Origin: a virus
DNA length: 64,000 nt
Virus record (IMG/VR): IMGVR_UViG_3300046501_000082
Location: 1 to 64,000 of that record
Reading direction: 5' to 3' (one strand)
The notes under the pieces were generated by a model. It was not told where the DNA came from and did not search any database. It worked only from the letters and a program-made list of their open reading frames with translations. Each line of letters begins with the position of its first letter. Positions within the stretch are counted from its first letter, which is position 1. The position numbers and the translations under genes are program-made. Of the stretch, positions 1-64,000 are shown piece by piece.

Positions 1-27
1 AATTAACGACTCTTATTTAAGATGATG
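1..27 (+). mobile_element. 3' end of a group I intron interrupting the terminase large subunit gene
   Basis: AATTAACGAC..TTAT...ATG tail resembles the 3' end of phage group I introns (T4 td-like, from memory). It ends in G27 directly before CAG GTT GAT GCA (QVDA of the HDDQVDA nuclease motif). In-frame TAA at 4-6 shows the terL frame is not continuous. Confidence 0.75.
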
Positions 28-141
28 CAGGTTGATGCAACAAGTGATGCTTTCATTACACTCGCACAGAAAATTATGATTCCAAACTTCACCTCCGGTT
101 TAATCTCAGCAAACCTGACTAGACCAAACATCTTCACCTAA
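28..141 (+). CDS. terL: terminase large subunit, last exon (QVDATSDAF...PNIFT*)
   Basis: QVDAxSDAF is the C-terminal RNase H-like motif of TerL; lies directly upstream of portal. Confidence 0.8.
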   Translation, partial: QVDATSDAFITLAQKIMIPNFTSGLISANLTRPNIFT

Positions 142-152
142 TAGGAGATTAC

Positions 153-1766
153 ATGGCTGTAGACACTGAAGTCTCCCTTGAGGCTGGGGAAAATGAAACC
201 CCTACAATGACAATGGGTGAAACTGGCTACTCAGGTTTGCTAACTTTAGGCGGTCAAATCCTCGAAGAATGTTCTCATGAACTGCGTTGGCCTGAAGCAA
301 TCAACACTTACAAGCGTATGGCAAAAGATGGTGCTATTGCCCCAGCCCTTGAACTTGTAGAGATGATGATTGCTCGTGTGCCTTGGACTGTCAAGATTCC
401 TGAAGGTTACGAAGATAAACTTAAAGATAAAGCAAACTTTGTACGTCAGTGTATTGAAGACATGGATACTGACTTTCAAAGTTTTATTAAACAAGTAGTG
501 TCTTATAATCGTTACGGTTTTTCAGTACATGAAAAGGTATTTAGGCTCCGCCTTCGCGAAAACGGTAGCAAATACAATGATGGTTTAGTTGGAATTAAGA
601 AATTACCCATCCGCTCTCAAGATAGTATATGCCGTTGGTACTGGAAGAATAGTGGACGTGAACTCGCAGGTTGCGTACAAAATGTAATGGTTCCGGGTAC
701 TGAAAGTTCTAATGGTTGGGATTTTGTATCTACAACCAGTGCTCAGACAATGGAAAAGAAGATTCCTCGTAAGAAGTTTCTTTTATTCCGCAACAACCCA
801 CTAAAAGACAGCCCTTGCGGAACTTCCCCTCTTAATGGTGCATGGCAAGCTTGGAAATACAAGCAAGCCTACCAAGAGAGTGAAGCTATTGCTGTAGCTC
901 AAGACTCTAATGGATTTAAAGTTCTTTATCTTCCACCTGAGTATATGGTAGCAGATGCTTCAGAAGATAAGAAAGCAGCTTTTGAAGAATACAAGAAAAT
1001 CCTTGCCAACATGCATCAAGCCAAGCAGTCAGGTATCATTCTCCCATTGTTGGTAGATGGGAATGGTAATAAGATGTTTGAGCTTGAGTTTCAGTCCATT
1101 ACAGGCCAGAAGTCTTATAATACAAACGAAATTATTAATCGATATACTTCAGAAATTCTGACTGCATTGTTTGCAGACTTTTTGTCTTTGGGTAGTAATG
1201 GTAGTGGTAGCTTCTCTTTGGCAGAGTCCAAGATTAGTGTAGTAGAGATGGCTATTCAGTCTAAGCTAGACGAAATTAAGTCTCAGCTGAATCATGACCT
1301 TATTCCACAACTATTTTCGCTCAACGGCTGGGATACAGATATTTTACCTGTACTTGACTACGGCGTGATTAGCAAAGAGTCCATAGACGAAGTTGGTAAG
1401 TTCGTGCAACGCGCCGCCGCGGTGGGTATGTTGCCTAAGACACCAGAAGTTGTAAACTGGGTTCTTAAACAAGCTGATATCCCTTATCGTGTTGATCCTA
1501 ATATGTCTCCTGAAGACCTTGCAGATATCCTTACGCCGATGACATCTATGGCGGCTGAGGGTATGAAACAAGGACTTAATTCGGGGACTGGTTCGAATAC
1601 GGGTTCTTCTGGGGATGCCTCAACATCTAACAATGCTAATGCCAACACCAGCAAAACATTCTTTGAGTTGATATCTCAAGATTCTGCGTTTACTACAGTA
1701 AAAATGAATGGAATTATTACTAAGTACACTAATGAAGATTGGGCAGAGTTGGGGTATGAAGAGTAA
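153..1766 (+). CDS. portal protein (DUF935-like)
   Basis: 537 aa, position after terL, YGFSVHEKV and GSFSLAE motifs, RBS AGGAG. Confidence 0.9.
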   Translation: MAVDTEVSLEAGENETPTMTMGETGYSGLLTLGGQILEECSHELRWPEAINTYKRMAKDGAIAPALELVEMMIARVPWTVKIPEGYEDKLKDKANFVRQCIEDMDTDFQSFIKQVVSYNRYGFSVHEKVFRLRLRENGSKYNDGLVGIKKLPIRSQDSICRWYWKNSGRELAGCVQNVMVPGTESSNGWDFVSTTSAQTMEKKIPRKKFLLFRNNPLKDSPCGTSPLNGAWQAWKYKQAYQESEAIAVAQDSNGFKVLYLPPEYMVADASEDKKAAFEEYKKILANMHQAKQSGIILPLLVDGNGNKMFELEFQSITGQKSYNTNEIINRYTSEILTALFADFLSLGSNGSGSFSLAESKISVVEMAIQSKLDEIKSQLNHDLIPQLFSLNGWDTDILPVLDYGVISKESIDEVGKFVQRAAAVGMLPKTPEVVNWVLKQADIPYRVDPNMSPEDLADILTPMTSMAAEGMKQGLNSGTGSNTGSSGDASTSNNANANTSKTFFELISQDSAFTTVKMNGIITKYTNEDWAELGYEE

Positions 1767-1810
1767 TGTTAAAAAGCTATCAGCTCAAGAAAACACATAA
1801 GGAGGCGTAA

Positions 1811-1849
1811 ATGCCGCACGCTTTATTTCGTCTCCGTGAGAACAGCTAG
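1811..1849 (+). pseudogene. 12-codon remnant of prohead protease N-terminus (MPHALFRLRENS*)
   Basis: Strong RBS TAAGGAGG; peptide matches the start of the 2644 protease (MPHSLLRLKNKI). Confidence 0.7.
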
Positions 1850-1850
1850 T

Positions 1851-2663
1851 ATGGCAGAAGTCTATTGGATTCATCTGCCAGAACACACTGATATGTTCTC
1901 TGAAGGTTATATTGGTGTAACATCTAAGACAGCTAAAGAGAGATTTAAGTCGCATATTAATGCAGCTAATCTTAATAAAAAGAAGCATCTTAAGATTAGC
2001 TATGCAATTAAAAAGTACGGCGCTGAAAACCTTATTGTCCAAACTTTAGTTATTTGCTCTGATGAATACGCGCTTGATTTAGAGCTTAAACTCAGACCCA
2101 CAAAAGAAATTGGATGGAATCTTGCTCCGGGTGGATCTAAGCCACCACTACGAGTAGGTCCAATGGGTCCGGAGTTTTCAGCAAGATTAAGTGAAAGGAA
2201 TCGTGGAGTCCTTAAGTCTGAAGAGACAAAAAGAAAAATCTCAGAGACTTTGACGGGAACAACACTGCCCCAAGAAGTAAAAGATAAAATCTCAGCCTCT
2301 CATAAACTTAAAACTTTAGATCAGAGAAACACCAATTCTTTACAAGCTATCAAAGATGCCAACAGACGTAAAAGGATGTCAGTAACTGTAGTGCCAAGAT
2401 TTTGGAAAAGTTACCCTAAAGCTGCCGTACATTACACAACATTAATGCCAGTTATGGACCTTGTGTGTGACTTGTATTATTCAAGGGAAGAAGACATTTC
2501 GGCAAATGAAATCATCAAACATTTCAATCTGTCCGATGGTTCCTTATCTTTTATTTCTAAAGCTATGCAGAAGTTTAGGGGTGGTTGGAATCCCTCCGAA
2601 GATCCTTTTTGGATTCTAGAGTTTAAAAATAAGGAGGCCAACGATGCCCCACTCACTACTTAG
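1851..2663 (+). mobile_element. free-standing GIY-YIG homing endonuclease with NUMOD3-like repeats
   Basis: VYWIH...GYIG...R..H N-terminal motif, GWNL..GG, SEETKRKIS repeats; likely start ATG 1851. Confidence 0.88.
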
Positions 2664-4026
2664 ATTGAAAAACAAGATTGATAACAAACCTCATTTGATG
2701 GAACTCCATGAGTTTGAGCAAGTGTTGGCTTATCTTGATAAATCCATTAATGGTCGAGAAGTAAAAACCCCCGAACCAAAGATGGAAGAAACTGCTACAC
2801 ATAACTCTCGCTACAGCATCTATGAAGATGATAATGCAGCACTGTTCACCATTGAAGGTCCAATGACCAAAAAGCCTGTCACCTTGTTTGGTATGGATTG
2901 TGGTGGATTTAGTTATGAACAATTTAAAGAAGACTTCCGAACAGTTGCTGATTCTGGTGTGAAGACTGTAGGTTTCATGTTGGATTCGGGAGGTGGCGAA
3001 GCTGACTCACTCTTTGATACCGCAAACTATGTTCGTGCATTAGCTGACGAAAATGGTATTAAGATCATCTCGTATGTGGATTCGCTCGCAGCATCGGCGT
3101 GTTACGGTATTGCTGCTATCTCAGATGAAATTATCATGAGTGGCTCCTCAACTGTAGGTTCGATTGGTGTGGTTTTGAGGCTTATTAACGACAGCGAAGC
3201 ACTTAAGAAAGAAGGCTACGAACGAGTCTATGTAACAGCCGGAAAAGATAAGGTGCCGTTCGATGCGGACGGTAAATTTAAAGATTCATTCCTTGCAGAC
3301 ATCAAAGAAAAGATTGATGTTATGTATGGTGAATTTACAGAGCATGTTGCTAAATACCGTAATATTTCTGTAGAACAAGTAAAGGCTACTGAAGCCCGAA
3401 CTTATCTTTCAACTCAAGCTTTGGAACTTGGGCTCGCGGACTCCTCAATGACGCTTGAACAATTCTATTCTTATTTTGCTAAACAAGCAGAAAGTCGTGT
3501 AGAGGGTAACATGCTACCAAAGAAACTATTTAATTTTAATATGAAAAATGATGAGGAAACTCTTGAAATGACCCAACTTGCAGATTTGCAATCGCAACTC
3601 ACTGCTGCAAACGAGCAACTTGCAGAGTTCTCCTCTGTTAAAGAAGCTCACGCAACTTTGCTTGCAGCTTTCACTGAAAAAGAAACCCTTCTGGCTACTG
3701 CACTCTCCGAAGTTGCACAGATGAAAGAAGCTGTAGCCTCTGCTGAAGCTGCTGCTGTAGCCGTTAAAATGGACGCTCGTAAGTCCAAGCTTGCCGCTGT
3801 AATGAGTGCTGACAAACTGGAAGGTGTTTCTGCTTCCCTGTCCAGCCTTGATGACTCGGCATTTGAAACTGTTCTGAGTGGTTTTGCTGCACAGAAACAA
3901 GCTCTTGAAGCATCTGATATGTTTACAGAGATTGGCGACCAAGGTACTGAAGCTGTTGCCGAACCTACTTCGAAAGCTAAAACTTCTACCGAAGATCTTA
4001 TCAAACAAAAACTTGGTTTGAAGTAA
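2644..4026 (+). CDS. prohead protease (S49 family) fused to C-terminal scaffold
   Basis: DSGGGE, AASACYGIA, VGSIGVV S49 motifs; Ala-rich coiled-coil C-terminus. Confidence 0.9.
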   Translation: MPHSLLRLKNKIDNKPHLMELHEFEQVLAYLDKSINGREVKTPEPKMEETATHNSRYSIYEDDNAALFTIEGPMTKKPVTLFGMDCGGFSYEQFKEDFRTVADSGVKTVGFMLDSGGGEADSLFDTANYVRALADENGIKIISYVDSLAASACYGIAAISDEIIMSGSSTVGSIGVVLRLINDSEALKKEGYERVYVTAGKDKVPFDADGKFKDSFLADIKEKIDVMYGEFTEHVAKYRNISVEQVKATEARTYLSTQALELGLADSSMTLEQFYSYFAKQAESRVEGNMLPKKLFNFNMKNDEETLEMTQLADLQSQLTAANEQLAEFSSVKEAHATLLAAFTEKETLLATALSEVAQMKEAVASAEAAAVAVKMDARKSKLAAVMSADKLEGVSASLSSLDDSAFETVLSGFAAQKQALEASDMFTEIGDQGTEAVAEPTSKAKTSTEDLIKQKLGLK

Positions 4027-4069
4027 GTTTCACTTACACACCTCTAGTTTATATTTAAAGGAAACAAAT

Positions 4070-4540
4070 ATGCCTTTCGTTGCGCAAACCTATGTAAAAC
4101 GCTTCTCGGACTTGGTTGTCCATGAGATGGACCCTTCGGTTGGTTACAGCCGTCGTGATCTGAACGTCACCCCTATCACTGCTCCTATCCAACTGGGTAC
4201 TGTAGTTTATCGTGCAAAATCTGCTGATCTGACTGCACCTTGGACTGTACTGGCTTCTGCTACTCCGTTGGTTCTGACCAATGAATTCGCTGTAGTTTAC
4301 GGCGATCATTTCAGCTTCAACCCTGCGTTTGTTGCTCGTGCAATTGCCGCTAACATGTACAACGCTGTTGGTTTTGTTGGTACTTCGGGTGCTCTGCAAC
4401 TCAAAGAATACTACATCAAACAAGTTGCTAAGTCTGCTGTAAACGTTGGTGGTGCTGCCCTCACTGACGCTCAAGTTGAAACCCTGAAAGGTTTGCTTGA
4501 ACAGCAAGGCATCCAAGTTCTCAAAACTGTTTCTGCTTAA
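4070..4540 (+). CDS. head decoration protein
   Basis: 156 aa between protease and MCP; highly expressed codon style. Confidence 0.75.
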   Translation: MPFVAQTYVKRFSDLVVHEMDPSVGYSRRDLNVTPITAPIQLGTVVYRAKSADLTAPWTVLASATPLVLTNEFAVVYGDHFSFNPAFVARAIAANMYNAVGFVGTSGALQLKEYYIKQVAKSAVNVGGAALTDAQVETLKGLLEQQGIQVLKTVSA

Positions 4541-4559
4541 TTAAGGAATTATAAATAAT

Positions 4560-5630
4560 ATGGCCCTCGTACTTGCACCCGGCAACACTGGTAAGGTTGT
4601 AGACCGCACCGACTCCCTGATTGTTATTCCCAACACTGTTGGTATTACTAACGCATTGGGTCTGTTTGCTCCAACCTACTCTACCCAAAAGAACATTGAA
4701 GTTGTTCGTTCTACCAAGCGTAGTCATATCCTTGAAGATCGTAACTGGGATGAGCGTAACCAAACCATCGCTGGTCGTGAACATGATTCTCTGTTGCTGA
4801 AAATCCCTCACTTCCCACTTGACGATGCTATCACTCCTAATGATGTTGATGGTATTGTTGTAGCGGGTTCTCTGGCTGAGTTTGCTGAGCTGGAAACTGT
4901 TGCTTCTGTTCGTGCTGACAAGATGATTGATATGCGTGAAGCGCATGCCCTCACCCTTGAAGCTGCTCGTATGCAACTGATCACCACTGGTACTGCTTAT
5001 GCTCCTCGTGGCACTGTAGTTACTAACTTCTACACTGAGTTTGGTATCACTCGTGAAGAAGAAGGCATTGATCTGGCTGGCGCTTCCGATCCTCGTGCAG
5101 CTTTCAACAACGCTAAGAAATTGGTTCGTAACGGTCTGCGTGATGGTCAAGCTGGTACTGTTCGTTCGTTCGTTGTTCTGGCATCTGACTCGTTCTACAT
5201 GGCTCTGCAACAGAATGCTTTCGTAACTGACGCATACAAGTATGTAGACCAAACCCAAGCTCTCAACGTTCTGTTGGGCCGTGGTGGTCAAGATGTAGCT
5301 GGCTTGGATGCACGCTTTGAGCAGATGTCCCTGTTCGGTATCACCTTCATCAACGCTGGTGCTGCTGGTTATGAGAATGCTGCTGGTGAGTTCGTACCAT
5401 TCATTCCAGAAGGTGACGCTTACATGATGCCTGTTGGTGTTCGTGATCTTTTCAAAACCTACTTTGCTCCTGCAAACCGTTTTGGCTCGATCAACCGTGC
5501 AGCTCAAGGTTCGTACTGGTTCGAGTATCTGAATGAAAAAGATGACATTATCGAAATCATGACAGAGCAGAACTTCCTGAACGCCTTGCTGAACCCTGCT
5601 GCTATTATCCGTCTGTTCTTGGATGCTTAA
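4560..5630 (+). CDS. major capsid protein (lambda gpE-like family)
   Basis: 356 aa, position, PHFPLDDAITP and FAPAN motifs, followed by terminator. Confidence 0.9.
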   Translation: MALVLAPGNTGKVVDRTDSLIVIPNTVGITNALGLFAPTYSTQKNIEVVRSTKRSHILEDRNWDERNQTIAGREHDSLLLKIPHFPLDDAITPNDVDGIVVAGSLAEFAELETVASVRADKMIDMREAHALTLEAARMQLITTGTAYAPRGTVVTNFYTEFGITREEEGIDLAGASDPRAAFNNAKKLVRNGLRDGQAGTVRSFVVLASDSFYMALQQNAFVTDAYKYVDQTQALNVLLGRGGQDVAGLDARFEQMSLFGITFINAGAAGYENAAGEFVPFIPEGDAYMMPVGVRDLFKTYFAPANRFGSINRAAQGSYWFEYLNEKDDIIEIMTEQNFLNALLNPAAIIRLFLDA

Positions 5631-5636
5631 ATATTT

Positions 5637-5664
5637 AGGGGCTTGAAATACAGCCCCTTGTTTT
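5637..5664 (+). terminator. rho-independent terminator after MCP
   Basis: AGGGGCT-8nt-AGCCCCT then TGTTTT. Confidence 0.75.
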
Positions 5665-5676
5665 GGAGATATAAAG

Positions 5677-5895
5677 ATGCCTGTAACAACTAAAAATGGT
5701 TGGATCTTTGCTGTAGAAGAACTTGAAGCTAGTCTTACAGACGGCACTGCTGTTCCTGCTGCAACCACCACTGTAAATGGTACTGTGAAGAAAGCTGCTA
5801 CTCAAGCTAACTTTGCTGGTGCTGATAATGCTGCACTGTTGGTAGAGTTGAACGCTTTCCTTGCTAAGCTTAAAACTGCTGGCATTGTAGCTTAA
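5677..5895 (+). CDS. head fiber-like small virion protein
   Basis: PAATTT..GTVKKAA...LNAFLAKLKTAGI pattern typical of head fiber proteins. Confidence 0.65.
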   Translation: MPVTTKNGWIFAVEELEASLTDGTAVPAATTTVNGTVKKAATQANFAGADNAALLVELNAFLAKLKTAGIVA

Positions 5896-5921
5896 TAATA
5901 TGGGGGTGGTTAATTCTACCC

Positions 5922-5950
5922 TTGTAATTAAAAGAATTATGTGTTAAAGT
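5922..5950 (+). promoter_or_regulatory. sigma70-like promoter of LAGLIDADG endonuclease
   Basis: TTGTAA-17-TAAAGT with extended TG. Confidence 0.55.
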
Positions 5951-5982
5951 TTTAGATCAAATTAAATTAAAGGAGATCTAAA

Positions 5983-6951
5983 ATGCAAGAATTAATAAAA
6001 CCCCACTACTTTGAACAGGTATTGGAGATGTTTGACCAAGGTCTTTTACAGCAAGAAATTGCTGATATTATTGGTATTAAAAAACAAGCTCTAGCTTTTC
6101 AAATGAAGAAGTTTGGATTCTCTTTCAAACGAGCTTCCTATCGTATGCTTGATTCTCAAATCGATGAAGCTGTTAGGATGTATTCAGAAGGAATGTCCGC
6201 ACCAGAAATCGGCACTGCTCTCGGAGTCTCTAAGTCCAATGTAAACTACGCACTTAATTTGCGTGGTGTTGCTATGAAGACAAAGAAAGAGATTAAGTTC
6301 TACAAAAAGTATTCTATAAATGAAGATGCTTTTTTGGATTTAACTACAGAACAGTCTGCTTATTTCTATGGTTGGATTTTAACTGATGGCTGGGTAAGTA
6401 AGGCAAACGTCTCTATTGAGTTATCAAGAAAAGATGAGGAGCTTCTGTTAAACTTCAAATCTTATATGGGAAGTTCAAATAAGATTTACCAAAGAAGTAA
6501 AGTAGTGAAGGTTACTGGCAATGTATCCGAGATGAGTTCTTTTGGTTTTTCCCATGAACCAATCTTGAATAGACTGAAAGAGTTGGGGCTTAAAGAAAGA
6601 AAATCTTTAAAAGAAGTTTGTCCAGATGTATTCAAATACAATCGACATTTTTGGCGAGGTGTGGTTGAGGGTGACGGACATATTGCCAAATCGGATAGCT
6701 ATTCAGTAGAAATTTGTGGTAGTGAAGAGCTATGCAGTGCTTTTGAAAATTATTGTAAATCCCTTTGCCCTGAAGCCCATGTATACAGAGCAATGAACGG
6801 TAAGATGTTTGTTGCTAAAATTGGTCGGAAAAGTTCAACCAATATAATCCTTAACGAATTGTATAGAGATTGCACTTTAAAGCTCTCTAGAAAATATAAT
6901 GTTTATTTAGAGAGGTATTGTGATGGCATTGACTTTGATAGAGCAAGTTAG
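5983..6951 (+). mobile_element. free-standing LAGLIDADG homing endonuclease with N-terminal HTH repeats
   Basis: YFYGWILTDG and FWRGVVEGDG motifs, two HTH-like segments, LSRK end motif. Confidence 0.88.
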
Positions 6952-7357
6952 GACACTTGTTGGTGATAGCGAAAATAGTCCATTTTATCCGCTACTTTCT
7001 GATGACCAGTATCAAAACTTCCTAGACATGACTAATAACAATGTCTTTGCAGCAGCTCGTTGGGCTGCTATTTCTATCAGCTTTATTGTAGCTGGTTGGA
7101 ATACGAGAGAAACTACAGGTGATTTGACTGTATATAATGAGTACGGAAAGAATTACTTGGCAGCACTTGGTAATCTAATCAATAGCCCCGGACTACTTAT
7201 TCCTTCTGGTCTATTTCCTTGGTCTGCTAATAAGTGTCCAAGTAAGCTCATGTCTATTGAAGTATGCGATGGAGATAAGTGCCGGGAAGCAACTTGTTGT
7301 GAAACAGGGTGTAGTTGTGACGACTGTCATCCTCATGGTGAAGTCTTTGTTTATTAG
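6920..7357 (+). CDS. head-tail adaptor with Cys-rich C-terminus
   Basis: VRTLVGD...LLSDD motif, position after capsid genes. Confidence 0.7.
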   Translation: MMALTLIEQVRTLVGDSENSPFYPLLSDDQYQNFLDMTNNNVFAAARWAAISISFIVAGWNTRETTGDLTVYNEYGKNYLAALGNLINSPGLLIPSGLFPWSANKCPSKLMSIEVCDGDKCREATCCETGCSCDDCHPHGEVFVY

Positions 7358-7365
7358 GAGTTGAG

Positions 7366-7740
7366 ATGTTAAAACCACAATTCCTTTTGACACATAAGAT
7401 TCCTGTAGAGATTACCCGAACAAGTGCAGGTGGTTATGTTGATGGTGATCCTGTACCGGGTACTACAACAATCTTCACAGCGATGGTAAATATTCAACCT
7501 GCAAAACCTTATGAAATTCTCATGATGGCTGAATCAGACAGAACACGTTCTTGGTGGAAAGTCTATTCAGCCGATGTATTGAGAACTTTACGTGAGGGAG
7601 TTGATGGTTGGTCAGCGGATACGTTTCAGTGGAAAGATGACACTTACAAAGTAATGCGAGTGGATGACTGGACAGCTGGAATGTCAATTCTGGAACACAC
7701 AAAAAGCTGGTGTGTCCGTATTGAGCGTACCCCCAATTAA
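7366..7740 (+). CDS. head closure/stopper protein
   Basis: Position and size; GGYVDG, QP, D...W....YKV beta pattern. Confidence 0.65.
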   Translation: MLKPQFLLTHKIPVEITRTSAGGYVDGDPVPGTTTIFTAMVNIQPAKPYEILMMAESDRTRSWWKVYSADVLRTLREGVDGWSADTFQWKDDTYKVMRVDDWTAGMSILEHTKSWCVRIERTPN

Positions 7741-7749
7741 GGAGCAGCT

Positions 7750-8205
7750 ATGAAAGTTACTAAAAATACTGCTCAGTGGGATTTGATAAAGAAGAATCTT
7801 TTAAAGAATATCCCTGAATTAAACACCGGCTTCTTTTCAAACTCATCCTATGGCCCTGAAAACGATAACTTACCAGTGGCTCAGGTAGCTCAGTGGAATG
7901 AGGAAGGTTCCTCAACCAACCCAACCCGCCCTTTCATGCGTGTAGGTTTTGGTGGTGTTCTTCGTGCAGGTAAACTTGACAAGAATATTGCTGCTGCCAT
8001 CAAAAGGATTGCTGATGGTGAATCTCCTATGCAATCTTTGAAAATTCTTGGTCCTGTCTTTGTTAATGAAATGAAGCAACAGATTATTGATTGGGATAGT
8101 CCATCAAACAGTCCTAAAACTATTGCAGATAAGGGATTTGATGACCCACTCAGGGATACAGACACAATGCTTAATTCTGTTGAGTATAGAGTGGGGAGTG
8201 TTTGA
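7750..8205 (+). CDS. neck/tail completion protein (HK97 gp10-like)
   Basis: VAQWNEEG..P.RPFMR and NSP.TI..KGFD.PL.DT motifs. Confidence 0.75.
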   Translation: MKVTKNTAQWDLIKKNLLKNIPELNTGFFSNSSYGPENDNLPVAQVAQWNEEGSSTNPTRPFMRVGFGGVLRAGKLDKNIAAAIKRIADGESPMQSLKILGPVFVNEMKQQIIDWDSPSNSPKTIADKGFDDPLRDTDTMLNSVEYRVGSV

Positions 8206-8747
8206 TGGGAACCTTGTTTACGCAGCTTAGAACTAATATTCGTAAGGTTGCTATAACCGCTCTTTCTGAATACCCAAGTATTGCCAATGTTACGATTTTC
8301 TCAAATTCAAATGGGGCTGAGCCTGCTGAAAGTTATGTTGTAATCAACATTCTAGAGATCAGACAGATTGGACAACATAATACTTCGAGTAAGTTAGACA
8401 GTCAGAACAGACAAGCTGTACAGGTTGCTTATGAGGTGATGGTGCAGTTCTCATTTATCGGCAGTCAATCTGGCGACATGTCACACAGCTTCAATCAAAG
8501 AATTAATAATAATTACCTTGTGTTTGAAAGTCTTAAGTTAAATAAGCTTGGGATTATGCGTAAGAGTAATGTTCGTAGAGCACCACAGAAAAGAGATACT
8601 AAGTGGGTTGAATACCACAACATGGATGTAACCTTTTCTTATATTGCAGTTACACAAGATGTTGTTGATCTTATCGAAGCCGTTGTGGTTGAAGATGTCA
8701 CAGCAGACACAATTTTCAGAGTGCCGGAAGGCCCAATCCCCGTATAA
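8202..8747 (+). CDS. tail terminator / neck protein
   Basis: Position immediately before sheath. Confidence 0.6.
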   Translation: MMGTLFTQLRTNIRKVAITALSEYPSIANVTIFSNSNGAEPAESYVVINILEIRQIGQHNTSSKLDSQNRQAVQVAYEVMVQFSFIGSQSGDMSHSFNQRINNNYLVFESLKLNKLGIMRKSNVRRAPQKRDTKWVEYHNMDVTFSYIAVTQDVVDLIEAVVVEDVTADTIFRVPEGPIPV

Positions 8748-8770
8748 ACATAACAAAGGAATAAAGCCCA

Positions 8771-10054
8771 ATGGCTGAAATTGATAACATCATCCAGATT
8801 ACGATTAGCCGGGAGAGTGCTGCTGTATCGACGGCCTCATTCAATATCCCATTAATCCTTGCCTCTTTCACAAACTTCGCTGAACGTGCTCGTACTTATA
8901 CAGATATTGATGCTGTAGGCGAGGACTTCAACAGTACAGATAAAGCTTATATCCTTGCTCAGAAAGAGTTTGGTCAAAGTGCTGTAGGTGCTGTACCACC
9001 AAGTGTTGTAATTGGTCGCCGTCAAGTAGATAGCACCACGTTCACACCTGTTGTGTCTGATGCTACAGACTACACTGTAACCGTTAATGGCACTCCTTAC
9101 ACTGTAACTTCTGGTACTGGTGCAACTGCCACTGCAATTGTTACTGCTTTGAAGGCTGCTATCGGTACTCCTACTGGTATCACACTGTCTGGCACCGCAA
9201 CTTTGACTGTTGCTCCCACTGCACCGGGCAGTGCTTGGAGCGTATCTGCAAGTTCTAACTTGACAGCCGTGAACCTTGCACCAACTGAAACTATGGCTGA
9301 TGCACTGGATGCAATCTCCGCAGTTAACAACACTTGGTATGCAGTTGTTTCTGATAGCCACATTCAAGCTGAAGTTGTAGCTTTGAGTGATGCTGTTGCT
9401 TCACGTCGTAAGATATTTGGCACCTCTAGTCAAGATCCTGCTGTAATTACTACTGGCACTACAGACGTAGCGGCTGTTCTTAAGGCAAAAAGTGCTTCCC
9501 GTACTTACGGTGTGTACTTGCCTACAGCAGACACTGAATACCCTGAAGCTGCGTGGATGGGGGCTCAACTTCCCTACACTCCGGGAAGTAATGACTGGGA
9601 TTTCAAACGTCTTTCTGGCGTAACTGTCAGTTCTTTGAGCGACACTGCCCGTGTAAATCTTCGTGCTAAAAACATGAACATGTACACTGCTGTTGGTGGC
9701 CTCAATGTAATGCAAGACGGTAACATGTTTGACGGTACTCCAATTGATGAAATCATTGGTACTGACTGGCTGTATGCTCGTTTGCAAGAACAGATTTATT
9801 TCCGACTGGTTAACACCTTGAAGATTCCAATGACTAATGCTGGTCTGGTTATCATTGAAAATGAAATCCGTTCTGTGCTTTCGCAAGCTGAAGCCAATGG
9901 TTTGATTGCTCGTGGTTGGACAGTTACTGTTCCTGATGTTAGCGAGATTCCAGTTACTCTTCGTGCTGCTCGTACTGCCGGTGTATTCCAATTCCGGGCA
10001 CGACTTGCCGGGTCAATTCGTAAAGTCATCGTTAACGGCTTCCTTTCTGTATAA
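8771..10054 (+). CDS. tail sheath protein (DUF3383-like)
   Basis: 427 aa; PGSNDWDFKRL.GV, IDEIIGTDWL, KIPMT..G motifs. Confidence 0.9.
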   Translation: MAEIDNIIQITISRESAAVSTASFNIPLILASFTNFAERARTYTDIDAVGEDFNSTDKAYILAQKEFGQSAVGAVPPSVVIGRRQVDSTTFTPVVSDATDYTVTVNGTPYTVTSGTGATATAIVTALKAAIGTPTGITLSGTATLTVAPTAPGSAWSVSASSNLTAVNLAPTETMADALDAISAVNNTWYAVVSDSHIQAEVVALSDAVASRRKIFGTSSQDPAVITTGTTDVAAVLKAKSASRTYGVYLPTADTEYPEAAWMGAQLPYTPGSNDWDFKRLSGVTVSSLSDTARVNLRAKNMNMYTAVGGLNVMQDGNMFDGTPIDEIIGTDWLYARLQEQIYFRLVNTLKIPMTNAGLVIIENEIRSVLSQAEANGLIARGWTVTVPDVSEIPVTLRAARTAGVFQFRARLAGSIRKVIVNGFLSV

Positions 10055-10071
10055 TCTAGGAGATTATTAAT

Positions 10072-10599
10072 ATGGCAGATTCTCTGCTCGGTAACTACTC
10101 TCCAGAGAGTATGGTAATTGTTCTAAGTAAGGGTGATTTTGTACATACCATTACAGGCTATGCTGATGGTACATTCCTTACTATTGATCGTATCACTCCA
10201 GCATCTGAACTTTACGTAGGGGCTGACCTTAGTACGGGTCGTGTAAAACGTCGTAATAAAGCCTCTACTATCACCCTTACTTTGATGCAGCATGCAGCTT
10301 CTAACGCAGTAATGCAAGCACTGCAACGGGCTGACGAAGATGATGATATTGGTAACGAATGGGTCTTTGCAATCACGATCAAGGACTTGAGCGGCACTGG
10401 TATCTGGTCTTCTAATCAAGCATTCATTGCAACCAACCCTTCCACCACTTTCAGTACAACTACTGAGACTCGTGATTGGGTGATTCAGGCAGTAAGTTTG
10501 AGTGCTAACGTTGGCTCCAACACCCTGTTTGATGCGGCTGAAGTTGCAGCTATGAATGCACTTGGTGCAGATGTAGATACTCGTTGGCAGTTGGCATAA
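10072..10599 (+). CDS. tail tube protein (DUF3277-like)
   Basis: After sheath; YSP, ITGYADGTF, ITLTLMQ..SN motifs; followed by terminator. Confidence 0.82.
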   Translation: MADSLLGNYSPESMVIVLSKGDFVHTITGYADGTFLTIDRITPASELYVGADLSTGRVKRRNKASTITLTLMQHAASNAVMQALQRADEDDDIGNEWVFAITIKDLSGTGIWSSNQAFIATNPSTTFSTTTETRDWVIQAVSLSANVGSNTLFDAAEVAAMNALGADVDTRWQLA

Positions 10600-10612
10600 C
10601 TCGCAAGCTTAT

Positions 10613-10634
10613 GGGGCAGAAATGCCCCTATTCT
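10613..10634 (+). terminator. terminator after tube gene
   Basis: GGGGCA-GAAA-TGCCCC-TATTCT. Confidence 0.65.
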
Positions 10635-10642
10635 ACTGAGGT

Positions 10643-11149
10643 GTGGACATGACTAAATTAGCTACATACATACCTGAAGCTTGTACTTTTCTTGCGTTTG
10701 GTATCCCGATTGAAGGCTTTGTTGATGGCACATTCATCAATATTAGCAAAGATGTACTTCCTTATAGTACAGTTAAAACACCAGATGGTACTGTTGCAAG
10801 ACTCTATAACAGTGACCAGACTTATACAATTACACTGACACTTTACAGTGGTAGTGATTCAAATGATGTTCTGACCAAGCTTTGGCAACTAGATGAAATT
10901 ACCCAACGTGGTAAATTTCCCGTATTTTTAAAAGATTCTAGTGGTTCAGACTTATTCTTTTCTGCAACAACTTGGATTGAATCTCCAGCCTCTATTGTAA
11001 AGAGTAACTCTTTTGAAAGTAGAACTTGGGTATTCAAATCTTCGTCTGCTGTTATCAACATTGGTGGTAACGGAGATGCATCATCTATTCTGAATGATCT
11101 TGTTAATCTTGCTACATCAGCCCTGCCTATTCTTGAAGGAGTTTTGTAA
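10643..11149 (+). CDS. tail tube-like paralog 2
   Basis: YIP, IEGFVDGTFI, ITLTL..S.SN, KDSSG shared with 10072 protein. Confidence 0.72.
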   Translation: MDMTKLATYIPEACTFLAFGIPIEGFVDGTFINISKDVLPYSTVKTPDGTVARLYNSDQTYTITLTLYSGSDSNDVLTKLWQLDEITQRGKFPVFLKDSSGSDLFFSATTWIESPASIVKSNSFESRTWVFKSSSAVINIGGNGDASSILNDLVNLATSALPILEGVL

Positions 11150-11643
11150 TGGCTAACTCTTTCTCCGTATTTAGTTATAGTCCGAAGGATGTAATTCTAA
11201 CTATTGGCGGCTACCAAGTTACAGGCTGGCAAAGTATTACGATTACAAGACCAAAAGGTGTAAGAACTGTCAAAGGTATCCGAGGGAAACATACTCGCGA
11301 TATCAGCAGAGACACTTCAGCAACACTGAGCTTTACACTTTTACAAAGCACACAAGCAAATGAAGTTATGTCTTATATTCATGAGACAGACCTTACAGAG
11401 GGTACAGGACGGATTAGCCTAACCTTGAAAGATAACTCTGGTAAAAGTGTATTCTCTTCTGATGAAGGTTATATTACTGGTTATCCAACTGTCACTTTTA
11501 CTGGTCAGTTTGAGAATCGTCCTTGGGAGCTATTTTTACAGTCCACCAAGAGCTTTATAGTTGGAGGTAATCAAAGGCCCTCCACCGGTTTGTTTGATAG
11601 TGCATTAAATGAAGCATCTAACTTTGTAAGCGATTTGCTTTAA
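11149..11643 (+). CDS. tail tube-like paralog 3
   Basis: YSPKDV.LTIGG, FTLLQS...N, KDNSG shared motifs. Confidence 0.7.
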   Translation: MANSFSVFSYSPKDVILTIGGYQVTGWQSITITRPKGVRTVKGIRGKHTRDISRDTSATLSFTLLQSTQANEVMSYIHETDLTEGTGRISLTLKDNSGKSVFSSDEGYITGYPTVTFTGQFENRPWELFLQSTKSFIVGGNQRPSTGLFDSALNEASNFVSDLL

Positions 11644-11668
11644 ATAATAATTAACTTGAGATAAAATA

Positions 11669-11980
11669 ATGGCGCTCGAAGTATTGGAACAAACAACTAT
11701 TACAGTTGATGATGTGGATTATCTTGTAAGTGCAATGCCTTCCACTCGTGGCTTGCAGTTCATGGAACAGTATCAAGAAGAAATTGATAGCGGCAAAGAT
11801 AACCTTGCAATGCGTAAACAAGTGATCTGTAACTTTGTCAGCAAAGATAATCAGATGATCACAGATAAACGTTTTGATATCGTCTTCTCTCGCAAATATA
11901 AACACCTCTCTAAGCTGTACACTGAAGTAGTTAAATGGAATTTTCCTGATTTTTTCGAAGTACCCGGTACAGAAGAGTAA
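11669..11980 (+). CDS. tail assembly chaperone (gpG-like)
   Basis: Position before tape measure; ends in slippery T TTT TTC. Confidence 0.8.
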   Translation: MALEVLEQTTITVDDVDYLVSAMPSTRGLQFMEQYQEEIDSGKDNLAMRKQVICNFVSKDNQMITDKRFDIVFSRKYKHLSKLYTEVVKWNFPDFFEVPGTEE

Positions 11981-12222
11981 CCAATCAGGCTACTTCACCG
12001 GCTAGTACAAGTCTAGATAAAGAAGTTCAAGAAAAGTTTTCTGGTAGCTGGCAAATCTTTCGTATTATGTCCCATCCTCAAGGTGGTCTGGATTTAGCTA
12101 CAAAGTTTATGAGTGATAAACTTAGCATCCGTACGTTATTTGACACTCTTGAGATGTTAGACGTGTACGATGCTTTGAAGAAACAAGCTGAAGATAGACA
12201 AAAGAATACTAAATCTAAATAG
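11950..12222 (+). CDS. -1 frameshift extension of tail chaperone (gpGT-like)
   Basis: T TTT TTC at 11950-11956; -1 frame open to TAG 12220-12222 (RSTRYRRV...NTKSK*). Confidence 0.8.
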   Translation, partial: FFRSTRYRRVTNQATSPASTSLDKEVQEKFSGSWQIFRIMSHPQGGLDLATKFMSDKLSIRTLFDTLEMLDVYDALKKQAEDRQKNTKSK

Positions 12223-12236
12223 CGGAGTAATATAAA

Positions 12237-14465
12237 ATTAAAATTGCAGACTACTTCGCAGAGTTCTCTTTAAGGGTAGATAAGTCATCATTCGCTAAAG
12301 CCGATAAAGAACTGGACTCTCTTGAAGCAAGGATAAAAGGTTTAGGCACTTCTTCTGGTAAAGGTTTTAGACTCTCTAACTTCTTTGTAAGACAAGAGAA
12401 GCTTGATGCTGCTCTGCTGAAAGGTTTAGAGATAGCGAGCACTAAATTAACTTTTAATATCAGTAAGTTTGATGTGCATCAAGGGGCTATGAACTTAGCT
12501 CTTGGTACGGCATTAGATATTGCTAGTGCAAGAAATACATTTCAAATCTCCCGTTTCCATATTGACCAATCGCATCTTAACACAGCTTTAATTGCTGCAA
12601 TGAAAGAAGCGACACTCCTAGCTTCTAAAGCCTCAACACTACGACCTAATGCACATGTTAACCCTCTAGGTGGCGCAAATGACAGCACTATTAGACCAAG
12701 ACACGTAGCAGCTGCCGGTGGTATCGCCGGGGGCTTATCTCGTGTTTATGGTCCAGCTTTAGCACTAGGTTTAGGGGGTTATGGGCTTGCAGAACTGAAT
12801 CAGCGTAACCAACAGGTTGTGTCTGCTGAGCTTCAGTCCAGTGCTGTTGTACAACAAGCTGGTGGTACTTCTCAACAAGGTAAAGCCTCTTTCCAATATC
12901 TTCGTAATGAAGGTGAGCGGATTGGGTTCAACTATCTAGATGCGTCCCAAGATTATAATAAGCTCATCTCAGGTCTTACAGGCTCAGGTGTTGGTCTTCA
13001 AGAAAGTCAGAAAGTGTTTAGCGGTTTTGCTGAACTTGCTCGTGTAAATAAACTTGACAAGACTACACAGAATCGTTTGTTCCGTGCTCTGTCTCAAGTA
13101 GCTGGTAAAGGGAAGTTGCAAGCTGAAGAATTGACTTCTCAAATTTCTGAAGCTTTGCCGGGTGGCACTGCACTCTTCGCACAAGCTTACCAAGCTCAGA
13201 TTGGCGGCAACAAAACTGGTGCTGAAGCTATTCAACAGCTTATGGCTGACATGAAGAAAGGTAAAGTCACTAGTGACATCCTCACATATGCTGGTGCAGC
13301 AGCTTCGCAGAGAGCTAATGAAGGTGGTGCATTAGGTGCAGCCTCTACAGCATCTCAAGCTGAACAAGCACGTTATCAGAACTCTGTAAATGATTTGGCA
13401 GTGGTTGCATCTGGCGCTGGTGTTGAAGAGGGTTTTGCTCGTATCTTCCGTACACTCAATGCTGGTCTTTCTGAGTCTGGTGACTTGGTTAAAGACCTTG
13501 CTGAAGGATTCAACGAAGCTACTAAGTGGGCCGATGATCTTCTATTGTGGCCTCAAAGCTTCAGTCGTGCCCTTGATGGCAAAGACAGCCTTGTAGCTGA
13601 TTGGCTTGGTAAAGATCAGACTGCACAGCTTATCTCTGACTGGACACAAATCAAATCCTTGTGGGCTGATATCAATTCTGTACAAGCTCCTAGCTGGCTC
13701 CCCACTTTGGAATCTACATCTAAAGAACTTAAATCTCTTCTAGATGCTATTGCAAGGCTCAAAGGGACATCCGATCAAGCTTCTGGTATCATCAAAGAAG
13801 AGTATCAGAAAGATCCTAGTGTATGGGGCAATATTAAAGGTGTAGCTAAAGCTAACTGGTTCACTTTCTCAAACACAGTTGATGCTTTAAATCCAATGGA
13901 TATGGATCAGGCTAAGAAGAATTGGGGTGGTTGGTTAGGCATTGATAGCTGGAAGAATCCAGACAATGCTGCACCAACTCAATTTGATAGTCCTGAATCA
14001 CAAAGGCAGTTTGCATTAGACAGTGCAGCAGCAGCCCAAGAAGATGGTATACGTGCTCGCATGAGTATGTCGCTTGATCGTGGAAAGGATTCTGGTCTTG
14101 GGATGATGTTCTCTACAGAACAAGCTCAAGGTATTTTCCCGGACTACGCCAATGGTGCCCAGTTTAACAACTATCAATCACCCATGTTTGATCCTATCAC
14201 TACAGATGGTGGCGAAAAGAATGCTTGGCAACCACAGACTCCTGTAGAGATTGCTGACTACAATAAATCTCTTGCAATGTCTCAAGCTGAAGCTGCGGTA
14301 ACTAATAACAATGTGACTAACAATTTCGATGTTACCTTGAATGTTGATGCCACCCTTGCTGGTATTGAAGTTGAGGCACAAGCACAAGCAATGGCTAACG
14401 CAACAGCAACAGCACTTACAGGAGCTTTTGAACAAGCTCAAGTCAATTGGCCCACTAGGGAGTAA
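12237..14465 (+). CDS. tape measure protein (probable ATT start, 742 aa)
   Basis: Tape_meas motif ALSQVAGKGKLQAEEL..QISEALPG; frame open from 12231; RBS GGAG 12224-12227. Confidence 0.85.
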   Translation: MKIADYFAEFSLRVDKSSFAKADKELDSLEARIKGLGTSSGKGFRLSNFFVRQEKLDAALLKGLEIASTKLTFNISKFDVHQGAMNLALGTALDIASARNTFQISRFHIDQSHLNTALIAAMKEATLLASKASTLRPNAHVNPLGGANDSTIRPRHVAAAGGIAGGLSRVYGPALALGLGGYGLAELNQRNQQVVSAELQSSAVVQQAGGTSQQGKASFQYLRNEGERIGFNYLDASQDYNKLISGLTGSGVGLQESQKVFSGFAELARVNKLDKTTQNRLFRALSQVAGKGKLQAEELTSQISEALPGGTALFAQAYQAQIGGNKTGAEAIQQLMADMKKGKVTSDILTYAGAAASQRANEGGALGAASTASQAEQARYQNSVNDLAVVASGAGVEEGFARIFRTLNAGLSESGDLVKDLAEGFNEATKWADDLLLWPQSFSRALDGKDSLVADWLGKDQTAQLISDWTQIKSLWADINSVQAPSWLPTLESTSKELKSLLDAIARLKGTSDQASGIIKEEYQKDPSVWGNIKGVAKANWFTFSNTVDALNPMDMDQAKKNWGGWLGIDSWKNPDNAAPTQFDSPESQRQFALDSAAAAQEDGIRARMSMSLDRGKDSGLGMMFSTEQAQGIFPDYANGAQFNNYQSPMFDPITTDGGEKNAWQPQTPVEIADYNKSLAMSQAEAAVTNNNVTNNFDVTLNVDATLAGIEVEAQAQAMANATATALTGAFEQAQVNWPTRE

Positions 14466-14468
14466 AAC

Positions 14469-15251
14469 ATGTCGCTTAGTCTCAAGTGGGGTGATAGTAA
14501 TACTGGCGGGATGATTTTCTTTGACGCCACGATTTCGATGAATCGTTCTAATAAAGGGCAAGTGACTAAACATCCAATTGCCCTTGGTTCTTTTATTGTT
14601 GACCACTACATTGTTGAGAATAAAGTTATCAGTCTAAATGCTGTAATCTCAGGGGCTGATATTTCTACCAACACCTATCTTATTCAAGACTTGGATGGGA
14701 ATGCACCATATAATAGCTTTGAGCCCCCTACTGCTGTATCTGTTAACAGTACGGACCAGAGTGTTTTAAAGAAATTCATTCCAGACAGTATTGGACAGTT
14801 CCTTTCTGATAGTACTCCAGAAGTAGTACTTGACAGTGCCAGAGAAGATCTTCTAGAACAAATCAGATCAGCTATGGAAGGTTTGATGAGCGGTGTTATC
14901 TATAATGATAAGACTGGTCAGTTTGATCCTAACATTCAACTTGTTGAGCTGTACGAATACGATGGAACAATTCTTCGTAAAATTACTGGTAATCTAGTAA
15001 TTACAGATTTGAATTTTAAAGAAGATGTTAATTCTGGATATGCTTTATATTTTGATATGAAGTTAGAGCAAGTTACCTTTGCCTTCTTAAAGAAAGCCGT
15101 AATTCCTAAAAATATTACAGATTCCCTCAAAAAGAAGGCTGCTCCTAAATCTACAAAGGGGAAGGCCGATAGCACACCTCAAGTTGATGGGCAGGGAAGT
15201 ACAACAGAGCCTAAAGATGTAGACCCTTTAAGACAAGCTAGGGATAATTAA
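14469..15251 (+). CDS. Dit-like / tube initiator baseplate protein
   Basis: FDAT...VTKHPI..GS.IVDH motif, position after TMP. Confidence 0.7.
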   Translation: MSLSLKWGDSNTGGMIFFDATISMNRSNKGQVTKHPIALGSFIVDHYIVENKVISLNAVISGADISTNTYLIQDLDGNAPYNSFEPPTAVSVNSTDQSVLKKFIPDSIGQFLSDSTPEVVLDSAREDLLEQIRSAMEGLMSGVIYNDKTGQFDPNIQLVELYEYDGTILRKITGNLVITDLNFKEDVNSGYALYFDMKLEQVTFAFLKKAVIPKNITDSLKKKAAPKSTKGKADSTPQVDGQGSTTEPKDVDPLRQARDN

Positions 15252-15586
15252 TGACTGACTACTATATATCTCTGCCTTTGTATTCAGATCCAGATTATAA
15301 TTATGCTGTCAACTTACAAGGCAACTCTTATGTTCTTGATTTTAAGTATAACTCAAGAGCAGGTCTTTACTTTCTTTCTTTACTGACAGCAGAAAACGTA
15401 CCTTTGGTACAAAGTGTTGCTCTTGTACCAACATATCCAATTATGAAAGACTATTCCCTAAACACCCTAACTGGATTCTTCTGGATGGAAGAGAAAGCAG
15501 ATATTATTTCTGAACCTTATAAGCTTTATCCAGAAAACATTGATGAGTATTACAATCTATTCTATATATATTCAACGGAAGATTAA
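15251..15586 (+). CDS. small baseplate protein
   Basis: Position; Y.LDFKYNSR motif. Confidence 0.6.
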   Translation: MTDYYISLPLYSDPDYNYAVNLQGNSYVLDFKYNSRAGLYFLSLLTAENVPLVQSVALVPTYPIMKDYSLNTLTGFFWMEEKADIISEPYKLYPENIDEYYNLFYIYSTED

Positions 15587-15589
15587 GTT

Positions 15590-16489
15590 ATGGATGGATA
15601 TCAAAAGAATAGAGTCTTCAGCCTGATAGTCGGTAATCCAAAGTCAGGTGAAGCTTTTGAGATACAGAATAATCTGCAAGTAACTTTTGATGTCAGTAAA
15701 AGCACAGATAATAAAAAACGTACGAACTCTGCTGCTATTGAAATCTATAACTTGAACCCTGATCAATTGAAATTGCTTGATAGTGATTACCCTGCTGCTG
15801 CATTGAGTGTAGGTTATTTGGATGCAGGAAACCTTAAAAGGATTTTCGGTGGGGTGGTTAACCATGTCAGTATTCGTAAATCTGGCACGGATGTAATTTG
15901 TCAATTACAATTAGGCTCAGGATACCAAGAGTTAAATCATGAAGTATTGAATGAGATTGTTCCTCCGGGGAGTAGTGTAAGGGAAGTTGCAGAGACATTG
16001 CGAAAAGCATTACCCGGAGTGAGTCGTGGTGTCTACAATGGAACAAACTTAAATAATGAGATTCTCTATGGTTATCCTCTAATGGGTAGCCCTAAAGAAA
16101 TGTTAGATGAATTAGCTTCTAAGTTTGCACTTGACTGGCAAGTAGATGATGATGTTCTTTATATTAAGAATAACGATAGAGCTAACAACGAAAATTTCAA
16201 TGAAGCTTATGTCATCTCAGCCTATACTGGATTAATTGAAAACGCATACCGTGTCTCAGGAGACCGTAAAAGGTCTAAGAAAGACAAAGCTAAGAAACCC
16301 GGTATTCAGATGAAAATTCTATTAAATCCGGATATTGTTGCTGGAGATATTATTAGACTTGAGGATACTTATATTACTGGTTGGTTTAGGGTAGACAGCT
16401 TACGTCACTCTGGTGGCTATAGATCAAAGTCTTGGACCACTGAAATTAAAGCTTCATATCTTGAGAAGGTAGATAAAGATGCCAATTGA
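15590..16489 (+). CDS. baseplate hub protein
   Basis: A.IEIYNL, L.VGY, IF.G, LLNP.I motifs. Confidence 0.75.
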   Translation: MDGYQKNRVFSLIVGNPKSGEAFEIQNNLQVTFDVSKSTDNKKRTNSAAIEIYNLNPDQLKLLDSDYPAAALSVGYLDAGNLKRIFGGVVNHVSIRKSGTDVICQLQLGSGYQELNHEVLNEIVPPGSSVREVAETLRKALPGVSRGVYNGTNLNNEILYGYPLMGSPKEMLDELASKFALDWQVDDDVLYIKNNDRANNENFNEAYVISAYTGLIENAYRVSGDRKRSKKDKAKKPGIQMKILLNPDIVAGDIIRLEDTYITGWFRVDSLRHSGGYRSKSWTTEIKASYLEKVDKDAN

Positions 16490-17267
16490 TACGGGTTTGG
16501 TAGCCGCTATTCAAGATACAGTTAATTCAGCCTTTGATTATAAGATGGAAAGCGTAAACACTGCTATCCCTTGTATTGTTATTGCTGTGAGAGATAGCGG
16601 CAGTGGTCAGATGGTGGACATCCAGCCCACAATCAATCAAAAGTTACAGGATGGTACAGTAAAGGAACGACCACCTATTTACGGTGTTCCAATCTCTTTC
16701 CCGGTGTCCAGTAAAGCTGGTATGACCTTCCCCATTGAAGTCGGGACTACAGGTACAGCTATTTTCTCTATGAGGGATATGGAAGCTTGGAAGGTTGGTA
16801 ATGGTAGGCCATCTACCCCTCAAACAGCGGGAAAGATGAGTGCTTCGGATGCCATGTTCTATCCGGGTATACAACCCCCCGGCTCAGCTATTAACAACCC
16901 TAGCAAGCATGTTTTAACGCACAGTACATCTGATACCGTGATGTTTTCAAACCTAGGTGGGGTTGAAGCTGAGGTTAGGATTAAAGCTGATGGTAGTATT
17001 GAAGTTAATACAAGCAACCAACCAGTTACTATCAATTGCTCTATAGCCAATGTTAATGCCAGTCAAGAAATTAATCTGACAAGTCCTCAAATGAATGTCG
17101 ATGTTCAACAAACTTCTTGGGTTGGTGACATCAGCCACATTGGCGCAACTACTCAAACTGGCAATTACACACAGATGGGCATCTACACTCTCAACTCTGT
17201 CAATGTTAATATTCACACCCATCCGGGGGTAATGTCTGGACCATCAAGTACAGGCCCGATGATCTAA
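16479..17267 (+). CDS. baseplate central spike (Gp138-like N-terminus)
   Basis: VP+.FP, F..RD, SDA.F.PG, C-terminal HTH metal-binding tip. Confidence 0.82.
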   Translation: MPIDTGLVAAIQDTVNSAFDYKMESVNTAIPCIVIAVRDSGSGQMVDIQPTINQKLQDGTVKERPPIYGVPISFPVSSKAGMTFPIEVGTTGTAIFSMRDMEAWKVGNGRPSTPQTAGKMSASDAMFYPGIQPPGSAINNPSKHVLTHSTSDTVMFSNLGGVEAEVRIKADGSIEVNTSNQPVTINCSIANVNASQEINLTSPQMNVDVQQTSWVGDISHIGATTQTGNYTQMGIYTLNSVNVNIHTHPGVMSGPSSTGPMI

Positions 17268-17280
17268 CTGTAGATAAAGC

Positions 17281-17309
17281 TTTACTCCACCTCAAAAATA
17301 TGTTAACTT
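17281..17309 (+). promoter_or_regulatory. sigma70-like promoter of HNH endonuclease
   Basis: TTTACT-17-TAACTT with extended TG. Confidence 0.5.
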
Positions 17310-17341
17310 TGATAATCACCAGTTTGAGGAGTTAAAGTGCT

Positions 17342-18070
17342 ATGAACGAGATGTTAGATACATTCCAAGGCGTGGTAGATGGAAGGACTAAGAATGAGCT
17401 GTACAACACTTTCCAACTCATGATGCGGCGGTGCTACGCGAAGGAATATGAATCCTATAAAAACTATGGTGCTAAAGGAGTTAAAGTAAGCTCCGATTGG
17501 ATGGGTATTGATGGTTTTTGGAACTTTGTCAGAGATATGTCTCCGAGACCACAAGGATTGACTCTGGATAGAATTGATCCAACTGGGGACTACTGCAAAG
17601 AAAATTGCAGATGGGAAACTGACCATATGCAAGCGAATAACACTAGACTAGAAAATATTAACAATACCTCTGGAGTTGCGGGTGTTAGTTGGTGTGTAAG
17701 AGACCTAGTGTATATTGTTCAAATTTCTCTAAACGGCACAAGAACACGAATAGGCGTCTTTTCTGAAGAAAACTTAAACTTAGCTGAGGAAGTTTATCTT
17801 CAAGCCAAAGAAATGAAGTTACTAGGGTACAGTGACCCTGAAATTTATGATAAATTTGTTATCAGTAAGCGACCCAAGGGTAGTAAGGGTATCGTAAGAA
17901 GGAATAAAACTTCCAAGTACTGGGGTGTTTCCTATATAAAGAAAGCAAACAATTGGCAAGCCTATACAACTAAATATTTAGGGGTGAGAAAAACAGAGGA
18001 GGAAGCTTACAGATTAGTCCAAGACTGGTTATCATCCCAAGAGGAACTACAGATTGGACCTACTCCTTGA
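17342..18070 (+). mobile_element. free-standing HNH endonuclease with AP2-like domains
   Basis: M..RC, YG.KG, TLDRID..GDY..ENCRW...QANN; SGV.GV and SKYWGV AP2-like repeats. Confidence 0.87.
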
Positions 18071-18422
18071 TGTAAACACCCACGATGCTATCTGGACGAA
18101 TGCACCACTTGATGAGAGTGGTGTAACTAGTCCATTTACTCAAACAATTGCCCAAAGATTAAAAATTCGTTTATTGACATACCAAAATGAATGGTTTTAC
18201 GATACAACTTATGGTATTCCGTATTTCCAGTCTATCTTAGCTAAAAAAACAACCAAAGCTAATGTGGATTTAATCTTCCAGCAAGCCATCTTATCAGAGC
18301 CCGGTGTAAAACAGATTGTAACTTTCACATCGACTCTCATAAACAGACAATACAGCTTAACATTCTCAGTGAAGGTTGTTGACGGAACTGTCACACAACC
18401 TATTACAATTACTCCAGTTTAA
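18054..18422 (+). CDS. baseplate wedge / sheath initiator (DUF2634-like)
   Basis: QRLKIRL....EWF.D..YGIPY motif. Confidence 0.75.
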   Translation: MDLLLDVNTHDAIWTNAPLDESGVTSPFTQTIAQRLKIRLLTYQNEWFYDTTYGIPYFQSILAKKTTKANVDLIFQQAILSEPGVKQIVTFTSTLINRQYSLTFSVKVVDGTVTQPITITPV

Positions 18423-18431
18423 GGAAGCCTA

Positions 18432-19874
18432 ATGGCCGGATTATCAGATACAGGATTTACGACCAAAAGGCTTCCCGAGGTTGTAACAGAAGATAAAGCA
18501 AGAGCTGTAACAGTCTTTCAAGATCAAATTGAGCCGGGAGATTCAGTAAATACAGATGATAGTTCTGTAATTGGTCGTCTAGTAGCTCTGGCAGCTCCAT
18601 CTGAAGCAGACCTATGGGAAGCAGCTCAACAAGTTTACTCAGCCTTTGATGCTAATAGCGCAACAGGCATCTCCCTAGACAACATGATCTTGCTCAGCGG
18701 TATTCCAGCAAGGTTTGAGAATACATACACAACTGCTCAAGTTATCCTAAGCGGAGATACAGGTACAGTAATCACTGCTGGAAACACTGTCTCTTCGCCT
18801 ACAACTAGTGAACAATTCACCCTATTAAATGACGTTACACTCTCTGCTGAGAACACGTCAGGGGTAACAATCACTAGCGTTCTTGTCAGTGATTCTTCCC
18901 TATACACTCTTAGCTTCACAAGGCAAGCTGCTACACAGATTATTAGCTTCACCTCTCCTGTTGGTGCTACCAAAGCTATTATACTTGCTGGTATTAAATC
19001 GCAGATTGACAGTACCTACCCTGAGCTTGTCACAAGTTATACCACTAATGGTGATTTGAAGATTGTCCTAGCTGATATCTTCCTACAAACTACGTTCGCT
19101 ACATCTGATAATCTTGGTATTATTAAAGTAGACAAGCTTGGTGATGTGGTAGCTGTAACAGCTGGACCTCTTAGTCAACCTGTCAATACAATCACGCAGA
19201 TTCAGACTTCTCGCCTTGGTTGGGATAGTGTAACAAACCCCTTGGCTGCTGTCAGTGGACGACTTCGTGAAACTGATGAAGAGCTTCGTATTCGCTTTCG
19301 TAATACTAAGTTTGAACGTGCAGGTAACATTGTAGAAGCTGTCTACTCTGCTTTGTTTAGTCTTGATGATGTACAGCAAGTGTATATTGATGATAACAAC
19401 ACAGACGTTACCAATGCTAATGGTACTCCGGGACATAGCTTCCTTGTACTGGTTGATGGTGGTACTTCTGTAGAAATTGCACGAGCTATTTGGGATAACC
19501 GTGGAGCAGGTGTTGCATCTGTTGGGAATACAACTGTCACTATTACAGATAAGTTTGGATATGAAAGAGAGATTAAATTCTCACGTCCTACTCCTGTAAA
19601 TATCTATATTCAGCTTGAGCTTACAACTGATCAGAATTTCCCTGAGAATGGTGAAGACTTGATTCGTGAAGCGATTATTAACTATGTTGATGGTTTGAGT
19701 ATTGGTCAGGATGTTTTATATAGTCGTCTGTATACGCCAGTGAATAGTATCCCCGGCCATCAGGTGGATAGCATGTTGATTGGCACAACTAATCCTCCGG
19801 TAACTATGACAAATGTTGTTATTCCTTTCGACGGTGTAGGTCAAGTTCTCCCTGAGAATATCACATTCATCTGA
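18432..19874 (+). CDS. baseplate J-like wedge protein
   Basis: ATG.SLD, G...ETDEELR.R, V.GG....IA.AI motifs. Confidence 0.87.
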   Translation: MAGLSDTGFTTKRLPEVVTEDKARAVTVFQDQIEPGDSVNTDDSSVIGRLVALAAPSEADLWEAAQQVYSAFDANSATGISLDNMILLSGIPARFENTYTTAQVILSGDTGTVITAGNTVSSPTTSEQFTLLNDVTLSAENTSGVTITSVLVSDSSLYTLSFTRQAATQIISFTSPVGATKAIILAGIKSQIDSTYPELVTSYTTNGDLKIVLADIFLQTTFATSDNLGIIKVDKLGDVVAVTAGPLSQPVNTITQIQTSRLGWDSVTNPLAAVSGRLRETDEELRIRFRNTKFERAGNIVEAVYSALFSLDDVQQVYIDDNNTDVTNANGTPGHSFLVLVDGGTSVEIARAIWDNRGAGVASVGNTTVTITDKFGYEREIKFSRPTPVNIYIQLELTTDQNFPENGEDLIREAIINYVDGLSIGQDVLYSRLYTPVNSIPGHQVDSMLIGTTNPPVTMTNVVIPFDGVGQVLPENITFI

Positions 19875-19885
19875 GGAGATACTTA

Positions 19886-20755
19886 ATGGCTATAAATGAA
19901 TTTGAGGTGGTTGATTACCTCTCAGAAGCTAGGTCAAGATATACTGAACAATTTAAATACGATCCAGTGTCCGGCGACGGCGCTAAGGTGTTCGACTCCT
20001 ACGTCCAAGTATTGCTTGGCGGAAAGATTGAGCTACAAGAAGTATTTCGCCAGCTTATGCAAGAGCGTAGCCTTGATACTGCTGTTGGTGTAAACCTTGA
20101 TAACATTGGTGAGATTGTTGGTCAACCTCGTACACTTCTTAGTGTAGATATATTTGAGTTCTTTGGGTTTGTTGGTGTTCCTAATGCTGGATCATTTGGT
20201 GATTTCTATGACCCAAGTGTTGGGGCTGTCTTTTATGATACTAACAATCCACGCTTTGGTAATATCACACTGACAGATGACGTTTATCGTATCTTCATCA
20301 AAGCTAAGATTGCAAAGAACAGTACACACGCCACACCGGAACAAGTGATGGAGTTTGCTAACTTTATCTTCTCAACTTCTGGATCTACTATTCAGAATGA
20401 AGGAGGAGCAGCCTACACACTTCTTGTCGGTAAGAACCTTACCTCGTTTGAACGTAGTCTCCTCACTTATATCCAGAAGACAGACACTTACAATGCATAC
20501 CTACTCCCACAACCATTAGGGGTTAGAGTCAATTACGGTAACTTTAACTACGATTCTTTCTTTGGTTTCGCTGGTGTTCCTAATGCAAAAGGATTTGGTA
20601 ACTTAATTTATCAACCTGTTGAGGGCACTCTTCTTATGGATGGCTCTGTACTAATGGATGGATCAACAATTATGAATGGAAGTATTCCTGACAATCCTGT
20701 TCTAGAGGAAGGTGTAGGTGGGATATTTGCAGAGACTTTCGGAGTTGCACAATGA
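19886..20755 (+). CDS. baseplate wedge protein (DUF2612-like)
   Basis: LDTAVG.NLD.IG.IVG, FFGF, D..YR..IKAKI, P.PLGV motifs; MDGS repeats. Confidence 0.8.
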   Translation: MAINEFEVVDYLSEARSRYTEQFKYDPVSGDGAKVFDSYVQVLLGGKIELQEVFRQLMQERSLDTAVGVNLDNIGEIVGQPRTLLSVDIFEFFGFVGVPNAGSFGDFYDPSVGAVFYDTNNPRFGNITLTDDVYRIFIKAKIAKNSTHATPEQVMEFANFIFSTSGSTIQNEGGAAYTLLVGKNLTSFERSLLTYIQKTDTYNAYLLPQPLGVRVNYGNFNYDSFFGFAGVPNAKGFGNLIYQPVEGTLLMDGSVLMDGSTIMNGSIPDNPVLEEGVGGIFAETFGVAQ

Positions 20756-22263
20756 GTAAAATTACAGAGGTTGCTGTATGGGAACCTACAGTTTATCAAT
20801 GGGACATTACTGACCCTAACAAAGCTGGTCCTGCTGCATTTGATTTAGATGGTGAAGCTACAGATGGGTTTGCTAATGCTGGTGTTCAACAGGTAACAAA
20901 CCGTACAGCTTATCTTAAAGAAAAACAAGATGCTGACATCGCTAATCTGACAGCCCACGTTGGTAGTCGTGGGGCAGCACATACAAATGCCACCACCACT
21001 GAAGATGGTTTTATGTCAGCTTCAGATAAAACAAAGCTAAATGGTGTTACTGCGGGTGCTCAGCCCAACGTTGCTACAAACCTTGCTCAAGGTACACGCA
21101 CAGCAACAACTGTTCCTGTTACTAGCTCTACTGGCACCACAGCCACCTTGACAGTTGCTACTACCAGTCTTGCAGGTGTAATTTCAAGTGCGGATAAGAC
21201 AAAGCTTGATGGAGTTGAGACAGGCGCCCAGGTTAATACTGTGACATCTGTAGCTGCTCGTACAGGTGCGGTTGTCCTCACAAGCACAGACGTGGGTTTG
21301 GGCAACGTAAATAACACTAGCGACGCAAATAAACCTGTCAGCACAGCCCAACAAACCGCTTTAAATCTCAAAGCTAACCTTGCATCACCAGCTTTGACAG
21401 GGACGCCAACAGCCCCAACCGCAACCGCTGGCACTAACACTACTCAAGTGGCTACTACAGCATTTGTAACAGCTGCTGTCACTGCTGGTGGTTCTGGGAC
21501 AACAAACCTTGGCGTAACTACGGCTGCTTCAACAGTTACAGTAACAAGTTCGACAGGAACAAGTGCTGTACTGCCTGCTTCCACTACTAGCCTTGCTGGT
21601 GTGCAAACAGCAGTGGATAAAACTAAGTTAGATGGTATTGCTGCTGGCGCTCAGGTTAACGTTGCCACCAATTTGACCTATACCGCTTCTACTACTACAG
21701 GCACTGTTAATAGTTCTACCGGCACATCCGCAACACTTCCCGTGGCAACAACATCTTTATCCGGCTTGTTGTCTGCTGTCGATAAAACCAAGCTTGATAG
21801 CCTCTCAAACTCAACTACCCAGTTACTGCATGTTCAGGAGCAGCAGCCGAATGGTACGGCAGGTGGTACTAGTGTGTCTGGTGTTTTCACAACAAGAGTG
21901 TTAAACACGGTTGTGATAAATCTTATACCAGGGGCATCTCTTTCTGCTAACAGAATAACACTCCCATCCGGTACTTATTACCTTAGCGGAAGCTCCCCCT
22001 TTTTTGCAACAGGGAATTACAGGGCAAGGGTCTCTAACTTTACAGACACAACCTCGGTAATCATAGGGACTTCAGAAAGTTCTACAACATCAACACAGGT
22101 AAACAGGGCGTGGGTTTTCGGAGCTTTTACCCTAACCGGTACTAAAGAGATTATATTAGAATATATAACCCAAACTGCAAAATCAAGTAATGGGCTTGGT
22201 GTCAATACTGGGCAATCTGCTTATGAAGTTTATTCAGACTTAACTATATGGAAGATATCGTGA
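20752..22263 (+). CDS. tail fiber 1 with internal repeats
   Basis: W...VYQ....DP...N...QQ..NRT.YLK N-terminus; four DKTKL repeats; SPALTGTPTAPT motif. Confidence 0.85.
   Translation: MSKITEVAVWEPTVYQWDITDPNKAGPAAFDLDGEATDGFANAGVQQVTNRTAYLKEKQDADIANLTAHVGSRGAAHTNATTTEDGFMSASDKTKLNGVTAGAQPNVATNLAQGTRTATTVPVTSSTGTTATLTVATTSLAGVISSADKTKLDGVETGAQVNTVTSVAARTGAVVLTSTDVGLGNVNNTSDANKPVSTAQQTALNLKANLASPALTGTPTAPTATAGTNTTQVATTAFVTAAVTAGGSGTTNLGVTTAASTVTVTSSTGTSAVLPASTTSLAGVQTAVDKTKLDGIAAGAQVNVATNLTYTASTTTGTVNSSTGTSATLPVATTSLSGLLSAVDKTKLDSLSNSTTQLLHVQEQQPNGTAGGTSVSGVFTTRVLNTVVINLIPGASLSANRITLPSGTYYLSGSSPFFATGNYRARVSNFTDTTSVIIGTSESSTTSTQVNRAWVFGAFTLTGTKEIILEYITQTAKSSNGLGVNTGQSAYEVYSDLTIWKIS
21000..21805 (+). 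repeat. approx. 40-55 aa repeats (TNL...SSTGTSA.LP..TTSLAG....DKTKLDG) in fiber 1
   Basis: Visible in translation, three full and one partial copy. Confidence 0.8.
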
Positions 22264-22721
22264 TGAACGAGGTTTGGTATTATTTAGTAACAGGTGGTAT
22301 TGTTATTCAAAAACAACCCTATATGGCTGAGGGGTATATTGAGGGACCCTCTTATGTAGTTGCTGGGTATTTATATTCTAATGGTGAATTCACCCCACCA
22401 CCACCTACCCCTATAGACTACTTTGAAGTCAATACTATAGAATTAGAACGTCTACAGCGCTTAGCTAATAGTCAGGTTACGGCCTTACAAGGTAGGGTTG
22501 ACGCTCTAGTTGATGCTGTTGACCTTGATATAGCAACGGATGAAGAAATTGCAGAACAATCTGTCAGAGCAGCTCAGCTTAAAGCTTGGAAGACTTATAG
22601 GGTGTTGTTAGGTCGAGTTACATCACAAGCTGAGTGGCCTACTAACCCTATCTGGCCTGTCGTTCCAACACCATACACCAGTGAGACTTCTGCCATTTCT
22701 CCCACAGAAAATCTCTCTTAA
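22260..22721 (+). CDS. tail fiber assembly chaperone (Tfa-like)
   Basis: L.DAVDLD.AT.EE...L.AWK.YRV.L.RV....WP..P.WP motif. Confidence 0.85.
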   Translation: MMNEVWYYLVTGGIVIQKQPYMAEGYIEGPSYVVAGYLYSNGEFTPPPPTPIDYFEVNTIELERLQRLANSQVTALQGRVDALVDAVDLDIATDEEIAEQSVRAAQLKAWKTYRVLLGRVTSQAEWPTNPIWPVVPTPYTSETSAISPTENLS

Positions 22722-22736
22722 TATTAAGGAAAACGT

Positions 22737-24851
22737 ATGCCCGAAGTAATAAAACCCAGCAATCTCAATTTGATTTGGGCAGACGCTGGTGACAAGATTA
22801 AACCTTCTGATGCAAAGATTGCAGAAGGTTGGATTGTTGAAATCCCCACACGACAGAATTTCAATTACCTTGATTGGCGTCAAGATGCTGCGATCTCTCA
22901 CATTAACCAACGTGGTGTTGCTGAATGGGATTTGAATACTGACTACCTTGGTGGTAAAAGCTACACTCAAGGCAGTGATGGTGTTATCTATTTTTGTGTC
23001 CAAAATACTGTGGGTGTTGACCCCACTCAGGACACAGCTGGTGAGTATTGGGTTGAAGCTTTTGTAACCTCAAGTGGCTACCTCGGCGGTAAACGATTTG
23101 TAGGTTATGAGACTTTCTCTACTAACTTCACAGCGGTTGCCAACCACAGGTATTTTCTGTCGGCTCCAGCCACAGTTACCCTTCCTGCTGCTCTGAATGG
23201 GGATGCTGTTGTAGTAGCTAAAGATCCTGCTGTAATTGCTACAGTGGTAGATAATCTTGGCACTATATACAACCTGAATTCAGACGATGAGACGGTATTT
23301 GTCTATACAGCTAATAAATGGGTAAGGTTGGATGATGGTGGACCCACTTCAGGGGATGTTTCTCTTAATGGTCCTGTTCTAGTGACTCAAGGTTCCACCA
23401 ACAGTTATACTATCTCTGACTATAATGCTTTCAGCACCTATACCACGACTACATCTGTAGGTACATTTACACGTACCAACAACACAATTTCCTTGGTAGT
23501 GCCCAACCCAGCTAATGCTACGCAGATTACTCTAACAGTAACTCGTGATGGTAATCCACAGTCTTTCTTGGTGGCTGTTGGTGCTCAGAGTGTTGCTACT
23601 CCTACAATCACCTATCCATCTCAAGGACAAACTGCTGTAGAGCGTGCACCTACACTTACAGGCAGTGCATTTGCTACAGTACCAACCGGACAAGATACTC
23701 ATCAAAGTAGTCAATGGCAGATTGCAAGTGATGCAGGATTCACCACTATTGTTTACGACTCTGGTGTATCTACAACCAACAAAACCAGCGTTCAAGTTCC
23801 ATCTGGTGTCTTGGCTCTGGGCACTGTTTATTATGCTCGTGTTCGTTACACTGGCGTTATTATTGGTGCAAGTGCTTGGAGTCCTGTAAGGACCTTCACA
23901 ACAGCTAATCAATCTGTTAATACACCAACTGTCTCTGTAACAGGCAGCCCTACAAACGTAGGTGAAACTCCTACGCTCACTACCTCAGCTTTCTCTGTTT
24001 CAAGTGGTACTGATACACACACTTCGACAGATTGGCAGATTGTTCGTGTGACTGATAGTGTGGTTGTTTGGCAATCCATGGGCAACACTACTAACAAAAC
24101 AAGTATTATTGTTCCGGGTGGTATTTTACAAGTTAACACTCAGTACACTGCACGGGCAAGACATTCTGGTGCTGCATCTGGCAGCAGTGCATACGGTGAG
24201 TCTACTTTCACAACTCAAGTGCAATTCTTTGTATTTGATCCATCTTCTGCTGGTATGGCATATGGCGGCGGATACTACGCTGGTGCTAATATTGTCGTAG
24301 ACGGAATTGAATACGCCCTTATTGTTGCCCCTAAAGCTCAGGGCGGCGAATCAGGTTCTACAATGAGGTTCAACTATTACACAAATAGCCCCGGGCCGAC
24401 CAATAGTTATAACGGTGCCAGCAACACTGAGTTCCTACAAGCTCAGACATCGGGGCTAAACACATATGATGCGGCTAACTTTTGTGGAAACTTAACAATT
24501 AATGGTTATGCGGACTGGTACTTGCCAGCAAAAGATGAAATGGAAATTTGCTACAGATACTTGAAACCTAGTACAGATATTACCGCAATTAGCGGTGGGG
24601 CAGGTGTCAACAATTACTCAAACCCTACAGGTACTGCATATACATCTGCCAACAGACCCGTACAAACTTCCGTAGCCTTGTTTAAGACTGGTGGAGTAGA
24701 AGCTTTCACAAGAGCACAGTTTTGGACATCTACAGGGTTCAATGGTCAGGATGAGTGTGTGCTTGATATGTCTAATGGCTATCCCGGCAGCGTTCATACT
24801 ACTCAGCTTTGCAGGGTCCGAGCTGTTCGCCGTGTTCCAATTCCAACCTAA
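22737..24851 (+). CDS. tail fiber 2 with two Fn3-like repeats and C-terminal DUF1566/Lcl-like domain
   Basis: IWA..G, GW..E.P..Q.FN N-terminus; duplicated DTH.S..WQI...TNKTS..VP.G.L...FTT; GY.DWYLPAKDE, FWTST, RVRAVRR. Confidence 0.85.
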   Translation: MPEVIKPSNLNLIWADAGDKIKPSDAKIAEGWIVEIPTRQNFNYLDWRQDAAISHINQRGVAEWDLNTDYLGGKSYTQGSDGVIYFCVQNTVGVDPTQDTAGEYWVEAFVTSSGYLGGKRFVGYETFSTNFTAVANHRYFLSAPATVTLPAALNGDAVVVAKDPAVIATVVDNLGTIYNLNSDDETVFVYTANKWVRLDDGGPTSGDVSLNGPVLVTQGSTNSYTISDYNAFSTYTTTTSVGTFTRTNNTISLVVPNPANATQITLTVTRDGNPQSFLVAVGAQSVATPTITYPSQGQTAVERAPTLTGSAFATVPTGQDTHQSSQWQIASDAGFTTIVYDSGVSTTNKTSVQVPSGVLALGTVYYARVRYTGVIIGASAWSPVRTFTTANQSVNTPTVSVTGSPTNVGETPTLTTSAFSVSSGTDTHTSTDWQIVRVTDSVVVWQSMGNTTNKTSIIVPGGILQVNTQYTARARHSGAASGSSAYGESTFTTQVQFFVFDPSSAGMAYGGGYYAGANIVVDGIEYALIVAPKAQGGESGSTMRFNYYTNSPGPTNSYNGASNTEFLQAQTSGLNTYDAANFCGNLTINGYADWYLPAKDEMEICYRYLKPSTDITAISGGAGVNNYSNPTGTAYTSANRPVQTSVALFKTGGVEAFTRAQFWTSTGFNGQDECVLDMSNGYPGSVHTTQLCRVRAVRRVPIPT

Positions 24852-24860
24852 GAGAAATAA

Positions 24861-25436
24861 ATGAAATACATCTCCTACACTTTCATTGATGAAGCCACCC
24901 AACTTCCAGTTTCTCAGGAACCTGCAAGGAAAGGTCCAATCATGCCTGAAGGTGTGGAGTATGTATTCTCTATTGAGGAAAGCTTTTCTACAGGAGTTCC
25001 TTCATTCTTTGGTATTGTTGACGATGAATTTTTGATACAAGATTGGATGAGGGAATATTCTAAAGAAGACTTTATATCAACTTTCAAATATGAACTTAGG
25101 AAAAGAGCTTCCCTTAAAAAGAAGTTCACCCTCTCACAAGGAAGTGTTGAGGAGATGGGAGTTGTATTCTCATATTCAAAGTCTACACTAGATGGTTTAT
25201 ATTCAGTTATAAATACAATGATACTAGATCATGGAATATCTGAAGTAGATTTTGAAACAGATTATGATTGGGTGAAGTTGAACCTTGCACAAGCTCGCGA
25301 GACTCTTGTAACTTTAAATAAAAAGATTCAAGAAGTGTTTAGTTGGTGCTGCAATATTCACAAAGACATTGAGGATTGCTCTTCTATTGAAGATGCTTTG
25401 CTTATTCAAGAATCAATTGCTCAATATGTAGGATAA
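24861..25436 (+). CDS. probable chaperone for fiber 2 (DUF4376-like)
   Basis: Position; P..GP..P N-terminus; DF.T...WV.L motif. Confidence 0.6.
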   Translation: MKYISYTFIDEATQLPVSQEPARKGPIMPEGVEYVFSIEESFSTGVPSFFGIVDDEFLIQDWMREYSKEDFISTFKYELRKRASLKKKFTLSQGSVEEMGVVFSYSKSTLDGLYSVINTMILDHGISEVDFETDYDWVKLNLAQARETLVTLNKKIQEVFSWCCNIHKDIEDCSSIEDALLIQESIAQYVG

Positions 25437-25439
25437 GAT

Positions 25440-26579
25440 ATGACAGATTACATCAATGTAAAAGATTATGGTGCTGTGGGTAATGGGACTACAGATGATT
25501 CAAATGCTATTCAGTCGGCTATCACAGCAGCTCCTGATGGGTCAATTGTCCTGTTTCCTGCACCAACCGTTGCATACAGAATTACTAAACAGATCCTTGT
25601 AAATAAGCGCCTCACTCTAGAAGGTGGTAAGTGTAAGATTAAAATGACAGCGGGGAATGGGTTTTCTTTATTCGCTGAAAATATTGTGATGCGAGGATTT
25701 AATTTCACAGGGAGCCGTATTAACTGGGACCACTGTGCTATTAATATCTTCATGTCTCAAGTTAAAGTTGAAGATATTGAAGTGGAGCATTGCTCTCATG
25801 CTGTACGTGTTCTGGGTGGTGTATGGCACACCTTGTCCCGTATTAGAGCTAAGAATATTGTTTATGGTGTTCTTGAGGTTGGTAACACTGTAGGTGCTGT
25901 AGTAGAAGACTTCAGGTATGATACAGATGTAGCGAACTACCCAGCACCTGTATATGGCGTCTACTACTGGGGTGAAGGTGCTAACTTCTCTGACTTAGAC
26001 TTTATTCATGCAGGTAAGGCGTTGTGGATTGAGAGTACAGCCAATCGTAGTGTTAACTGGACATTCTTTAATTCATGCTCATTTGACACATCAGACTATG
26101 GCTGTATCATTCAAGGTAATGCTGTAGGACGTACAGTGGATGGGTTGATGTTTGATCAATGCTGGTTTGCTAGTCACAAGATTGCTGGTGTGTGGATTGA
26201 GGGTGCTAAAGTTAATGGTATAACAATGGATGGTTGCCACATCATTAACAATCAGAAAGAAGGTGTTATTCTAGTCGGTGCAGCAACCAACATTGACTTT
26301 AATGGCTGTGTATTCGGTGGTAATTCTGCATTCAATCCCGGTATTCATCACAACATCTATAGTAATTCTTCTGGTCGTAAATTTATCCGCAACTGTCAAT
26401 TCTCTGATTGGGGCGGGTTTGTTACCAATGTTGGCTATGATATTCTCAGGGCTGAACAAGATGGTGATTGTGTAATAGATGGGAATATCTCTATGGGCCA
26501 GACGGGCGGGGGTTATATTAGCGGGTCATCTGTACAGGCTAAAATTGGGCGCAACTTTGGTAGCTTACCGAGTGCTTGA
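25440..26579 (+). CDS. beta-helix polysaccharide depolymerase (pectate lyase 3-like)
   Basis: INVKDYGAVGNGTTDDS.AIQ.AI motif, parallel beta-helix Asn/Gly/Cys periodicity. Confidence 0.82.
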   Translation: MTDYINVKDYGAVGNGTTDDSNAIQSAITAAPDGSIVLFPAPTVAYRITKQILVNKRLTLEGGKCKIKMTAGNGFSLFAENIVMRGFNFTGSRINWDHCAINIFMSQVKVEDIEVEHCSHAVRVLGGVWHTLSRIRAKNIVYGVLEVGNTVGAVVEDFRYDTDVANYPAPVYGVYYWGEGANFSDLDFIHAGKALWIESTANRSVNWTFFNSCSFDTSDYGCIIQGNAVGRTVDGLMFDQCWFASHKIAGVWIEGAKVNGITMDGCHIINNQKEGVILVGAATNIDFNGCVFGGNSAFNPGIHHNIYSNSSGRKFIRNCQFSDWGGFVTNVGYDILRAEQDGDCVIDGNISMGQTGGGYISGSSVQAKIGRNFGSLPSA

Positions 26580-26589
26580 GGGTTATTAA

Positions 26590-27108
26590 ATGGCAGACAC
26601 AAAATCAAACCTCACTAAAAAGCTCCTAGCTTATGGCTTCACGGCTGCTGTTGCAGTATCTGGTGGTTATCTTGTTGCACCACGTGAAGGGAAGGTTAGC
26701 ACAGCCTATTTAGACCCTGTGGGTATTTGGACTGTTTGCTACGGTAATACAGGCGTAGAAGCTAAGAAAGGCAATAGTTACACGGATGAGCAGTGCCTAG
26801 ATCAGTTGGCTAAGGACTTGTCTACCCACGATAAACAAATGATGAATCTTGTTCGTGTACCGCTCACAGATTACCAGCATGCCGCTTTCTTGAGCTTCAC
26901 ATATAATGTTGGTGTTGGTAACTTTAAAAGTTCGACAATGTTGCGTAAGCTTAATTCTAAAGACTATAACGGGGCATGCCAAGAGCTTGTTAAATGGATT
27001 TATGCAAAAGGGAAAAAGCTCAATGGACTTGTAAACAGACGCCAAGATGAACTTAAAATGTGCTTGGGGGAAACTAAAATTGATATTGTTGAAACTAAAG
27101 CTGGTTGA
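26590..27108 (+). CDS. SAR endolysin (GH24 lysozyme)
   Basis: Gly/Ala-rich N-terminal helix after KK; E-x8-D-x5-T triad (EGKVSTAYLDPVGIWT); GL.NRR..E. Confidence 0.92.
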   Translation: MADTKSNLTKKLLAYGFTAAVAVSGGYLVAPREGKVSTAYLDPVGIWTVCYGNTGVEAKKGNSYTDEQCLDQLAKDLSTHDKQMMNLVRVPLTDYQHAAFLSFTYNVGVGNFKSSTMLRKLNSKDYNGACQELVKWIYAKGKKLNGLVNRRQDELKMCLGETKIDIVETKAG

Positions 27109-27340
27109 AGGTTGGAAGAAACTCTTCAAGTCATACTCTGTAATCTTCAGCCTCGCTAACATCCTTCAAGCTCTTTCTGTCACTGGCCTGTCTGTCCTTG
27201 GTGTAATCAACGTATACTTTGCATTCAAGCTTGTAATTGGTATGGCTATCTTGTTTGGATTGCTAGGCTTGGTTGGTAGATTGATTAGCCAACCTGTCTT
27301 GGTTAAAGATCCTGTTGTGGAGAATACAGATGTTAAATAG
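27080..27340 (+). CDS. putative holin/pinholin
   Basis: LVEGWKKLFKSYS N-terminus, 2 TM segments, GRLISQP end; adjacent to endolysin. Confidence 0.7.
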   Translation: MILLKLKLVEGWKKLFKSYSVIFSLANILQALSVTGLSVLGVINVYFAFKLVIGMAILFGLLGLVGRLISQPVLVKDPVVENTDVK

Positions 27341-27752
27341 CATCTCTTTCTACATCATCCTCACTCTATCAGGACTTCTCTCAGTTAGTGCCTACTTTAC
27401 TTACACTCAAATCCAAGATATTGCTGTAGCCAACAAGACTATCGAAGATCAGGCTAAAGTCGTTTCTGACTACGAAAACTCCACTAAGTTAGCCAAACAA
27501 TCGTGTGATACGGATGTGCAGAGTGTTGTTGAATTGAGTACTGAGCAAACTGAAGTAAGAACAAAGATTGATGACTTGGTTGTCAAGATTGGTAAACTTA
27601 AAACAGGAGTAGCTATCTCCAATACAGAGGCACCTAAAAATGCAACTACTACAATTTATGGCACTGAGCTTTTGTCTCTTGATCTGCGTCTCTTGCTCAA
27701 CCAAGCCTACTGTCTTGCAAGCCCCGAAGACAACTTATGTAGGACCAAGTGA
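27330..27752 (+). CDS. i-spanin (Rz-like)
   Basis: N-terminal TM, coiled coil, C-terminal Cys. Confidence 0.72.
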   Translation: MLNSISFYIILTLSGLLSVSAYFTYTQIQDIAVANKTIEDQAKVVSDYENSTKLAKQSCDTDVQSVVELSTEQTEVRTKIDDLVVKIGKLKTGVAISNTEAPKNATTTIYGTELLSLDLRLLLNQAYCLASPEDNLCRTK

Positions 27753-27924
27753 TGCTCTGTTGATTTACCCATGTAAGGCCACACCATCAGGCGAAAGTGT
27801 TATGGACTTGGCTGTAGCGTATAGTAAAAATACAGCTTGTATTTCCATGTGGCAAAAGCAAATGGATAAGATCAAGAAGAATAAACAACAACAGATGGAA
27901 CTTTTCAATGTCGAATCCAAATGA
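27640..27924 (+). CDS. o-spanin lipoprotein (Rz1-like), overlapping i-spanin
   Basis: Lipobox-like CVSC, P..LL.PC, later Cys. Confidence 0.75.
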   Translation: MQLLQFMALSFCLLICVSCSTKPTVLQAPKTTYVGPSDALLIYPCKATPSGESVMDLAVAYSKNTACISMWQKQMDKIKKNKQQQMELFNVESK

Positions 27925-28225
27925 TGCAAACACAAGAGTTAGTAACCTAATTGAACGGACGTGTATTGCGTTGTTGGGTATTCTCGTAATGTTAATGCTA
28001 GCTAATTACCAAAGTGTTAACAAAGACGTTAAAGACTTGAATGATAAGATTGTCTTGTTACAGATGAGTAAGATTGGTAAGGAAGAACTTAGGGAGATGG
28101 AAATCCGTGGTAATGCAAGAATGGATGCTTCTATCTCAAGTCTAGCACAAAGGATCGATGCTAACCAACAAGATATACTCAGACAGTTTCAATTCTATTT
28201 TGATAAAGCTAAGAGTGGACGTTAG
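27908..28225 (+). CDS. single-TM coiled-coil protein (lysis-associated?)
   Basis: N-terminal hydrophobic helix then coiled coil. Confidence 0.55.
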   Translation: MSNPNDANTRVSNLIERTCIALLGILVMLMLANYQSVNKDVKDLNDKIVLLQMSKIGKEELREMEIRGNARMDASISSLAQRIDANQQDILRQFQFYFDKAKSGR

Positions 28226-28233
28226 TCTGAGGG

Positions 28234-28605
28234 ATGTTTATGGTCTGGGTTATTATAGAAAGATGTGTACAACTCACGACCCTTGTACTACTGATATTGA
28301 TGATTAGTATCATCTTTAACAATAACAAGACTGGTGACGAAAGGAATAGCTTCAATTTACAACTTGAAGAGTTTAGGCAAGATGTGGTAAGAGTTAGGGC
28401 TAAGAACATTAGCTTCTTGGAAGGTAGGATTAATAAAGTATCTGAAAGTCAGGATATTTATCAGAACAGTACAGCAAGCAAACTATCTATCTTAGAACAA
28501 CGTATTAGTAAGATGGAAGTTGAAGATAAGAAAAGTTCTCGTGTTATCCAAACTAATGTTAATAACTGGACACAGAACGGAAATAGTATACCAGCAACAC
28601 AATAA
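28234..28605 (+). CDS. single-TM coiled-coil protein (lysis-associated?)
   Basis: N-terminal hydrophobic helix then coiled coil; RBS GAGG. Confidence 0.55.
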   Translation: MFMVWVIIERCVQLTTLVLLILMISIIFNNNKTGDERNSFNLQLEEFRQDVVRVRAKNISFLEGRINKVSESQDIYQNSTASKLSILEQRISKMEVEDKKSSRVIQTNVNNWTQNGNSIPATQ

Positions 28606-28675
28606 AGAACAAGTATAAGAATAACCACTTGTGTGGACATTAGAGCTTATCGCCATTTGCTCTTCTCAAAATTAT

Positions 28676-28711
28676 AGCCCGCGCTCATTAAGAGCGCGGG
28701 CTTTTTGTTTT
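28676..28711 (+). terminator. strong terminator at convergence of late and middle blocks
   Basis: AGCCCGCGCTC-ATTAA-GAGCGCGGGCT followed by T-run. Confidence 0.9.
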
Positions 28712-29366
28712 ATAGAATCGTCTCTATTTGGTCATCATAATCTTTTTGAATCATATCCGCCCTATTATTAAGGGCAGCTACCAATTTATCGTGAGGAATA
28801 ATTTCTTCTATCGAAGAAGTCTCTCTTAAAGTCTTTATTTTTGCCAGTTGCCACACCCTATGTGCTTTAAATGGATCATTGAAAAGCCCTAAATATAAAG
28901 TCTTACCTAGATGCTTATGATTCACAACTAAAGGGTTAGGCCCATCATTCTGCTTAGTTACCCCTAATGGGTAATCTCCACGTCTATTTATGCTCCTTAA
29001 AAACATGTTATTCACGTAGGCGGGCACAAAAATACAAGTCTCCTTGTTGTAGGATTTGTTCTGAGGTACTAATATATCCTTATCTAAGGACCAAAACTTA
29101 TTTTTATACTTGAGAGTGAAGCCGTACTCTGTATTACAAAACTCTGCAAAATCCTGGTAGTCTAAAAAATCATTAGACACATCTTGGTAGGTCTTGTTTT
29201 TATTCCAACAAGCTGTTCCGGGCGTAGTCCTCTGTTTCAAGTCCCTCCAAACCATACTAGATCTTGTTATATGACAATTATAAGGCTCCGGATAAAAAGT
29301 AGAAACCCACAAACCTTGTTCGTTTCTGTGCTCAGGCACATACTTAGTCCAAATAATTTTCTTCAT
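28710..29366 (-). mobile_element. HNH-type free-standing endonuclease
   Basis: F..YQ.FAE, LDKDIL....K.Y..ETC.FVP..VN, YPLGV, YLG.F.....AH..W motifs. Confidence 0.78.
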
Positions 29367-29430
29367 AACTTTTATTTCTCCAACGAAATTAAGCCCACGA
29401 AGTGTGAGCTTTTAATTTTGTATTATCTTC

Positions 29431-29640
29431 TTATTCTGTAGTCTTCACAGCAACCTCAAAAGAACTCTTATCAACACCCTTCACATTCTCCTTGTATGTC
29501 CCAGCAGGTACTTGCAACTCCACCACTTTCACAGGAGTAGGGTTATCCCGTTTATATGAGAGGTAGTAATAGCCTCCAATAAGAACAGCAGCTAGGATGA
29601 CAGCAGTTGCGATTAGGTCAATGATTTCTGATTTGTTCAT
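29431..29640 (-). CDS. small membrane protein
   Basis: One TM helix; coupled to upstream gene. Confidence 0.65.
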   Translation of the reverse strand: MNKSEIIDLIATAVILAAVLIGGYYYLSYKRDNPTPVKVVELQVPAGTYKENVKGVDKSSFEVAVKTTE

Positions 29641-30032
29641 TCATCTTCCTCCAATTCTTCTTTATTATTGTCTAACCAAATAGCAGCTTGCAACTGTGTA
29701 TCAGCCCACAATACAGGTAGGTGTGTTCTTAGTTCAACAAGATTATTAATCAACACATCAAGCTTTGCAAGTCTCTTTACTAAATCAGAATCTTTAGTGA
29801 CAGAGAAGTCCAAGTATATCTTTTTACTACAGTCACTAATCTGAACTTCAGCTTCCATGTACAGATTCTCAGCTGAGTGCTCACTCAAATCCTCCTGCCT
29901 GTCACTTTTACCTTTTACAATAATGAATCCTGTTTCATTTACAGAGTCATTAAGGAATTCTTTATTTACAAATTTCATACTAGGTTCTCCTAGAGTGTTA
30001 AGAAATATTGGGTGTATTCTCATATCTTTCAT
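29637..30032 (-). CDS. hypothetical protein (probable start MKFVNKEFLN)
   Basis: ISDCSKKI.LDF motif; in operon. Confidence 0.65.
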   Translation of the reverse strand: MKDMRIHPIFLNTLGEPSMKFVNKEFLNDSVNETGFIIVKGKSDRQEDLSEHSAENLYMEAEVQISDCSKKIYLDFSVTKDSDLVKRLAKLDVLINNLVELRTHLPVLWADTQLQAAIWLDNNKEELEEDE

Positions 30033-30246
30033 TCTGCCATTCCCTCACAGCATCTGCAAGCTCTTTATTCAAAGATTTATATTGCTCACCATTAAACATG
30101 CTGAATATAAAGCATAAGTGAATGTGTTTCTCACAGCTTCCTTTCCAATATGATAGGAGAGAGAATGTTGTGGCTTCTCGTAAGTGCTGGATTTCTGTGC
30201 GGCAGTCTATGATTAAGCTTTCGGTTGTCAAAAGTCTTCTCCCCAT
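29998..30246 (-). CDS. hypothetical protein
   Basis: In operon with RBS. Confidence 0.55.
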   Translation of the reverse strand: MGRRLLTTESLIIDCRTEIQHLREATTFSLLSYWKGSCEKHIHLCFIFSMFNGEQYKSLNKELADAVREWQNERYENTPNIS

Positions 30247-30413
30247 TCTTCGTCGGACATCTCGTGCCCTTCAACCCAACGGTTTACTAACAGTCCGTCA
30301 TAGTCACTACTGAAATACCATCCAGCTTTTATCTCTTCTTCAGTTAGGCTGAGAGTTACATCATTAAATAGTTCACTGTAGCGTTCATCTGTCATGCCAC
30401 GAAAAGTGTTCAT
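30228..30413 (-). CDS. hypothetical protein
   Basis: RBS GGAG; acidic small protein. Confidence 0.55.
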   Translation of the reverse strand: MNTFRGMTDERYSELFNDVTLSLTEEEIKAGWYFSSDYDGLLVNRWVEGHEMSDEEWGEDF

Positions 30414-30431
30414 TTTAGTTCTCCACAAAGT

Positions 30432-30464
30432 AAAAAGGCTCTACATCCCGAAGGACATAGAGCC
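30432..30464 (-). terminator. terminator after autotransporter gene
   Basis: GGCTCTATGTCC-TTCG-GGATGTAGAGCC-TTTTT. Confidence 0.9.
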
Positions 30465-30492
30465 AATATATCACATCAGATTATTGTGTCAA
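30465..30492 (-). promoter_or_regulatory. sigma70 promoter abutting terminator
   Basis: TTGACA-16-TATATT with TG extension. Confidence 0.6.
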
Positions 30493-30494
30493 GC

Positions 30495-31925
30495 TTATTT
30501 TAGACGATAGGTGCCACTAACAACAGCCCCAGTCTGAGAGCCAGCAGATGTGAATGCAGCATTCAGGAACAGAGATTCACTGACAGCACCACCAAAACCG
30601 ACTGCTACAGCATGATAGCCACCCATCGTTGCACCAGACAAAGCAACCTGTGGACCAGCTTGGTAGTCTGTAGAGAACTGATGACCTGCAACTGCAAGAG
30701 CACCTACAGCAATATTACCAACTTTATTCAAATCACGTTTCAGACTTGTAATCTCAGATTGCTGACTATCCAGACGACCACTCAAGCGAGTATCCATGTC
30801 ACGGCTGTAGTCTTCAATGTTGGTGATACGTGTCTCATGGTTAGAGAGTTGTTTGGTGTTACTGCTAAGTTGAACACTCTGTTGCTGCTGTACTTCACCA
30901 AGAGTCACAATGTTATTTGTGTTTGACTGGATCTGTGTAGTGTGCTGACTAAGTGTATTACCTTGTGCCGTTACAACTTCATTAGTAGATTTAATATCAG
31001 AGCTATTCTTACTAATGTCAGTAGTATTTTTAGCAATAGAAACTGTGTTAGCAGCTCCAATACTCAATGCAACGTTAGCCGTACTCTGTGCGTTTTCAGC
31101 CTTAGTATTTACACTAGAAAGCTGTCCTTGCACCTGTGTATTTGTGTTAGTCTGGTTACTATTTACAAAACTTTGATTATTGTTGATGGTGGTCTGTGCA
31201 GAGTTGATAGAAGTCTGCACACTAATAGCAGTATTCACTTTATCATCAACAGCTTTAACATTGTTGTTAGTCTTAGTGAATTCAGCAGCACCTTGTGAGG
31301 CAACACTATCAATCTTATCATTCAAGCCTGTGGCAATAGCAACGCCAGCAGCCTTAGTTGCTTGAAGGTCAGCGTTAACACTTGAGACAGCACCGTTAGT
31401 TTCACGGATAGCGTTCTCTGCGCCATCAAGACGTACAGCATTGTTAATAGAACGATCATCTGTTACAGCCAATGATTTCTCAATACCGTCTGCACGAACT
31501 GCGTTAGCATCTACTTTAGTCTCTACAGTGTCTAGACGGACTTCTGTTTTATCAACCCGTAGATTTGTGTTAGCATTGTCAGTCTTCAATTCTGTGTAAG
31601 CTGCTGCACCTTGAGCGGCGTAAGAGTCTACTTTGTTGTTCAAGTTGGATACGTTTGTATTGGTTTGATTGAGATTACTTTGAACCTTATCAGCAGCTTT
31701 CAAAGCACTCTCACCTACTCGGATACCGAGATTAGCAGAGTTCTGTGCATCAAATGCTTTAGTACGGGCATCATTAGCAACATAAGCTGTGTCTGCAAGG
31801 TTGTTGTTAGCCTCCTTTAGTTGAGACTGTGTGACATGGTTGAACGGGTTTGTCAAATCAATGCCAGTGGCAAAGGCTTGTGTGGAAGCAATCGTGATAG
31901 CTACAGCGAGGATCGTTTGTTTCAT
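30495..31925 (-). CDS. YadA-like trimeric autotransporter protein
   Basis: Sec signal (TQAFA), long Asn-rich coiled-coil stalk, C-terminal 4-strand anchor pattern (G.LA.A...VALSGAT.GG..AVAVG...GTYRL). Confidence 0.82.
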   Translation of the reverse strand: MKQTILAVAITIASTQAFATGIDLTNPFNHVTQSQLKEANNNLADTAYVANDARTKAFDAQNSANLGIRVGESALKAADKVQSNLNQTNTNVSNLNNKVDSYAAQGAAAYTELKTDNANTNLRVDKTEVRLDTVETKVDANAVRADGIEKSLAVTDDRSINNAVRLDGAENAIRETNGAVSSVNADLQATKAAGVAIATGLNDKIDSVASQGAAEFTKTNNNVKAVDDKVNTAISVQTSINSAQTTINNNQSFVNSNQTNTNTQVQGQLSSVNTKAENAQSTANVALSIGAANTVSIAKNTTDISKNSSDIKSTNEVVTAQGNTLSQHTTQIQSNTNNIVTLGEVQQQQSVQLSSNTKQLSNHETRITNIEDYSRDMDTRLSGRLDSQQSEITSLKRDLNKVGNIAVGALAVAGHQFSTDYQAGPQVALSGATMGGYHAVAVGFGGAVSESLFLNAAFTSAGSQTGAVVSGTYRLK

Positions 31926-31971
31926 TTGTTTCTCCTAGGTTAATTTTACAAGCTTTGTGCTTGTGGAGTGG

Positions 31972-32005
31972 ATTATGGGCAAAATAAAAGGCCCTGTCAA
32001 GGGCC
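31972..32005 (-). promoter_or_regulatory. sigma70 promoter fused to nrdB terminator
   Basis: GGCCC-TTGACA-GGGCC-TTTTATTTT hairpin; TTGACA-17-CATAAT. Confidence 0.85.
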
Positions 32006-32020
32006 AGTTTGAAAGTATTT

Positions 32021-32989
32021 CTATGCTGTCTTATACATTTCATAAGCTGGTGTAAAGCTACCGTCTAAGTTTGCTTTCGCATACTCAACAATACTACGCT
32101 CAAAAAATGATCCAAACGTCTTGCCCATCATTGCATCAATCCAAGGAAGAGGGTTTTCTCTAACGTTCCAGTTCTTCTTAAAGCCTAGCTGTTGAAGACG
32201 GTAATCAGCTACGTATCGAACATACTTTTTAACATCTTCTTTAACTAGGTTACTAACGCCACCCATTTTAAAGATTCGATCAACAAAGGCATCTTCTAAT
32301 TTAACAAGTTCTCGTGCTGAAGAGTAGATGTCCTTCTTAAACTCATCATTTACAATCCGAGGATGCTCATCTAAAAAGATGCGAAACAATGCAGTGTTAC
32401 CTTCTACGTGAATTGACTCATCAACCATGCTCCACCGAACAATGTCACACATTCCGGGAAGCTTCCCAAGACGGTCAAAGTTCAGCAGAATAGCGAAAGA
32501 TGCAAACAAACTTACACCTTCCATCATTGTCTGTTTAGCTAAATACTTTGCAAAGTCTGTATGGCTTTTACCAATACTCTCAATCATGTACTCATGCTTT
32601 TCTTTCATTTCTACATAATCAAGAAACTCATGATAAAAGCTTTCGCCAAAACCCATTGTATCCGAGAACAAAGCATATGCACGAATATGAGTACCTTCCC
32701 TAGCAGCAAAGCTCCCTAACATAGAACGTGCTTCGTTGTTCTTGATGTAAGGAATAATCTTGTCGTAGTAGCCCCCGCCAACATTGACATCTGACTGAGT
32801 GAACAAACGAAAGATATTAGATGTCAGGTTCTTTTCTTCAGGTAGAATCTTACCATTTTTCCACTGCTCTACATCATTGTTCAGCTTGGCTTCATGCTCA
32901 TACCAATGCACTTTCTCATGCTTAATATTAATATCCACCAAGCTGTGGTACTTTGGCGAATAAATTTCGCTGTATTCTGTGAGGCTCAT
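32021..32989 (-). CDS. nrdB: ribonucleotide reductase class Ia beta subunit
   Basis: FTQSD, EGTH..AY, EGVSLF.SF, DESIH di-iron motifs. Confidence 0.95.
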   Translation of the reverse strand: MSLTEYSEIYSPKYHSLVDINIKHEKVHWYEHEAKLNNDVEQWKNGKILPEEKNLTSNIFRLFTQSDVNVGGGYYDKIIPYIKNNEARSMLGSFAAREGTHIRAYALFSDTMGFGESFYHEFLDYVEMKEKHEYMIESIGKSHTDFAKYLAKQTMMEGVSLFASFAILLNFDRLGKLPGMCDIVRWSMVDESIHVEGNTALFRIFLDEHPRIVNDEFKKDIYSSARELVKLEDAFVDRIFKMGGVSNLVKEDVKKYVRYVADYRLQQLGFKKNWNVRENPLPWIDAMMGKTFGSFFERSIVEYAKANLDGSFTPAYEMYKTA

Positions 32990-33008
32990 TTGTGCTCCTT
33001 AATTAATT

Positions 33009-34892
33009 TCAACCGCTGCAAGCTGCGCATTCCTCACCAACTTCTGGTGTCCAGTCTGTAATAGCCTTACGTTCAATTTCCTTAGCAACGTCCGCATTGA
33101 TACCCCGTTCCATGCGAGCATAGTACATACTCTTGGAGTAAGGGGCAAGCAAAAACTTCAAGTGTACGGAGTTAAAATAACTACGATCACAGCCCGCAGG
33201 GTAGAATGTATTCAAGCTTTGGCTTTGGCAGACATACTGTGCCCGTGCATCTGACTGCTCAATAATCCAATGTTGGTCAATCTCCGCGCCTGTCTTAAAC
33301 ACAAGCTTATCTTTTTCTTCCATAAACTCTAGGTTTTGAACGCTGCCATTATCTTTAGCAATAAACTTTTCTTGATCGTCAACCCAACTTACAACTTTAT
33401 CTTCTGCAATCCCCAGCTTACTGGCATACTCTGTCAGCTTAGCTGTCAAGTGGGGATTCTTGACTGTGAATGTTCCTGCACGGGTTGAGTGGCTATACAC
33501 ATTCCCGCTCACAGGCTCAATACTAGGACTCTCACCAAGAATTACCGCGTTGTTGCTGTTAGGTGCAATAGCCATCAATGCTGAGTTACGAAGACCTGAC
33601 CCAATCATGTCAGAAGGTTCGCCACGTTCTTCTGCAAGCTTCTTGCTTTCAGCTAAAGCCTTTTCTTTAATCAGTTTGTAAATCTTATGTGTCTCTTGAA
33701 TCGCGCTACCAAAACCACCACCCTCCATTGGGATACCCTTGGATTGTAGGTAGTAGTGCCAAGAAAGTGTGCCAATTCCGATGGCTCGCTCCATCTTAGC
33801 TGAATAGGTTGCTTTACTAAGTTCTTCTGGTGCATTATCAATAAAGTATTGAAGTACATTATCCAGAAACCGGGTCAAGTCTTCTACAAGATTAGTATCT
33901 TTCCAAGCATCGAATTTAGCTAAGTTAAGGCTGCTGAGGCAGCAAACAAAGGTTCGGTCTTCATTTGTAGGAAGAGTCACTTCAATACAGATGTTGCTTC
34001 CCTTAATTTCCAAACCTTTATCTTTCTGTGTTTGTGGCAGGGCACGGTTTGCAGTATCAATTTTAAAGATGTATGGTTCACCTTGCAAAGCACGGGCTTC
34101 AAGAATCTCTTCCCATATAGCACGAGCCTTAACAACTTCTTTGATATCCCCTGTATGTGGGCAGACCAACTCAAAGTCTTCATCATTAACAACAGCTTGT
34201 GTAAATTTATCTGTCACATTTACAGCATGGTGAAACTGAACTCGGTTATCAGCCTTACGGGCAGAATCACCACCACTCGGAATACGGAACTTAATGTGTT
34301 CCATAATATCTGGGTGACTTACATCCATGTAATACGCACAAGCACCACGCCGTGTTTTACCTTGCTTGTAATAGCCAATGATCGCATCCATTGTTTTCAT
34401 ATATGGAATTGGACCCGGAGCTTTATCCGTAGTCGCACGGATGCTATTATGAAGGCCAACACCACCACCGGCAACAGACAAAGCAGCCAGTTCAACGTTA
34501 GCTTTCATTTGCCCTTTGATGCTGTCAGGAACCTCTAGGGCAAAACAACTAATTGGCATTGCTGCTGAGTGTTCACCTCCCCAGTAACCTTCTGAGACAG
34601 ACTTATGTCGCTCGTTATTTTCAAAGTCTTTCCACTCACGATCAGGAACTTTCTGCAACCATTTACCGACTGGTGCGTTACTAAGGACTGGACTGGCAAA
34701 CATGAACCAACCCTTGTGTGCAGCCTCATAAATACGTTGAGCTAGATCGTAGTCCCCATAACAGAAAGCTTCGGATGCTCGTGCAAGTGCATCGTTAAAT
34801 GTCTCACCTTTTTGAAGATAAAAACCATCAAGTAGTGCATTAGAAAAATCATTAATATATTCTGGTTGGTGTTCAAATTTTTTAATGCTCAA
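33009..34892 (-). CDS. nrdA: ribonucleotide reductase class Ia alpha subunit (no ATP cone)
   Basis: PISC, SNICIE, CCLSS, AIAP, YY.R, C-terminal CAAC. Confidence 0.95.
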   Translation of the reverse strand: MSIKKFEHQPEYINDFSNALLDGFYLQKGETFNDALARASEAFCYGDYDLAQRIYEAAHKGWFMFASPVLSNAPVGKWLQKVPDREWKDFENNERHKSVSEGYWGGEHSAAMPISCFALEVPDSIKGQMKANVELAALSVAGGGVGLHNSIRATTDKAPGPIPYMKTMDAIIGYYKQGKTRRGACAYYMDVSHPDIMEHIKFRIPSGGDSARKADNRVQFHHAVNVTDKFTQAVVNDEDFELVCPHTGDIKEVVKARAIWEEILEARALQGEPYIFKIDTANRALPQTQKDKGLEIKGSNICIEVTLPTNEDRTFVCCLSSLNLAKFDAWKDTNLVEDLTRFLDNVLQYFIDNAPEELSKATYSAKMERAIGIGTLSWHYYLQSKGIPMEGGGFGSAIQETHKIYKLIKEKALAESKKLAEERGEPSDMIGSGLRNSALMAIAPNSNNAVILGESPSIEPVSGNVYSHSTRAGTFTVKNPHLTAKLTEYASKLGIAEDKVVSWVDDQEKFIAKDNGSVQNLEFMEEKDKLVFKTGAEIDQHWIIEQSDARAQYVCQSQSLNTFYPAGCDRSYFNSVHLKFLLAPYSKSMYYARMERGINADVAKEIERKAITDWTPEVGEECAACSG

Positions 34893-34904
34893 AACTAAAT
34901 CCCC

Positions 34905-35279
34905 TTAATTACTGTCTGACTGAATTCCATGACGCTGTGCATATTCACAGAAATCACCAGTGTTCAACATTTTACCCATACCTTTCAGTGCAATACGCAA
35001 ATCAAGACTTGAGTGTTCAACCTTATTGTCCCAACTACATCCGTCACTTTGCATCCAATCAGAATCGCATCGTTCGTGTGCTTCCCATCGCAGGCAGTTG
35101 AGTACATTACCACGAAGGTTACGATGTTGGCAAACTACCTCGTCCACACCCATTGAGTAGTCAAGTCCGTTCTGGTAAAGGTATTTATAAATCTCTGCTT
35201 TATCATCAGAGCCGAAAGCTTCTTTGAATCCATCAACCAACAACATGTCACTTAGTGAGAGACTATACCCGATACTCAT
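34905..35279 (-). CDS. hypothetical protein
   Basis: In operon, 124 aa. Confidence 0.7.
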   Translation of the reverse strand: MSIGYSLSLSDMLLVDGFKEAFGSDDKAEIYKYLYQNGLDYSMGVDEVVCQHRNLRGNVLNCLRWEAHERCDSDWMQSDGCSWDNKVEHSSLDLRIALKGMGKMLNTGDFCEYAQRHGIQSDSN

Positions 35280-35443
35280 ACTTCTTCCTCAATATTATTA
35301 TAAACTGCATTAAAGCCAAGTGCTGTAAGAAGCATATCAAAGAAGTTGTAAGGATCATCTGCTTGAATGATCTCACCATCTACAAATGTCCGCATATAAC
35401 CATTAATGCCGTCATCTACACAATCAATCAGAATCTCTTTCAT
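35276..35443 (-). CDS. small acidic hypothetical protein (55 aa, not in ORF track)
   Basis: MKEILIDC...EEEV*, ATGA-coupled on both sides. Confidence 0.6.
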   Translation of the reverse strand: MKEILIDCVDDGINGYMRTFVDGEIIQADDPYNFFDMLLTALGFNAVYNNIEEEV

Positions 35444-35637
35444 ACATCCACCCCATCACTCAAGTCAGCCTGAAAGTATTCAAAGGCTGAAACATCATTA
35501 TTAATTGCAATCTCAATATCTTCAATAGTATCCACAATATACCGACTTGATTCTGAGATAGACATACCAAGTCGTACCATATAAAGATTCTGAAGTTCTT
35601 GAATAAAGTTAGATACTGTGTAATCAATTGTTTTCAT
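35440..35637 (-). CDS. hypothetical protein
   Basis: RBS GAGGAG before MKTIDY. Confidence 0.6.
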   Translation of the reverse strand: MKTIDYTVSNFIQELQNLYMVRLGMSISESSRYIVDTIEDIEIAINNDVSAFEYFQADLSDGVDV

Positions 35638-35648
35638 TTTATTTCTCC

Positions 35649-35906
35649 TCACAATACATTAAATGCTTTACGTGCTTTATCTGTTTGACTGAGAACTGGT
35701 GATGCCATACTGCGAATACTTTTCAGAAACTCTCGCATACCAACCTCATGAGGTTTCATATAGGTTTCACCAAGATTCTTGTAAAACATCTGGATAAAAG
35801 CGTCATCACCATAGCCTGCAAGTGCATCCAAAGCACGTAGCTCAGATTCATTAACTGTGAACGATACACTCAATTCTAGTTTTGTTTTAGCTTCAAGCTT
35901 TGCCAT
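35649..35906 (-). CDS. hypothetical phage protein (LDALAGYG motif)
   Basis: RBS GAGG before MAKLEA. Confidence 0.65.
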   Translation of the reverse strand: MAKLEAKTKLELSVSFTVNESELRALDALAGYGDDAFIQMFYKNLGETYMKPHEVGMREFLKSIRSMASPVLSQTDKARKAFNVL

Positions 35907-35907
35907 C

Positions 35908-36777
35908 TTATTTTTCCTCAATCATAAATTCATACCCGTTTTCCAAAACCTTACGATACTGCAACCAACTATCTTCTTTCTGGAAATTCCCACTTAGATC
36001 CCTGTCGCCATTCCTAGCACGAGCTTGGTGCTCCGTTGGACTAAAGTGTGGAGGATCTTCTTTATATGCCCCATTCTCTGGAAGATTCAGCATACCATAA
36101 ATCTTCTTAGCTTTCTCAAGAGTGTCATCAAGTTTACGATAACTAACTTGTCCTGTACAACTTGTAGAAATCATCAAAGCATCTTGAAGACTAATACCAC
36201 AACCCTTGAGCCAATAACCATCCCCAAAATAGGGCATGTGCCAATCTTCAGGACCAAGCTCTACAATACTACTTGTGTTGATAGCTTCATTAATCTGTTT
36301 AGCTAAAGCTTTAATTTCTGGTTGAGCATCTTTGTGCAAACGGAGTTTCAAGAATGCTTGCCAAGCCTCAAGTGTGCCTGTACTAACACCCTTAGTCCAC
36401 ATAAAAGGTTCAAGAAGGCGATTAACAATTTGTTTATGGGCACCAATTTCATCTAGATTTTCTGCCATCAAAGCAGCCTGAATCGCAGCCTGTTTCCATT
36501 CAAACTTGGCTTCATTTTTATCAACTTCATAAAGTTCTTTTTCTGCAACCATGCCGGGCTGATTCAAACCCCAATGTACAGGCATAGCTGGGTTGTTTCG
36601 TACTTGTTCAATCATTTGTTTAACTGGCACAGCACGAGAGCTTTGAAAGTTACGACTAAGGCTACGATGAGTGTTGAATTCAGGTAGTACAAAGCGATGT
36701 AGTTCAATCTCAAGGGTGATTAGACGGCTACCCTCAAACACGCTATCTGCTATAACTTTTGCACTAGGTTGTGTCAT
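35908..36777 (-). CDS. thyX: FAD-dependent thymidylate synthase
   Basis: EFNTHR.LSRN..SSRA, HKQ..NRLLEPF, LRL...AQPEI motifs. Confidence 0.88.
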   Translation of the reverse strand: MTQPSAKVIADSVFEGSRLITLEIELHRFVLPEFNTHRSLSRNFQSSRAVPVKQMIEQVRNNPAMPVHWGLNQPGMVAEKELYEVDKNEAKFEWKQAAIQAALMAENLDEIGAHKQIVNRLLEPFMWTKGVSTGTLEAWQAFLKLRLHKDAQPEIKALAKQINEAINTSSIVELGPEDWHMPYFGDGYWLKGCGISLQDALMISTSCTGQVSYRKLDDTLEKAKKIYGMLNLPENGAYKEDPPHFSPTEHQARARNGDRDLSGNFQKEDSWLQYRKVLENGYEFMIEEK

Positions 36778-36778
36778 T

Positions 36779-37258
36779 TCAGCGGAACTCCTTACCAACA
36801 AACTGTTCCAAATTAGGCCGTTTATGGTCAGCCAATTTCATTACTTTCCCATCTTCTGAGCGCTTGACACAATACAGTGTTTCACCTTCATAAACAGTTT
36901 GATCAATATAACACACTGTACCCTTTTCTTCCAACGCTTCTTTACTTATCAAAGCATATGTGTAGCTAGTTGTAATCTTACTTGTATTATTCTCACAGAC
37001 CTGATCCAGAGCTTTACGGGTATCGCAACCAAAGGAGTAGAGTAGATGTTCAAGCCAAGTGTTAAGGTATTCCACGTCGCAATAAGCGTCAAGAGCTTCT
37101 ACCATATCCTCATCATCACAGGCAGTTACTAATTCGTTTGCCTCCTCTAGAATCAGCTTAGCTTGTAGCTTTAGTTGTTGCCAAACTTCATACTCATTGC
37201 CCATTGCTGGGATGTTGTTAATACCATAATTAAACTTCTTTACTTCTACCTTACTCAA
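36779..37258 (-). CDS. MazG-like nucleoside triphosphate pyrophosphohydrolase
   Basis: LILEE..EL, E.LDA..D, N.SK, DGKVMK....P.L motifs. Confidence 0.8.
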   Translation of the reverse strand: MSKVEVKKFNYGINNIPAMGNEYEVWQQLKLQAKLILEEANELVTACDDEDMVEALDAYCDVEYLNTWLEHLLYSFGCDTRKALDQVCENNTSKITTSYTYALISKEALEEKGTVCYIDQTVYEGETLYCVKRSEDGKVMKLADHKRPNLEQFVGKEFR

Positions 37259-37271
37259 AACTTTCTCCTTA

Positions 37272-37715
37272 TTACATATATTCAAGATTAAAAGCATCTA
37301 CATCAAAACTGTTCCAATCTGGAAAGTCTTTACCACCAAACAAAACCCTCTTGTTAGAATCAAACTTAGAAAGATTATCCTCTAAGTCATCAATCATTGC
37401 AACAAGACTGTCATTTAAAATCCACTTCTCGTGTGTGCCTACAAAACCAAGCATGAAAGGAAACCACCTCTTACACCAATATACTTTTGAGCGGTGATGA
37501 TTTCCTTTAAGACGGCTCACAAACACAATATCAAAATGTTTACTAAGCTGCTCTAGTTTCTCAACAGAACCTTCCATTGGTAGAAGATTATCATACAAAT
37601 CCTCAGAACGCCAGAAGTCTAATGGCTCAGACAACGACTTAGCAGCCTCTTTGTATAGTGTGATGGTGTCAACTAAAACACCATCAACATCTACTCCAAT
37701 CTTTGGTTTGCTCAC
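37272..37715 (-). CDS. 5'(3')-deoxyribonucleotidase, HAD family
   Basis: GVDVDGVL.D, K..W, IDD...N motifs. Confidence 0.85.
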   Translation of the reverse strand: MSKPKIGVDVDGVLVDTITLYKEAAKSLSEPLDFWRSEDLYDNLLPMEGSVEKLEQLSKHFDIVFVSRLKGNHHRSKVYWCKRWFPFMLGFVGTHEKWILNDSLVAMIDDLEDNLSKFDSNKRVLFGGKDFPDWNSFDVDAFNLEYM

Positions 37716-38479
37716 TTAGCCTTCTCCTGAGCCAAAACACGCTCTGCAAAGAATACCAACTTCTCAGCATCATAGATAGAGTTATTACCCTTCTTTTTCT
37801 TACCGTTACGATCAGCAGCAATCCGCCACACAGCTTTAAGAAGATTACCTTCAGCAAATGTCAAACCAAGAGACTCAATAATGTCATTGGCTTCAGCGTA
37901 ATAAGGTTGCTCAAGTGTTGTAGGATTGGCTACAAACACTTTGTAATAATCTACAGAGCCACCTGTATGCTCTTCTTTTCCAGACTTAGGTCCATACGTT
38001 AGGAAGGCGTAATCACTAGGGGGTACTTTATCAATCTTATCAGTCAAGTCTTTAAGTTCTTGCATCTTCTCTTTTGAAGCACTCAACAACTCTAACTCAT
38101 CTTCATTGAAATACTCTGTATGCCCCAAAGACTCTACAGCATATTCATAATTACTTTGATCATTCTTTACAATATAACCAACAAACCCTTCTGGGACTGA
38201 CGGAGTGTTTTTAGTGGAGATGACGCGATCACCTACTTGGAAGCGTTTAGGTTTATCTTCAACATACAGTGTGAAGTCTGCAAAACAATTCTGCAAGCCT
38301 TTGTGGACATACTTGAGCATAACCTCTTTATCGCGCACGTCAATCCAAACACCTTTAACTTTCAAGTTTTCAACTACAGTAAATACTGTACCTACCTCCA
38401 CATCTATACTGTTAGGGCCAATTGTTACTTTCTGTCCTACTTTAAATTCTTGCATAACTCTCTCCAATACTATTTGCAC
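37712..38479 (-). CDS. SH3/KOW-like repeats fused to DUF3310-like domain
   Basis: FKVGQKV / FQVGDRV repeats; GG..DYY...DIIE.L...F.EGN..KA.WR. Confidence 0.65.
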   Translation of the reverse strand: MQIVLERVMQEFKVGQKVTIGPNSIDVEVGTVFTVVENLKVKGVWIDVRDKEVMLKYVHKGLQNCFADFTLYVEDKPKRFQVGDRVISTKNTPSVPEGFVGYIVKNDQSNYEYAVESLGHTEYFNEDELELLSASKEKMQELKDLTDKIDKVPPSDYAFLTYGPKSGKEEHTGGSVDYYKVFVANPTTLEQPYYAEANDIIESLGLTFAEGNLLKAVWRIAADRNGKKKKGNNSIYDAEKLVFFAERVLAQEKAK

Positions 38480-38512
38480 AACCCTGTGCGTTAATGTCCT
38501 ATGCAGCTTACA

Positions 38513-39421
38513 TCAAACGATGTTACGAAGCAAGCTTTCTTTTTTCTCTTTACTCAAAAGATTCTTATGGCCTCGACGGTATTGACCAGTCTTCAAGTTC
38601 CTATATTTATCATACTTCCCGAGGTTACTGTAAATGAACCCCTCTTTCACCCAACCACTCATATCTGTAATTTCATCTTCATACACTTCAAATACAGGAA
38701 GTGTTGTAGACCAAGGGGCTACTAGTTCGTACAACTCTTGAAGAGACACAACATCAATAATATTGTAGTCACGCATTTCGCGGATAGCTTCAGGATTACC
38801 TTGACAGAAGGCTTTCCAAAGCAAAAACCCAGCAAACTTACCGTGACCTGACTTCTCAGTCTTACAAAGTTTTCGTGTTAGTGCAATCAATTTATTACTA
38901 GAGAAACCAAACTCTTTCTTGCAGATTTCCAATGTATCGAGCACACGCACAGGACTGTGAGGTGGCAAACCATAAGTAATCATGAAAGATCGAATCTTTT
39001 TCATATCGAATCGACGGCCATTGTGAGCAATGATGAAATGTGCTTCGTCTAGTAGCTCATGTAGCTTCTGCAACAATTCAAGCTCTGTATACTCACTCAC
39101 GTCAAAATACATAACTTCGTCATCTTCAATCCATTTAGCTGCAAAAGAAAGAAGTGAGATATCCTCTTCAATCTGATCAACTGAGAAGTTCTGATTAAAC
39201 AAACCAAAACCTTGAAGTGTCATGTACTTTGTTTCAATGTCCAGCACTAACACTCGTGGACCTTTCTTAGTAGCTTTCACCTGTTGTTTAGCATCAAATA
39301 TAAACTTAAAGAAATCATTAACCTGACTCTTACTTTTACCGATGATATTAGCAATAGCTCGGCCGCTAAAACCTTTATCACGCAAGCTCAATGCTTCATT
39401 GTGCCACTCTTTACTGATCAA
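38513..39421 (-). CDS. DEDD/RNase H-like exonuclease with N-terminal HTH
   Basis: LDIET, AHNG..FD, YN..DV motifs. Confidence 0.85.
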   Translation of the reverse strand: MISKEWHNEALSLRDKGFSGRAIANIIGKSKSQVNDFFKFIFDAKQQVKATKKGPRVLVLDIETKYMTLQGFGLFNQNFSVDQIEEDISLLSFAAKWIEDDEVMYFDVSEYTELELLQKLHELLDEAHFIIAHNGRRFDMKKIRSFMITYGLPPHSPVRVLDTLEICKKEFGFSSNKLIALTRKLCKTEKSGHGKFAGFLLWKAFCQGNPEAIREMRDYNIIDVVSLQELYELVAPWSTTLPVFEVYEDEITDMSGWVKEGFIYSNLGKYDKYRNLKTGQYRRGHKNLLSKEKKESLLRNIV

Positions 39422-39432
39422 AATACTTCTCC

Positions 39433-39789
39433 TTAAATTAGTTTTTGCAAAGTTGTAATCAAATTCACAATGTCTTCTTTTTCGTAAACTGCAAATCTGA
39501 TTGGGTCTTCAGTATTTGGATAATCTGCATACCGCCCAGTGAACTCAAAGTCCATACGGAAGCTCTTGTTTGAATCCTTTTCGGCTACATCAAGTTTGTC
39601 ACAGAAATCCTCATAAGAGCCCATTTCCAACGCCATCGGCTCAACTGCGGACTCTATCCAGTCTATATAATCTTTACCACAGTTACACCACTTGATCAGA
39701 AAATTTGAGCTATCAAAAGAATCCCTCCGGTATTCGGTGTAAAGAATACCCTCAAGGGTCATAAATTCTTTAAGCCCCACAATACGCAT
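39433..39789 (-). CDS. hypothetical protein
   Basis: In operon. Confidence 0.65.
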   Translation of the reverse strand: MRIVGLKEFMTLEGILYTEYRRDSFDSSNFLIKWCNCGKDYIDWIESAVEPMALEMGSYEDFCDKLDVAEKDSNKSFRMDFEFTGRYADYPNTEDPIRFAVYEKEDIVNLITTLQKLI

Positions 39790-39792
39790 TAA

Positions 39793-40017
39793 TTATTCCC
39801 CTTTCTTAAGTTGTAGACAAAGCTCATATAATTCGTTGTTCATAGCAATCACAATATCCAATGTCTCTTGCTTTTCATACGGCGAGAGAGTTGCAAAGGT
39901 ACTTGATATAACTTCATTCCTCTCCTTCCAGTATTCAAGCTGAACATTTACTGGCACTACATCAATCGCTTCAATTTCCTTCACAATATCTCTAGGTTTA
40001 AACTCTAAGATTGTCAT
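39793..40017 (-). CDS. hypothetical protein
   Basis: In operon, RBS GAGG. Confidence 0.6.
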   Translation of the reverse strand: MTILEFKPRDIVKEIEAIDVVPVNVQLEYWKERNEVISSTFATLSPYEKQETLDIVIAMNNELYELCLQLKKGE

Positions 40018-40168
40018 AGCTTGACCTCTAGGCCATACTCCCTAAGATTTGATTACAGAACACATAATAGTAGGTAGAGAACTCAACAATAAGTTGCCAC
40101 ATCAAATAATCACGTTTCATTTAAATTCCTCATCAAATTTTTCATTGTCTGAACTAGCTTCGTTATAT

Positions 40169-40372
40169 TTATTGACCAATACGCTTCAGATAATCCGTAT
40201 AGGATTCGTTAGGCCATTGTGGTGGACGATCATTGAACTGATCTACATCTGATTGCTTCCAGTTCAAAGGATTGTAAACCTTGATTTGACTAACTTCAGC
40301 ACGTAATTCTTTTAGTTCTCTGTCAAGCACATCTAGCTTCTTGTAAAGCTGAATGAAATCATAATCACTCAT
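40169..40372 (-). CDS. hypothetical coiled-coil protein
   Basis: In operon. Confidence 0.6.
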   Translation of the reverse strand: MSDYDFIQLYKKLDVLDRELKELRAEVSQIKVYNPLNWKQSDVDQFNDRPPQWPNESYTDYLKRIGQ

Positions 40373-40964
40373 TGTGTTCTTTCCTCAATTCTTCAATGAT
40401 TTGTTCACGTCTAAGCTTGGCATTACTTTTTGGTGTGATTCCACGTTCAGAAAGCCATGACTTATCCTTTTTCTGCTTGATAATGTCAATGCATTCTTTT
40501 TGACAAAGCGCCTCATTCCAACTTACTCCGTGACGTTCCATGTAGGTCTTTACTTCGTGGCAGCCCTTATGATTTTTCTTAGGGTCATCAATACAAAGTA
40601 TCTGTAAATCATCATAACCAACGTCAAGACGACTGAAAATGTACTTACTAAAGTCTTCCCTAGTCTTACACTCAAACTCGCCAATGCGATGATCAACGTT
40701 AACACAATCAAGTTTGAACATCTTATGACAAATATTACACTCAAGCAACCACTTTGTTCGTGTTGACTCATCCATGTCTGGGATGATCCTATCCTCAAGA
40801 AACACAAGTTTATGCGCTGCTGTCATCCAAGCTGAATCGATTGCTTTACGAATAATGCGTACAAGCTCAGTTTCTTTTAGGTGCCCATCTTCAGTAACTT
40901 TTTTAGCAAGAACATCCCTATTCTTTTTACGTTTATCTAAGTCAGCCTGAGAGGGAACTGTCAT
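40365..40964 (-). CDS. HNH-like endonuclease (replication/recombination block)
   Basis: CxxC, VDH, LQILC...CH..KT motifs. Confidence 0.75.
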   Translation of the reverse strand: MTVPSQADLDKRKKNRDVLAKKVTEDGHLKETELVRIIRKAIDSAWMTAAHKLVFLEDRIIPDMDESTRTKWLLECNICHKMFKLDCVNVDHRIGEFECKTREDFSKYIFSRLDVGYDDLQILCIDDPKKNHKGCHEVKTYMERHGVSWNEALCQKECIDIIKQKKDKSWLSERGITPKSNAKLRREQIIEELRKEHNE

Positions 40965-41305
40965 TCCACAAACTCAGTCTTGAATGCTGCATAACGTTGT
41001 TTAGTAACGATGTGCTCAGGAATAATAACCTCTGGTACTACTTCATCATAATCCTCAACTTTAAAGTATTCAGGTGAGCTATCCCACTCAGTTCCCCAAG
41101 AATCATCCCAAGTACCGTTACGACTAACCAAAACATTCAAGAAGTCACTTGCATCCAAATCATCTTCAGCAAGAGAGTCTACATCTTCTTGACGGATAGT
41201 GTGTGAAGTTGTGATGTAGAATGAAGAGTATTTACGAAACTCTTTCTCAGACTCACCTACTTCAGAAATGTATTCCCACAGTTGCTCTTCTGTAATCTTT
41301 TTCAT
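40961..41305 (-). CDS. acidic hypothetical protein
   Basis: In operon. Confidence 0.7.
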   Translation of the reverse strand: MKKITEEQLWEYISEVGESEKEFRKYSSFYITTSHTIRQEDVDSLAEDDLDASDFLNVLVSRNGTWDDSWGTEWDSSPEYFKVEDYDEVVPEVIIPEHIVTKQRYAAFKTEFVE

Positions 41306-42225
41306 TTTAGATTCTCCACATAATCATTAAAGTTAAATACTTCACCTTCTTTACGACGCAAGTATAGGAAGAAAGCATTGTCTGCAAGGCGTTGTTGGTA
41401 GTCATCAGGCCATGACAAGGAGTAGGCTTCTATCACCCTTTCTACCATCTCTTTTTCCGTTGTACAACCACTTAGAAGCTTACTTGCAGCAACTGGCCCT
41501 GCACCATTTGTCTTGATCCCGTACTTATCTTTTGTATCTTGATGAACTACTTCCAAACCCATAATGTTATCTGCTGTGTCACCACAAATCACCTGAGTCC
41601 AGTATTCAGTGTATTGACTCTTAGCATCTTGCCAAAACACACCTTTATCAAGTTTGTTGTAGTTTAGATATTGTCCTTGTCCGTTTGCAGTGATGTCCTT
41701 ATCAACGTATGCCACAACAAGGTTATCAGACGTGCCCTCACGAAGTGCGTTCCAAGCCCTAATGTTTACAAGGTCATCCGTCTCTTCACCTCGGCTGACA
41801 ATACACTTTTCTTTGTACTTACGTTCCATGTATTCAAAACACTCGGCAAACAATAATGGTTTGGGTACACGCTGTGCTTTGTACTGGACAAACTGTGACT
41901 CATAAAACTTACGAAAATTCCCTTCACCTTGAATGCACACACGGTAATCATCACAACCGCTTGCCTCTACAATCGCTTCAATCTTTTGCTTGATTGTTTG
42001 AAATGCAAATTTAGGTTCACCACTCACTTCACTGATTGTTTCAAAGCTATAGTCTTTCTTGTCACGATTATTTTCTTTAGCCCAATCATTGAAAGCAGTC
42101 TTGGATTCAAACAGCTTCTTTCTGTCTTGGGCAATATTAGTGACAAGACATTTATTAGTTTGTTGCATTGACGCTGAAGCATACAGGATCGTGTCAGCAT
42201 CAACTAACAGTAACTTACTCGTCAT
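41302..42225 (-). CDS. 5'-3' exonuclease (T7 gp6/FEN-like)
   Basis: LVDAD, NFR..., YK..R, E.DD, DKD, GD.ADNI.G motifs; start at MTSKLL. Confidence 0.9.
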   Translation of the reverse strand: MTSKLLLVDADTILYASASMQQTNKCLVTNIAQDRKKLFESKTAFNDWAKENNRDKKDYSFETISEVSGEPKFAFQTIKQKIEAIVEASGCDDYRVCIQGEGNFRKFYESQFVQYKAQRVPKPLLFAECFEYMERKYKEKCIVSRGEETDDLVNIRAWNALREGTSDNLVVAYVDKDITANGQGQYLNYNKLDKGVFWQDAKSQYTEYWTQVICGDTADNIMGLEVVHQDTKDKYGIKTNGAGPVAASKLLSGCTTEKEMVERVIEAYSLSWPDDYQQRLADNAFFLYLRRKEGEVFNFNDYVENLK

Positions 42226-42427
42226 CTTCCTCCTCCCAAAGATCAAAGATGTCTTTAATTTGAGGATCATCATAATAATCTGATTCGCAAAGATTATCCC
42301 AGTCTTGACATTCAAGAGCTTCATTGACATCTACAAGAATAGTCTTGAATTGTTTATCGCTTACTTTAGCTTCACGAAGTGCTTCAACTAGTGTGTTAAA
42401 GATTTGTGTACCACCGCCCCATCCCAT
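42215..42427 (-). CDS. hypothetical protein (MGWGGG...DWD)
   Basis: RBS GGAGG. Confidence 0.65.
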   Translation of the reverse strand: MGWGGGTQIFNTLVEALREAKVSDKQFKTILVDVNEALECQDWDNLCESDYYDDPQIKDIFDLWEEEDDE

Positions 42428-42475
42428 ATAAACCTCCAGATATAAATAAGGGGGCTTTGCAGCCACAAATGTTAC

Positions 42476-42724
42476 TTAGCTATACGCTTCCTGAATCTGT
42501 TGAAGCTTATTTAACTCTTCAACTTTCTCTGCAAGGTTGTCTTGCTTCGCCTTAGCAGCTGCTGCTTTGATAATGTCTGCAACTTCTTTCTTATTGAATC
42601 CGTCTGAGCAGTATTCTTCGTGGTAACTAAACTCAGTTTTAAGTTCACCCAAGTCTTCTTTGAGAACCAAAATTTCTTGGTTCAGTTGATAAGCTCGGTT
42701 AAACAGGTTCTGACGTTCTTTCAT
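42476..42724 (-). CDS. GapR/DsbA(T4)-like small DNA-binding protein
   Basis: L..EI..L.ED..EL....GF.KK....II helical pattern. Confidence 0.5.
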   Translation of the reverse strand: MKERQNLFNRAYQLNQEILVLKEDLGELKTEFSYHEEYCSDGFNKKEVADIIKAAAAKAKQDNLAEKVEELNKLQQIQEAYS

Positions 42725-43263
42725 GATATATTCTCCATTTCTTTTAATTTGTCGGGATCACGTCCCAGTTCATTTAAGCGTTTGTGTTCTTTACCGTGAC
42801 AGCTTGTACAAAGCCAAATAACATCAAGCCAGTGTTCAGGTAAATAAGACCAATGGTGTCCTTGGATTTTCTTTTCAGAAGTTCCGCAGTGCTCACAAGC
42901 TTCAGGTCTTATTAATGTACCGTTCCTTCTGGCAACCGTCATTGCGTCCCTTGCTTTATACTTTTGAGGGTTATTCTTCCTATCTTCTTTGGAATAATCA
43001 GACCTCTTCTTTCTAAACTCCGGGTCAGAGGAATACTTTTGATTCCGTTGCTCAATAGTTCTCTTTCTTCTGTCTACTTCGTTGGGTCTGTTTCTATCGT
43101 AATTATTATAATGCTCTTTCTTATCTTTTCGGTTCTGTTTAACATCAATCTTGGTGCATTCTTTACATCTGTTTGAGTAGCCACCAAGATTTACCGGATG
43201 TTTATAGAATTCCGTAACCTCTTTTTCAACACCACATCTATAACATTTCTTCATCACAACCAA
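42721..43263 (-). mobile_element. HNH endonuclease with N-terminal zinc finger
   Basis: CxxC..K...EF, CKEC, C..CG, GHH..Y..WLC..CH..H. Confidence 0.82.
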
Positions 43264-43295
43264 CCTTTAAAATGGACTTCCTTGTCCAATACATC

Positions 43296-44021
43296 TTAGA
43301 TGATCATGAGCAACCGATCACTGATGCGCATAAAGGGCAAATCTTGTTCAAAAGAATTGTCATCAGCCACAGGAGCAGCTTTAGTCTTTGGTGCGGGCAC
43401 TTCCTCTTCCACTGGCTTAGTCTCAGCCTTTTTAACTTTGTAGCTGCCCATAACGTCGTCAACAACTTCATCGGATGAACCTTTCGATTCATATGGTACG
43501 TGTTCAATCACTTGAACAGTATCCAGAGTTACGGTGAGCTGACCTTCTACGTTTTTATATCCGAACAACTTAAGTGTACACACACTGCCGTTGCCGATGT
43601 TGTCTGTAAAAGCATTACCGTCTTTATCGATGACATTGACAGCCATTTTATTGCCCTTCTTACTAAACTCAGGCTTAGCAATGTTGAAACCCCACAAACC
43701 ATCTACCAGATCATAATTACCTTTACCTTCTTCTACTTGCGAAGACAATGGAAATTTAATTTTCCGAGGAGGCTTAGATGTTTTCGTGATACCTACTTGG
43801 GAAAATGATTTGTTAACCATCACTTCATCAAGCAAGCGATCCTTAGCTTCTTCATCCACGAACACTGTAGCACTGAACTCTTTGTCCACGCTTTGATACT
43901 TCAGCTTTGGCTCATGTACGGCTGCGTAGAACACTACAGCATTCTTAATGTAAACGTTTGCTGTCTCCAAAGTGCCAGATTTAGGCAGGTCACGTACAAT
44001 CACTTCTGTTTTGCTAGCCAT
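43296..44021 (-). CDS. ssb: single-stranded DNA-binding protein (T7 gp2.5-like)
   Basis: IGNGS, L..VQV.E.V.Y, acidic tail with DLPF; highly expressed codon style. Confidence 0.75.
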   Translation of the reverse strand: MASKTEVIVRDLPKSGTLETANVYIKNAVVFYAAVHEPKLKYQSVDKEFSATVFVDEEAKDRLLDEVMVNKSFSQVGITKTSKPPRKIKFPLSSQVEEGKGNYDLVDGLWGFNIAKPEFSKKGNKMAVNVIDKDGNAFTDNIGNGSVCTLKLFGYKNVEGQLTVTLDTVQVIEHVPYESKGSSDEVVDDVMGSYKVKKAETKPVEEEVPAPKTKAAPVADDNSFEQDLPFMRISDRLLMII

Positions 44022-44108
44022 ATTTAATTTTCTCTATTTGGTGTGTATTAAGTTTTGTTCACATTATTGTGAGATATTACCTTGCTATTTGTATCACTAC
44101 AAATTCTT

Positions 44109-44354
44109 TTAGTGCATTGTTTCTTTCTTCTTAACCCGTGTATTCACAATAGGACTTCCTTCTTCATCACCTTCCAAATCTTCTGTGCTCGACTGAAAGT
44201 CACCATCCCCTGTAAACATCTGTGCAAACTCTGTAGCACTTTCACGCTTATAATCTTCCCAAGCAAAGAAGTCTGAAGCTGATTCAAAAGAATATTCAGT
44301 TTCATAAATCAAGGCTTGAAGAGTTTCTTTAGTTTTAACTTTTACGCCTGCCAT
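44109..44354 (-). CDS. hypothetical protein (MAGVKVK...)
   Basis: Coupled to upstream stop. Confidence 0.6.
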   Translation of the reverse strand: MAGVKVKTKETLQALIYETEYSFESASDFFAWEDYKRESATEFAQMFTGDGDFQSSTEDLEGDEEGSPIVNTRVKKKETMH

Positions 44355-44355
44355 A

Positions 44356-44535
44356 TTAGCGTACTTGCCGTTGAGACTGCAATTGATAGACACTCTGTAC
44401 AATCTTAGCCTTCGGATAACCTTGACGCTTCACCAATGCAAGTTCATCACGAGCCTCAGAACGTGTCTCAAGATCAGTTACAATGGCTTCTTGTGCAGCA
44501 ATGATGGAATAGGTGTAGATAGTTTTAGTGCCCAT
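44356..44535 (-). CDS. small hypothetical protein (59 aa, not in ORF track)
   Basis: RBS AGGAG; MGTKTIYTY...RQVR*. Confidence 0.7.
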   Translation of the reverse strand: MGTKTIYTYSIIAAQEAIVTDLETRSEARDELALVKRQGYPKAKIVQSVYQLQSQRQVR

Positions 44536-44555
44536 TTTGTTTCTCCTAGATTAAA

Positions 44556-44981
44556 TTATTTGTTTACAGACATTGCTTTTGGATCAAAGTAACCTACAAA
44601 CCAAGGATAATAATCATCGTCATTATCTGTACCGATGGATACTACCACTTCATTAGTAGTTGTGTCTACTAGATCAAGGATCGAACAAGATTTACTTGTC
44701 CAGTCTTCTTCAGGATCACCGCTTCGAGTTCGATAAACTCCCTTAACTTCTACACCACTGAAAGGGTTTTTAATTTCCTCCTCATCAATTTTTAGTTCGC
44801 CTAAGTAACTCCGATAACCATCACTCGGATCTTCCATGGCTACATATACAACACCATCAAGTTTAAAGCGAATACACTGACAAGCTTCAAAGTAATCATC
44901 CCACTTTTTAATGCTCCCTGTGTACTCGTCAACACCTTGAAGCTGCATCACTCTGCCATGAAAATACTCCGTATCCATCAC
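44556..44981 (-). CDS. hypothetical phage protein (EDPSDGYRS motif)
   Basis: In operon. Confidence 0.7.
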   Translation of the reverse strand: MMDTEYFHGRVMQLQGVDEYTGSIKKWDDYFEACQCIRFKLDGVVYVAMEDPSDGYRSYLGELKIDEEEIKNPFSGVEVKGVYRTRSGDPEEDWTSKSCSILDLVDTTTNEVVVSIGTDNDDDYYPWFVGYFDPKAMSVNK

Positions 44982-45400
44982 TTCCCCTCCTGCACTTTAT
45001 TCAAATATTCCTGAAACAGTTGTGCAGCAACCACTCCATACGAAGGCTCCCTACCATTCAACTTCTCACTAACGTGACGCATAGCTGTGTCATAAGAAGA
45101 TTCGAATGAAGAGGGATCATTTGTGTACTGGTCCATCCACATGTTGAAGGCTGCTGCGTAATCAGGTACTTGCTCGCCTACATCCGTACCGTTCAGTTCA
45201 TCGATAATTCTTGCAGATGTCTCCACCACATCTTGTGCAGAATTACCATAGACTACCACCTTACTGTGCCATGTATTGCTATTTTCCTCTACGAAGTCGA
45301 CACCAGCCTCAAAAATACCCGATTCGTTTTCTCCGTGAAGATCACCTTGTTTGTACATCATTTCTCTCCTCTTCTCATTAGCTAAGAACATTCTGTTCAA
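44978..45400 (-). CDS. hypothetical protein
   Basis: Downstream of promoter 45414-45442. Confidence 0.65.
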   Translation of the reverse strand: MNRMFLANEKRREMMYKQGDLHGENESGIFEAGVDFVEENSNTWHSKVVVYGNSAQDVVETSARIIDELNGTDVGEQVPDYAAAFNMWMDQYTNDPSSFESSYDTAMRHVSEKLNGREPSYGVVAAQLFQEYLNKVQEGK

Positions 45401-45413
45401 TTAGCTTGCGGCT

Positions 45414-45442
45414 ATTGTGAAGCAATTTTATGGGGTTGTCAA
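45414..45442 (-). promoter_or_regulatory. sigma70 promoter
   Basis: TTGACA-17-CACAAT. Confidence 0.75.
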
Positions 45443-45448
45443 GGTTTA

Positions 45449-45709
45449 TTAATGGCAGTTATCCCATCCACTACCAATCACATAACCTGACGTCAATTCT
45501 ACGTTAAGTTTGTAATACTGTCCAGCTTCTTTTACAGATTCCGCTGCCAATTCCCCAGCACGGCACCATGAACGAAAGAAACGTCCGTCTTTTGCATGAC
45601 CAACATCACTCCAGATACGGCCTTCTTCACAGAAATCTTTTGCTTCTTTCTCTGTATCAAACATCTTAAACTTAACTAGGCTTCTTGTCAACTCTAATTG
45701 CGCTTCATC
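45449..45709 (-). CDS. family A DNA polymerase, exon 2 (DEAQ...WDNCH*)
   Basis: Completes HDE motif C; G..W..CH terminus typical of T7-like PolA. Confidence 0.92.
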   Translation of the reverse strand, partial: DEAQLELTRSLVKFKMFDTEKEAKDFCEEGRIWSDVGHAKDGRFFRSWCRAGELAAESVKEAGQYYKLNVELTSGYVIGSGWDNCH

Positions 45710-45946
45710 CATTCAGTTATTGAGTTCGCTAAACTCACTCCGCTTTCACGGAGAATCAGACTATATCACAAACTCTTTCGAGTTTCCTGCCGCTTCGAGT
45801 GCGCTTGCACCCTACTCCCTTCCGGGATAGTCGTTACACGTTCCTATTTCTAGGCTTCGCTCGGGATTGGCATGGCTTTCGCTTTAGCTTTCCCCGAATT
45901 CAACAGGTTATTCAATGCACTTCACAATGCAAGGCCACAATTATTT
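45710..45946 (-). mobile_element. group I intron (237 nt, no ORF) in DNA polymerase
   Basis: 5' splice after CAU with P1 CCAU/GUGG U.G pair; AACGACUAU and GAUAUAGUCU core elements; terminal G; splicing restores AYH|DEAQ. Confidence 0.93.
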
Positions 45947-48124
45947 ATGGTACGCAATCATTTGTTGGCAATACTTTTTACTTTTCCAATCGTCTTTAAA
46001 GAAATCTACCGCGAACCCTTCGGCTTTAAGCTTACGATCATGAATAACCATCGCTCGCTTTGCACAAATTACACCTGCGCTTTGAAATCCACTGTTAATC
46101 ACATTGCCTTTTGAACGAATAGGAAGTTTACGTTTATCAATACCTACAAGAAACTTCTTCTGTCCTGTTGTTTCCCAGTATTGCTGCATACGTTCTTTGA
46201 GTTCTTTGAGCGGATTAGCCAAAGTCCAGAACTCATCAAAAATAATCTGTGCCGTTTCTAGGTCACAACCAACAATTTTAGCTACCCGTGCAACTTGGGC
46301 GTTGTAACTACATCCGTACTTCACAGATTTAGCGCTATTTCGTGGGAAATCACGGCCAATAATCTCTGTAATACGGCGGGCCAATACAGAGTGACAATCA
46401 TTAGGCTTTTCAGCAGTCAGACTTACACCGTACTCCGGGCCACCTTTATAACGGTACACATAATGACTTTCAATCTTAGCCTCAAGGCTGTCAAAATCAT
46501 AACCAAGTTGTACATAGCCTTCACCAACACCAAACAAACTCCTCATTTCCTCCCCGTAAAGGGATGTATTTCGTGGAATGTTCGCCACTAAACGATGCTT
46601 GAATCTGCTGGTCCCAGCGCCGCAAGTATCTGCTGGTGTTGGAATACGTCCATCCTCACGAACGTTCGGCATAAAACCACTTTCATGCTCTTCGTCATTT
46701 TCCTCTGGATCATACCCGCCCCCCAGAATACTATTACGGCGGTGGCTGTAAGTCAAGAAGTCAGCAAGCTTTCTAGCGTGTGGAAAGCTACTTTCTAGTG
46801 CAATAAGACCGGGGCAGATCTCTTTCTCTTGTCCTACCGTCAGCGTGGGGTTGGTTAACACTTTAAAGCTTTTAGCGCACCCTTTTGCCAACAACTTAGC
46901 CTTAATGTTGTTTTTATTAAGGTTCAAGTGCTCTAGACGATATTTGCAGAAAGGACTTGCTAGTGTCTGTTCAACATATCGTTCTACTGCTGCTTCGAAC
47001 TTCTCCTGTGTCAGACGGTTCTTCTTGGCATCACAGGTAAGATCACGCTCCTTCCAAGCGGAAGGGTTCCAGTGAAACTTAGACACTAGCCATTCTTTAA
47101 TGTGGGTTGTGTCTTTCAAAGTTGATGGTACTTCAGTGAGCAATGGTACAGCAGGCATTGGTAGTGGATACTCTTTACCAAAGATTGTTGCTACGTTATC
47201 TTCACTAATTGTTCCTTCGTGTTTAGCTACAAACTTCTTAATGTTTTCATTAAGTTCGCCAGACTTCTTAAACTGTTTTTCCGAAGGTGTGTAGAAATCC
47301 ATGCGCGTCTTAGCCAATGGTTTTGGTGGCAAGACAGGTTCAACTTCACTGCGCAAGGCCTCAAGTTTGATGTCAAGATCACGAACCAGTTCAATTGCAC
47401 GTTCTGTCTTAAAGTCAAATCCTCGGTGCTCTTGGCGAGTGATAATCTCCGCAACAGACTTTTCCAGACTGATAGCGTCTAACCAATCCCAATCACCTTT
47501 CTCAGCCTCCAGCATCTTGTAAACTTTTGTGTTCGCCAAGACATCTATGATGCAATAAAATAACATGTCCGCTGCAAAATGTTTGAAACGAATAGATTCG
47601 TGAATGTGTTTACGAAAAGAATACTTGCGCAAGCCAGCTTTCTCAGACAAAGAGTCCAAGCTATGTCCGCCCAACCTATCCGGGTTAAGCGCTTTGCTTA
47701 TTACAAGTGTATCTTCAAATAGAACAGGTTTACCGCACCAAGTATCTTGTTCAACGGTGAAGTCCATATCTTCTTCAATCTTACCAACCATCAAGTCAAA
47801 ATTGATCTGGTTGTGAGCCACCACTTTATGCAGTGGGTTGTTTAGGACGTAAGCCTTAAACTCAGCAATAGATCGCTTTTCAAACTCAAGAGGTTGATAG
47901 TTTTCAAGAAGATATGTTTGCCCCTCAATTACCTCTTCGTAACGGCGACCATCAAGAATATATTCAGGACCGTCATAAAAGGCAATAATCTTACCAGTTT
48001 GATGTTCTTCCACAACAGTACAATGAGTCTTAAAAGTCTCTTTCAGCTTGAATGGGCTGCTTGTGTAATCGATAGCCTCTTGATTCAAAAGACCTGTTGT
48101 TTCCCGGTCCCAAGTAATATCCAA
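45947..48124 (-). CDS. family A DNA polymerase, exon 1 (TTG start)
   Basis: Exo motifs DRETTGL, AHN..FD, YC..DV; pol motifs DFDSLE, R..AK...YG..Y; RBS AAGGAG 7 nt before TTG 48124. Confidence 0.92.
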
Positions 48125-48128
48125 TTTC

Positions 48129-48773
48129 TTACTCCTTTGTTCTTCCAAAATACTTAATCTCGCCAGCAGCTCTGGCATCACAGGCTTCTTCGAAGGTGTC
48201 AAAATAGCCTAAGTTAATATCTTTTCTTTCAACCCCAATACGGGCACGCCACTTCTGTTGTTTTTCAACCCATGCCACACCTGTTCTGCCAGACTTGTTG
48301 TTTTTAAAGATACCTTTATTAAAGCTTTGAACTCTCCAAGTATCCCATACGCAGTTTTCTCTAGAGTAACCAAGTTTAGGATCTTCTCGTTCTAAAGTCA
48401 AACCCTCTTTATACGAGTCACCCATATCCCTCAAGAAGTTTTCAAACTGACGCCAGTCCTCTTGATCCAAACCAGCGCCCTTTCCTCCGTACTTATCCCA
48501 ATTGGGGTCGTTTGGATTGGTGCAGCGTGAAACCATTGAACCCCATACAGCATAAATCTTAGATTTCCACATGCCATGTGTTCTATAAGAGCGTTCTGCT
48601 CTAAGGCAACCACACGATTGAGAATTTCCGTCTTTAATTTGATCCGCCCTAACTACTTTTTCTTTACCACAGTCGCACAAACAATTCCAGTAGGGCCTAC
48701 CATTTTTAGATTCAGCAAAACTTATGATCGTCCATCTGTTATATTTATTACCTGTCAAGTCTTCGTGAGCCAT
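48129..48773 (-). mobile_element. free-standing HNH-AP2 homing endonuclease
   Basis: C.CDCG, SCGC, M..RC, YGGKG, TLER.D...GY..ENC.W, SGRTGV, LG.F..FEEA. Confidence 0.88.
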
Positions 48774-48782
48774 TATTAGTCC

Positions 48783-50429
48783 TTAAAAATCATCTGGAAC
48801 TTCCTGAGCAAGCAATACTGCCCAAGTGTTTTCATCAATAGTAAATTCATCAGCAACACCTAGGTAACTCCACGGGCGATTCTTCAGAACAGTGAGGCGA
48901 ACATTACCACGGCTTCGATCTGGCATAATCTGAGGCTCCAAACCAATAATGACAAAGCTCAATTGCTCCAGCGCAGAACTCCCGCGCATCATTTCCTTTG
49001 AAACTTTAACCCAAAACGGTTTGTCTTCATTTCCTTTTGGAGCTTTGAACTGTTCAGCGGCACTCCGGTTAATATGGCTAACCGCAATAACACAAACATC
49101 ATTGGCTGCACAGAATGCAGCAAGTTCAGTCATAACAATATCAAGTTCTTTACGCTCATCTGTTACATGACTTCCTGAAATAACCATACTCAAGTGGTCA
49201 ATAAGAATAAACTTACAACCTTCAACCAAGTGCATATGTTTGACTTTGTTCATAAGCTCACTTACTGGCAAACTCCCAAAGTGGCCCAACATTACCAGCA
49301 AGTCATTATCTACGATTTCATCACGAGCTTGTGTGATCTGTTCGAGTGTTGCAGATTCCAAAGGTTTGTCTTTAAACTTCAAGTAACTTACTTTCAACTT
49401 AGATGCAATCAATCGTTGCATTGTTTCTTTATTACTTTCTTCCAAGTAAATCATACCAAGCTTTTCACCAGACGCCATAAAAGAACTGGCAAAAATAGAT
49501 GTAACAGTTGATTTACCAACACCCGAGGGACTGGTGAGCAAAACTAGCTCGCGCATACGAAACCCATGAAGCTTATCCATAAGCTTAGGGAATTCATTTA
49601 CATACACACCCTCTGGCCGTGGCTCAAGCAACTCTTCAATGCTGATGTCAGATGCCTTAACAATCTTTTCAGCAGAATAAGCCCGTTTACCAAACTGAAT
49701 AAGTTTAGCCAAGTCTTCGGCCCGATTAGCTTGCAAGTAATCAGAAGCATCTTTGAAACCGTCTGCTGGCACCACTGTCATTAAAGACAAACCTGAGCCA
49801 ACCAATGCGCTAGCAACAGCTTCACGGGCTTCATGGCCCTTCATAACGCCCTTCTTTGTTTCTGCTGGTGTGCAGTAATCATCATCAAAGAAAATAGTTA
49901 GGCTGTCGTGGCTCTTTACATATTCTTCATTGTGAAGCAAAGCTTCTACAGCATTAGCAGTACCGAGAGGGATAGAAACAACGAGTGGCTCAAGCCCCTC
50001 AAACTTTGTACCTTTTACATTATCGACAGCCGCCTGCCATACACTAACACAGTCCCATTGGCCTTCTGTCGTAATAAGATTAGTCCGTTTTCGATTGGTA
50101 TTTTCTGCAACTTCTTGGCCAAACAATTTGTTGCCAATAGAGACACTGCCAACAGCAGTCCAGTGACCTTTCTCGTCTTTTCCTTTAGTCACATCTTGTT
50201 TAGTGTAGCCAACAACTTTACCTTTCTGGTTATAGGAAGGGAAATAGAAAGATTCTGGTGTCTTACCATCTTTTTCAGAGACAGCAACTTTAACACCAAA
50301 GCGTTCAAGAGTAGCTTTACGTACTCCACGGTCTGGTGCATCGAATGTTGCGTATTTATTTACTTCATCAACTGTTTCTTTTGTAAAAACTTCCACTTCT
50401 CTCTCCTTCAATTTTTTGAAATAACTCAC
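48783..50429 (-). CDS. T7 gp4-like primase-helicase lacking N-terminal zinc-binding domain
   Basis: TOPRIM TEG..D, FDDD, KDASD; Walker A SPSGVGKS, ILIDHL, KNR. Confidence 0.92.
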   Translation of the reverse strand: MSYFKKLKEREVEVFTKETVDEVNKYATFDAPDRGVRKATLERFGVKVAVSEKDGKTPESFYFPSYNQKGKVVGYTKQDVTKGKDEKGHWTAVGSVSIGNKLFGQEVAENTNRKRTNLITTEGQWDCVSVWQAAVDNVKGTKFEGLEPLVVSIPLGTANAVEALLHNEEYVKSHDSLTIFFDDDYCTPAETKKGVMKGHEAREAVASALVGSGLSLMTVVPADGFKDASDYLQANRAEDLAKLIQFGKRAYSAEKIVKASDISIEELLEPRPEGVYVNEFPKLMDKLHGFRMRELVLLTSPSGVGKSTVTSIFASSFMASGEKLGMIYLEESNKETMQRLIASKLKVSYLKFKDKPLESATLEQITQARDEIVDNDLLVMLGHFGSLPVSELMNKVKHMHLVEGCKFILIDHLSMVISGSHVTDERKELDIVMTELAAFCAANDVCVIAVSHINRSAAEQFKAPKGNEDKPFWVKVSKEMMRGSSALEQLSFVIIGLEPQIMPDRSRGNVRLTVLKNRPWSYLGVADEFTIDENTWAVLLAQEVPDDF

Positions 50430-50648
50430 AACCCCTCCTAATCACAAATTCTCAATCGCACCTATACACGCACCAACTCCTTCACTATACCCTTCAGAAC
50501 GTGCATCGTCAAGAGATATCATTTATTCTGTTGTAAACCAAGTGTTGATTTTATCTGCGAATCTGGTTTCCTCAAATCAGTAGTAATTTCTGTGGAGAAT
50601 AAGGCTACCACAAAAGCTAGAAAAAGGAAAAGCATACCTAATTCTTTC

Positions 50649-50876
50649 ATCACATATCCTCGCCACATTCAGCGCAATAACCATTATATTCATCCTTTGC
50701 AGCTTCATAGCCACGAAGGAATTCTTGAGAGTTTTGTGTATAAAAATCTTCTACCAATTTCTCCACCAACTCACCAAACAAAATCCATCAGACTCCAACA
50801 AACCCTTCTCAGCGTAAGAAATTAGCTCATCACTTGAGAATGTCGAAAGTGATGTTGTGTTTATGTTGATAGTCAT
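50649..50876 (-). pseudogene. frameshifted small gene (MTININ...ESD / WILFGELVE...CAECGEDM*)
   Basis: Two protein-like halves offset by one base near 50788. Confidence 0.5.
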
Positions 50877-51361
50877 TGTTCGGACTCCAATTTTTGGATT
50901 TTACTCTTCAATTCTGCAATTTGCTCTTGTCTAACATTTTCTTTTTTAATAGTCTCCACTGAAACTTTCTTTTCTTGGAAGTATTTAATCATATCACTTT
51001 CTGGCATCATCAAGTGCTTGATTGGTATTGAAATGCCACTAGATTCTGCATAATCTTCTCTATAAGAAGTTTCTCCGCAAGAGTTATCAGCACCCCATTG
51101 TTCACTAAAATAGTCACTATCTGTATCATAGTATAATGTTTTAGTATGAGTTGTATAATCTGTCCAGTGCAATACTGCTGTTAAAAATCCTTCTTTTGTT
51201 GGAGGTCTAACGGTCACTGCGAATTCTTTGTCCGGAACCGTAACACTATTGAACCCATTAATATACTTTCTGTACAAATTTAAGTATGTGACAACCAAAC
51301 CCGCAAGATCATAGGATAGATTACTTGCAAGTATAAAGTCTGCCTCTGTTCTTAACATCAT
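50873..51361 (-). CDS. hypothetical protein
   Basis: RBS AGGGGG, 162 aa. Confidence 0.7.
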   Translation of the reverse strand: MMLRTEADFILASNLSYDLAGLVVTYLNLYRKYINGFNSVTVPDKEFAVTVRPPTKEGFLTAVLHWTDYTTHTKTLYYDTDSDYFSEQWGADNSCGETSYREDYAESSGISIPIKHLMMPESDMIKYFQEKKVSVETIKKENVRQEQIAELKSKIQKLESEQ

Positions 51362-51379
51362 AAAAACCCCCTAAATTAA

Positions 51380-51538
51380 TTAACCAAACTTATCACACTT
51401 AGTGAACAAACTCCCTACACAAAAACATCGATATCATCTATCCCTAACGTTTCCTTCACTTCCCTGTCATCGTTGATTCGTAGGCTATATTCCCCACACA
51501 ACAGAGCCTTTTGCCTCAAGAATTGAGCCTCTGTCATG
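51380..51538 (-). CDS. small hypothetical protein (MTEAQFLRQK...)
   Basis: RBS AAGGAG; not in ORF track. Confidence 0.55.
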
Positions 51539-51555
51539 ATGTGTTCTCCTTAAAT

Positions 51556-51711
51556 TTAAATACGTTTCTCAACGCTAGAAATTACATCCTTGATATCCCA
51601 ATAGATATCAGCGTGTTCATCTTCATCACCGCTTGTATCGAAATACTCAAAGTAATCCAAGCTTTCTTCAAGGACTGCTTTGATGGCTTGTAGTGCTTCT
51701 GATTTGGTCAT
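51556..51711 (-). CDS. small acidic protein (MTKSEALQ...KRI*)
   Basis: ATGA coupling, RBS GGAG; not in ORF track. Confidence 0.6.
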   Translation of the reverse strand: MTKSEALQAIKAVLEESLDYFEYFDTSGDEDEHADIYWDIKDVISSVEKRI

Positions 51712-52505
51712 TGTTTATTCTCCAACAGTTTCTGAGCCTTTATGGACCACTCGGAATGTTTGTGCAAAGGTTTTGATGCCGTATGAGCTTCATTGAGTAA
51801 TCCATTGGGAACGTCTTCAAGCTCCTCAATCCGAGCTTCAGCCTTCAAAGACAATTCAGCAGCTGTATGGCGGCTATAGTCTCCAAACAAGGCATGATCT
51901 TTAGGGATATTAAGCGTTGGTGTAGGGACCTTTGTGTCAATGCCGGAATAAGCTTTGAACTCATTAGAGAGCTTACTAGCTATAGACAAATCTTCAGCAT
52001 TTGCAAAATAACCATCAAGGGACCACTGGATAATTTTAATTGTTTCTTCCTTGAGAGTATAGCCAAGCCTCTTGAAATACCGAATACCCCACTTCCAAGC
52101 ATTCACTTCAGAAACCAAACGTTCTTTTGTCCACTTACCTGACCAAGTTGCATTGTAAAAACTTGACGATGAAAAATACTGATGACTTTTGCAGTGACCA
52201 AGTTCATGGCAATAGGTGAGGAAGTCGCCATCGTTTTGAGGTACAGGTGCTGCAATATAGCTGAAAAGGTCTGTGCAAGCTTCCTTGTAGCTAGTCTTTG
52301 CCTGAAAGCCAATCCCGTCTTTAAGCATACGACGTGTGACATACTCAGCAAAGCTGCGACCAGCGATCTTGTAGTCTGTGTTCAGGTTGAATTTACGTTT
52401 AGGAATCTCTGGCTTCACTTCAGGAACTGTAATACTGATAATACTTTTCAGAGCAGTGCCTTTACCAAACGTGATCGTTACGTCTTCTGGTTTGTAAGTC
52501 TTCAT
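51708..52505 (-). CDS. HExxH metallopeptidase-like protein
   Basis: CHELGH ... SEVNAW zincin pattern; RBS AAGGAG; first gene after leftward promoter. Confidence 0.65.
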   Translation of the reverse strand: MKTYKPEDVTITFGKGTALKSIISITVPEVKPEIPKRKFNLNTDYKIAGRSFAEYVTRRMLKDGIGFQAKTSYKEACTDLFSYIAAPVPQNDGDFLTYCHELGHCKSHQYFSSSSFYNATWSGKWTKERLVSEVNAWKWGIRYFKRLGYTLKEETIKIIQWSLDGYFANAEDLSIASKLSNEFKAYSGIDTKVPTPTLNIPKDHALFGDYSRHTAAELSLKAEARIEELEDVPNGLLNEAHTASKPLHKHSEWSIKAQKLLENKQ

Positions 52506-52547
52506 TTTGTGTTTCTCCTTGTCGGGGTTTGTTCTTCAATAGCCCAC

Positions 52548-52576
52548 AAGATAATCCACTATCCACCCCGAGTCAA
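52548..52576 (-). promoter_or_regulatory. leftward sigma70 promoter
   Basis: TTGACT-17-TATCTT. Confidence 0.75.
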
Positions 52577-52654
52577 GGGGTGTGCTGAAATATTTTCAGA
52601 AGACAGTCTGAAGACGTGTGGAGAATGTCCGTAGACGAACAGGCACAAAGGTTT

Positions 52655-52694
52655 GAAAATAATTGTTGACAGGGGGGTTTGGGTGAGGGATGCT
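52655..52694 (+). promoter_or_regulatory. rightward sigma70 promoter with UP element
   Basis: AAAATAATTG-TTGACA-17-GATGCT. Confidence 0.7.
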
Positions 52695-52727
52695 TGGCTA
52701 CACATTTTATTGGAAGAGGTTGCAGAG

Positions 52728-52862
52728 ATGAGAGTTTATATTCTGTGTTCGGTTGCTGGTCACTACAAAGGCGTGTTCAAGTCACGTAAAGAGGCTGAGG
52801 AGCATGCTATTAATGAAGAAATGCTTGGTTATGAAATCTTTATGGATGTATTGAACAAATGA
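52728..52862 (+). CDS. early microprotein
   Basis: RBS GAGGT; MRVYILC... Confidence 0.6.
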   Translation: MRVYILCSVAGHYKGVFKSRKEAEEHAINEEMLGYEIFMDVLNK

Positions 52863-53004
52863 ACACAACCAACGGTACAGATTGGGATAAATGTGGTAAT
52901 GCTATGAGTAATAATACTACGATACATCACCAGCAAGAGGACGCCCCTCTGTGGCTTAGCGCTGAGGATATTCGGGAAATGTTGAAGGAATTGGAGGGTG
53001 AGGA

Positions 53005-53214
53005 ATGATTGACTACAAATTGTTGTATGAAGAGAGCTTAAAAGAGAATGAAAAACTAAGGCTACTCCTAGGGCGTGCACATAAACGCATAGACTCTATG
53101 CGAACTCGATATAAAGGGACGGGCAGTGATTACCTAGACTGTGTTCTGGGCATTGGTGGGTTTGAGCAATATGGTCCGATTAAAGGTGTTAAGGGGTTGA
53201 CAGACGATGAATAA
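53005..53214 (+). CDS. early hypothetical protein
   Basis: RBS, coupling. Confidence 0.6.
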   Translation: MIDYKLLYEESLKENEKLRLLLGRAHKRIDSMRTRYKGTGSDYLDCVLGIGGFEQYGPIKGVKGLTDDE

Positions 53215-53486
53215 TTCTTATGATTTCATACCAGACACGTCCACCTGTTATCAGATAGACGACACAAGATTCTTTGAAATTCAAGCTGACAAAGAGTCTG
53301 TTGAGCGCTTTATTAAAGACTTAGAATTGTTTGAGAAGAAGAGTGCTGAAGAGGGGGAATGATTGTATGAATTCTGCTCACGTTCACTGCTACTCCTGTG
53401 AAAACATATCATGTTCAAAAGCTTGCTTTAGGCTGTGTGTTCGTGAGATGATGTGCCATTGAAATTAATTGATTGGAGAGAAAGGT

Positions 53487-53696
53487 ATGGCCAGGTTTAA
53501 AGCAAAGAAGCTAATCTGGATGCTTGAAGATATTCTTGACAAAGAACAAGAACTTCAGGCGGGTATTAATGCTTGGAATGATGAGAATGAAGATCCTAGC
53601 AACCAAGCGGGTTGTGATCCATCCGACCAATATCTTTTAGGTGAAGAGGTTGAAGGTTTGTGGGAAGAATTTAAGAAAGAGGTGAATGAAGCATGA
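53487..53696 (+). CDS. early acidic hypothetical protein
   Basis: RBS; MARFKAKK. Confidence 0.6.
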   Translation: MARFKAKKLIWMLEDILDKEQELQAGINAWNDENEDPSNQAGCDPSDQYLLGEEVEGLWEEFKKEVNEA

Positions 53697-53893
53697 AACA
53701 TATACAATCAGGCGAAGTGCGGGCTATGTATGATAGCGGTCAATTCTCTATGCAAGAGGCGAAGTACACTCTCAAGAAAGAATATGCTAATGATGCTCTG
53801 TTTGACGCCATCAATAAATGGAATGGTGGACTTCCTCAAGAGGCTTTCATGGAGCTTATCGAAGTGGTTAGCTATTTGGTAAATAAGGAATGA
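53693..53893 (+). CDS. early hypothetical protein
   Basis: ATGA coupling. Confidence 0.6.
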   Translation: MKHIQSGEVRAMYDSGQFSMQEAKYTLKKEYANDALFDAINKWNGGLPQEAFMELIEVVSYLVNKE

Positions 53894-54008
53894 CTGTGAT
53901 CCAGTGTGAAAAAGTGGCTTTAGGGAATGCCCTACAGGCCACGTATTCATTGACTTTGTTATCATTTTTGTACCCATATGAACAGAAGAGGAAGAAGGAG
54001 TTGGAATA

Positions 54009-55292
54009 GTGATAGAAGATGTAGAAGAGTACAGCCTTAAGAGTAGATTGTTAACCTACAATATTAATATCTCTACATCTGTAAGGAATAAGATTAGATA
54101 CATAAATAAGATAGAAGATAAAGAGTTATCTGCTGTTATCATAGTTAATCTCATATCTTGTGTTAAGAGACAGGAGAAGCTTCTGTACTCACGACATAAG
54201 GGTAATCACAGTACGTCTGTAACTAAGTACAACAGACGTGGTATACAAACACACAGACTGTTGAAATGCATTGACACCCTTGAAGCTTTAGGCTATATTG
54301 AGAACTTCGTGGGTAAAGGTCATATAGATAAGGAAAAGAGAATTATGTCTTACATCACACCTTCTGAAGCCTTTATTGCTGAGTTCTGTTCTAAAGATGA
54401 GGAAGTACAGAGCGCTATTGCTGCTTATAATGCCAGCCTTCAGACTATTATCTTGCGTAATGAATATGGTAAGGCTATTGACTATCAAGATAATAAGAAT
54501 ATTAAAGCTGCACGTAAGGTTGTAGAGAAACTAAATCGTATTAATGAGTTGCATGATATTAAAGATGGTGAAGGGAATGTCATGACTAACATCTATTCTC
54601 GTATTTTTAATAAAGATTTTGAGCATGGTGGTCGCTACTTTCATTCGGATGCTTTGAAGATTAAACACAAGAAGACTAAGGCCCGTCTGGATATCACTAT
54701 CAATGGTGAGCAGGTTGTAGAAATTGATTTTTCTAACCTTCACTACAGGCTTGCCAGTTTGATGGAACAGATAAGTATGGAGAACCTTCCACTTGATGTG
54801 TATATGGATATTCTGCCCGAGTGTTTGCAGAATGATGATCACCGTGAATTGATTAAACTTTCTATTAACATTCTGTTCAACTCTAAGACTGAAGATAGTG
54901 CTGATCGTGCAATAAACAAAGAGATTACAAAGTTTAAATCTCAAGGTTGGAATATTGATAAGAGTCTAAATACTGGTAAAAAGGTACGAGAACACATTTA
55001 CATCATGACACCAGATTTTATTCCTTGTTATTGCCGGGATGATTCGTTCGGTCTTGCATTGCAGAACGCAGATTCATACCTTGCACAGCGAGTAATTGAG
55101 AAATTTGTTGACGAAATGAAGCCAATCTTGCCTATTCATGACAGTTTCGTGGTCAGGATGTCTGACGTGGGGCTTTTGGAGAATGCAATGGGAGACGCTT
55201 TTCGAGAAGAATTTGGAATTGCTTCGCTAATTCCCTTGAAAATGTCTTGGAAAGATGCTAATGTGCTTCAAGAAAGTAAAATCTTAGCGTAA
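54009..55292 (+). CDS. stand-alone PolA / single-subunit RNA polymerase-fold protein
   Basis: D..HGGRYF, motif A VEIDFSNLH, motif B R..IK....ILFN, motif C ILPIHDSF; no exonuclease domain; RBS AAGGAG. Confidence 0.78.
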   Translation: MIEDVEEYSLKSRLLTYNINISTSVRNKIRYINKIEDKELSAVIIVNLISCVKRQEKLLYSRHKGNHSTSVTKYNRRGIQTHRLLKCIDTLEALGYIENFVGKGHIDKEKRIMSYITPSEAFIAEFCSKDEEVQSAIAAYNASLQTIILRNEYGKAIDYQDNKNIKAARKVVEKLNRINELHDIKDGEGNVMTNIYSRIFNKDFEHGGRYFHSDALKIKHKKTKARLDITINGEQVVEIDFSNLHYRLASLMEQISMENLPLDVYMDILPECLQNDDHRELIKLSINILFNSKTEDSADRAINKEITKFKSQGWNIDKSLNTGKKVREHIYIMTPDFIPCYCRDDSFGLALQNADSYLAQRVIEKFVDEMKPILPIHDSFVVRMSDVGLLENAMGDAFREEFGIASLIPLKMSWKDANVLQESKILA

Positions 55293-55305
55293 TAGGAGTA
55301 TTAAA

Positions 55306-55716
55306 ATGATTAACGAATTCGGACACACAAATGATGTGAAATACTTGGAAACAGCTAACGCTTTCATTCAAGCCGCTATTGCTGATGGATGGGAGCATTC
55401 TCAAACATACCCATCAGAATCTATTGAGCGTGCATGTCGTCTCACTAAAAATGGTTTTGTCATTAGTGCAATCACTCGTAAAGATGTTGGTAAGTGGAAG
55501 TATGAAGTTCAGTTGAGCGCTTGGGCACCAGACAAACTTTGTATTGATTTGCCTAAAGTATATAATCCTGATACATTCTTGAAAGCAGAAATCACTTGTG
55601 GGATTTGCAAGAAAGAAGTAGACAAAACATATCGGTATAGTTTTGCAGGCAGAGCTTGTGCAGATTGTATCCCAAAGGCTCGTAAAGAGCACGAACAAAC
55701 GGGATGGTGTGATTAA
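55306..55716 (+). CDS. hypothetical protein with C-terminal Zn finger
   Basis: CGIC...CADC. Confidence 0.72.
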   Translation: MINEFGHTNDVKYLETANAFIQAAIADGWEHSQTYPSESIERACRLTKNGFVISAITRKDVGKWKYEVQLSAWAPDKLCIDLPKVYNPDTFLKAEITCGICKKEVDKTYRYSFAGRACADCIPKARKEHEQTGWCD

Positions 55717-55717
55717 C

Positions 55718-55993
55718 ATGACCTACCAAAAACAATACACCTCATTCCTGTCCACTCTGCACCAAGACACACGCCCGTGGATAACTAACCGTGACATCCC
55801 TAAAGATGGATCACAGATTTATCTTATGTGTGGCCTTGACTGGCAAGGAAATGTACAATATGATGTGGGGAGGTATGAGGATTACACAAAGCATTGGTGG
55901 TATTTGAGTAGCCAAATTCCGGGGGAATTGAACACTGAATTTGGCAATTGTGATGAAATTATTGGTTGGAAATTTATGGAGGATAAAGAATGA
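55718..55993 (+). CDS. hypothetical protein (DUF551-like pattern)
   Basis: WI...IPKDG...GW motif. Confidence 0.55.
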   Translation: MTYQKQYTSFLSTLHQDTRPWITNRDIPKDGSQIYLMCGLDWQGNVQYDVGRYEDYTKHWWYLSSQIPGELNTEFGNCDEIIGWKFMEDKE

Positions 55994-56340
55994 AAAACTT
56001 TAAACATGAAGACCGCTACATGGTTGTAAAACTAAGCTTGCTTAGTGATGAATTTAATGAAGATGGAATGCAACGATCTGATGTTATTTACCGTAACGCT
56101 CACTTCGGTAAAGCAATGGTTGAGTGTGTAGTTGTTGAGTCAGACTGGCCTGAATACGATAAAGTTTGGAAGATGATTGAGCAGCGTGTCACAGGCACAA
56201 CACCAAATGTTGATCAAGTGGCTTTAGATTGTATGCAACGGATTATGAGCATTCTTGATGCCGACTGGAAGAGGGGGGAAGTTCAGTTGAAAGCCCAGAT
56301 TCAATGTGCGATTATTGATGCTTTGGAGATTGTTAAATGA
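55990..56340 (+). CDS. hypothetical phage protein
   Basis: F..E.RY.V.K and CVVVESDWPEY..VW.MI motifs. Confidence 0.7.
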   Translation: MKNFKHEDRYMVVKLSLLSDEFNEDGMQRSDVIYRNAHFGKAMVECVVVESDWPEYDKVWKMIEQRVTGTTPNVDQVALDCMQRIMSILDADWKRGEVQLKAQIQCAIIDALEIVK

Positions 56341-56597
56341 ATAAAGAAGAATACCTTGACTGGTGCAATAAAATGGGCTACTTGACAATCACCGATTGGA
56401 ATTACCAGATAGTCGGAAAGTGTCATTACTATTTTATCCTCAACCCTACGACAGATAAGTTTGCCTTGATCAAATTCATACCAATGCGGGTGGGTACAGG
56501 ATACCCTGACAGACATGAAGTGTTAGTGCAAGACTGGACAGATTTTAATGGTTATGCCGAACAGTTTCATAAAGAAACAGAGGGAGCTTGGAAATGA
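56337..56597 (+). CDS. hypothetical protein
   Basis: ATGA coupling. Confidence 0.6.
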   Translation: MNKEEYLDWCNKMGYLTITDWNYQIVGKCHYYFILNPTTDKFALIKFIPMRVGTGYPDRHEVLVQDWTDFNGYAEQFHKETEGAWK

Positions 56598-56806
56598 GTG
56601 AATTAATTGTCTTGATCGTCTGTTGTGTTTGTGTAGGCTGGACTGTGTTCGATTCCACATCTGTTACAATCGATACTGATGAGATTAATAAGATTGGTTC
56701 TTATTGCACCAACAATAAAGGTATTGCTAAAATTAAGTATACAACGGATGGTAATAGTCAGATTACATGTATTGATGGTGCAATCTTTAAAGTTAAAGGA
56801 GAATAA
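56594..56806 (+). CDS. membrane-anchored small protein with Cys pair
   Basis: TM then C..N.G...C.DG..F. Confidence 0.6.
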   Translation: MSELIVLIVCCVCVGWTVFDSTSVTIDTDEINKIGSYCTNNKGIAKIKYTTDGNSQITCIDGAIFKVKGE

Positions 56807-56809
56807 TAA

Positions 56810-56965
56810 ATGAAATTCTTTAAACGTATGTTTTGTACGCATAATTACGTAGAAGTTGAAACAGTACAACCTATCACATTCTTCGGTATTGGCCTATTTT
56901 CACAATACAAAATGAAGTGTACGCTTTGCGGTAAAGAAAGGATTGTAGGAGCAAACGGTAAATGA
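56810..56965 (+). CDS. Zn-binding microprotein, copy 1 (not in ORF track)
   Basis: MKFFKRMFCTH...CTLCGKE; RBS AAGGAG. Confidence 0.7.
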   Translation: MKFFKRMFCTHNYVEVETVQPITFFGIGLFSQYKMKCTLCGKERIVGANGK

Positions 56966-57120
56966 AATTCCTAAAACACCTATTCTGCAAGCACACATAC
57001 CAACATTATCACAACCTATTCATGCCTCTCACTGATGACTGGCCTTGTAAAGTGCAACATGTTGAGAAATGTTATAAGTGTGGGAAAGAGAAAATTGTTA
57101 CTAGGCTTATTGGAGAATAG
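56962..57120 (+). CDS. Zn-binding microprotein, copy 2 (not in ORF track)
   Basis: MKFLKHLFCKH...CYKCGKE; RBS AGGAG. Confidence 0.7.
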   Translation: MKFLKHLFCKHTYQHYHNLFMPLTDDWPCKVQHVEKCYKCGKEKIVTRLIGE

Positions 57121-57123
57121 CAC

Positions 57124-57199
57124 GATAGAAAAGCCCTATCAATCCAAGCTAAGTGATTAGAAATGATTGCTTTACTGGGATTTTCTTTTGCCCTACAAT
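57124..57199 (+). promoter_or_regulatory. sigma70 promoter with upstream GATAG-N7-CTATC palindrome
   Basis: TTTACT-17-TACAAT at 57171-57199. Confidence 0.65.
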
Positions 57200-57247
57200 C
57201 AATACACAGAAACGAAATACACATTGGAATGTTGGAGAGAAGATGTT

Positions 57248-57391
57248 ATGAACTATAACTACATTGTCATTGATAAAGACAATTCTTGTCAGGTGGGTGG
57301 TGACTTCAGTAGCCAGCAGTCTGCTCAAAAGTTTGCAGATAGACTAAACAAACAAACCAGCACTCTAGTCTATGTGGTAGAGAAGAAATGA
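57248..57391 (+). CDS. early microprotein
   Basis: MNYNYIVIDK... Confidence 0.6.
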   Translation: MNYNYIVIDKDNSCQVGGDFSSQQSAQKFADRLNKQTSTLVYVVEKK

Positions 57392-59547
57392 AGAATAATT
57401 ATTGCTCAAACATCCTCTCACAGCTAACATCCGCTGGTTTCTCCATTCACAAATGCCAACAAGACTCTGTATGGCAGATAAAGGATGAGAAGGATGTCGT
57501 AATGCAGAACCGTGCATTGGGATGTCTTATGAAAAAGGCTGCACAAGAATTTAAATTGGATTGGAGTGATGTATGAGTAAAATAAATACAACTAAAGTTT
57601 ATGTTATCCGAGATAGTGTTTCTGGAGAGCTGCTGAGGTTCAGTTCTAAGTGTGGTTGGTGCTCACCTATGGCTGCAAAGAATGCTTTCAACCTTGCCAT
57701 GTATTCTTATTACGACCTAGACTATTTTGGGGATCGTAAAGGATTGTTTGATAAACAAGATCAATTTACAATTGAAGAAATAACCTGAGAAAACTGGAGC
57801 TAATCAAATGACAGTTAAAAAGAAAGTGGCAACAGTAACAAAACGCTCTTCCATAGAAGACAAACTAAACGCCTTACGTTTCCAATCCCTATTAGCAGCC
57901 TGTCAAACCCCTTACGGACAGCTCTCTAATGAATGGCTTAAAGTGTTTGAGCTTATGGATATACCAGAGAAGGCTGGGAAGGAGTTGTGTGGAATGGTGG
58001 ATAAAGCTATGAGTAGTGATGCGGAGAAATTGAAATGTTAGCTAGAACTGAATCATTTTGGTTTGAGGGCTTGAAGTACGCAGAAGATGATGTGCAGATT
58101 GCTAATTCTTATGGGGACACTGCACACGAAAGTTATTTTAAACCTCCTGTCTATGGTTTGGTTTCAGAGGCAAGCCAAGTAGAGTTTGAAAATGGTTATT
58201 TTGATGGTATTCAACACTACAAAAGATTAGGTTTAATCCTATGAAAACTGACACAAACAGTGTAGCCCTAGTCGAGCTATCAATTCTACGCAATCGTGTT
58301 TCTGAGGCCCTTTCTGCCTATTACAAAGCACCTCTTGGCAGCCCTTACGAGGTATACGAGATGCTGAAGAATTGTCGTAGCGAATACAAAGATGCTTGCT
58401 GTCAATTTGTTGAGAAATTGATAGACACAGAGCGTAAAGAATGTGAGAATGTGTCTGCTGAAATGAAAATTCTATTGGAGAAGATCACATGAATAATTGG
58501 TTCAGTGTTGGAGAAGAGGTATTACTTGAAAGTAAGGGACTGCCTGAATACAATGGAAGTTATTTTATCCATGCTATTGTTGCACCCGACGAAGATTTTA
58601 TTTGCAGATTGACAGGGAAAGTTTTATGGACAGATGAGGGTGTGTCCTATCTTCTTCATAAACCACTGTTTGATAGTATTGATGGAGAGGGAGAAGCATT
58701 CTTTGCAGAGGGTTCAATTCGCAAGAAGCACAAAGGCTGTGGTGAAGACTGGAACATTATGATGAAGGGTTTGAACACTAAAATTGTTGAGGTGGTGTAG
58801 ATGCTCAATCTAGTTGCTGTTATTATTTGTGCAGTGTGCTGCGGCAATCAGTTGACTAATAAAAACTACTGGCTTGCCGGTATGAACTTTGCATTTGTAC
58901 TAGTCAACTGCGTATTTGTTTATGCGGCTATGGGAGGAGCATCTTAATGGAATATCTCCTACGTGTTCAGAAAGCTATTGCAGCTACAGAGAAAGCATTC
59001 GCCCCGCAAGATGAATATGCAGAAGGGTGGGTTGAATGTGGCGGAGATTTGACATACGGAATTAGTCTAGGGTCTGGTCATGCTGTGATGCAGCAGATTA
59101 AGTATTGGATTGATCCTGTCATTGATGCAGGTAATAATCTGATTCCTGATGACGCTGGTGATAAAGCTTATTGGGATAGAATGCAAGAGATTCATAAATT
59201 TATTGAGGAGTAAATTCATGGTTAAAACATATCACGTTACAGAGAGTGGTTTGGTTGAGGGGCCAGCACTTGGACGGATTAGTGTTGTTCTGTTGGCTGA
59301 CTATGAAAAGGTTTGTGAAGAAGCTAGGCTTTTGTTGGATGAGCAAGCAGAAGAGCTATACCAACGCCGTTTTCATGTTGCAGAGCTTGAGGCTATACTG
59401 CGAGATGAAGCTACGCGTATTCGGCTAACCAGCCTTCCGTTGAAACTTGAGTTTGCAAAAGCACGAGGGTTCAATTCTTTGGAGGCTGTTCACGAATGGA
59501 TGTCTGATGTGAGCAAGCGTATGATAGCCGTTACTCAGACAACCTAA
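57388..59547 (+). other. run of translationally coupled early hypothetical genes (57388, 57573, 57808, 58035, 58241, 58489, 58801, 58947, 59218)
   Basis: Contiguous + strand ORFs with RBS and ATGA overlaps; no recognisable domains. Confidence 0.7.
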
Positions 59548-59556
59548 AATAATTCC

Positions 59557-59583
59557 TAAAGCTTCGCCAACATCAGCCGATAC
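59557..59583 (+). promoter_or_regulatory. sigma28 (FliA)-type promoter
   Basis: TAAAGCTT-N11-GCCGATAC versus consensus TAAAGTTT-N11-GCCGATAA; intergenic, with UP-like AAAATAATT. Confidence 0.7.
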
Positions 59584-59630
59584 GCTGAATAGAACACAAC
59601 CAAACACCGAGACTGCCCGGAGGGTAACAC

Positions 59631-59846
59631 ATGAAATATCGAATCACATCCTTAGCCACAGGCAAGAAATACAAGTGTTCAAAGGATGAGCAGCTTCATT
59701 TGATGGCTGATGGCCGTCTCCTAAGCTTTTACAAAGGAGAATTTGATTGTGAATTCACACTATTAGGTGGTTATGTGATTGAGTTTAGCTTCTCTAAGGA
59801 CAGCCGTGGCAAGAATATCTGGTCAGAATGCGTTATGTATCAATGA
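59631..59846 (+). CDS. hypothetical protein downstream of sigma28-type promoter
   Basis: RBS GGAGG. Confidence 0.7.
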   Translation: MKYRITSLATGKKYKCSKDEQLHLMADGRLLSFYKGEFDCEFTLLGGYVIEFSFSKDSRGKNIWSECVMYQ

Positions 59847-59892
59847 CTTGCAGATAATTTCAAAATAAACGAAAGAACTAGTAACAAAGGTG

Positions 59893-59921
59893 TTGACACA
59901 CAGTCCGCACCTCTTTAGTAT
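59893..59921 (+). promoter_or_regulatory. sigma70 promoter
   Basis: TTGACA-17-TAGTAT. Confidence 0.8.
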
Positions 59922-60020
59922 TGGCTTCAAGAGAGAACGAAGTAGAAGTGGAGTAGGCAGTGTTCTCTAAGGTAGTAGCACAATGGTGTGCATCTTACTT
60001 AAATTCTTGGAGATACGAAC

Positions 60021-60230
60021 ATGGCTGGCACTAAAAATAACGTTGTAAAAGGTCACTTTTCTACCGTCACAGGTAGCGACACTCGTAGAATGTTCACAGA
60101 AGATGGCACGTTCCTTGGCCTGATTGTCAAGTGTCGTGAAGGTTATCGTGTGTCTCGGTTTCAAGATGGCAAGACACGTATCAAGAAAACCCTGCGTGAA
60201 GCCTACTCCTCAATCGCTCGCCAGAACTGA
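60021..60230 (+). CDS. basic early microprotein
   Basis: RBS GGAG. Confidence 0.7.
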   Translation: MAGTKNNVVKGHFSTVTGSDTRRMFTEDGTFLGLIVKCREGYRVSRFQDGKTRIKKTLREAYSSIARQN

Positions 60231-60235
60231 GAGGT

Positions 60236-60673
60236 TTGATTATGACTAACTCAATCAAGCTTCCTAAAGTCTTCTATGTCAGCCGTGATGGTCGAGACTA
60301 CTTCTTTAAAGACATCCTCCCTGATTGGGTGGTTGGTGATGAGAATTACAAAGTGGTTGAGCTAGCGCCTAAGCCTGTTGAGATTAAACTCGAGGAGTTT
60401 GTAGGGCCTGTGCAGCCAACCATACAGATACCCTCACAAATCCCATCAATGAATGTTGATGAAGTGAAAGATCAACTCAAGCTAATGAATGACCTTTTCG
60501 AGCTTGAGGAGAAAGAGATAAAGCTTCTCAAAGAACAGCTAACAGAATTCGTTGAAGCTGTCGAGGCTATACATGAGTTTAGTAGTAAGAAAACTGAGAA
60601 TTTGATGGAAGCTAAGGGATTACTTCTGCTGATAGCTGAGACGTGTGGGAATTTGTTGAAAGCTAGAGTGTGA
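60236..60673 (+). CDS. hypothetical protein with coiled-coil C-terminus
   Basis: RBS GAGG; followed by terminator. Confidence 0.7.
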   Translation: MIMTNSIKLPKVFYVSRDGRDYFFKDILPDWVVGDENYKVVELAPKPVEIKLEEFVGPVQPTIQIPSQIPSMNVDEVKDQLKLMNDLFELEEKEIKLLKEQLTEFVEAVEAIHEFSSKKTENLMEAKGLLLLIAETCGNLLKARV

Positions 60674-60678
60674 TATAC

Positions 60679-60704
60679 AGCCCCGCAATGCGGGGCTTAG
60701 TTTT
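60679..60704 (+). terminator. rho-independent terminator
   Basis: AGCCCCGC-AAT-GCGGGGCT-TAGTTTT. Confidence 0.8.
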
Positions 60705-60728
60705 GTGTAAAATAATTGAAGAAATATG

Positions 60729-60757
60729 TTGACTACCTTCTCAGACGAGCATAGAAT
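60729..60757 (+). promoter_or_regulatory. sigma70 promoter
   Basis: TTGACT-17-TAGAAT. Confidence 0.82.
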
Positions 60758-60805
60758 CTAACACATAGGAAGCAGAAAGCTTCTACAGAATCTGGAGAGA
60801 TTGAA

Positions 60806-60994
60806 ATGACTGAACAACTGACAGCAAACGAAAAAGCATACGACCTTGGCTATAATGACTACATTCAAGGTAATCTTAAGATTGACTATTCAGATTGGTG
60901 TACAGAAGGCCGGGAAGGCAGTCACTCAGCATACAAAGCCGGTTATGAAGACGCTGAAAATGATGTGCCAGATAGCCACTTAGAAACTGAATAA
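60806..60994 (+). CDS. early acidic microprotein (AY..GY.D repeats)
   Basis: RBS GGAG. Confidence 0.65.
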   Translation: MTEQLTANEKAYDLGYNDYIQGNLKIDYSDWCTEGREGSHSAYKAGYEDAENDVPDSHLETE

Positions 60995-61001
60995 CCTTAC
61001 A

Positions 61002-61038
61002 GAATTCTCTTGACTCCCTGAGAGAATTCCAATAAGAT
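61002..61038 (+). promoter_or_regulatory. sigma70 promoter within 9-bp inverted repeat
   Basis: TTGACT-17-TAAGAT; GAATTCTCT/AGAGAATTC. Confidence 0.72.
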
Positions 61039-61093
61039 TGTTTTAAGACAAAGCGGCAGCTTACTCCAAACAGAACACACAAGGAATACAGAC

Positions 61094-61252
61094 ATGAACA
61101 AGGCAATCGGATACGACGTAATAGACAAGCAAACTGGTAAAGTGATCAAGTCTTACGGTGAAGGTAAGCGCGCATTGGCTAGCCGATTTGCTGACAAGAA
61201 AGACCTTGCACACGGTGCTATTCGTTACCTTGTGAAACCTATTTGGAGTTGA
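61094..61252 (+). CDS. early microprotein (not in ORF track)
   Basis: RBS AAGGA; MNKAIGYDVIDK...PIWS*. Confidence 0.7.
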   Translation: MNKAIGYDVIDKQTGKVIKSYGEGKRALASRFADKKDLAHGAIRYLVKPIWS

Positions 61253-61253
61253 T

Positions 61254-61397
61254 ATGGAAATCAAGCGAAGTGAGCGTGGAGTCTACCTAATTTACTCTAT
61301 AAAAGGTATTAGTAAACGTACACCTAGCTTCAGATTTCTTAAAGAGGCTCTGGTTTGGTGTAAAGACAATAATATTGAACTTTGGAGAAGATTATGA
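61254..61397 (+). CDS. early microprotein (not in ORF track)
   Basis: RBS GGAG; MEIKRSERG...WRRL*. Confidence 0.6.
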   Translation: MEIKRSERGVYLIYSIKGISKRTPSFRFLKEALVWCKDNNIELWRRL

Positions 61398-61600
61398 CTT
61401 ACGGAAAATGGATTAGTGCTTGGCATTCATATCGCTGCTCAAATGAACGATTTGGTCAAGCATTTTGCAATGACTTTATCAGAGAGTCATGGCCTGAACT
61501 TTACTATGAAGAGGATGTAGACGTAGCTGACGCTCTTATTCAAGAGTGGTTACTTCGACACCACTATAATGCCGATATGGTGCCGGAGAAGATCTCATGA
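61394..61600 (+). CDS. hypothetical protein (R.GQAF.N motif)
   Basis: ATGA coupling. Confidence 0.65.
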   Translation: MTYGKWISAWHSYRCSNERFGQAFCNDFIRESWPELYYEEDVDVADALIQEWLLRHHYNADMVPEKIS

Positions 61601-61803
61601 GCAGCCAATTAATGTGCAAGTGTCCCACATGTAAAAAGAATACAATCGGCATCAAGACAGGTATGTCGGCTATGGGCTGGTTTGCTCATTTGGTGATGGT
61701 GTTCTTGACCGGGTTTTTATGGTTAGTGGTGCTGGTGCCGTGTGCTTTGTTTATTAGCACTGTGAGGTGTAGTGTCTGTGGGCATGTGGCTAATCGCTTG
61801 TAG
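61597..61803 (+). CDS. LITAF-like Zn-ribbon membrane protein
   Basis: CPTC - hydrophobic hairpin - CSVCG. Confidence 0.6.
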   Translation: MSSQLMCKCPTCKKNTIGIKTGMSAMGWFAHLVMVFLTGFLWLVVLVPCALFISTVRCSVCGHVANRL

Positions 61804-61860
61804 TAGTTAAGATGTAAAACCCTTGGCAATAATGCCTAACATAAAATTGGAGTAGAGACA

Positions 61861-62148
61861 ATGGAAGACAAGATTGGTATTATTTATAGTCCGGGATTCG
61901 GGGCTGGTTGGTCTACATGGGGAGAACCTGAGCAAGCGTTAGATCAAGAACTTGCACACGCAATTGAGAACCTACCCCGAGAAGAGTGGATTAAAATTGC
62001 TGAAAAGAACTGGCCTGATGCCTACAAAGGGGGTCTATCAGATCGTGAAGTTGAATGGGTTGAAAAGGGCACAGCTTTCAGTATTAGTGATTATGACGGG
62101 AGTGAATCAATTGAGTTTGGTAGTCGTAAGACTTGGAGCTACACATAA
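61861..62148 (+). CDS. hypothetical phage protein (YSPGFGAGWSTW...YDGSE)
   Basis: RBS GGAG. Confidence 0.75.
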   Translation: MEDKIGIIYSPGFGAGWSTWGEPEQALDQELAHAIENLPREEWIKIAEKNWPDAYKGGLSDREVEWVEKGTAFSISDYDGSESIEFGSRKTWSYT

Positions 62149-62164
62149 ACCTAATAAATATCCT

Positions 62165-62202
62165 AAAGAGCCCTTGCGGCTCTTTTTGTTTGCCTGTAGA
62201 AT
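62165..62202 (+). terminator. terminator overlapping a promoter
   Basis: AAAGAGCC-CTTGC-GGCTCTTT-TTGTTT; TTGCGG-17-TAGAAT. Confidence 0.75.
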
Positions 62203-62241
62203 AGCTTCAACGAAACAGAAAAAGCTTTAGAGGGTACAGAC

Positions 62242-62958
62242 ATGTGGACTAGTAAGGGTAGATCAGGATACGGTGATAGCACTCTTCAAGGTGACTATGA
62301 TGACTGGCAGGGTTTGAGCCGTAACGGTAGGCAGTGGAAGTCAGAAGCAACGCACCTCCCATTTAACCTTCAAGGCGCTGACTACTGGCATCTTCGTAAG
62401 CAGATTCGTCCTACTGAAGAGATTCCAAAAGAGATGCATGCTGTTAATGACACTGTGAATCTAAATCACTGTCTGCCAAATGGTAAGGCAAATTTACTTG
62501 CCTACGCAGACAAAGCTGCACCTACCAAGAAATCTTCTCTAAGCATCGAAGATAAAATCTTACCACAGGCTGCAAGAGTACGTCGTCTGACAGAACAGCT
62601 TATAGAGCTTGAACAGGCCAAGAAAGCTGGTATGGATCTTGGTAAGTATTCAAAGCTTCGTGACATCTTGATCGTAAAGAGGAATCGCGCTGAAGTGTTG
62701 CTACAAAAAGCATTGTCAGTCAAACTTGATACAACAGACGAAGACACACAAGAATTCTCGACAGAAAGCTATGAAGACAACGTAGAAAATGATAGTGCGA
62801 GTGATGACAGCTGTGAAGACTACCCTGTGTGGCTGTTGAACACAAACCCCTCCAACTGTCTGAGAAATCCACTAATAAAAGCTTGCAAGGTGGGTAAGAT
62901 ATTGGTAAGATGGCACCAGAAAGCAAGAAACTACATTAACGAATTGAAGGCACTTTGA
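62242..62958 (+). CDS. hypothetical protein, 238 aa
   Basis: RBS GAGG; helical core and acidic linker. Confidence 0.75.
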   Translation: MWTSKGRSGYGDSTLQGDYDDWQGLSRNGRQWKSEATHLPFNLQGADYWHLRKQIRPTEEIPKEMHAVNDTVNLNHCLPNGKANLLAYADKAAPTKKSSLSIEDKILPQAARVRRLTEQLIELEQAKKAGMDLGKYSKLRDILIVKRNRAEVLLQKALSVKLDTTDEDTQEFSTESYEDNVENDSASDDSCEDYPVWLLNTNPSNCLRNPLIKACKVGKILVRWHQKARNYINELKAL

Positions 62959-62960
62959 AA

Positions 62961-63158
62961 ATGAAATACTCAGTAATGCAACTCCCATGCTCTATACAAC
63001 CTGATCACAAATTGTGGTGCATTGTCGGTGAGTCAAAGAGTTGGGGTAGTGGTGTTTTGGCATGGTGCTATGATGAAGAACATGCTGTTTATTGGTATGA
63101 GCAGATGAAGGATGATCCAGAGTTTACTAAAATTTCCTATGAAAAGTTTATTTTATGA
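62961..63158 (+). CDS. hypothetical microprotein
   Basis: In operon. Confidence 0.6.
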   Translation: MKYSVMQLPCSIQPDHKLWCIVGESKSWGSGVLAWCYDEEHAVYWYEQMKDDPEFTKISYEKFIL

Positions 63159-63168
63159 GGAATCTAAA

Positions 63169-63300
63169 ATGAATCACACAAACCACAACACATTCACAGC
63201 AGCAATAGCTACAATTGAAGAATTGTATGCAGATGGCTTTACAAGTTTCAAGCTGTACAGGCAGGATATGCAGTGGTATGTTACAGGGAGTAAAGTGTGA
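63169..63300 (+). CDS. hypothetical microprotein
   Basis: RBS GAGG; MNHTNH... Confidence 0.55.
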   Translation: MNHTNHNTFTAAIATIEELYADGFTSFKLYRQDMQWYVTGSKV

Positions 63301-63577
63301 TGAAACGAATCGGGAGTAGAAATTATGGTTTGGAAGATTACACCGTATAACGGGACTTGGATAAAATCCATGGATCCAGATGTCAGAAGGGCAGTGGATT
63401 ATTTTTTAGAAGAGACAGGGCTATCACTAGAAGACATAAAGCTAATTGAAAGATCATAAGGACTTGGCCACAAATAAATCGAAATTATTGTAAATAAGTC
63501 TTGTATGTCCGCCGAGATAAGGTAGAGTGGGTACAAGAACAGAGAAAAGCTCTCTGTCAACCAAAGAGAATATAGAT

Positions 63578-63787
63578 ATGACTACCCAACTGACCCGCGA
63601 AGAGAAAGATGCAATTCAAGCTGAAGGCTACGCAATGGCCTGCGAAGACTTGAAAAATATGTCTGTTAAGGAATGCATCGCCAAGATTGACTCCAAGTGG
63701 CCTACAAGTGAGTTCCATGGCTACACACCTTTCAATTTCAATATGATGCTTGGTTATGCTACTCGTATAAAGGAACAAACCAAATGA
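63578..63787 (+). CDS. hypothetical microprotein
   Basis: MTTQLTREE, after promoter-like gap. Confidence 0.6.
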   Translation: MTTQLTREEKDAIQAEGYAMACEDLKNMSVKECIAKIDSKWPTSEFHGYTPFNFNMMLGYATRIKEQTK

Positions 63788-64000
63788 ACACTAACACACA
63801 AGATACAGGCTTCTTCGAATCCCACACATTCCAACAATTCAGCAAGACAAAGCGTAACGCACAAGCTCAAGCTTCCTATACAGAAGGAAAAGATGTATAC
63901 AAGAAGAGTTTGCGAGAAATGAGGAATGGGAATAAGCGTAGAGAGTGGGAGGTTGAATGACAGACTTAAGTGAAAGAGGTTTTAGGTTCATGATCAGTCC

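Follow-up and report, generated by a model that had tools for sequence, protein, structure and literature searches.

A phage divPolA2-family gene encoding a predicted winged helix and minimal family-A polymerase core, with a conserved motif upstream

A gene in the early region of a phage genome (92.9 kb), of which a window of 64,000 nucleotides was analysed, encodes a member of the divPolA2 polymerase family that is apparently catalytically intact, as judged from its conserved residues. In the predicted structure, the protein is a winged helix joined to a stripped-down family-A core consisting of an Arg beta-hairpin, a palm with two Asp residues, and fingers carrying RxxxK; this core comes near the functional minimum for the PolA/T7-RNAP superfamily. 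A 9-nt motif conserved among related loci precedes the gene. Our analysis leads us to propose, tentatively, that divPolA2 may be a site-targeted priming or initiation enzyme. Residue conservation was counted in alignment/profile A1, which comprises 34 homologs. The features of the gene and its product were located in the window as follows.

54009-55292, plus strand: divPolA2-family gene, GTG start, 427 aa, stop codon included (ORF list and translation)
54081-54413, plus strand: predicted N-terminal winged-helix domain, approximately residues 25-135, with an inserted loop at approximately residues 61-80
54426-55289, plus strand: predicted compact family-A polymerase/T7-RNAP-like core, approximately residues 140-427 (VIA, Foldseek)
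54633-54635, plus strand: codon of R209 (GGR in the beta-hairpin), invariant in A1
54726-54743, plus strand: motif A, D240-F-S-N-L-H245, in which D240 is the predicted catalytic Asp
54843-54857, plus strand: motif B core, R279-x3-K283, in the fingers O-helix, both residues invariant
55137-55145, plus strand: motif C, H377-D378-S379, in the "HDS" form of T7 RNAP, containing the predicted second catalytic Asp

The ORF list and translation agreed with a first-pass annotation of this DNA in regard to the 427-aa frame and its motifs, HGGRYF (residues 206-211), EIDFSNLH (238-245), R279-x3-K283...ILFN, and IHDSF (376-380). The protein is, as also described there, about half the size of T7 RNAP and lacks an exonuclease domain; Pfam, PHROGs, and fold searches gave no exonuclease match. 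The ORF matched phrog_4756 (E 3e-56) and, weakly at residues 354-398, phrog_414 ("RNA polymerase"). No Pfam family was matched at E <= 10, including RNA_pol (PF00940) and DNA_pol_A (PF00476); one distant relative, P0174, gave a sub-threshold match to RNA_pol (E 0.19). A PDB sequence search with the protein returned weak winged-helix matches only, and megablast against phage records gave no match for this sequence.

The A1 profile matched MG592441.1 at 25484-26509 (minus strand; E 2.5e-30), where the annotated CDS is AUR84708.1. AUR84708 of Vibrio phage 1.063.O is the prototype of divPolA2, a family named in 2024 (Yutin, Tolstoy, Mutz, Wolf, Krupovic, Koonin, Virol J 21:200; PMC11348598). The family comprised 3,166 clusters (50% identity) at E <= 1e-3. 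The gene had been called an orphan; it has a published family name, these many clusters, and a paralog in the same genome, and the term does not apply. In the literature searched we found no biochemical data on any divPolA2, in agreement with the earlier statement that no activity had been demonstrated. The protein shares with the prototype its size, a PolA-like palm and fingers with intact motifs A-C, and the lack of an exonuclease. It shares with published divPolA2 proteins an N-terminal globular domain, a regular DNA polymerase alongside, two to three paralogs, variable neighbours, and similar structural scores for PolA and mitochondrial RNAP. Among related phages, copies per genome numbered 1 to 3. 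No fused longer forms (>= 749 aa) were found, which is weak evidence. A neighbouring Atlas cluster carries the automatic name "DNA-directed RNA polymerase family protein". The phage studied here differs from the barbaviruses of the divPolA2 paper in having PolA, whereas those have PolB.

The AlphaFold model of the 427-aa protein had a pLDDT of 90.6, and VIA and Foldseek searches with it upheld the proposed PolA/T7-RNAP fold. The N-terminal domain was compact and folded at pLDDT 80.5 when predicted alone. It gave VIA Z scores of 5.7-7.3 to MarR/PadR/HxlR-type and other winged-helix chains, and essentially all of the top 50 rows were winged helices. Foldseek matched it to winged helices with E 0.02 and probability up to 0.99, and weak profile matches were to the RPA32 C-terminal winged helix and PadR. 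Yutin et al. detected no similarity between the divPolA2 N-domain and known domains (PMC11348598); here it is recognised, in the model, as a winged helix. They also described divPolA2 as having no homologous thumb (PMC11348598). In our model a full thumb is not recognisable in the core, suggesting that the thumb is reduced or absent; helices 130-143 and 163-181 are the only two ahead of the Arg hairpin. The core is laid out as two helices, Arg beta-hairpin, palm, and helical fingers. Its VIA Z scores were 15.1 for apicoplast PolA (apPol), 14.2 for Pol nu, and 13.7 for Klenow, vs. 13.4 for yeast mtRNAP and 12.0 for T7 RNAP. Every top Foldseek match of the model was a PolA, and Pol nu and Pol theta were among the best structural matches. 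Profile alignment of A1 by hhalign was not significant either with the phage's own PolA (probability 0.13) or with a 3-sequence PolA alignment (probability 0.27).

Seven residues were invariant in the 34 homologs: R209, R226, D240, R279, K283, H377, and D378. Conservation of the predicted catalytic Asp residues, on which the earlier reading depended, thus extends to both D240 and D378. H245, the fingers residue D263, Asn291, and S379 were each retained in >= 90% of A1 sequences. The strands of the Arg hairpin in the model are 197-201 and 207-211, with invariant G208-R209. We take R209 to be the counterpart of Klenow R668 and T7 RNAP R425; its pairing with the Klenow TGR comes from a local hhalign alignment that was not significant on its own. 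R226 is presumably the counterpart of Klenow R682. We also assume that His245 occupies the position of the Klenow steric-gate Glu710, from local hhalign pairing with DYSQIE together with knowledge of PolA motifs, and that N287 and N291 occupy the positions of Klenow F762 and Y766, from motif spacing. With Klenow E710/F762/Y766 replaced by His/Asn/Asn, the residues do not predict the choice between dNTP and NTP.

Comparison with characterised polymerases placed the core nearest to PolA. The best structural matches were to PolA enzymes (Klenow, T7 gp5; Z up to 15.1). DFSNLHYR in motif A is similar to DYSQIELR, and the distances from the Arg hairpin to R226 (Klenow R682) and on to motif A are the same as in PolA. 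The protein differs from these enzymes in that there is no exonuclease, Glu710, Phe762, Tyr766, and Glu883 are replaced, and motif C is HDS rather than HDE; it has no Pfam DNA_pol_A match, and its motifs read DFSNLH, RxxxKxxxNxxxN, and HDS. T7-like RNAPs (T7 RNAP, N4 RNAPII, mitochondrial RNAP) have the same fold (Z 7.5-13.4), and their RxxxK O-helix, HDSF motif C, and T/DxxGR-element Arg all recur here. The present protein, however, is about half their size, without their N-terminal domain and specificity loop and apparently without their thumb. T7 G542 (motif A) and Y639 (motif B) correspond, when mapped by motif spacing, to His245 and Asn291; in T7 RNAP these two residues admit and select NTPs.

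The TV-Pol family (Iyer, Abhiman, Aravind 2008; PMC2579912) includes CCPol of SCCmec, for which primase-polymerase activity has been demonstrated in combination with the small protein MP (Bebel et al. 2020; PMC7581432). divPolA2 resembles TV-Pol in its minimal family-A core and Arg beta-hairpin, in being nuclease-free, in existing alongside regular replication enzymes, and in having two palm Asp residues (D240, D378), a fingers Asp (D263), and RxxxK (R279, K283). TV-Pol has a bi-helical coiled-coil thumb; in our model two helices precede the hairpin. TV-Pol differs in its surroundings: no D5-type helicase, integrase/resolvase, or MP/SSB partner adjoins the gene here. CCPol-MP likewise has a small OB-fold partner gene beside the polymerase, whereas here no such gene was recognised and the downstream genes vary between loci. 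CCPol retains the equivalents of E710 and F762, where divPolA2 has His and Asn. The A1 profile gave no match in Microcystis phage Ma-LMM01, a reported TV-Pol carrier and the only TV-Pol source compared.

The DNA upstream of the gene contained the following features.

53914-53942, plus strand: bulged hairpin, GTGGCTTTAGGG-AATG-CCCTACAGGCCAC, -21.3 kcal/mol, z -5.2
53916-53923, plus strand: partial second box, GGCTTTAG, covering the first 8 of 9 motif positions with a single mismatch, in inverted orientation to the first box
53932-53940, minus strand: 9-nt motif, GGCCTGTAG, matching GGCYTRYAG and lying 77 nt ahead of the start codon
53950-53955, plus strand: TTGACT, a -35-like hexamer (alignment A2)
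53976-53991, plus strand: invariant block ATATGAACAGAAGAGG, comprising a YATATRR box and purine-rich leader, invariant in 6 orthologs (A2)
53996-54000, plus strand: Shine-Dalgarno sequence AGGAG, 8 nt before the GTG, read from sequence

The first-pass annotation had taken this region to be origin-like, and had set a conserved upstream element among homologs as a test; such elements were found in the 9-nt motif and the YATATRR box. GGCYTRYAG or its complement had 33 matches in 228 kb of related loci, and 21 of these were at -46 to -84. In 16 of 25 loci the motif occurred at -46 to -84 from the start codon, and permuted motifs averaged 0.3 matches in the 170 nt upstream (maximum 14). Vibrio phage HNL01 carries it at -57, and isolate 1.121.O has a version shortened by one base. 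Paired inverted boxes 20 nt apart were found at L012, L013, L026, L017, and L016. Unlike a dispersed promoter, the motif was not over-represented across genomes. A YATATRR box at -50 to -6 was found in 20 of 25 loci, vs. 1.2% of control windows, and block ATATGAACAGAAGAGG occurred only once in the genome. Within divPolA2, the 9-nt motif was observed in one large branch. Yutin et al. reported no cis element, and the motif was absent 5' of the prototype AUR84708 gene. At type-B loci the motif lay in the transcribed leader, often within a stem-loop with T-rich sequence after it, and its role there may be no more than that of an attenuator or autoregulatory operator.

Other parts of the origin-like reading were weaker than claimed. 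The hairpin, whose right arm is the 9-nt motif, was strong here (0 of 200 shuffles equally stable), but the exact hairpin was lost in orthologs of 89-93% identity, which gave z of -0.3 to -1.5 at the same fixed window; several loci formed other hairpins nearby. RNAalifold on 12 upstream elements gave no consensus structure. Pairing of box 1 with box 2 was possible in 80.6% of cells, with covariation no higher than in column shuffles. The AGAAGA/GATA-type repeats were not confirmed, since Tandem Repeats Finder returned 0 rows at score >= 30, and no iterons were present upstream. The purine skew itself is real: 53980-54129 is 67% purine, and among distinct 150-nt windows of the genome only one exceeds 53976-54125 (68%) in purine content. 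The run is nevertheless ordinary, because it consists of the Shine-Dalgarno region and codons of an acidic/basic N-terminus; homolog starts are likewise preceded by strong purine-rich Shine-Dalgarno sequences. Early promoters of sigma70 type, assumed earlier, did not find support: 8 consensus-like matches were counted in 52400-56000, vs. 10.1 expected from shuffles. TTGACT was kept in 4 of 5 orthologs, and ortholog L007 has TTGACC at this site; no good -10 was found at 16-18 nt spacing, and the promoter scan made no call. Rfam gave no credible match on 52400-55400.

The genome carries a second paralog at genome positions 83124-84470. The two are 23% identical, and the second keeps the GGR, D, RxxxK, and HDS motifs intact. 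Both are preceded by a GGCYTRYAG-type motif, sometimes as an imperfect inverted-repeat pair. A complete replicative PolA is present elsewhere, as had been stated (45941-48202, minus strand), its gene being interrupted by a group I intron, and a T7-type primase-helicase is encoded at 48783-50429 (minus strand). Because these regular replication genes are present, the divPolA2 copy is an accessory enzyme. Each copy is located at, or <= ~1.5 kb downstream of, a minus-to-plus gene strand switch, and in most of the 25 related loci the divPolA2 gene is first or near-first past such a switch. The cumulative GC skew reaches its global minimum at 82,916, at the switch beside the second copy; close to the first copy, around 51-54 kb, the skew also changes sign from negative to positive. 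These minima are not independent evidence of an origin, because they coincide with transcription switches.

Around the first copy, the early region is hypervariable and made up of small genes without assigned function. Among the 25 loci there was no conserved adjacent gene (helicase, SSB/MP-like, or other partner), no linked nuclease or ligase, and no linked D5-like helicase, resolvase, integrase, or transposase. The genes following the two paralogs (136 aa and 140 aa) are mutually unrelated and had no family match; neither the paralogs nor the genes downstream matched a Pfam or NCBIfam family. No tRNAs were found. The idea of a mobile or homing element was rejected, because the two sites are kept in synteny among related phages and no integrase or endonuclease accompanies the gene. 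Element-like copies were seen by eye within the AT-rich spacer 68806-69340, at 69063-69090 and 69264-69295, and both were marginal (blastn E 0.096 for one, nothing for the other); the 435-aa gene beside this spacer matched no helicase or other named family.

Taken as a priming enzyme, divPolA2 would be anchored by its winged helix at the upstream motif sites on DNA, and the minimal core would there make or extend a short primer, starting DNA synthesis. Such a site-targeted primase-polymerase step would be analogous to that of TV-Pol/CCPol-MP, with the regular replisome then taking over, and the same site could let the protein regulate its own gene. This proposal is favoured by the fold and active site, the family, the second intact paralog, the winged helix, the conserved gene-specific motif, the location past strand switches, and the fact that the motif is not genome-wide as promoters would be. 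The sole biochemically characterised minimal PolA of this kind, SCCmec CCPol-MP (TV-Pol), is a primase-polymerase (PMC7581432, PMC2579912). Against it, the phage already has a primase-helicase, there are no iterons and no conserved partner gene, and winged-helix folds can bind proteins instead of DNA. That polymerase and cognate upstream inverted-repeat motif together form a self-contained site-specific initiation module is possible, although we regard it as unlikely. If true, the module would be either the smallest RNA polymerase with promoter specificity or a new kind of replication initiator-primase, with each genome's two diverged modules marking two start sites. An enzyme that primes DNA or transcribes from a defined site would represent a new initiator type and, as a compact enzyme, would be of practical interest.

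A small single-subunit RNA polymerase, in which the winged helix would substitute for the T7-type N-terminal domain and specificity loop in promoter choice, is rather doubtful; it would transcribe a few phage genes or make one specific RNA. The T7-like motif C (HDSF), the missing Glu steric gate and O-helix Phe/Tyr of DNA polymerases, the Z scores for yeast mtRNAP and T7 RNAP close to those for PolA, the automatic name of the Atlas cluster, and the position of the gene early in its operon, like T7 gene 1, all point in this direction, and Yutin et al. raised the same option (PMC11348598). However, the protein has His245 and Asn291 in place of the motif A Gly (D+5) and the Tyr639 typical of the T7 family, and it has no Pfam RNA_pol match. 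No promoter-like word was conserved and repeated genome-wide, nor was the upstream motif enriched. There were no repeated 12-14-mers in the genome besides the terminal repeat, and the best intergenic word occurred in 12 regions at most, vs. 9-10 in shuffles, with none clearly above. A core of ~290 aa without a recognisable thumb or RNA-exit elements is also unlikely to be processive over operons of 10-25 kb.

A role for divPolA2 as an accessory DNA polymerase of the Pol theta/nu type, active in repair, gap filling, or end joining, seems improbable to us; in that case the winged helix would bring it to protein partners instead of a DNA sequence, and the upstream motif would be a mere regulatory element such as an attenuator or operator. 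Yutin et al. suggested a repair role (PMC11348598), Pol nu and Pol theta rank among the top structural matches, the neighbourhood of early-type genes is variable, and the leader stem-loop with T-rich tract is attenuator-like. Two diverged paralogs at two syntenic sites with the same kind of cis-motif nevertheless exceed a generic need for repair; the motif-B residues that position dNTP in repair PolAs are replaced, and the neighbourhood contains no nucleases or ligases. Least probable is a non-genomic product for host takeover or anti-defence (decoy or signalling nucleic acid, template-independent tails), with which the hypervariable early region, unusual motif-B residues, and variation in copy number are consistent, but which is inferred purely from location, leaves the conserved cis motif unexplained, and has no defence or counter-defence gene linked to the divPolA2 gene.

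divPolA2 occurs in phages and prophages and is a very large family with putative polymerase function. Cultivable relatives carrying the motif exist in Vibrio phages HNL01, for which Aliivibrio fischeri ES114 serves as host, and 1.121.O, and a single-protein scan revealed one prophage-like locus in Limimaricola hongkongensis.

The first-pass annotation had regarded the 427-aa protein encoded at 54009-55292 (hereafter copy 1) as an orphan. An exhaustive HMMER search overturned this: 3,166 clusters (50% identity) passed E ≤ 1e-3 and 790 of them also E ≤ 1e-10, with members mostly of 400-550 aa. The profile of our homolog alignment (34 sequences, identity down to 22%) matched MG592441.1 25484-26509 (-) with E 2.5e-30; this is the CDS of AUR84708.1, the divPolA2 prototype (Yutin et al. 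2024, PMC11348598). Judged by sequence, copy 1 is a further member of this computationally described family. In PMC11348598, divPolA2 is an extra PolA without exonuclease, without a homologous thumb and with an N-terminal domain of unknown kind, present as 2-3 paralogs per genome with variable neighbours. The paper reports no experiment, in line with the first-pass remark that no activity had been demonstrated, and a literature search found no use of the name divPolA2 outside it. Phages of Vibrio, Aeromonas and Pseudoalteromonas with genomes of 110-145 kb carry relatives of copy 1, many of them at 2 or 3 places, and so do metagenomic phage contigs of ~83-94 kb. One locus (L039, IMG/VR 3300008267_000017) holds two divPolA2 genes within 9 kb. 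A bacterial-genome member in Limimaricola hongkongensis DSM 17492 (L074, NZ_KK088654.1), 39% identical to family protein P0092, sits in a prophage or GTA-like region, next to genes for a phage portal, a capsid and a tail chaperone.

Features of the two gene copies (genome coordinates refer to the whole record):
54009-55292, + strand: copy 1, divPolA2 gene, 427 aa, GTG start (ORF list and translation)
53932-53940, - strand: GGCYTRYAG motif at copy 1 (motif scan)
genome 83124-84470 (L002:1285-2631), outside the window, + strand: copy 2, divPolA2 paralog, 448 aa, 23% identical to copy 1 over the full length
genome 83073-83081: GGCYTRYAG motif at copy 2 (motif scan)

The GTG start of copy 1 is preceded by AGGAG at 8 nt. 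Pfam and NCBIfam searches with the protein gave no match; PHROGs assigned it to phrog_4756 ('unknown function', E 3e-56), and motif C was covered by a faint match to an RNA-polymerase family. All polymerase motifs quoted in the first-pass annotation were found, and their key residues are invariant (G208, R209, R226, D240, Y265, R279, K283, S356, H377, D378) or nearly so (H245, D263, N291, S379) across the 34 homologs. An AlphaFold2 model built on the same alignment had pLDDT 90.6 and pTM 0.84. Its top Foldseek matches in the PDB were all family-A DNA polymerases; in an independent VIA search, residues ~140-425 matched apicoplast PolA (Z 15.1, 243 residues, rmsd 4.1), Pol nu (14.2), Klenow (13.7), yeast mitochondrial RNAP (13.4) and T7 RNAP (12.0). 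The predicted structure thus bears out the minimal PolA/T7-RNAP fold proposed at first; because the Z values are close, the fold does not separate DNA from RNA polymerases of this superfamily. Residues 25-135 resembled winged-helix domains: modelled alone they had pLDDT 80.5, nearly all of the best 50 VIA rows were winged helices (MarR, PadR, HxlR, kleisin, MotA N-domain; Z 5.7-7.3), and Foldseek agreed weakly (E 0.02, probability up to 0.99). The N-domain is likely a winged helix, with middling Z, and may bind either DNA or protein. As modelled, the protein is a minimal PolA-type core with intact polymerase active-site residues and a winged-helix N-domain.

Upstream of copy 1, Tandem Repeats Finder detected nothing, including the AGAAGA/GATA-type repeats reported earlier. 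The purine run is real (67% at 53980-54129; the overlapping 53976-54125, at 68%, ranks second among the genome's distinct 150-nt windows), but it does not stand as an origin feature: it is made of the SD region and acidic/basic N-terminus codons. The 5′ end of copy 2 is likewise among the most purine-rich 150-nt windows. A 20-codon Arg-rich ORF at 53978-54040 (+; ATG at 53978), overlapping the SD and polymerase start in another frame, is probably a by-product of this leader. The hairpin at 53914-53942 is strong in the source genome (-21.3 kcal/mol, z -5.2), but in five orthologous loci, with proteins 89-93% identical, the corresponding 46-nt stretch gave only z -0.2 to -1.5. Its right arm holds CTACAGGCC, complement of GGCCTGTAG; despite the weak folding in orthologs, conservation of this 9-mer argues that the element is not noise.

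An upstream element is indeed conserved among homologs. The degenerate form GGCYTRYAG occurred 33 times on either strand in 228 kb of related loci; 21 of these, spread over 16 of the 25 loci, stand 46-84 nt ahead of the divPolA2 start codon (~0.26 expected by chance; 200 permuted motifs averaged 0.3). Vibrio phage HNL01 has it 57 nt ahead of its gene, and 1.121.O has a one-base-shorter form, GGCTGTAG, upstream; the prototype in 1.063.O, which is more distantly related, lacks it upstream, and it was not over-represented elsewhere in these phage genomes. A separate box, YATATRR, stands 6-50 nt ahead of the start codon in 20/25 loci versus 1.2% of control windows. Several loci carry two boxes of the GGCYTRYAG element, inverted and 20 nt apart, and these pair in 80.6% of cells versus 25-45% in slid controls; covariation did not exceed column shuffles, and RNAalifold gave no consensus structure. 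The boxes fit a conserved imperfect inverted repeat, a candidate protein-binding DNA site or sequence-constrained stem-loop. A T-rich run follows the second of these boxes in many loci, and in type-B loci a sigma70-like TTGACA-17-xAxTAT stands ~150 nt upstream, which places the element within a transcribed leader; it could be an attenuator. Outside the window, the genome's largest and most AT-rich intergenic spacer (genome 68806-69340, L072:537-1071; 535 nt, 34% GC, convergent junction) contains look-alikes of the copy-1 (69264-69295, +) and copy-2 (69063-69090, -) elements, statistically marginal (blastn E 0.096 for one, no match for the other).

The genome thus has two divPolA2 paralogs and a gene-linked conserved cis motif. 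In copy 2 the GGR, RxxxK and HDS motifs and the Asp of motif A are all retained, and it is the first gene past the strand switch at the global cumulative GC-skew minimum (82,916); upstream it has the motif GGCTTACAG together with TTGACA-17-TAGTCT and an 8-bp hairpin (AGCCTTAT/ATAAGGCT). Near copy 1, at about 51-54 kb, the sign of the skew likewise changes from negative to positive; because skew follows transcription in this genome, these turns are not independent origin evidence. The 25 loci occupy two syntenic positions, and in most divPolA2 is first or near-first in a plus-strand block after a minus-strand block. No neighbour gene is conserved alongside it. The 136-aa gene directly 3′ of copy 1 (55306-55716, +) had no family match and is not kept beside homologs; its C-terminal CxxC...CxxC pattern suggests a zinc ribbon.

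T7 RNAP primes at origins. By analogy with this priming and with CCPol-MP, we tentatively propose a site-targeted initiator or primase-polymerase: the winged helix would bind the upstream GGCYTRYAG motif, and the polymerase core would start synthesis there. CCPol of SCCmec, the one characterised TV-Pol, is a primase-polymerase together with its small partner MP (PMC7581432). The copy-1 protein fits most TV-Pol synapomorphies (Arg hairpin, two palm Asp, fingers with Asp and RxxxK; Iyer et al. 2008, PMC2579912); however, the typical TV-Pol gene linkages are absent around its family genes, and our profile found no sequence-level link in Microcystis phage Ma-LMM01. The roles proposed in PMC11348598 were repair DNA polymerase or RNA polymerase. 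An RNA polymerase seems somewhat less likely than the initiator; against a T7-style enzyme, the positions of T7 Gly542 and Tyr639 hold His245 and Asn291, Pfam gave no match and the genome shows no recurring promoter-like word. A repair polymerase is improbable; a plain DNA polymerase is disfavoured by the replacement of the Glu steric gate and of the O-helix Phe/Tyr, in a residue mapping based on the spacing of the motifs and on a local alignment that did not reach significance. The sequence does not reveal sugar specificity. Synthesis of a non-genomic product, or another role, is more doubtful still, and a minor share of the probability goes to none of these readings. To the divPolA2 picture these results add the predicted winged helix, the upstream motif and the YATATRR box, and the finding that most copies sit at, or close to, switches from minus- to plus-strand genes; together these make a site-specific function directly testable.

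The 92,874-bp record, whose first 64 kb make up the window, has terminal repeats and encodes ribonucleotide reductase, thymidylate synthase and nucleases. The complete replicative PolA noted earlier was located at 45941-48202 (-); its intron and the primase-helicase gene lie as follows:
48783-50429, - strand: T7-type primase-helicase
45737-45957, - strand: group I intron in the PolA gene 45401-48202 (-) (Rfam RF00028, 79 bits, E 4e-20)

ORF callers report two PolA genes; with ...AYH closing exon 1 and DEAQ... opening exon 2, the intron interrupts the catalytic HDE motif. In close relatives (L005/L012 and L007/L009; IMG/VR 3300042147_000025 and 3300023171_000010) the second-site paralog is 42-44% identical to copy 1, unlike the 23% of the source genome. 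Second-site paralogs therefore differ in branch among close phages, and alleles appear to have been exchanged there between family branches.
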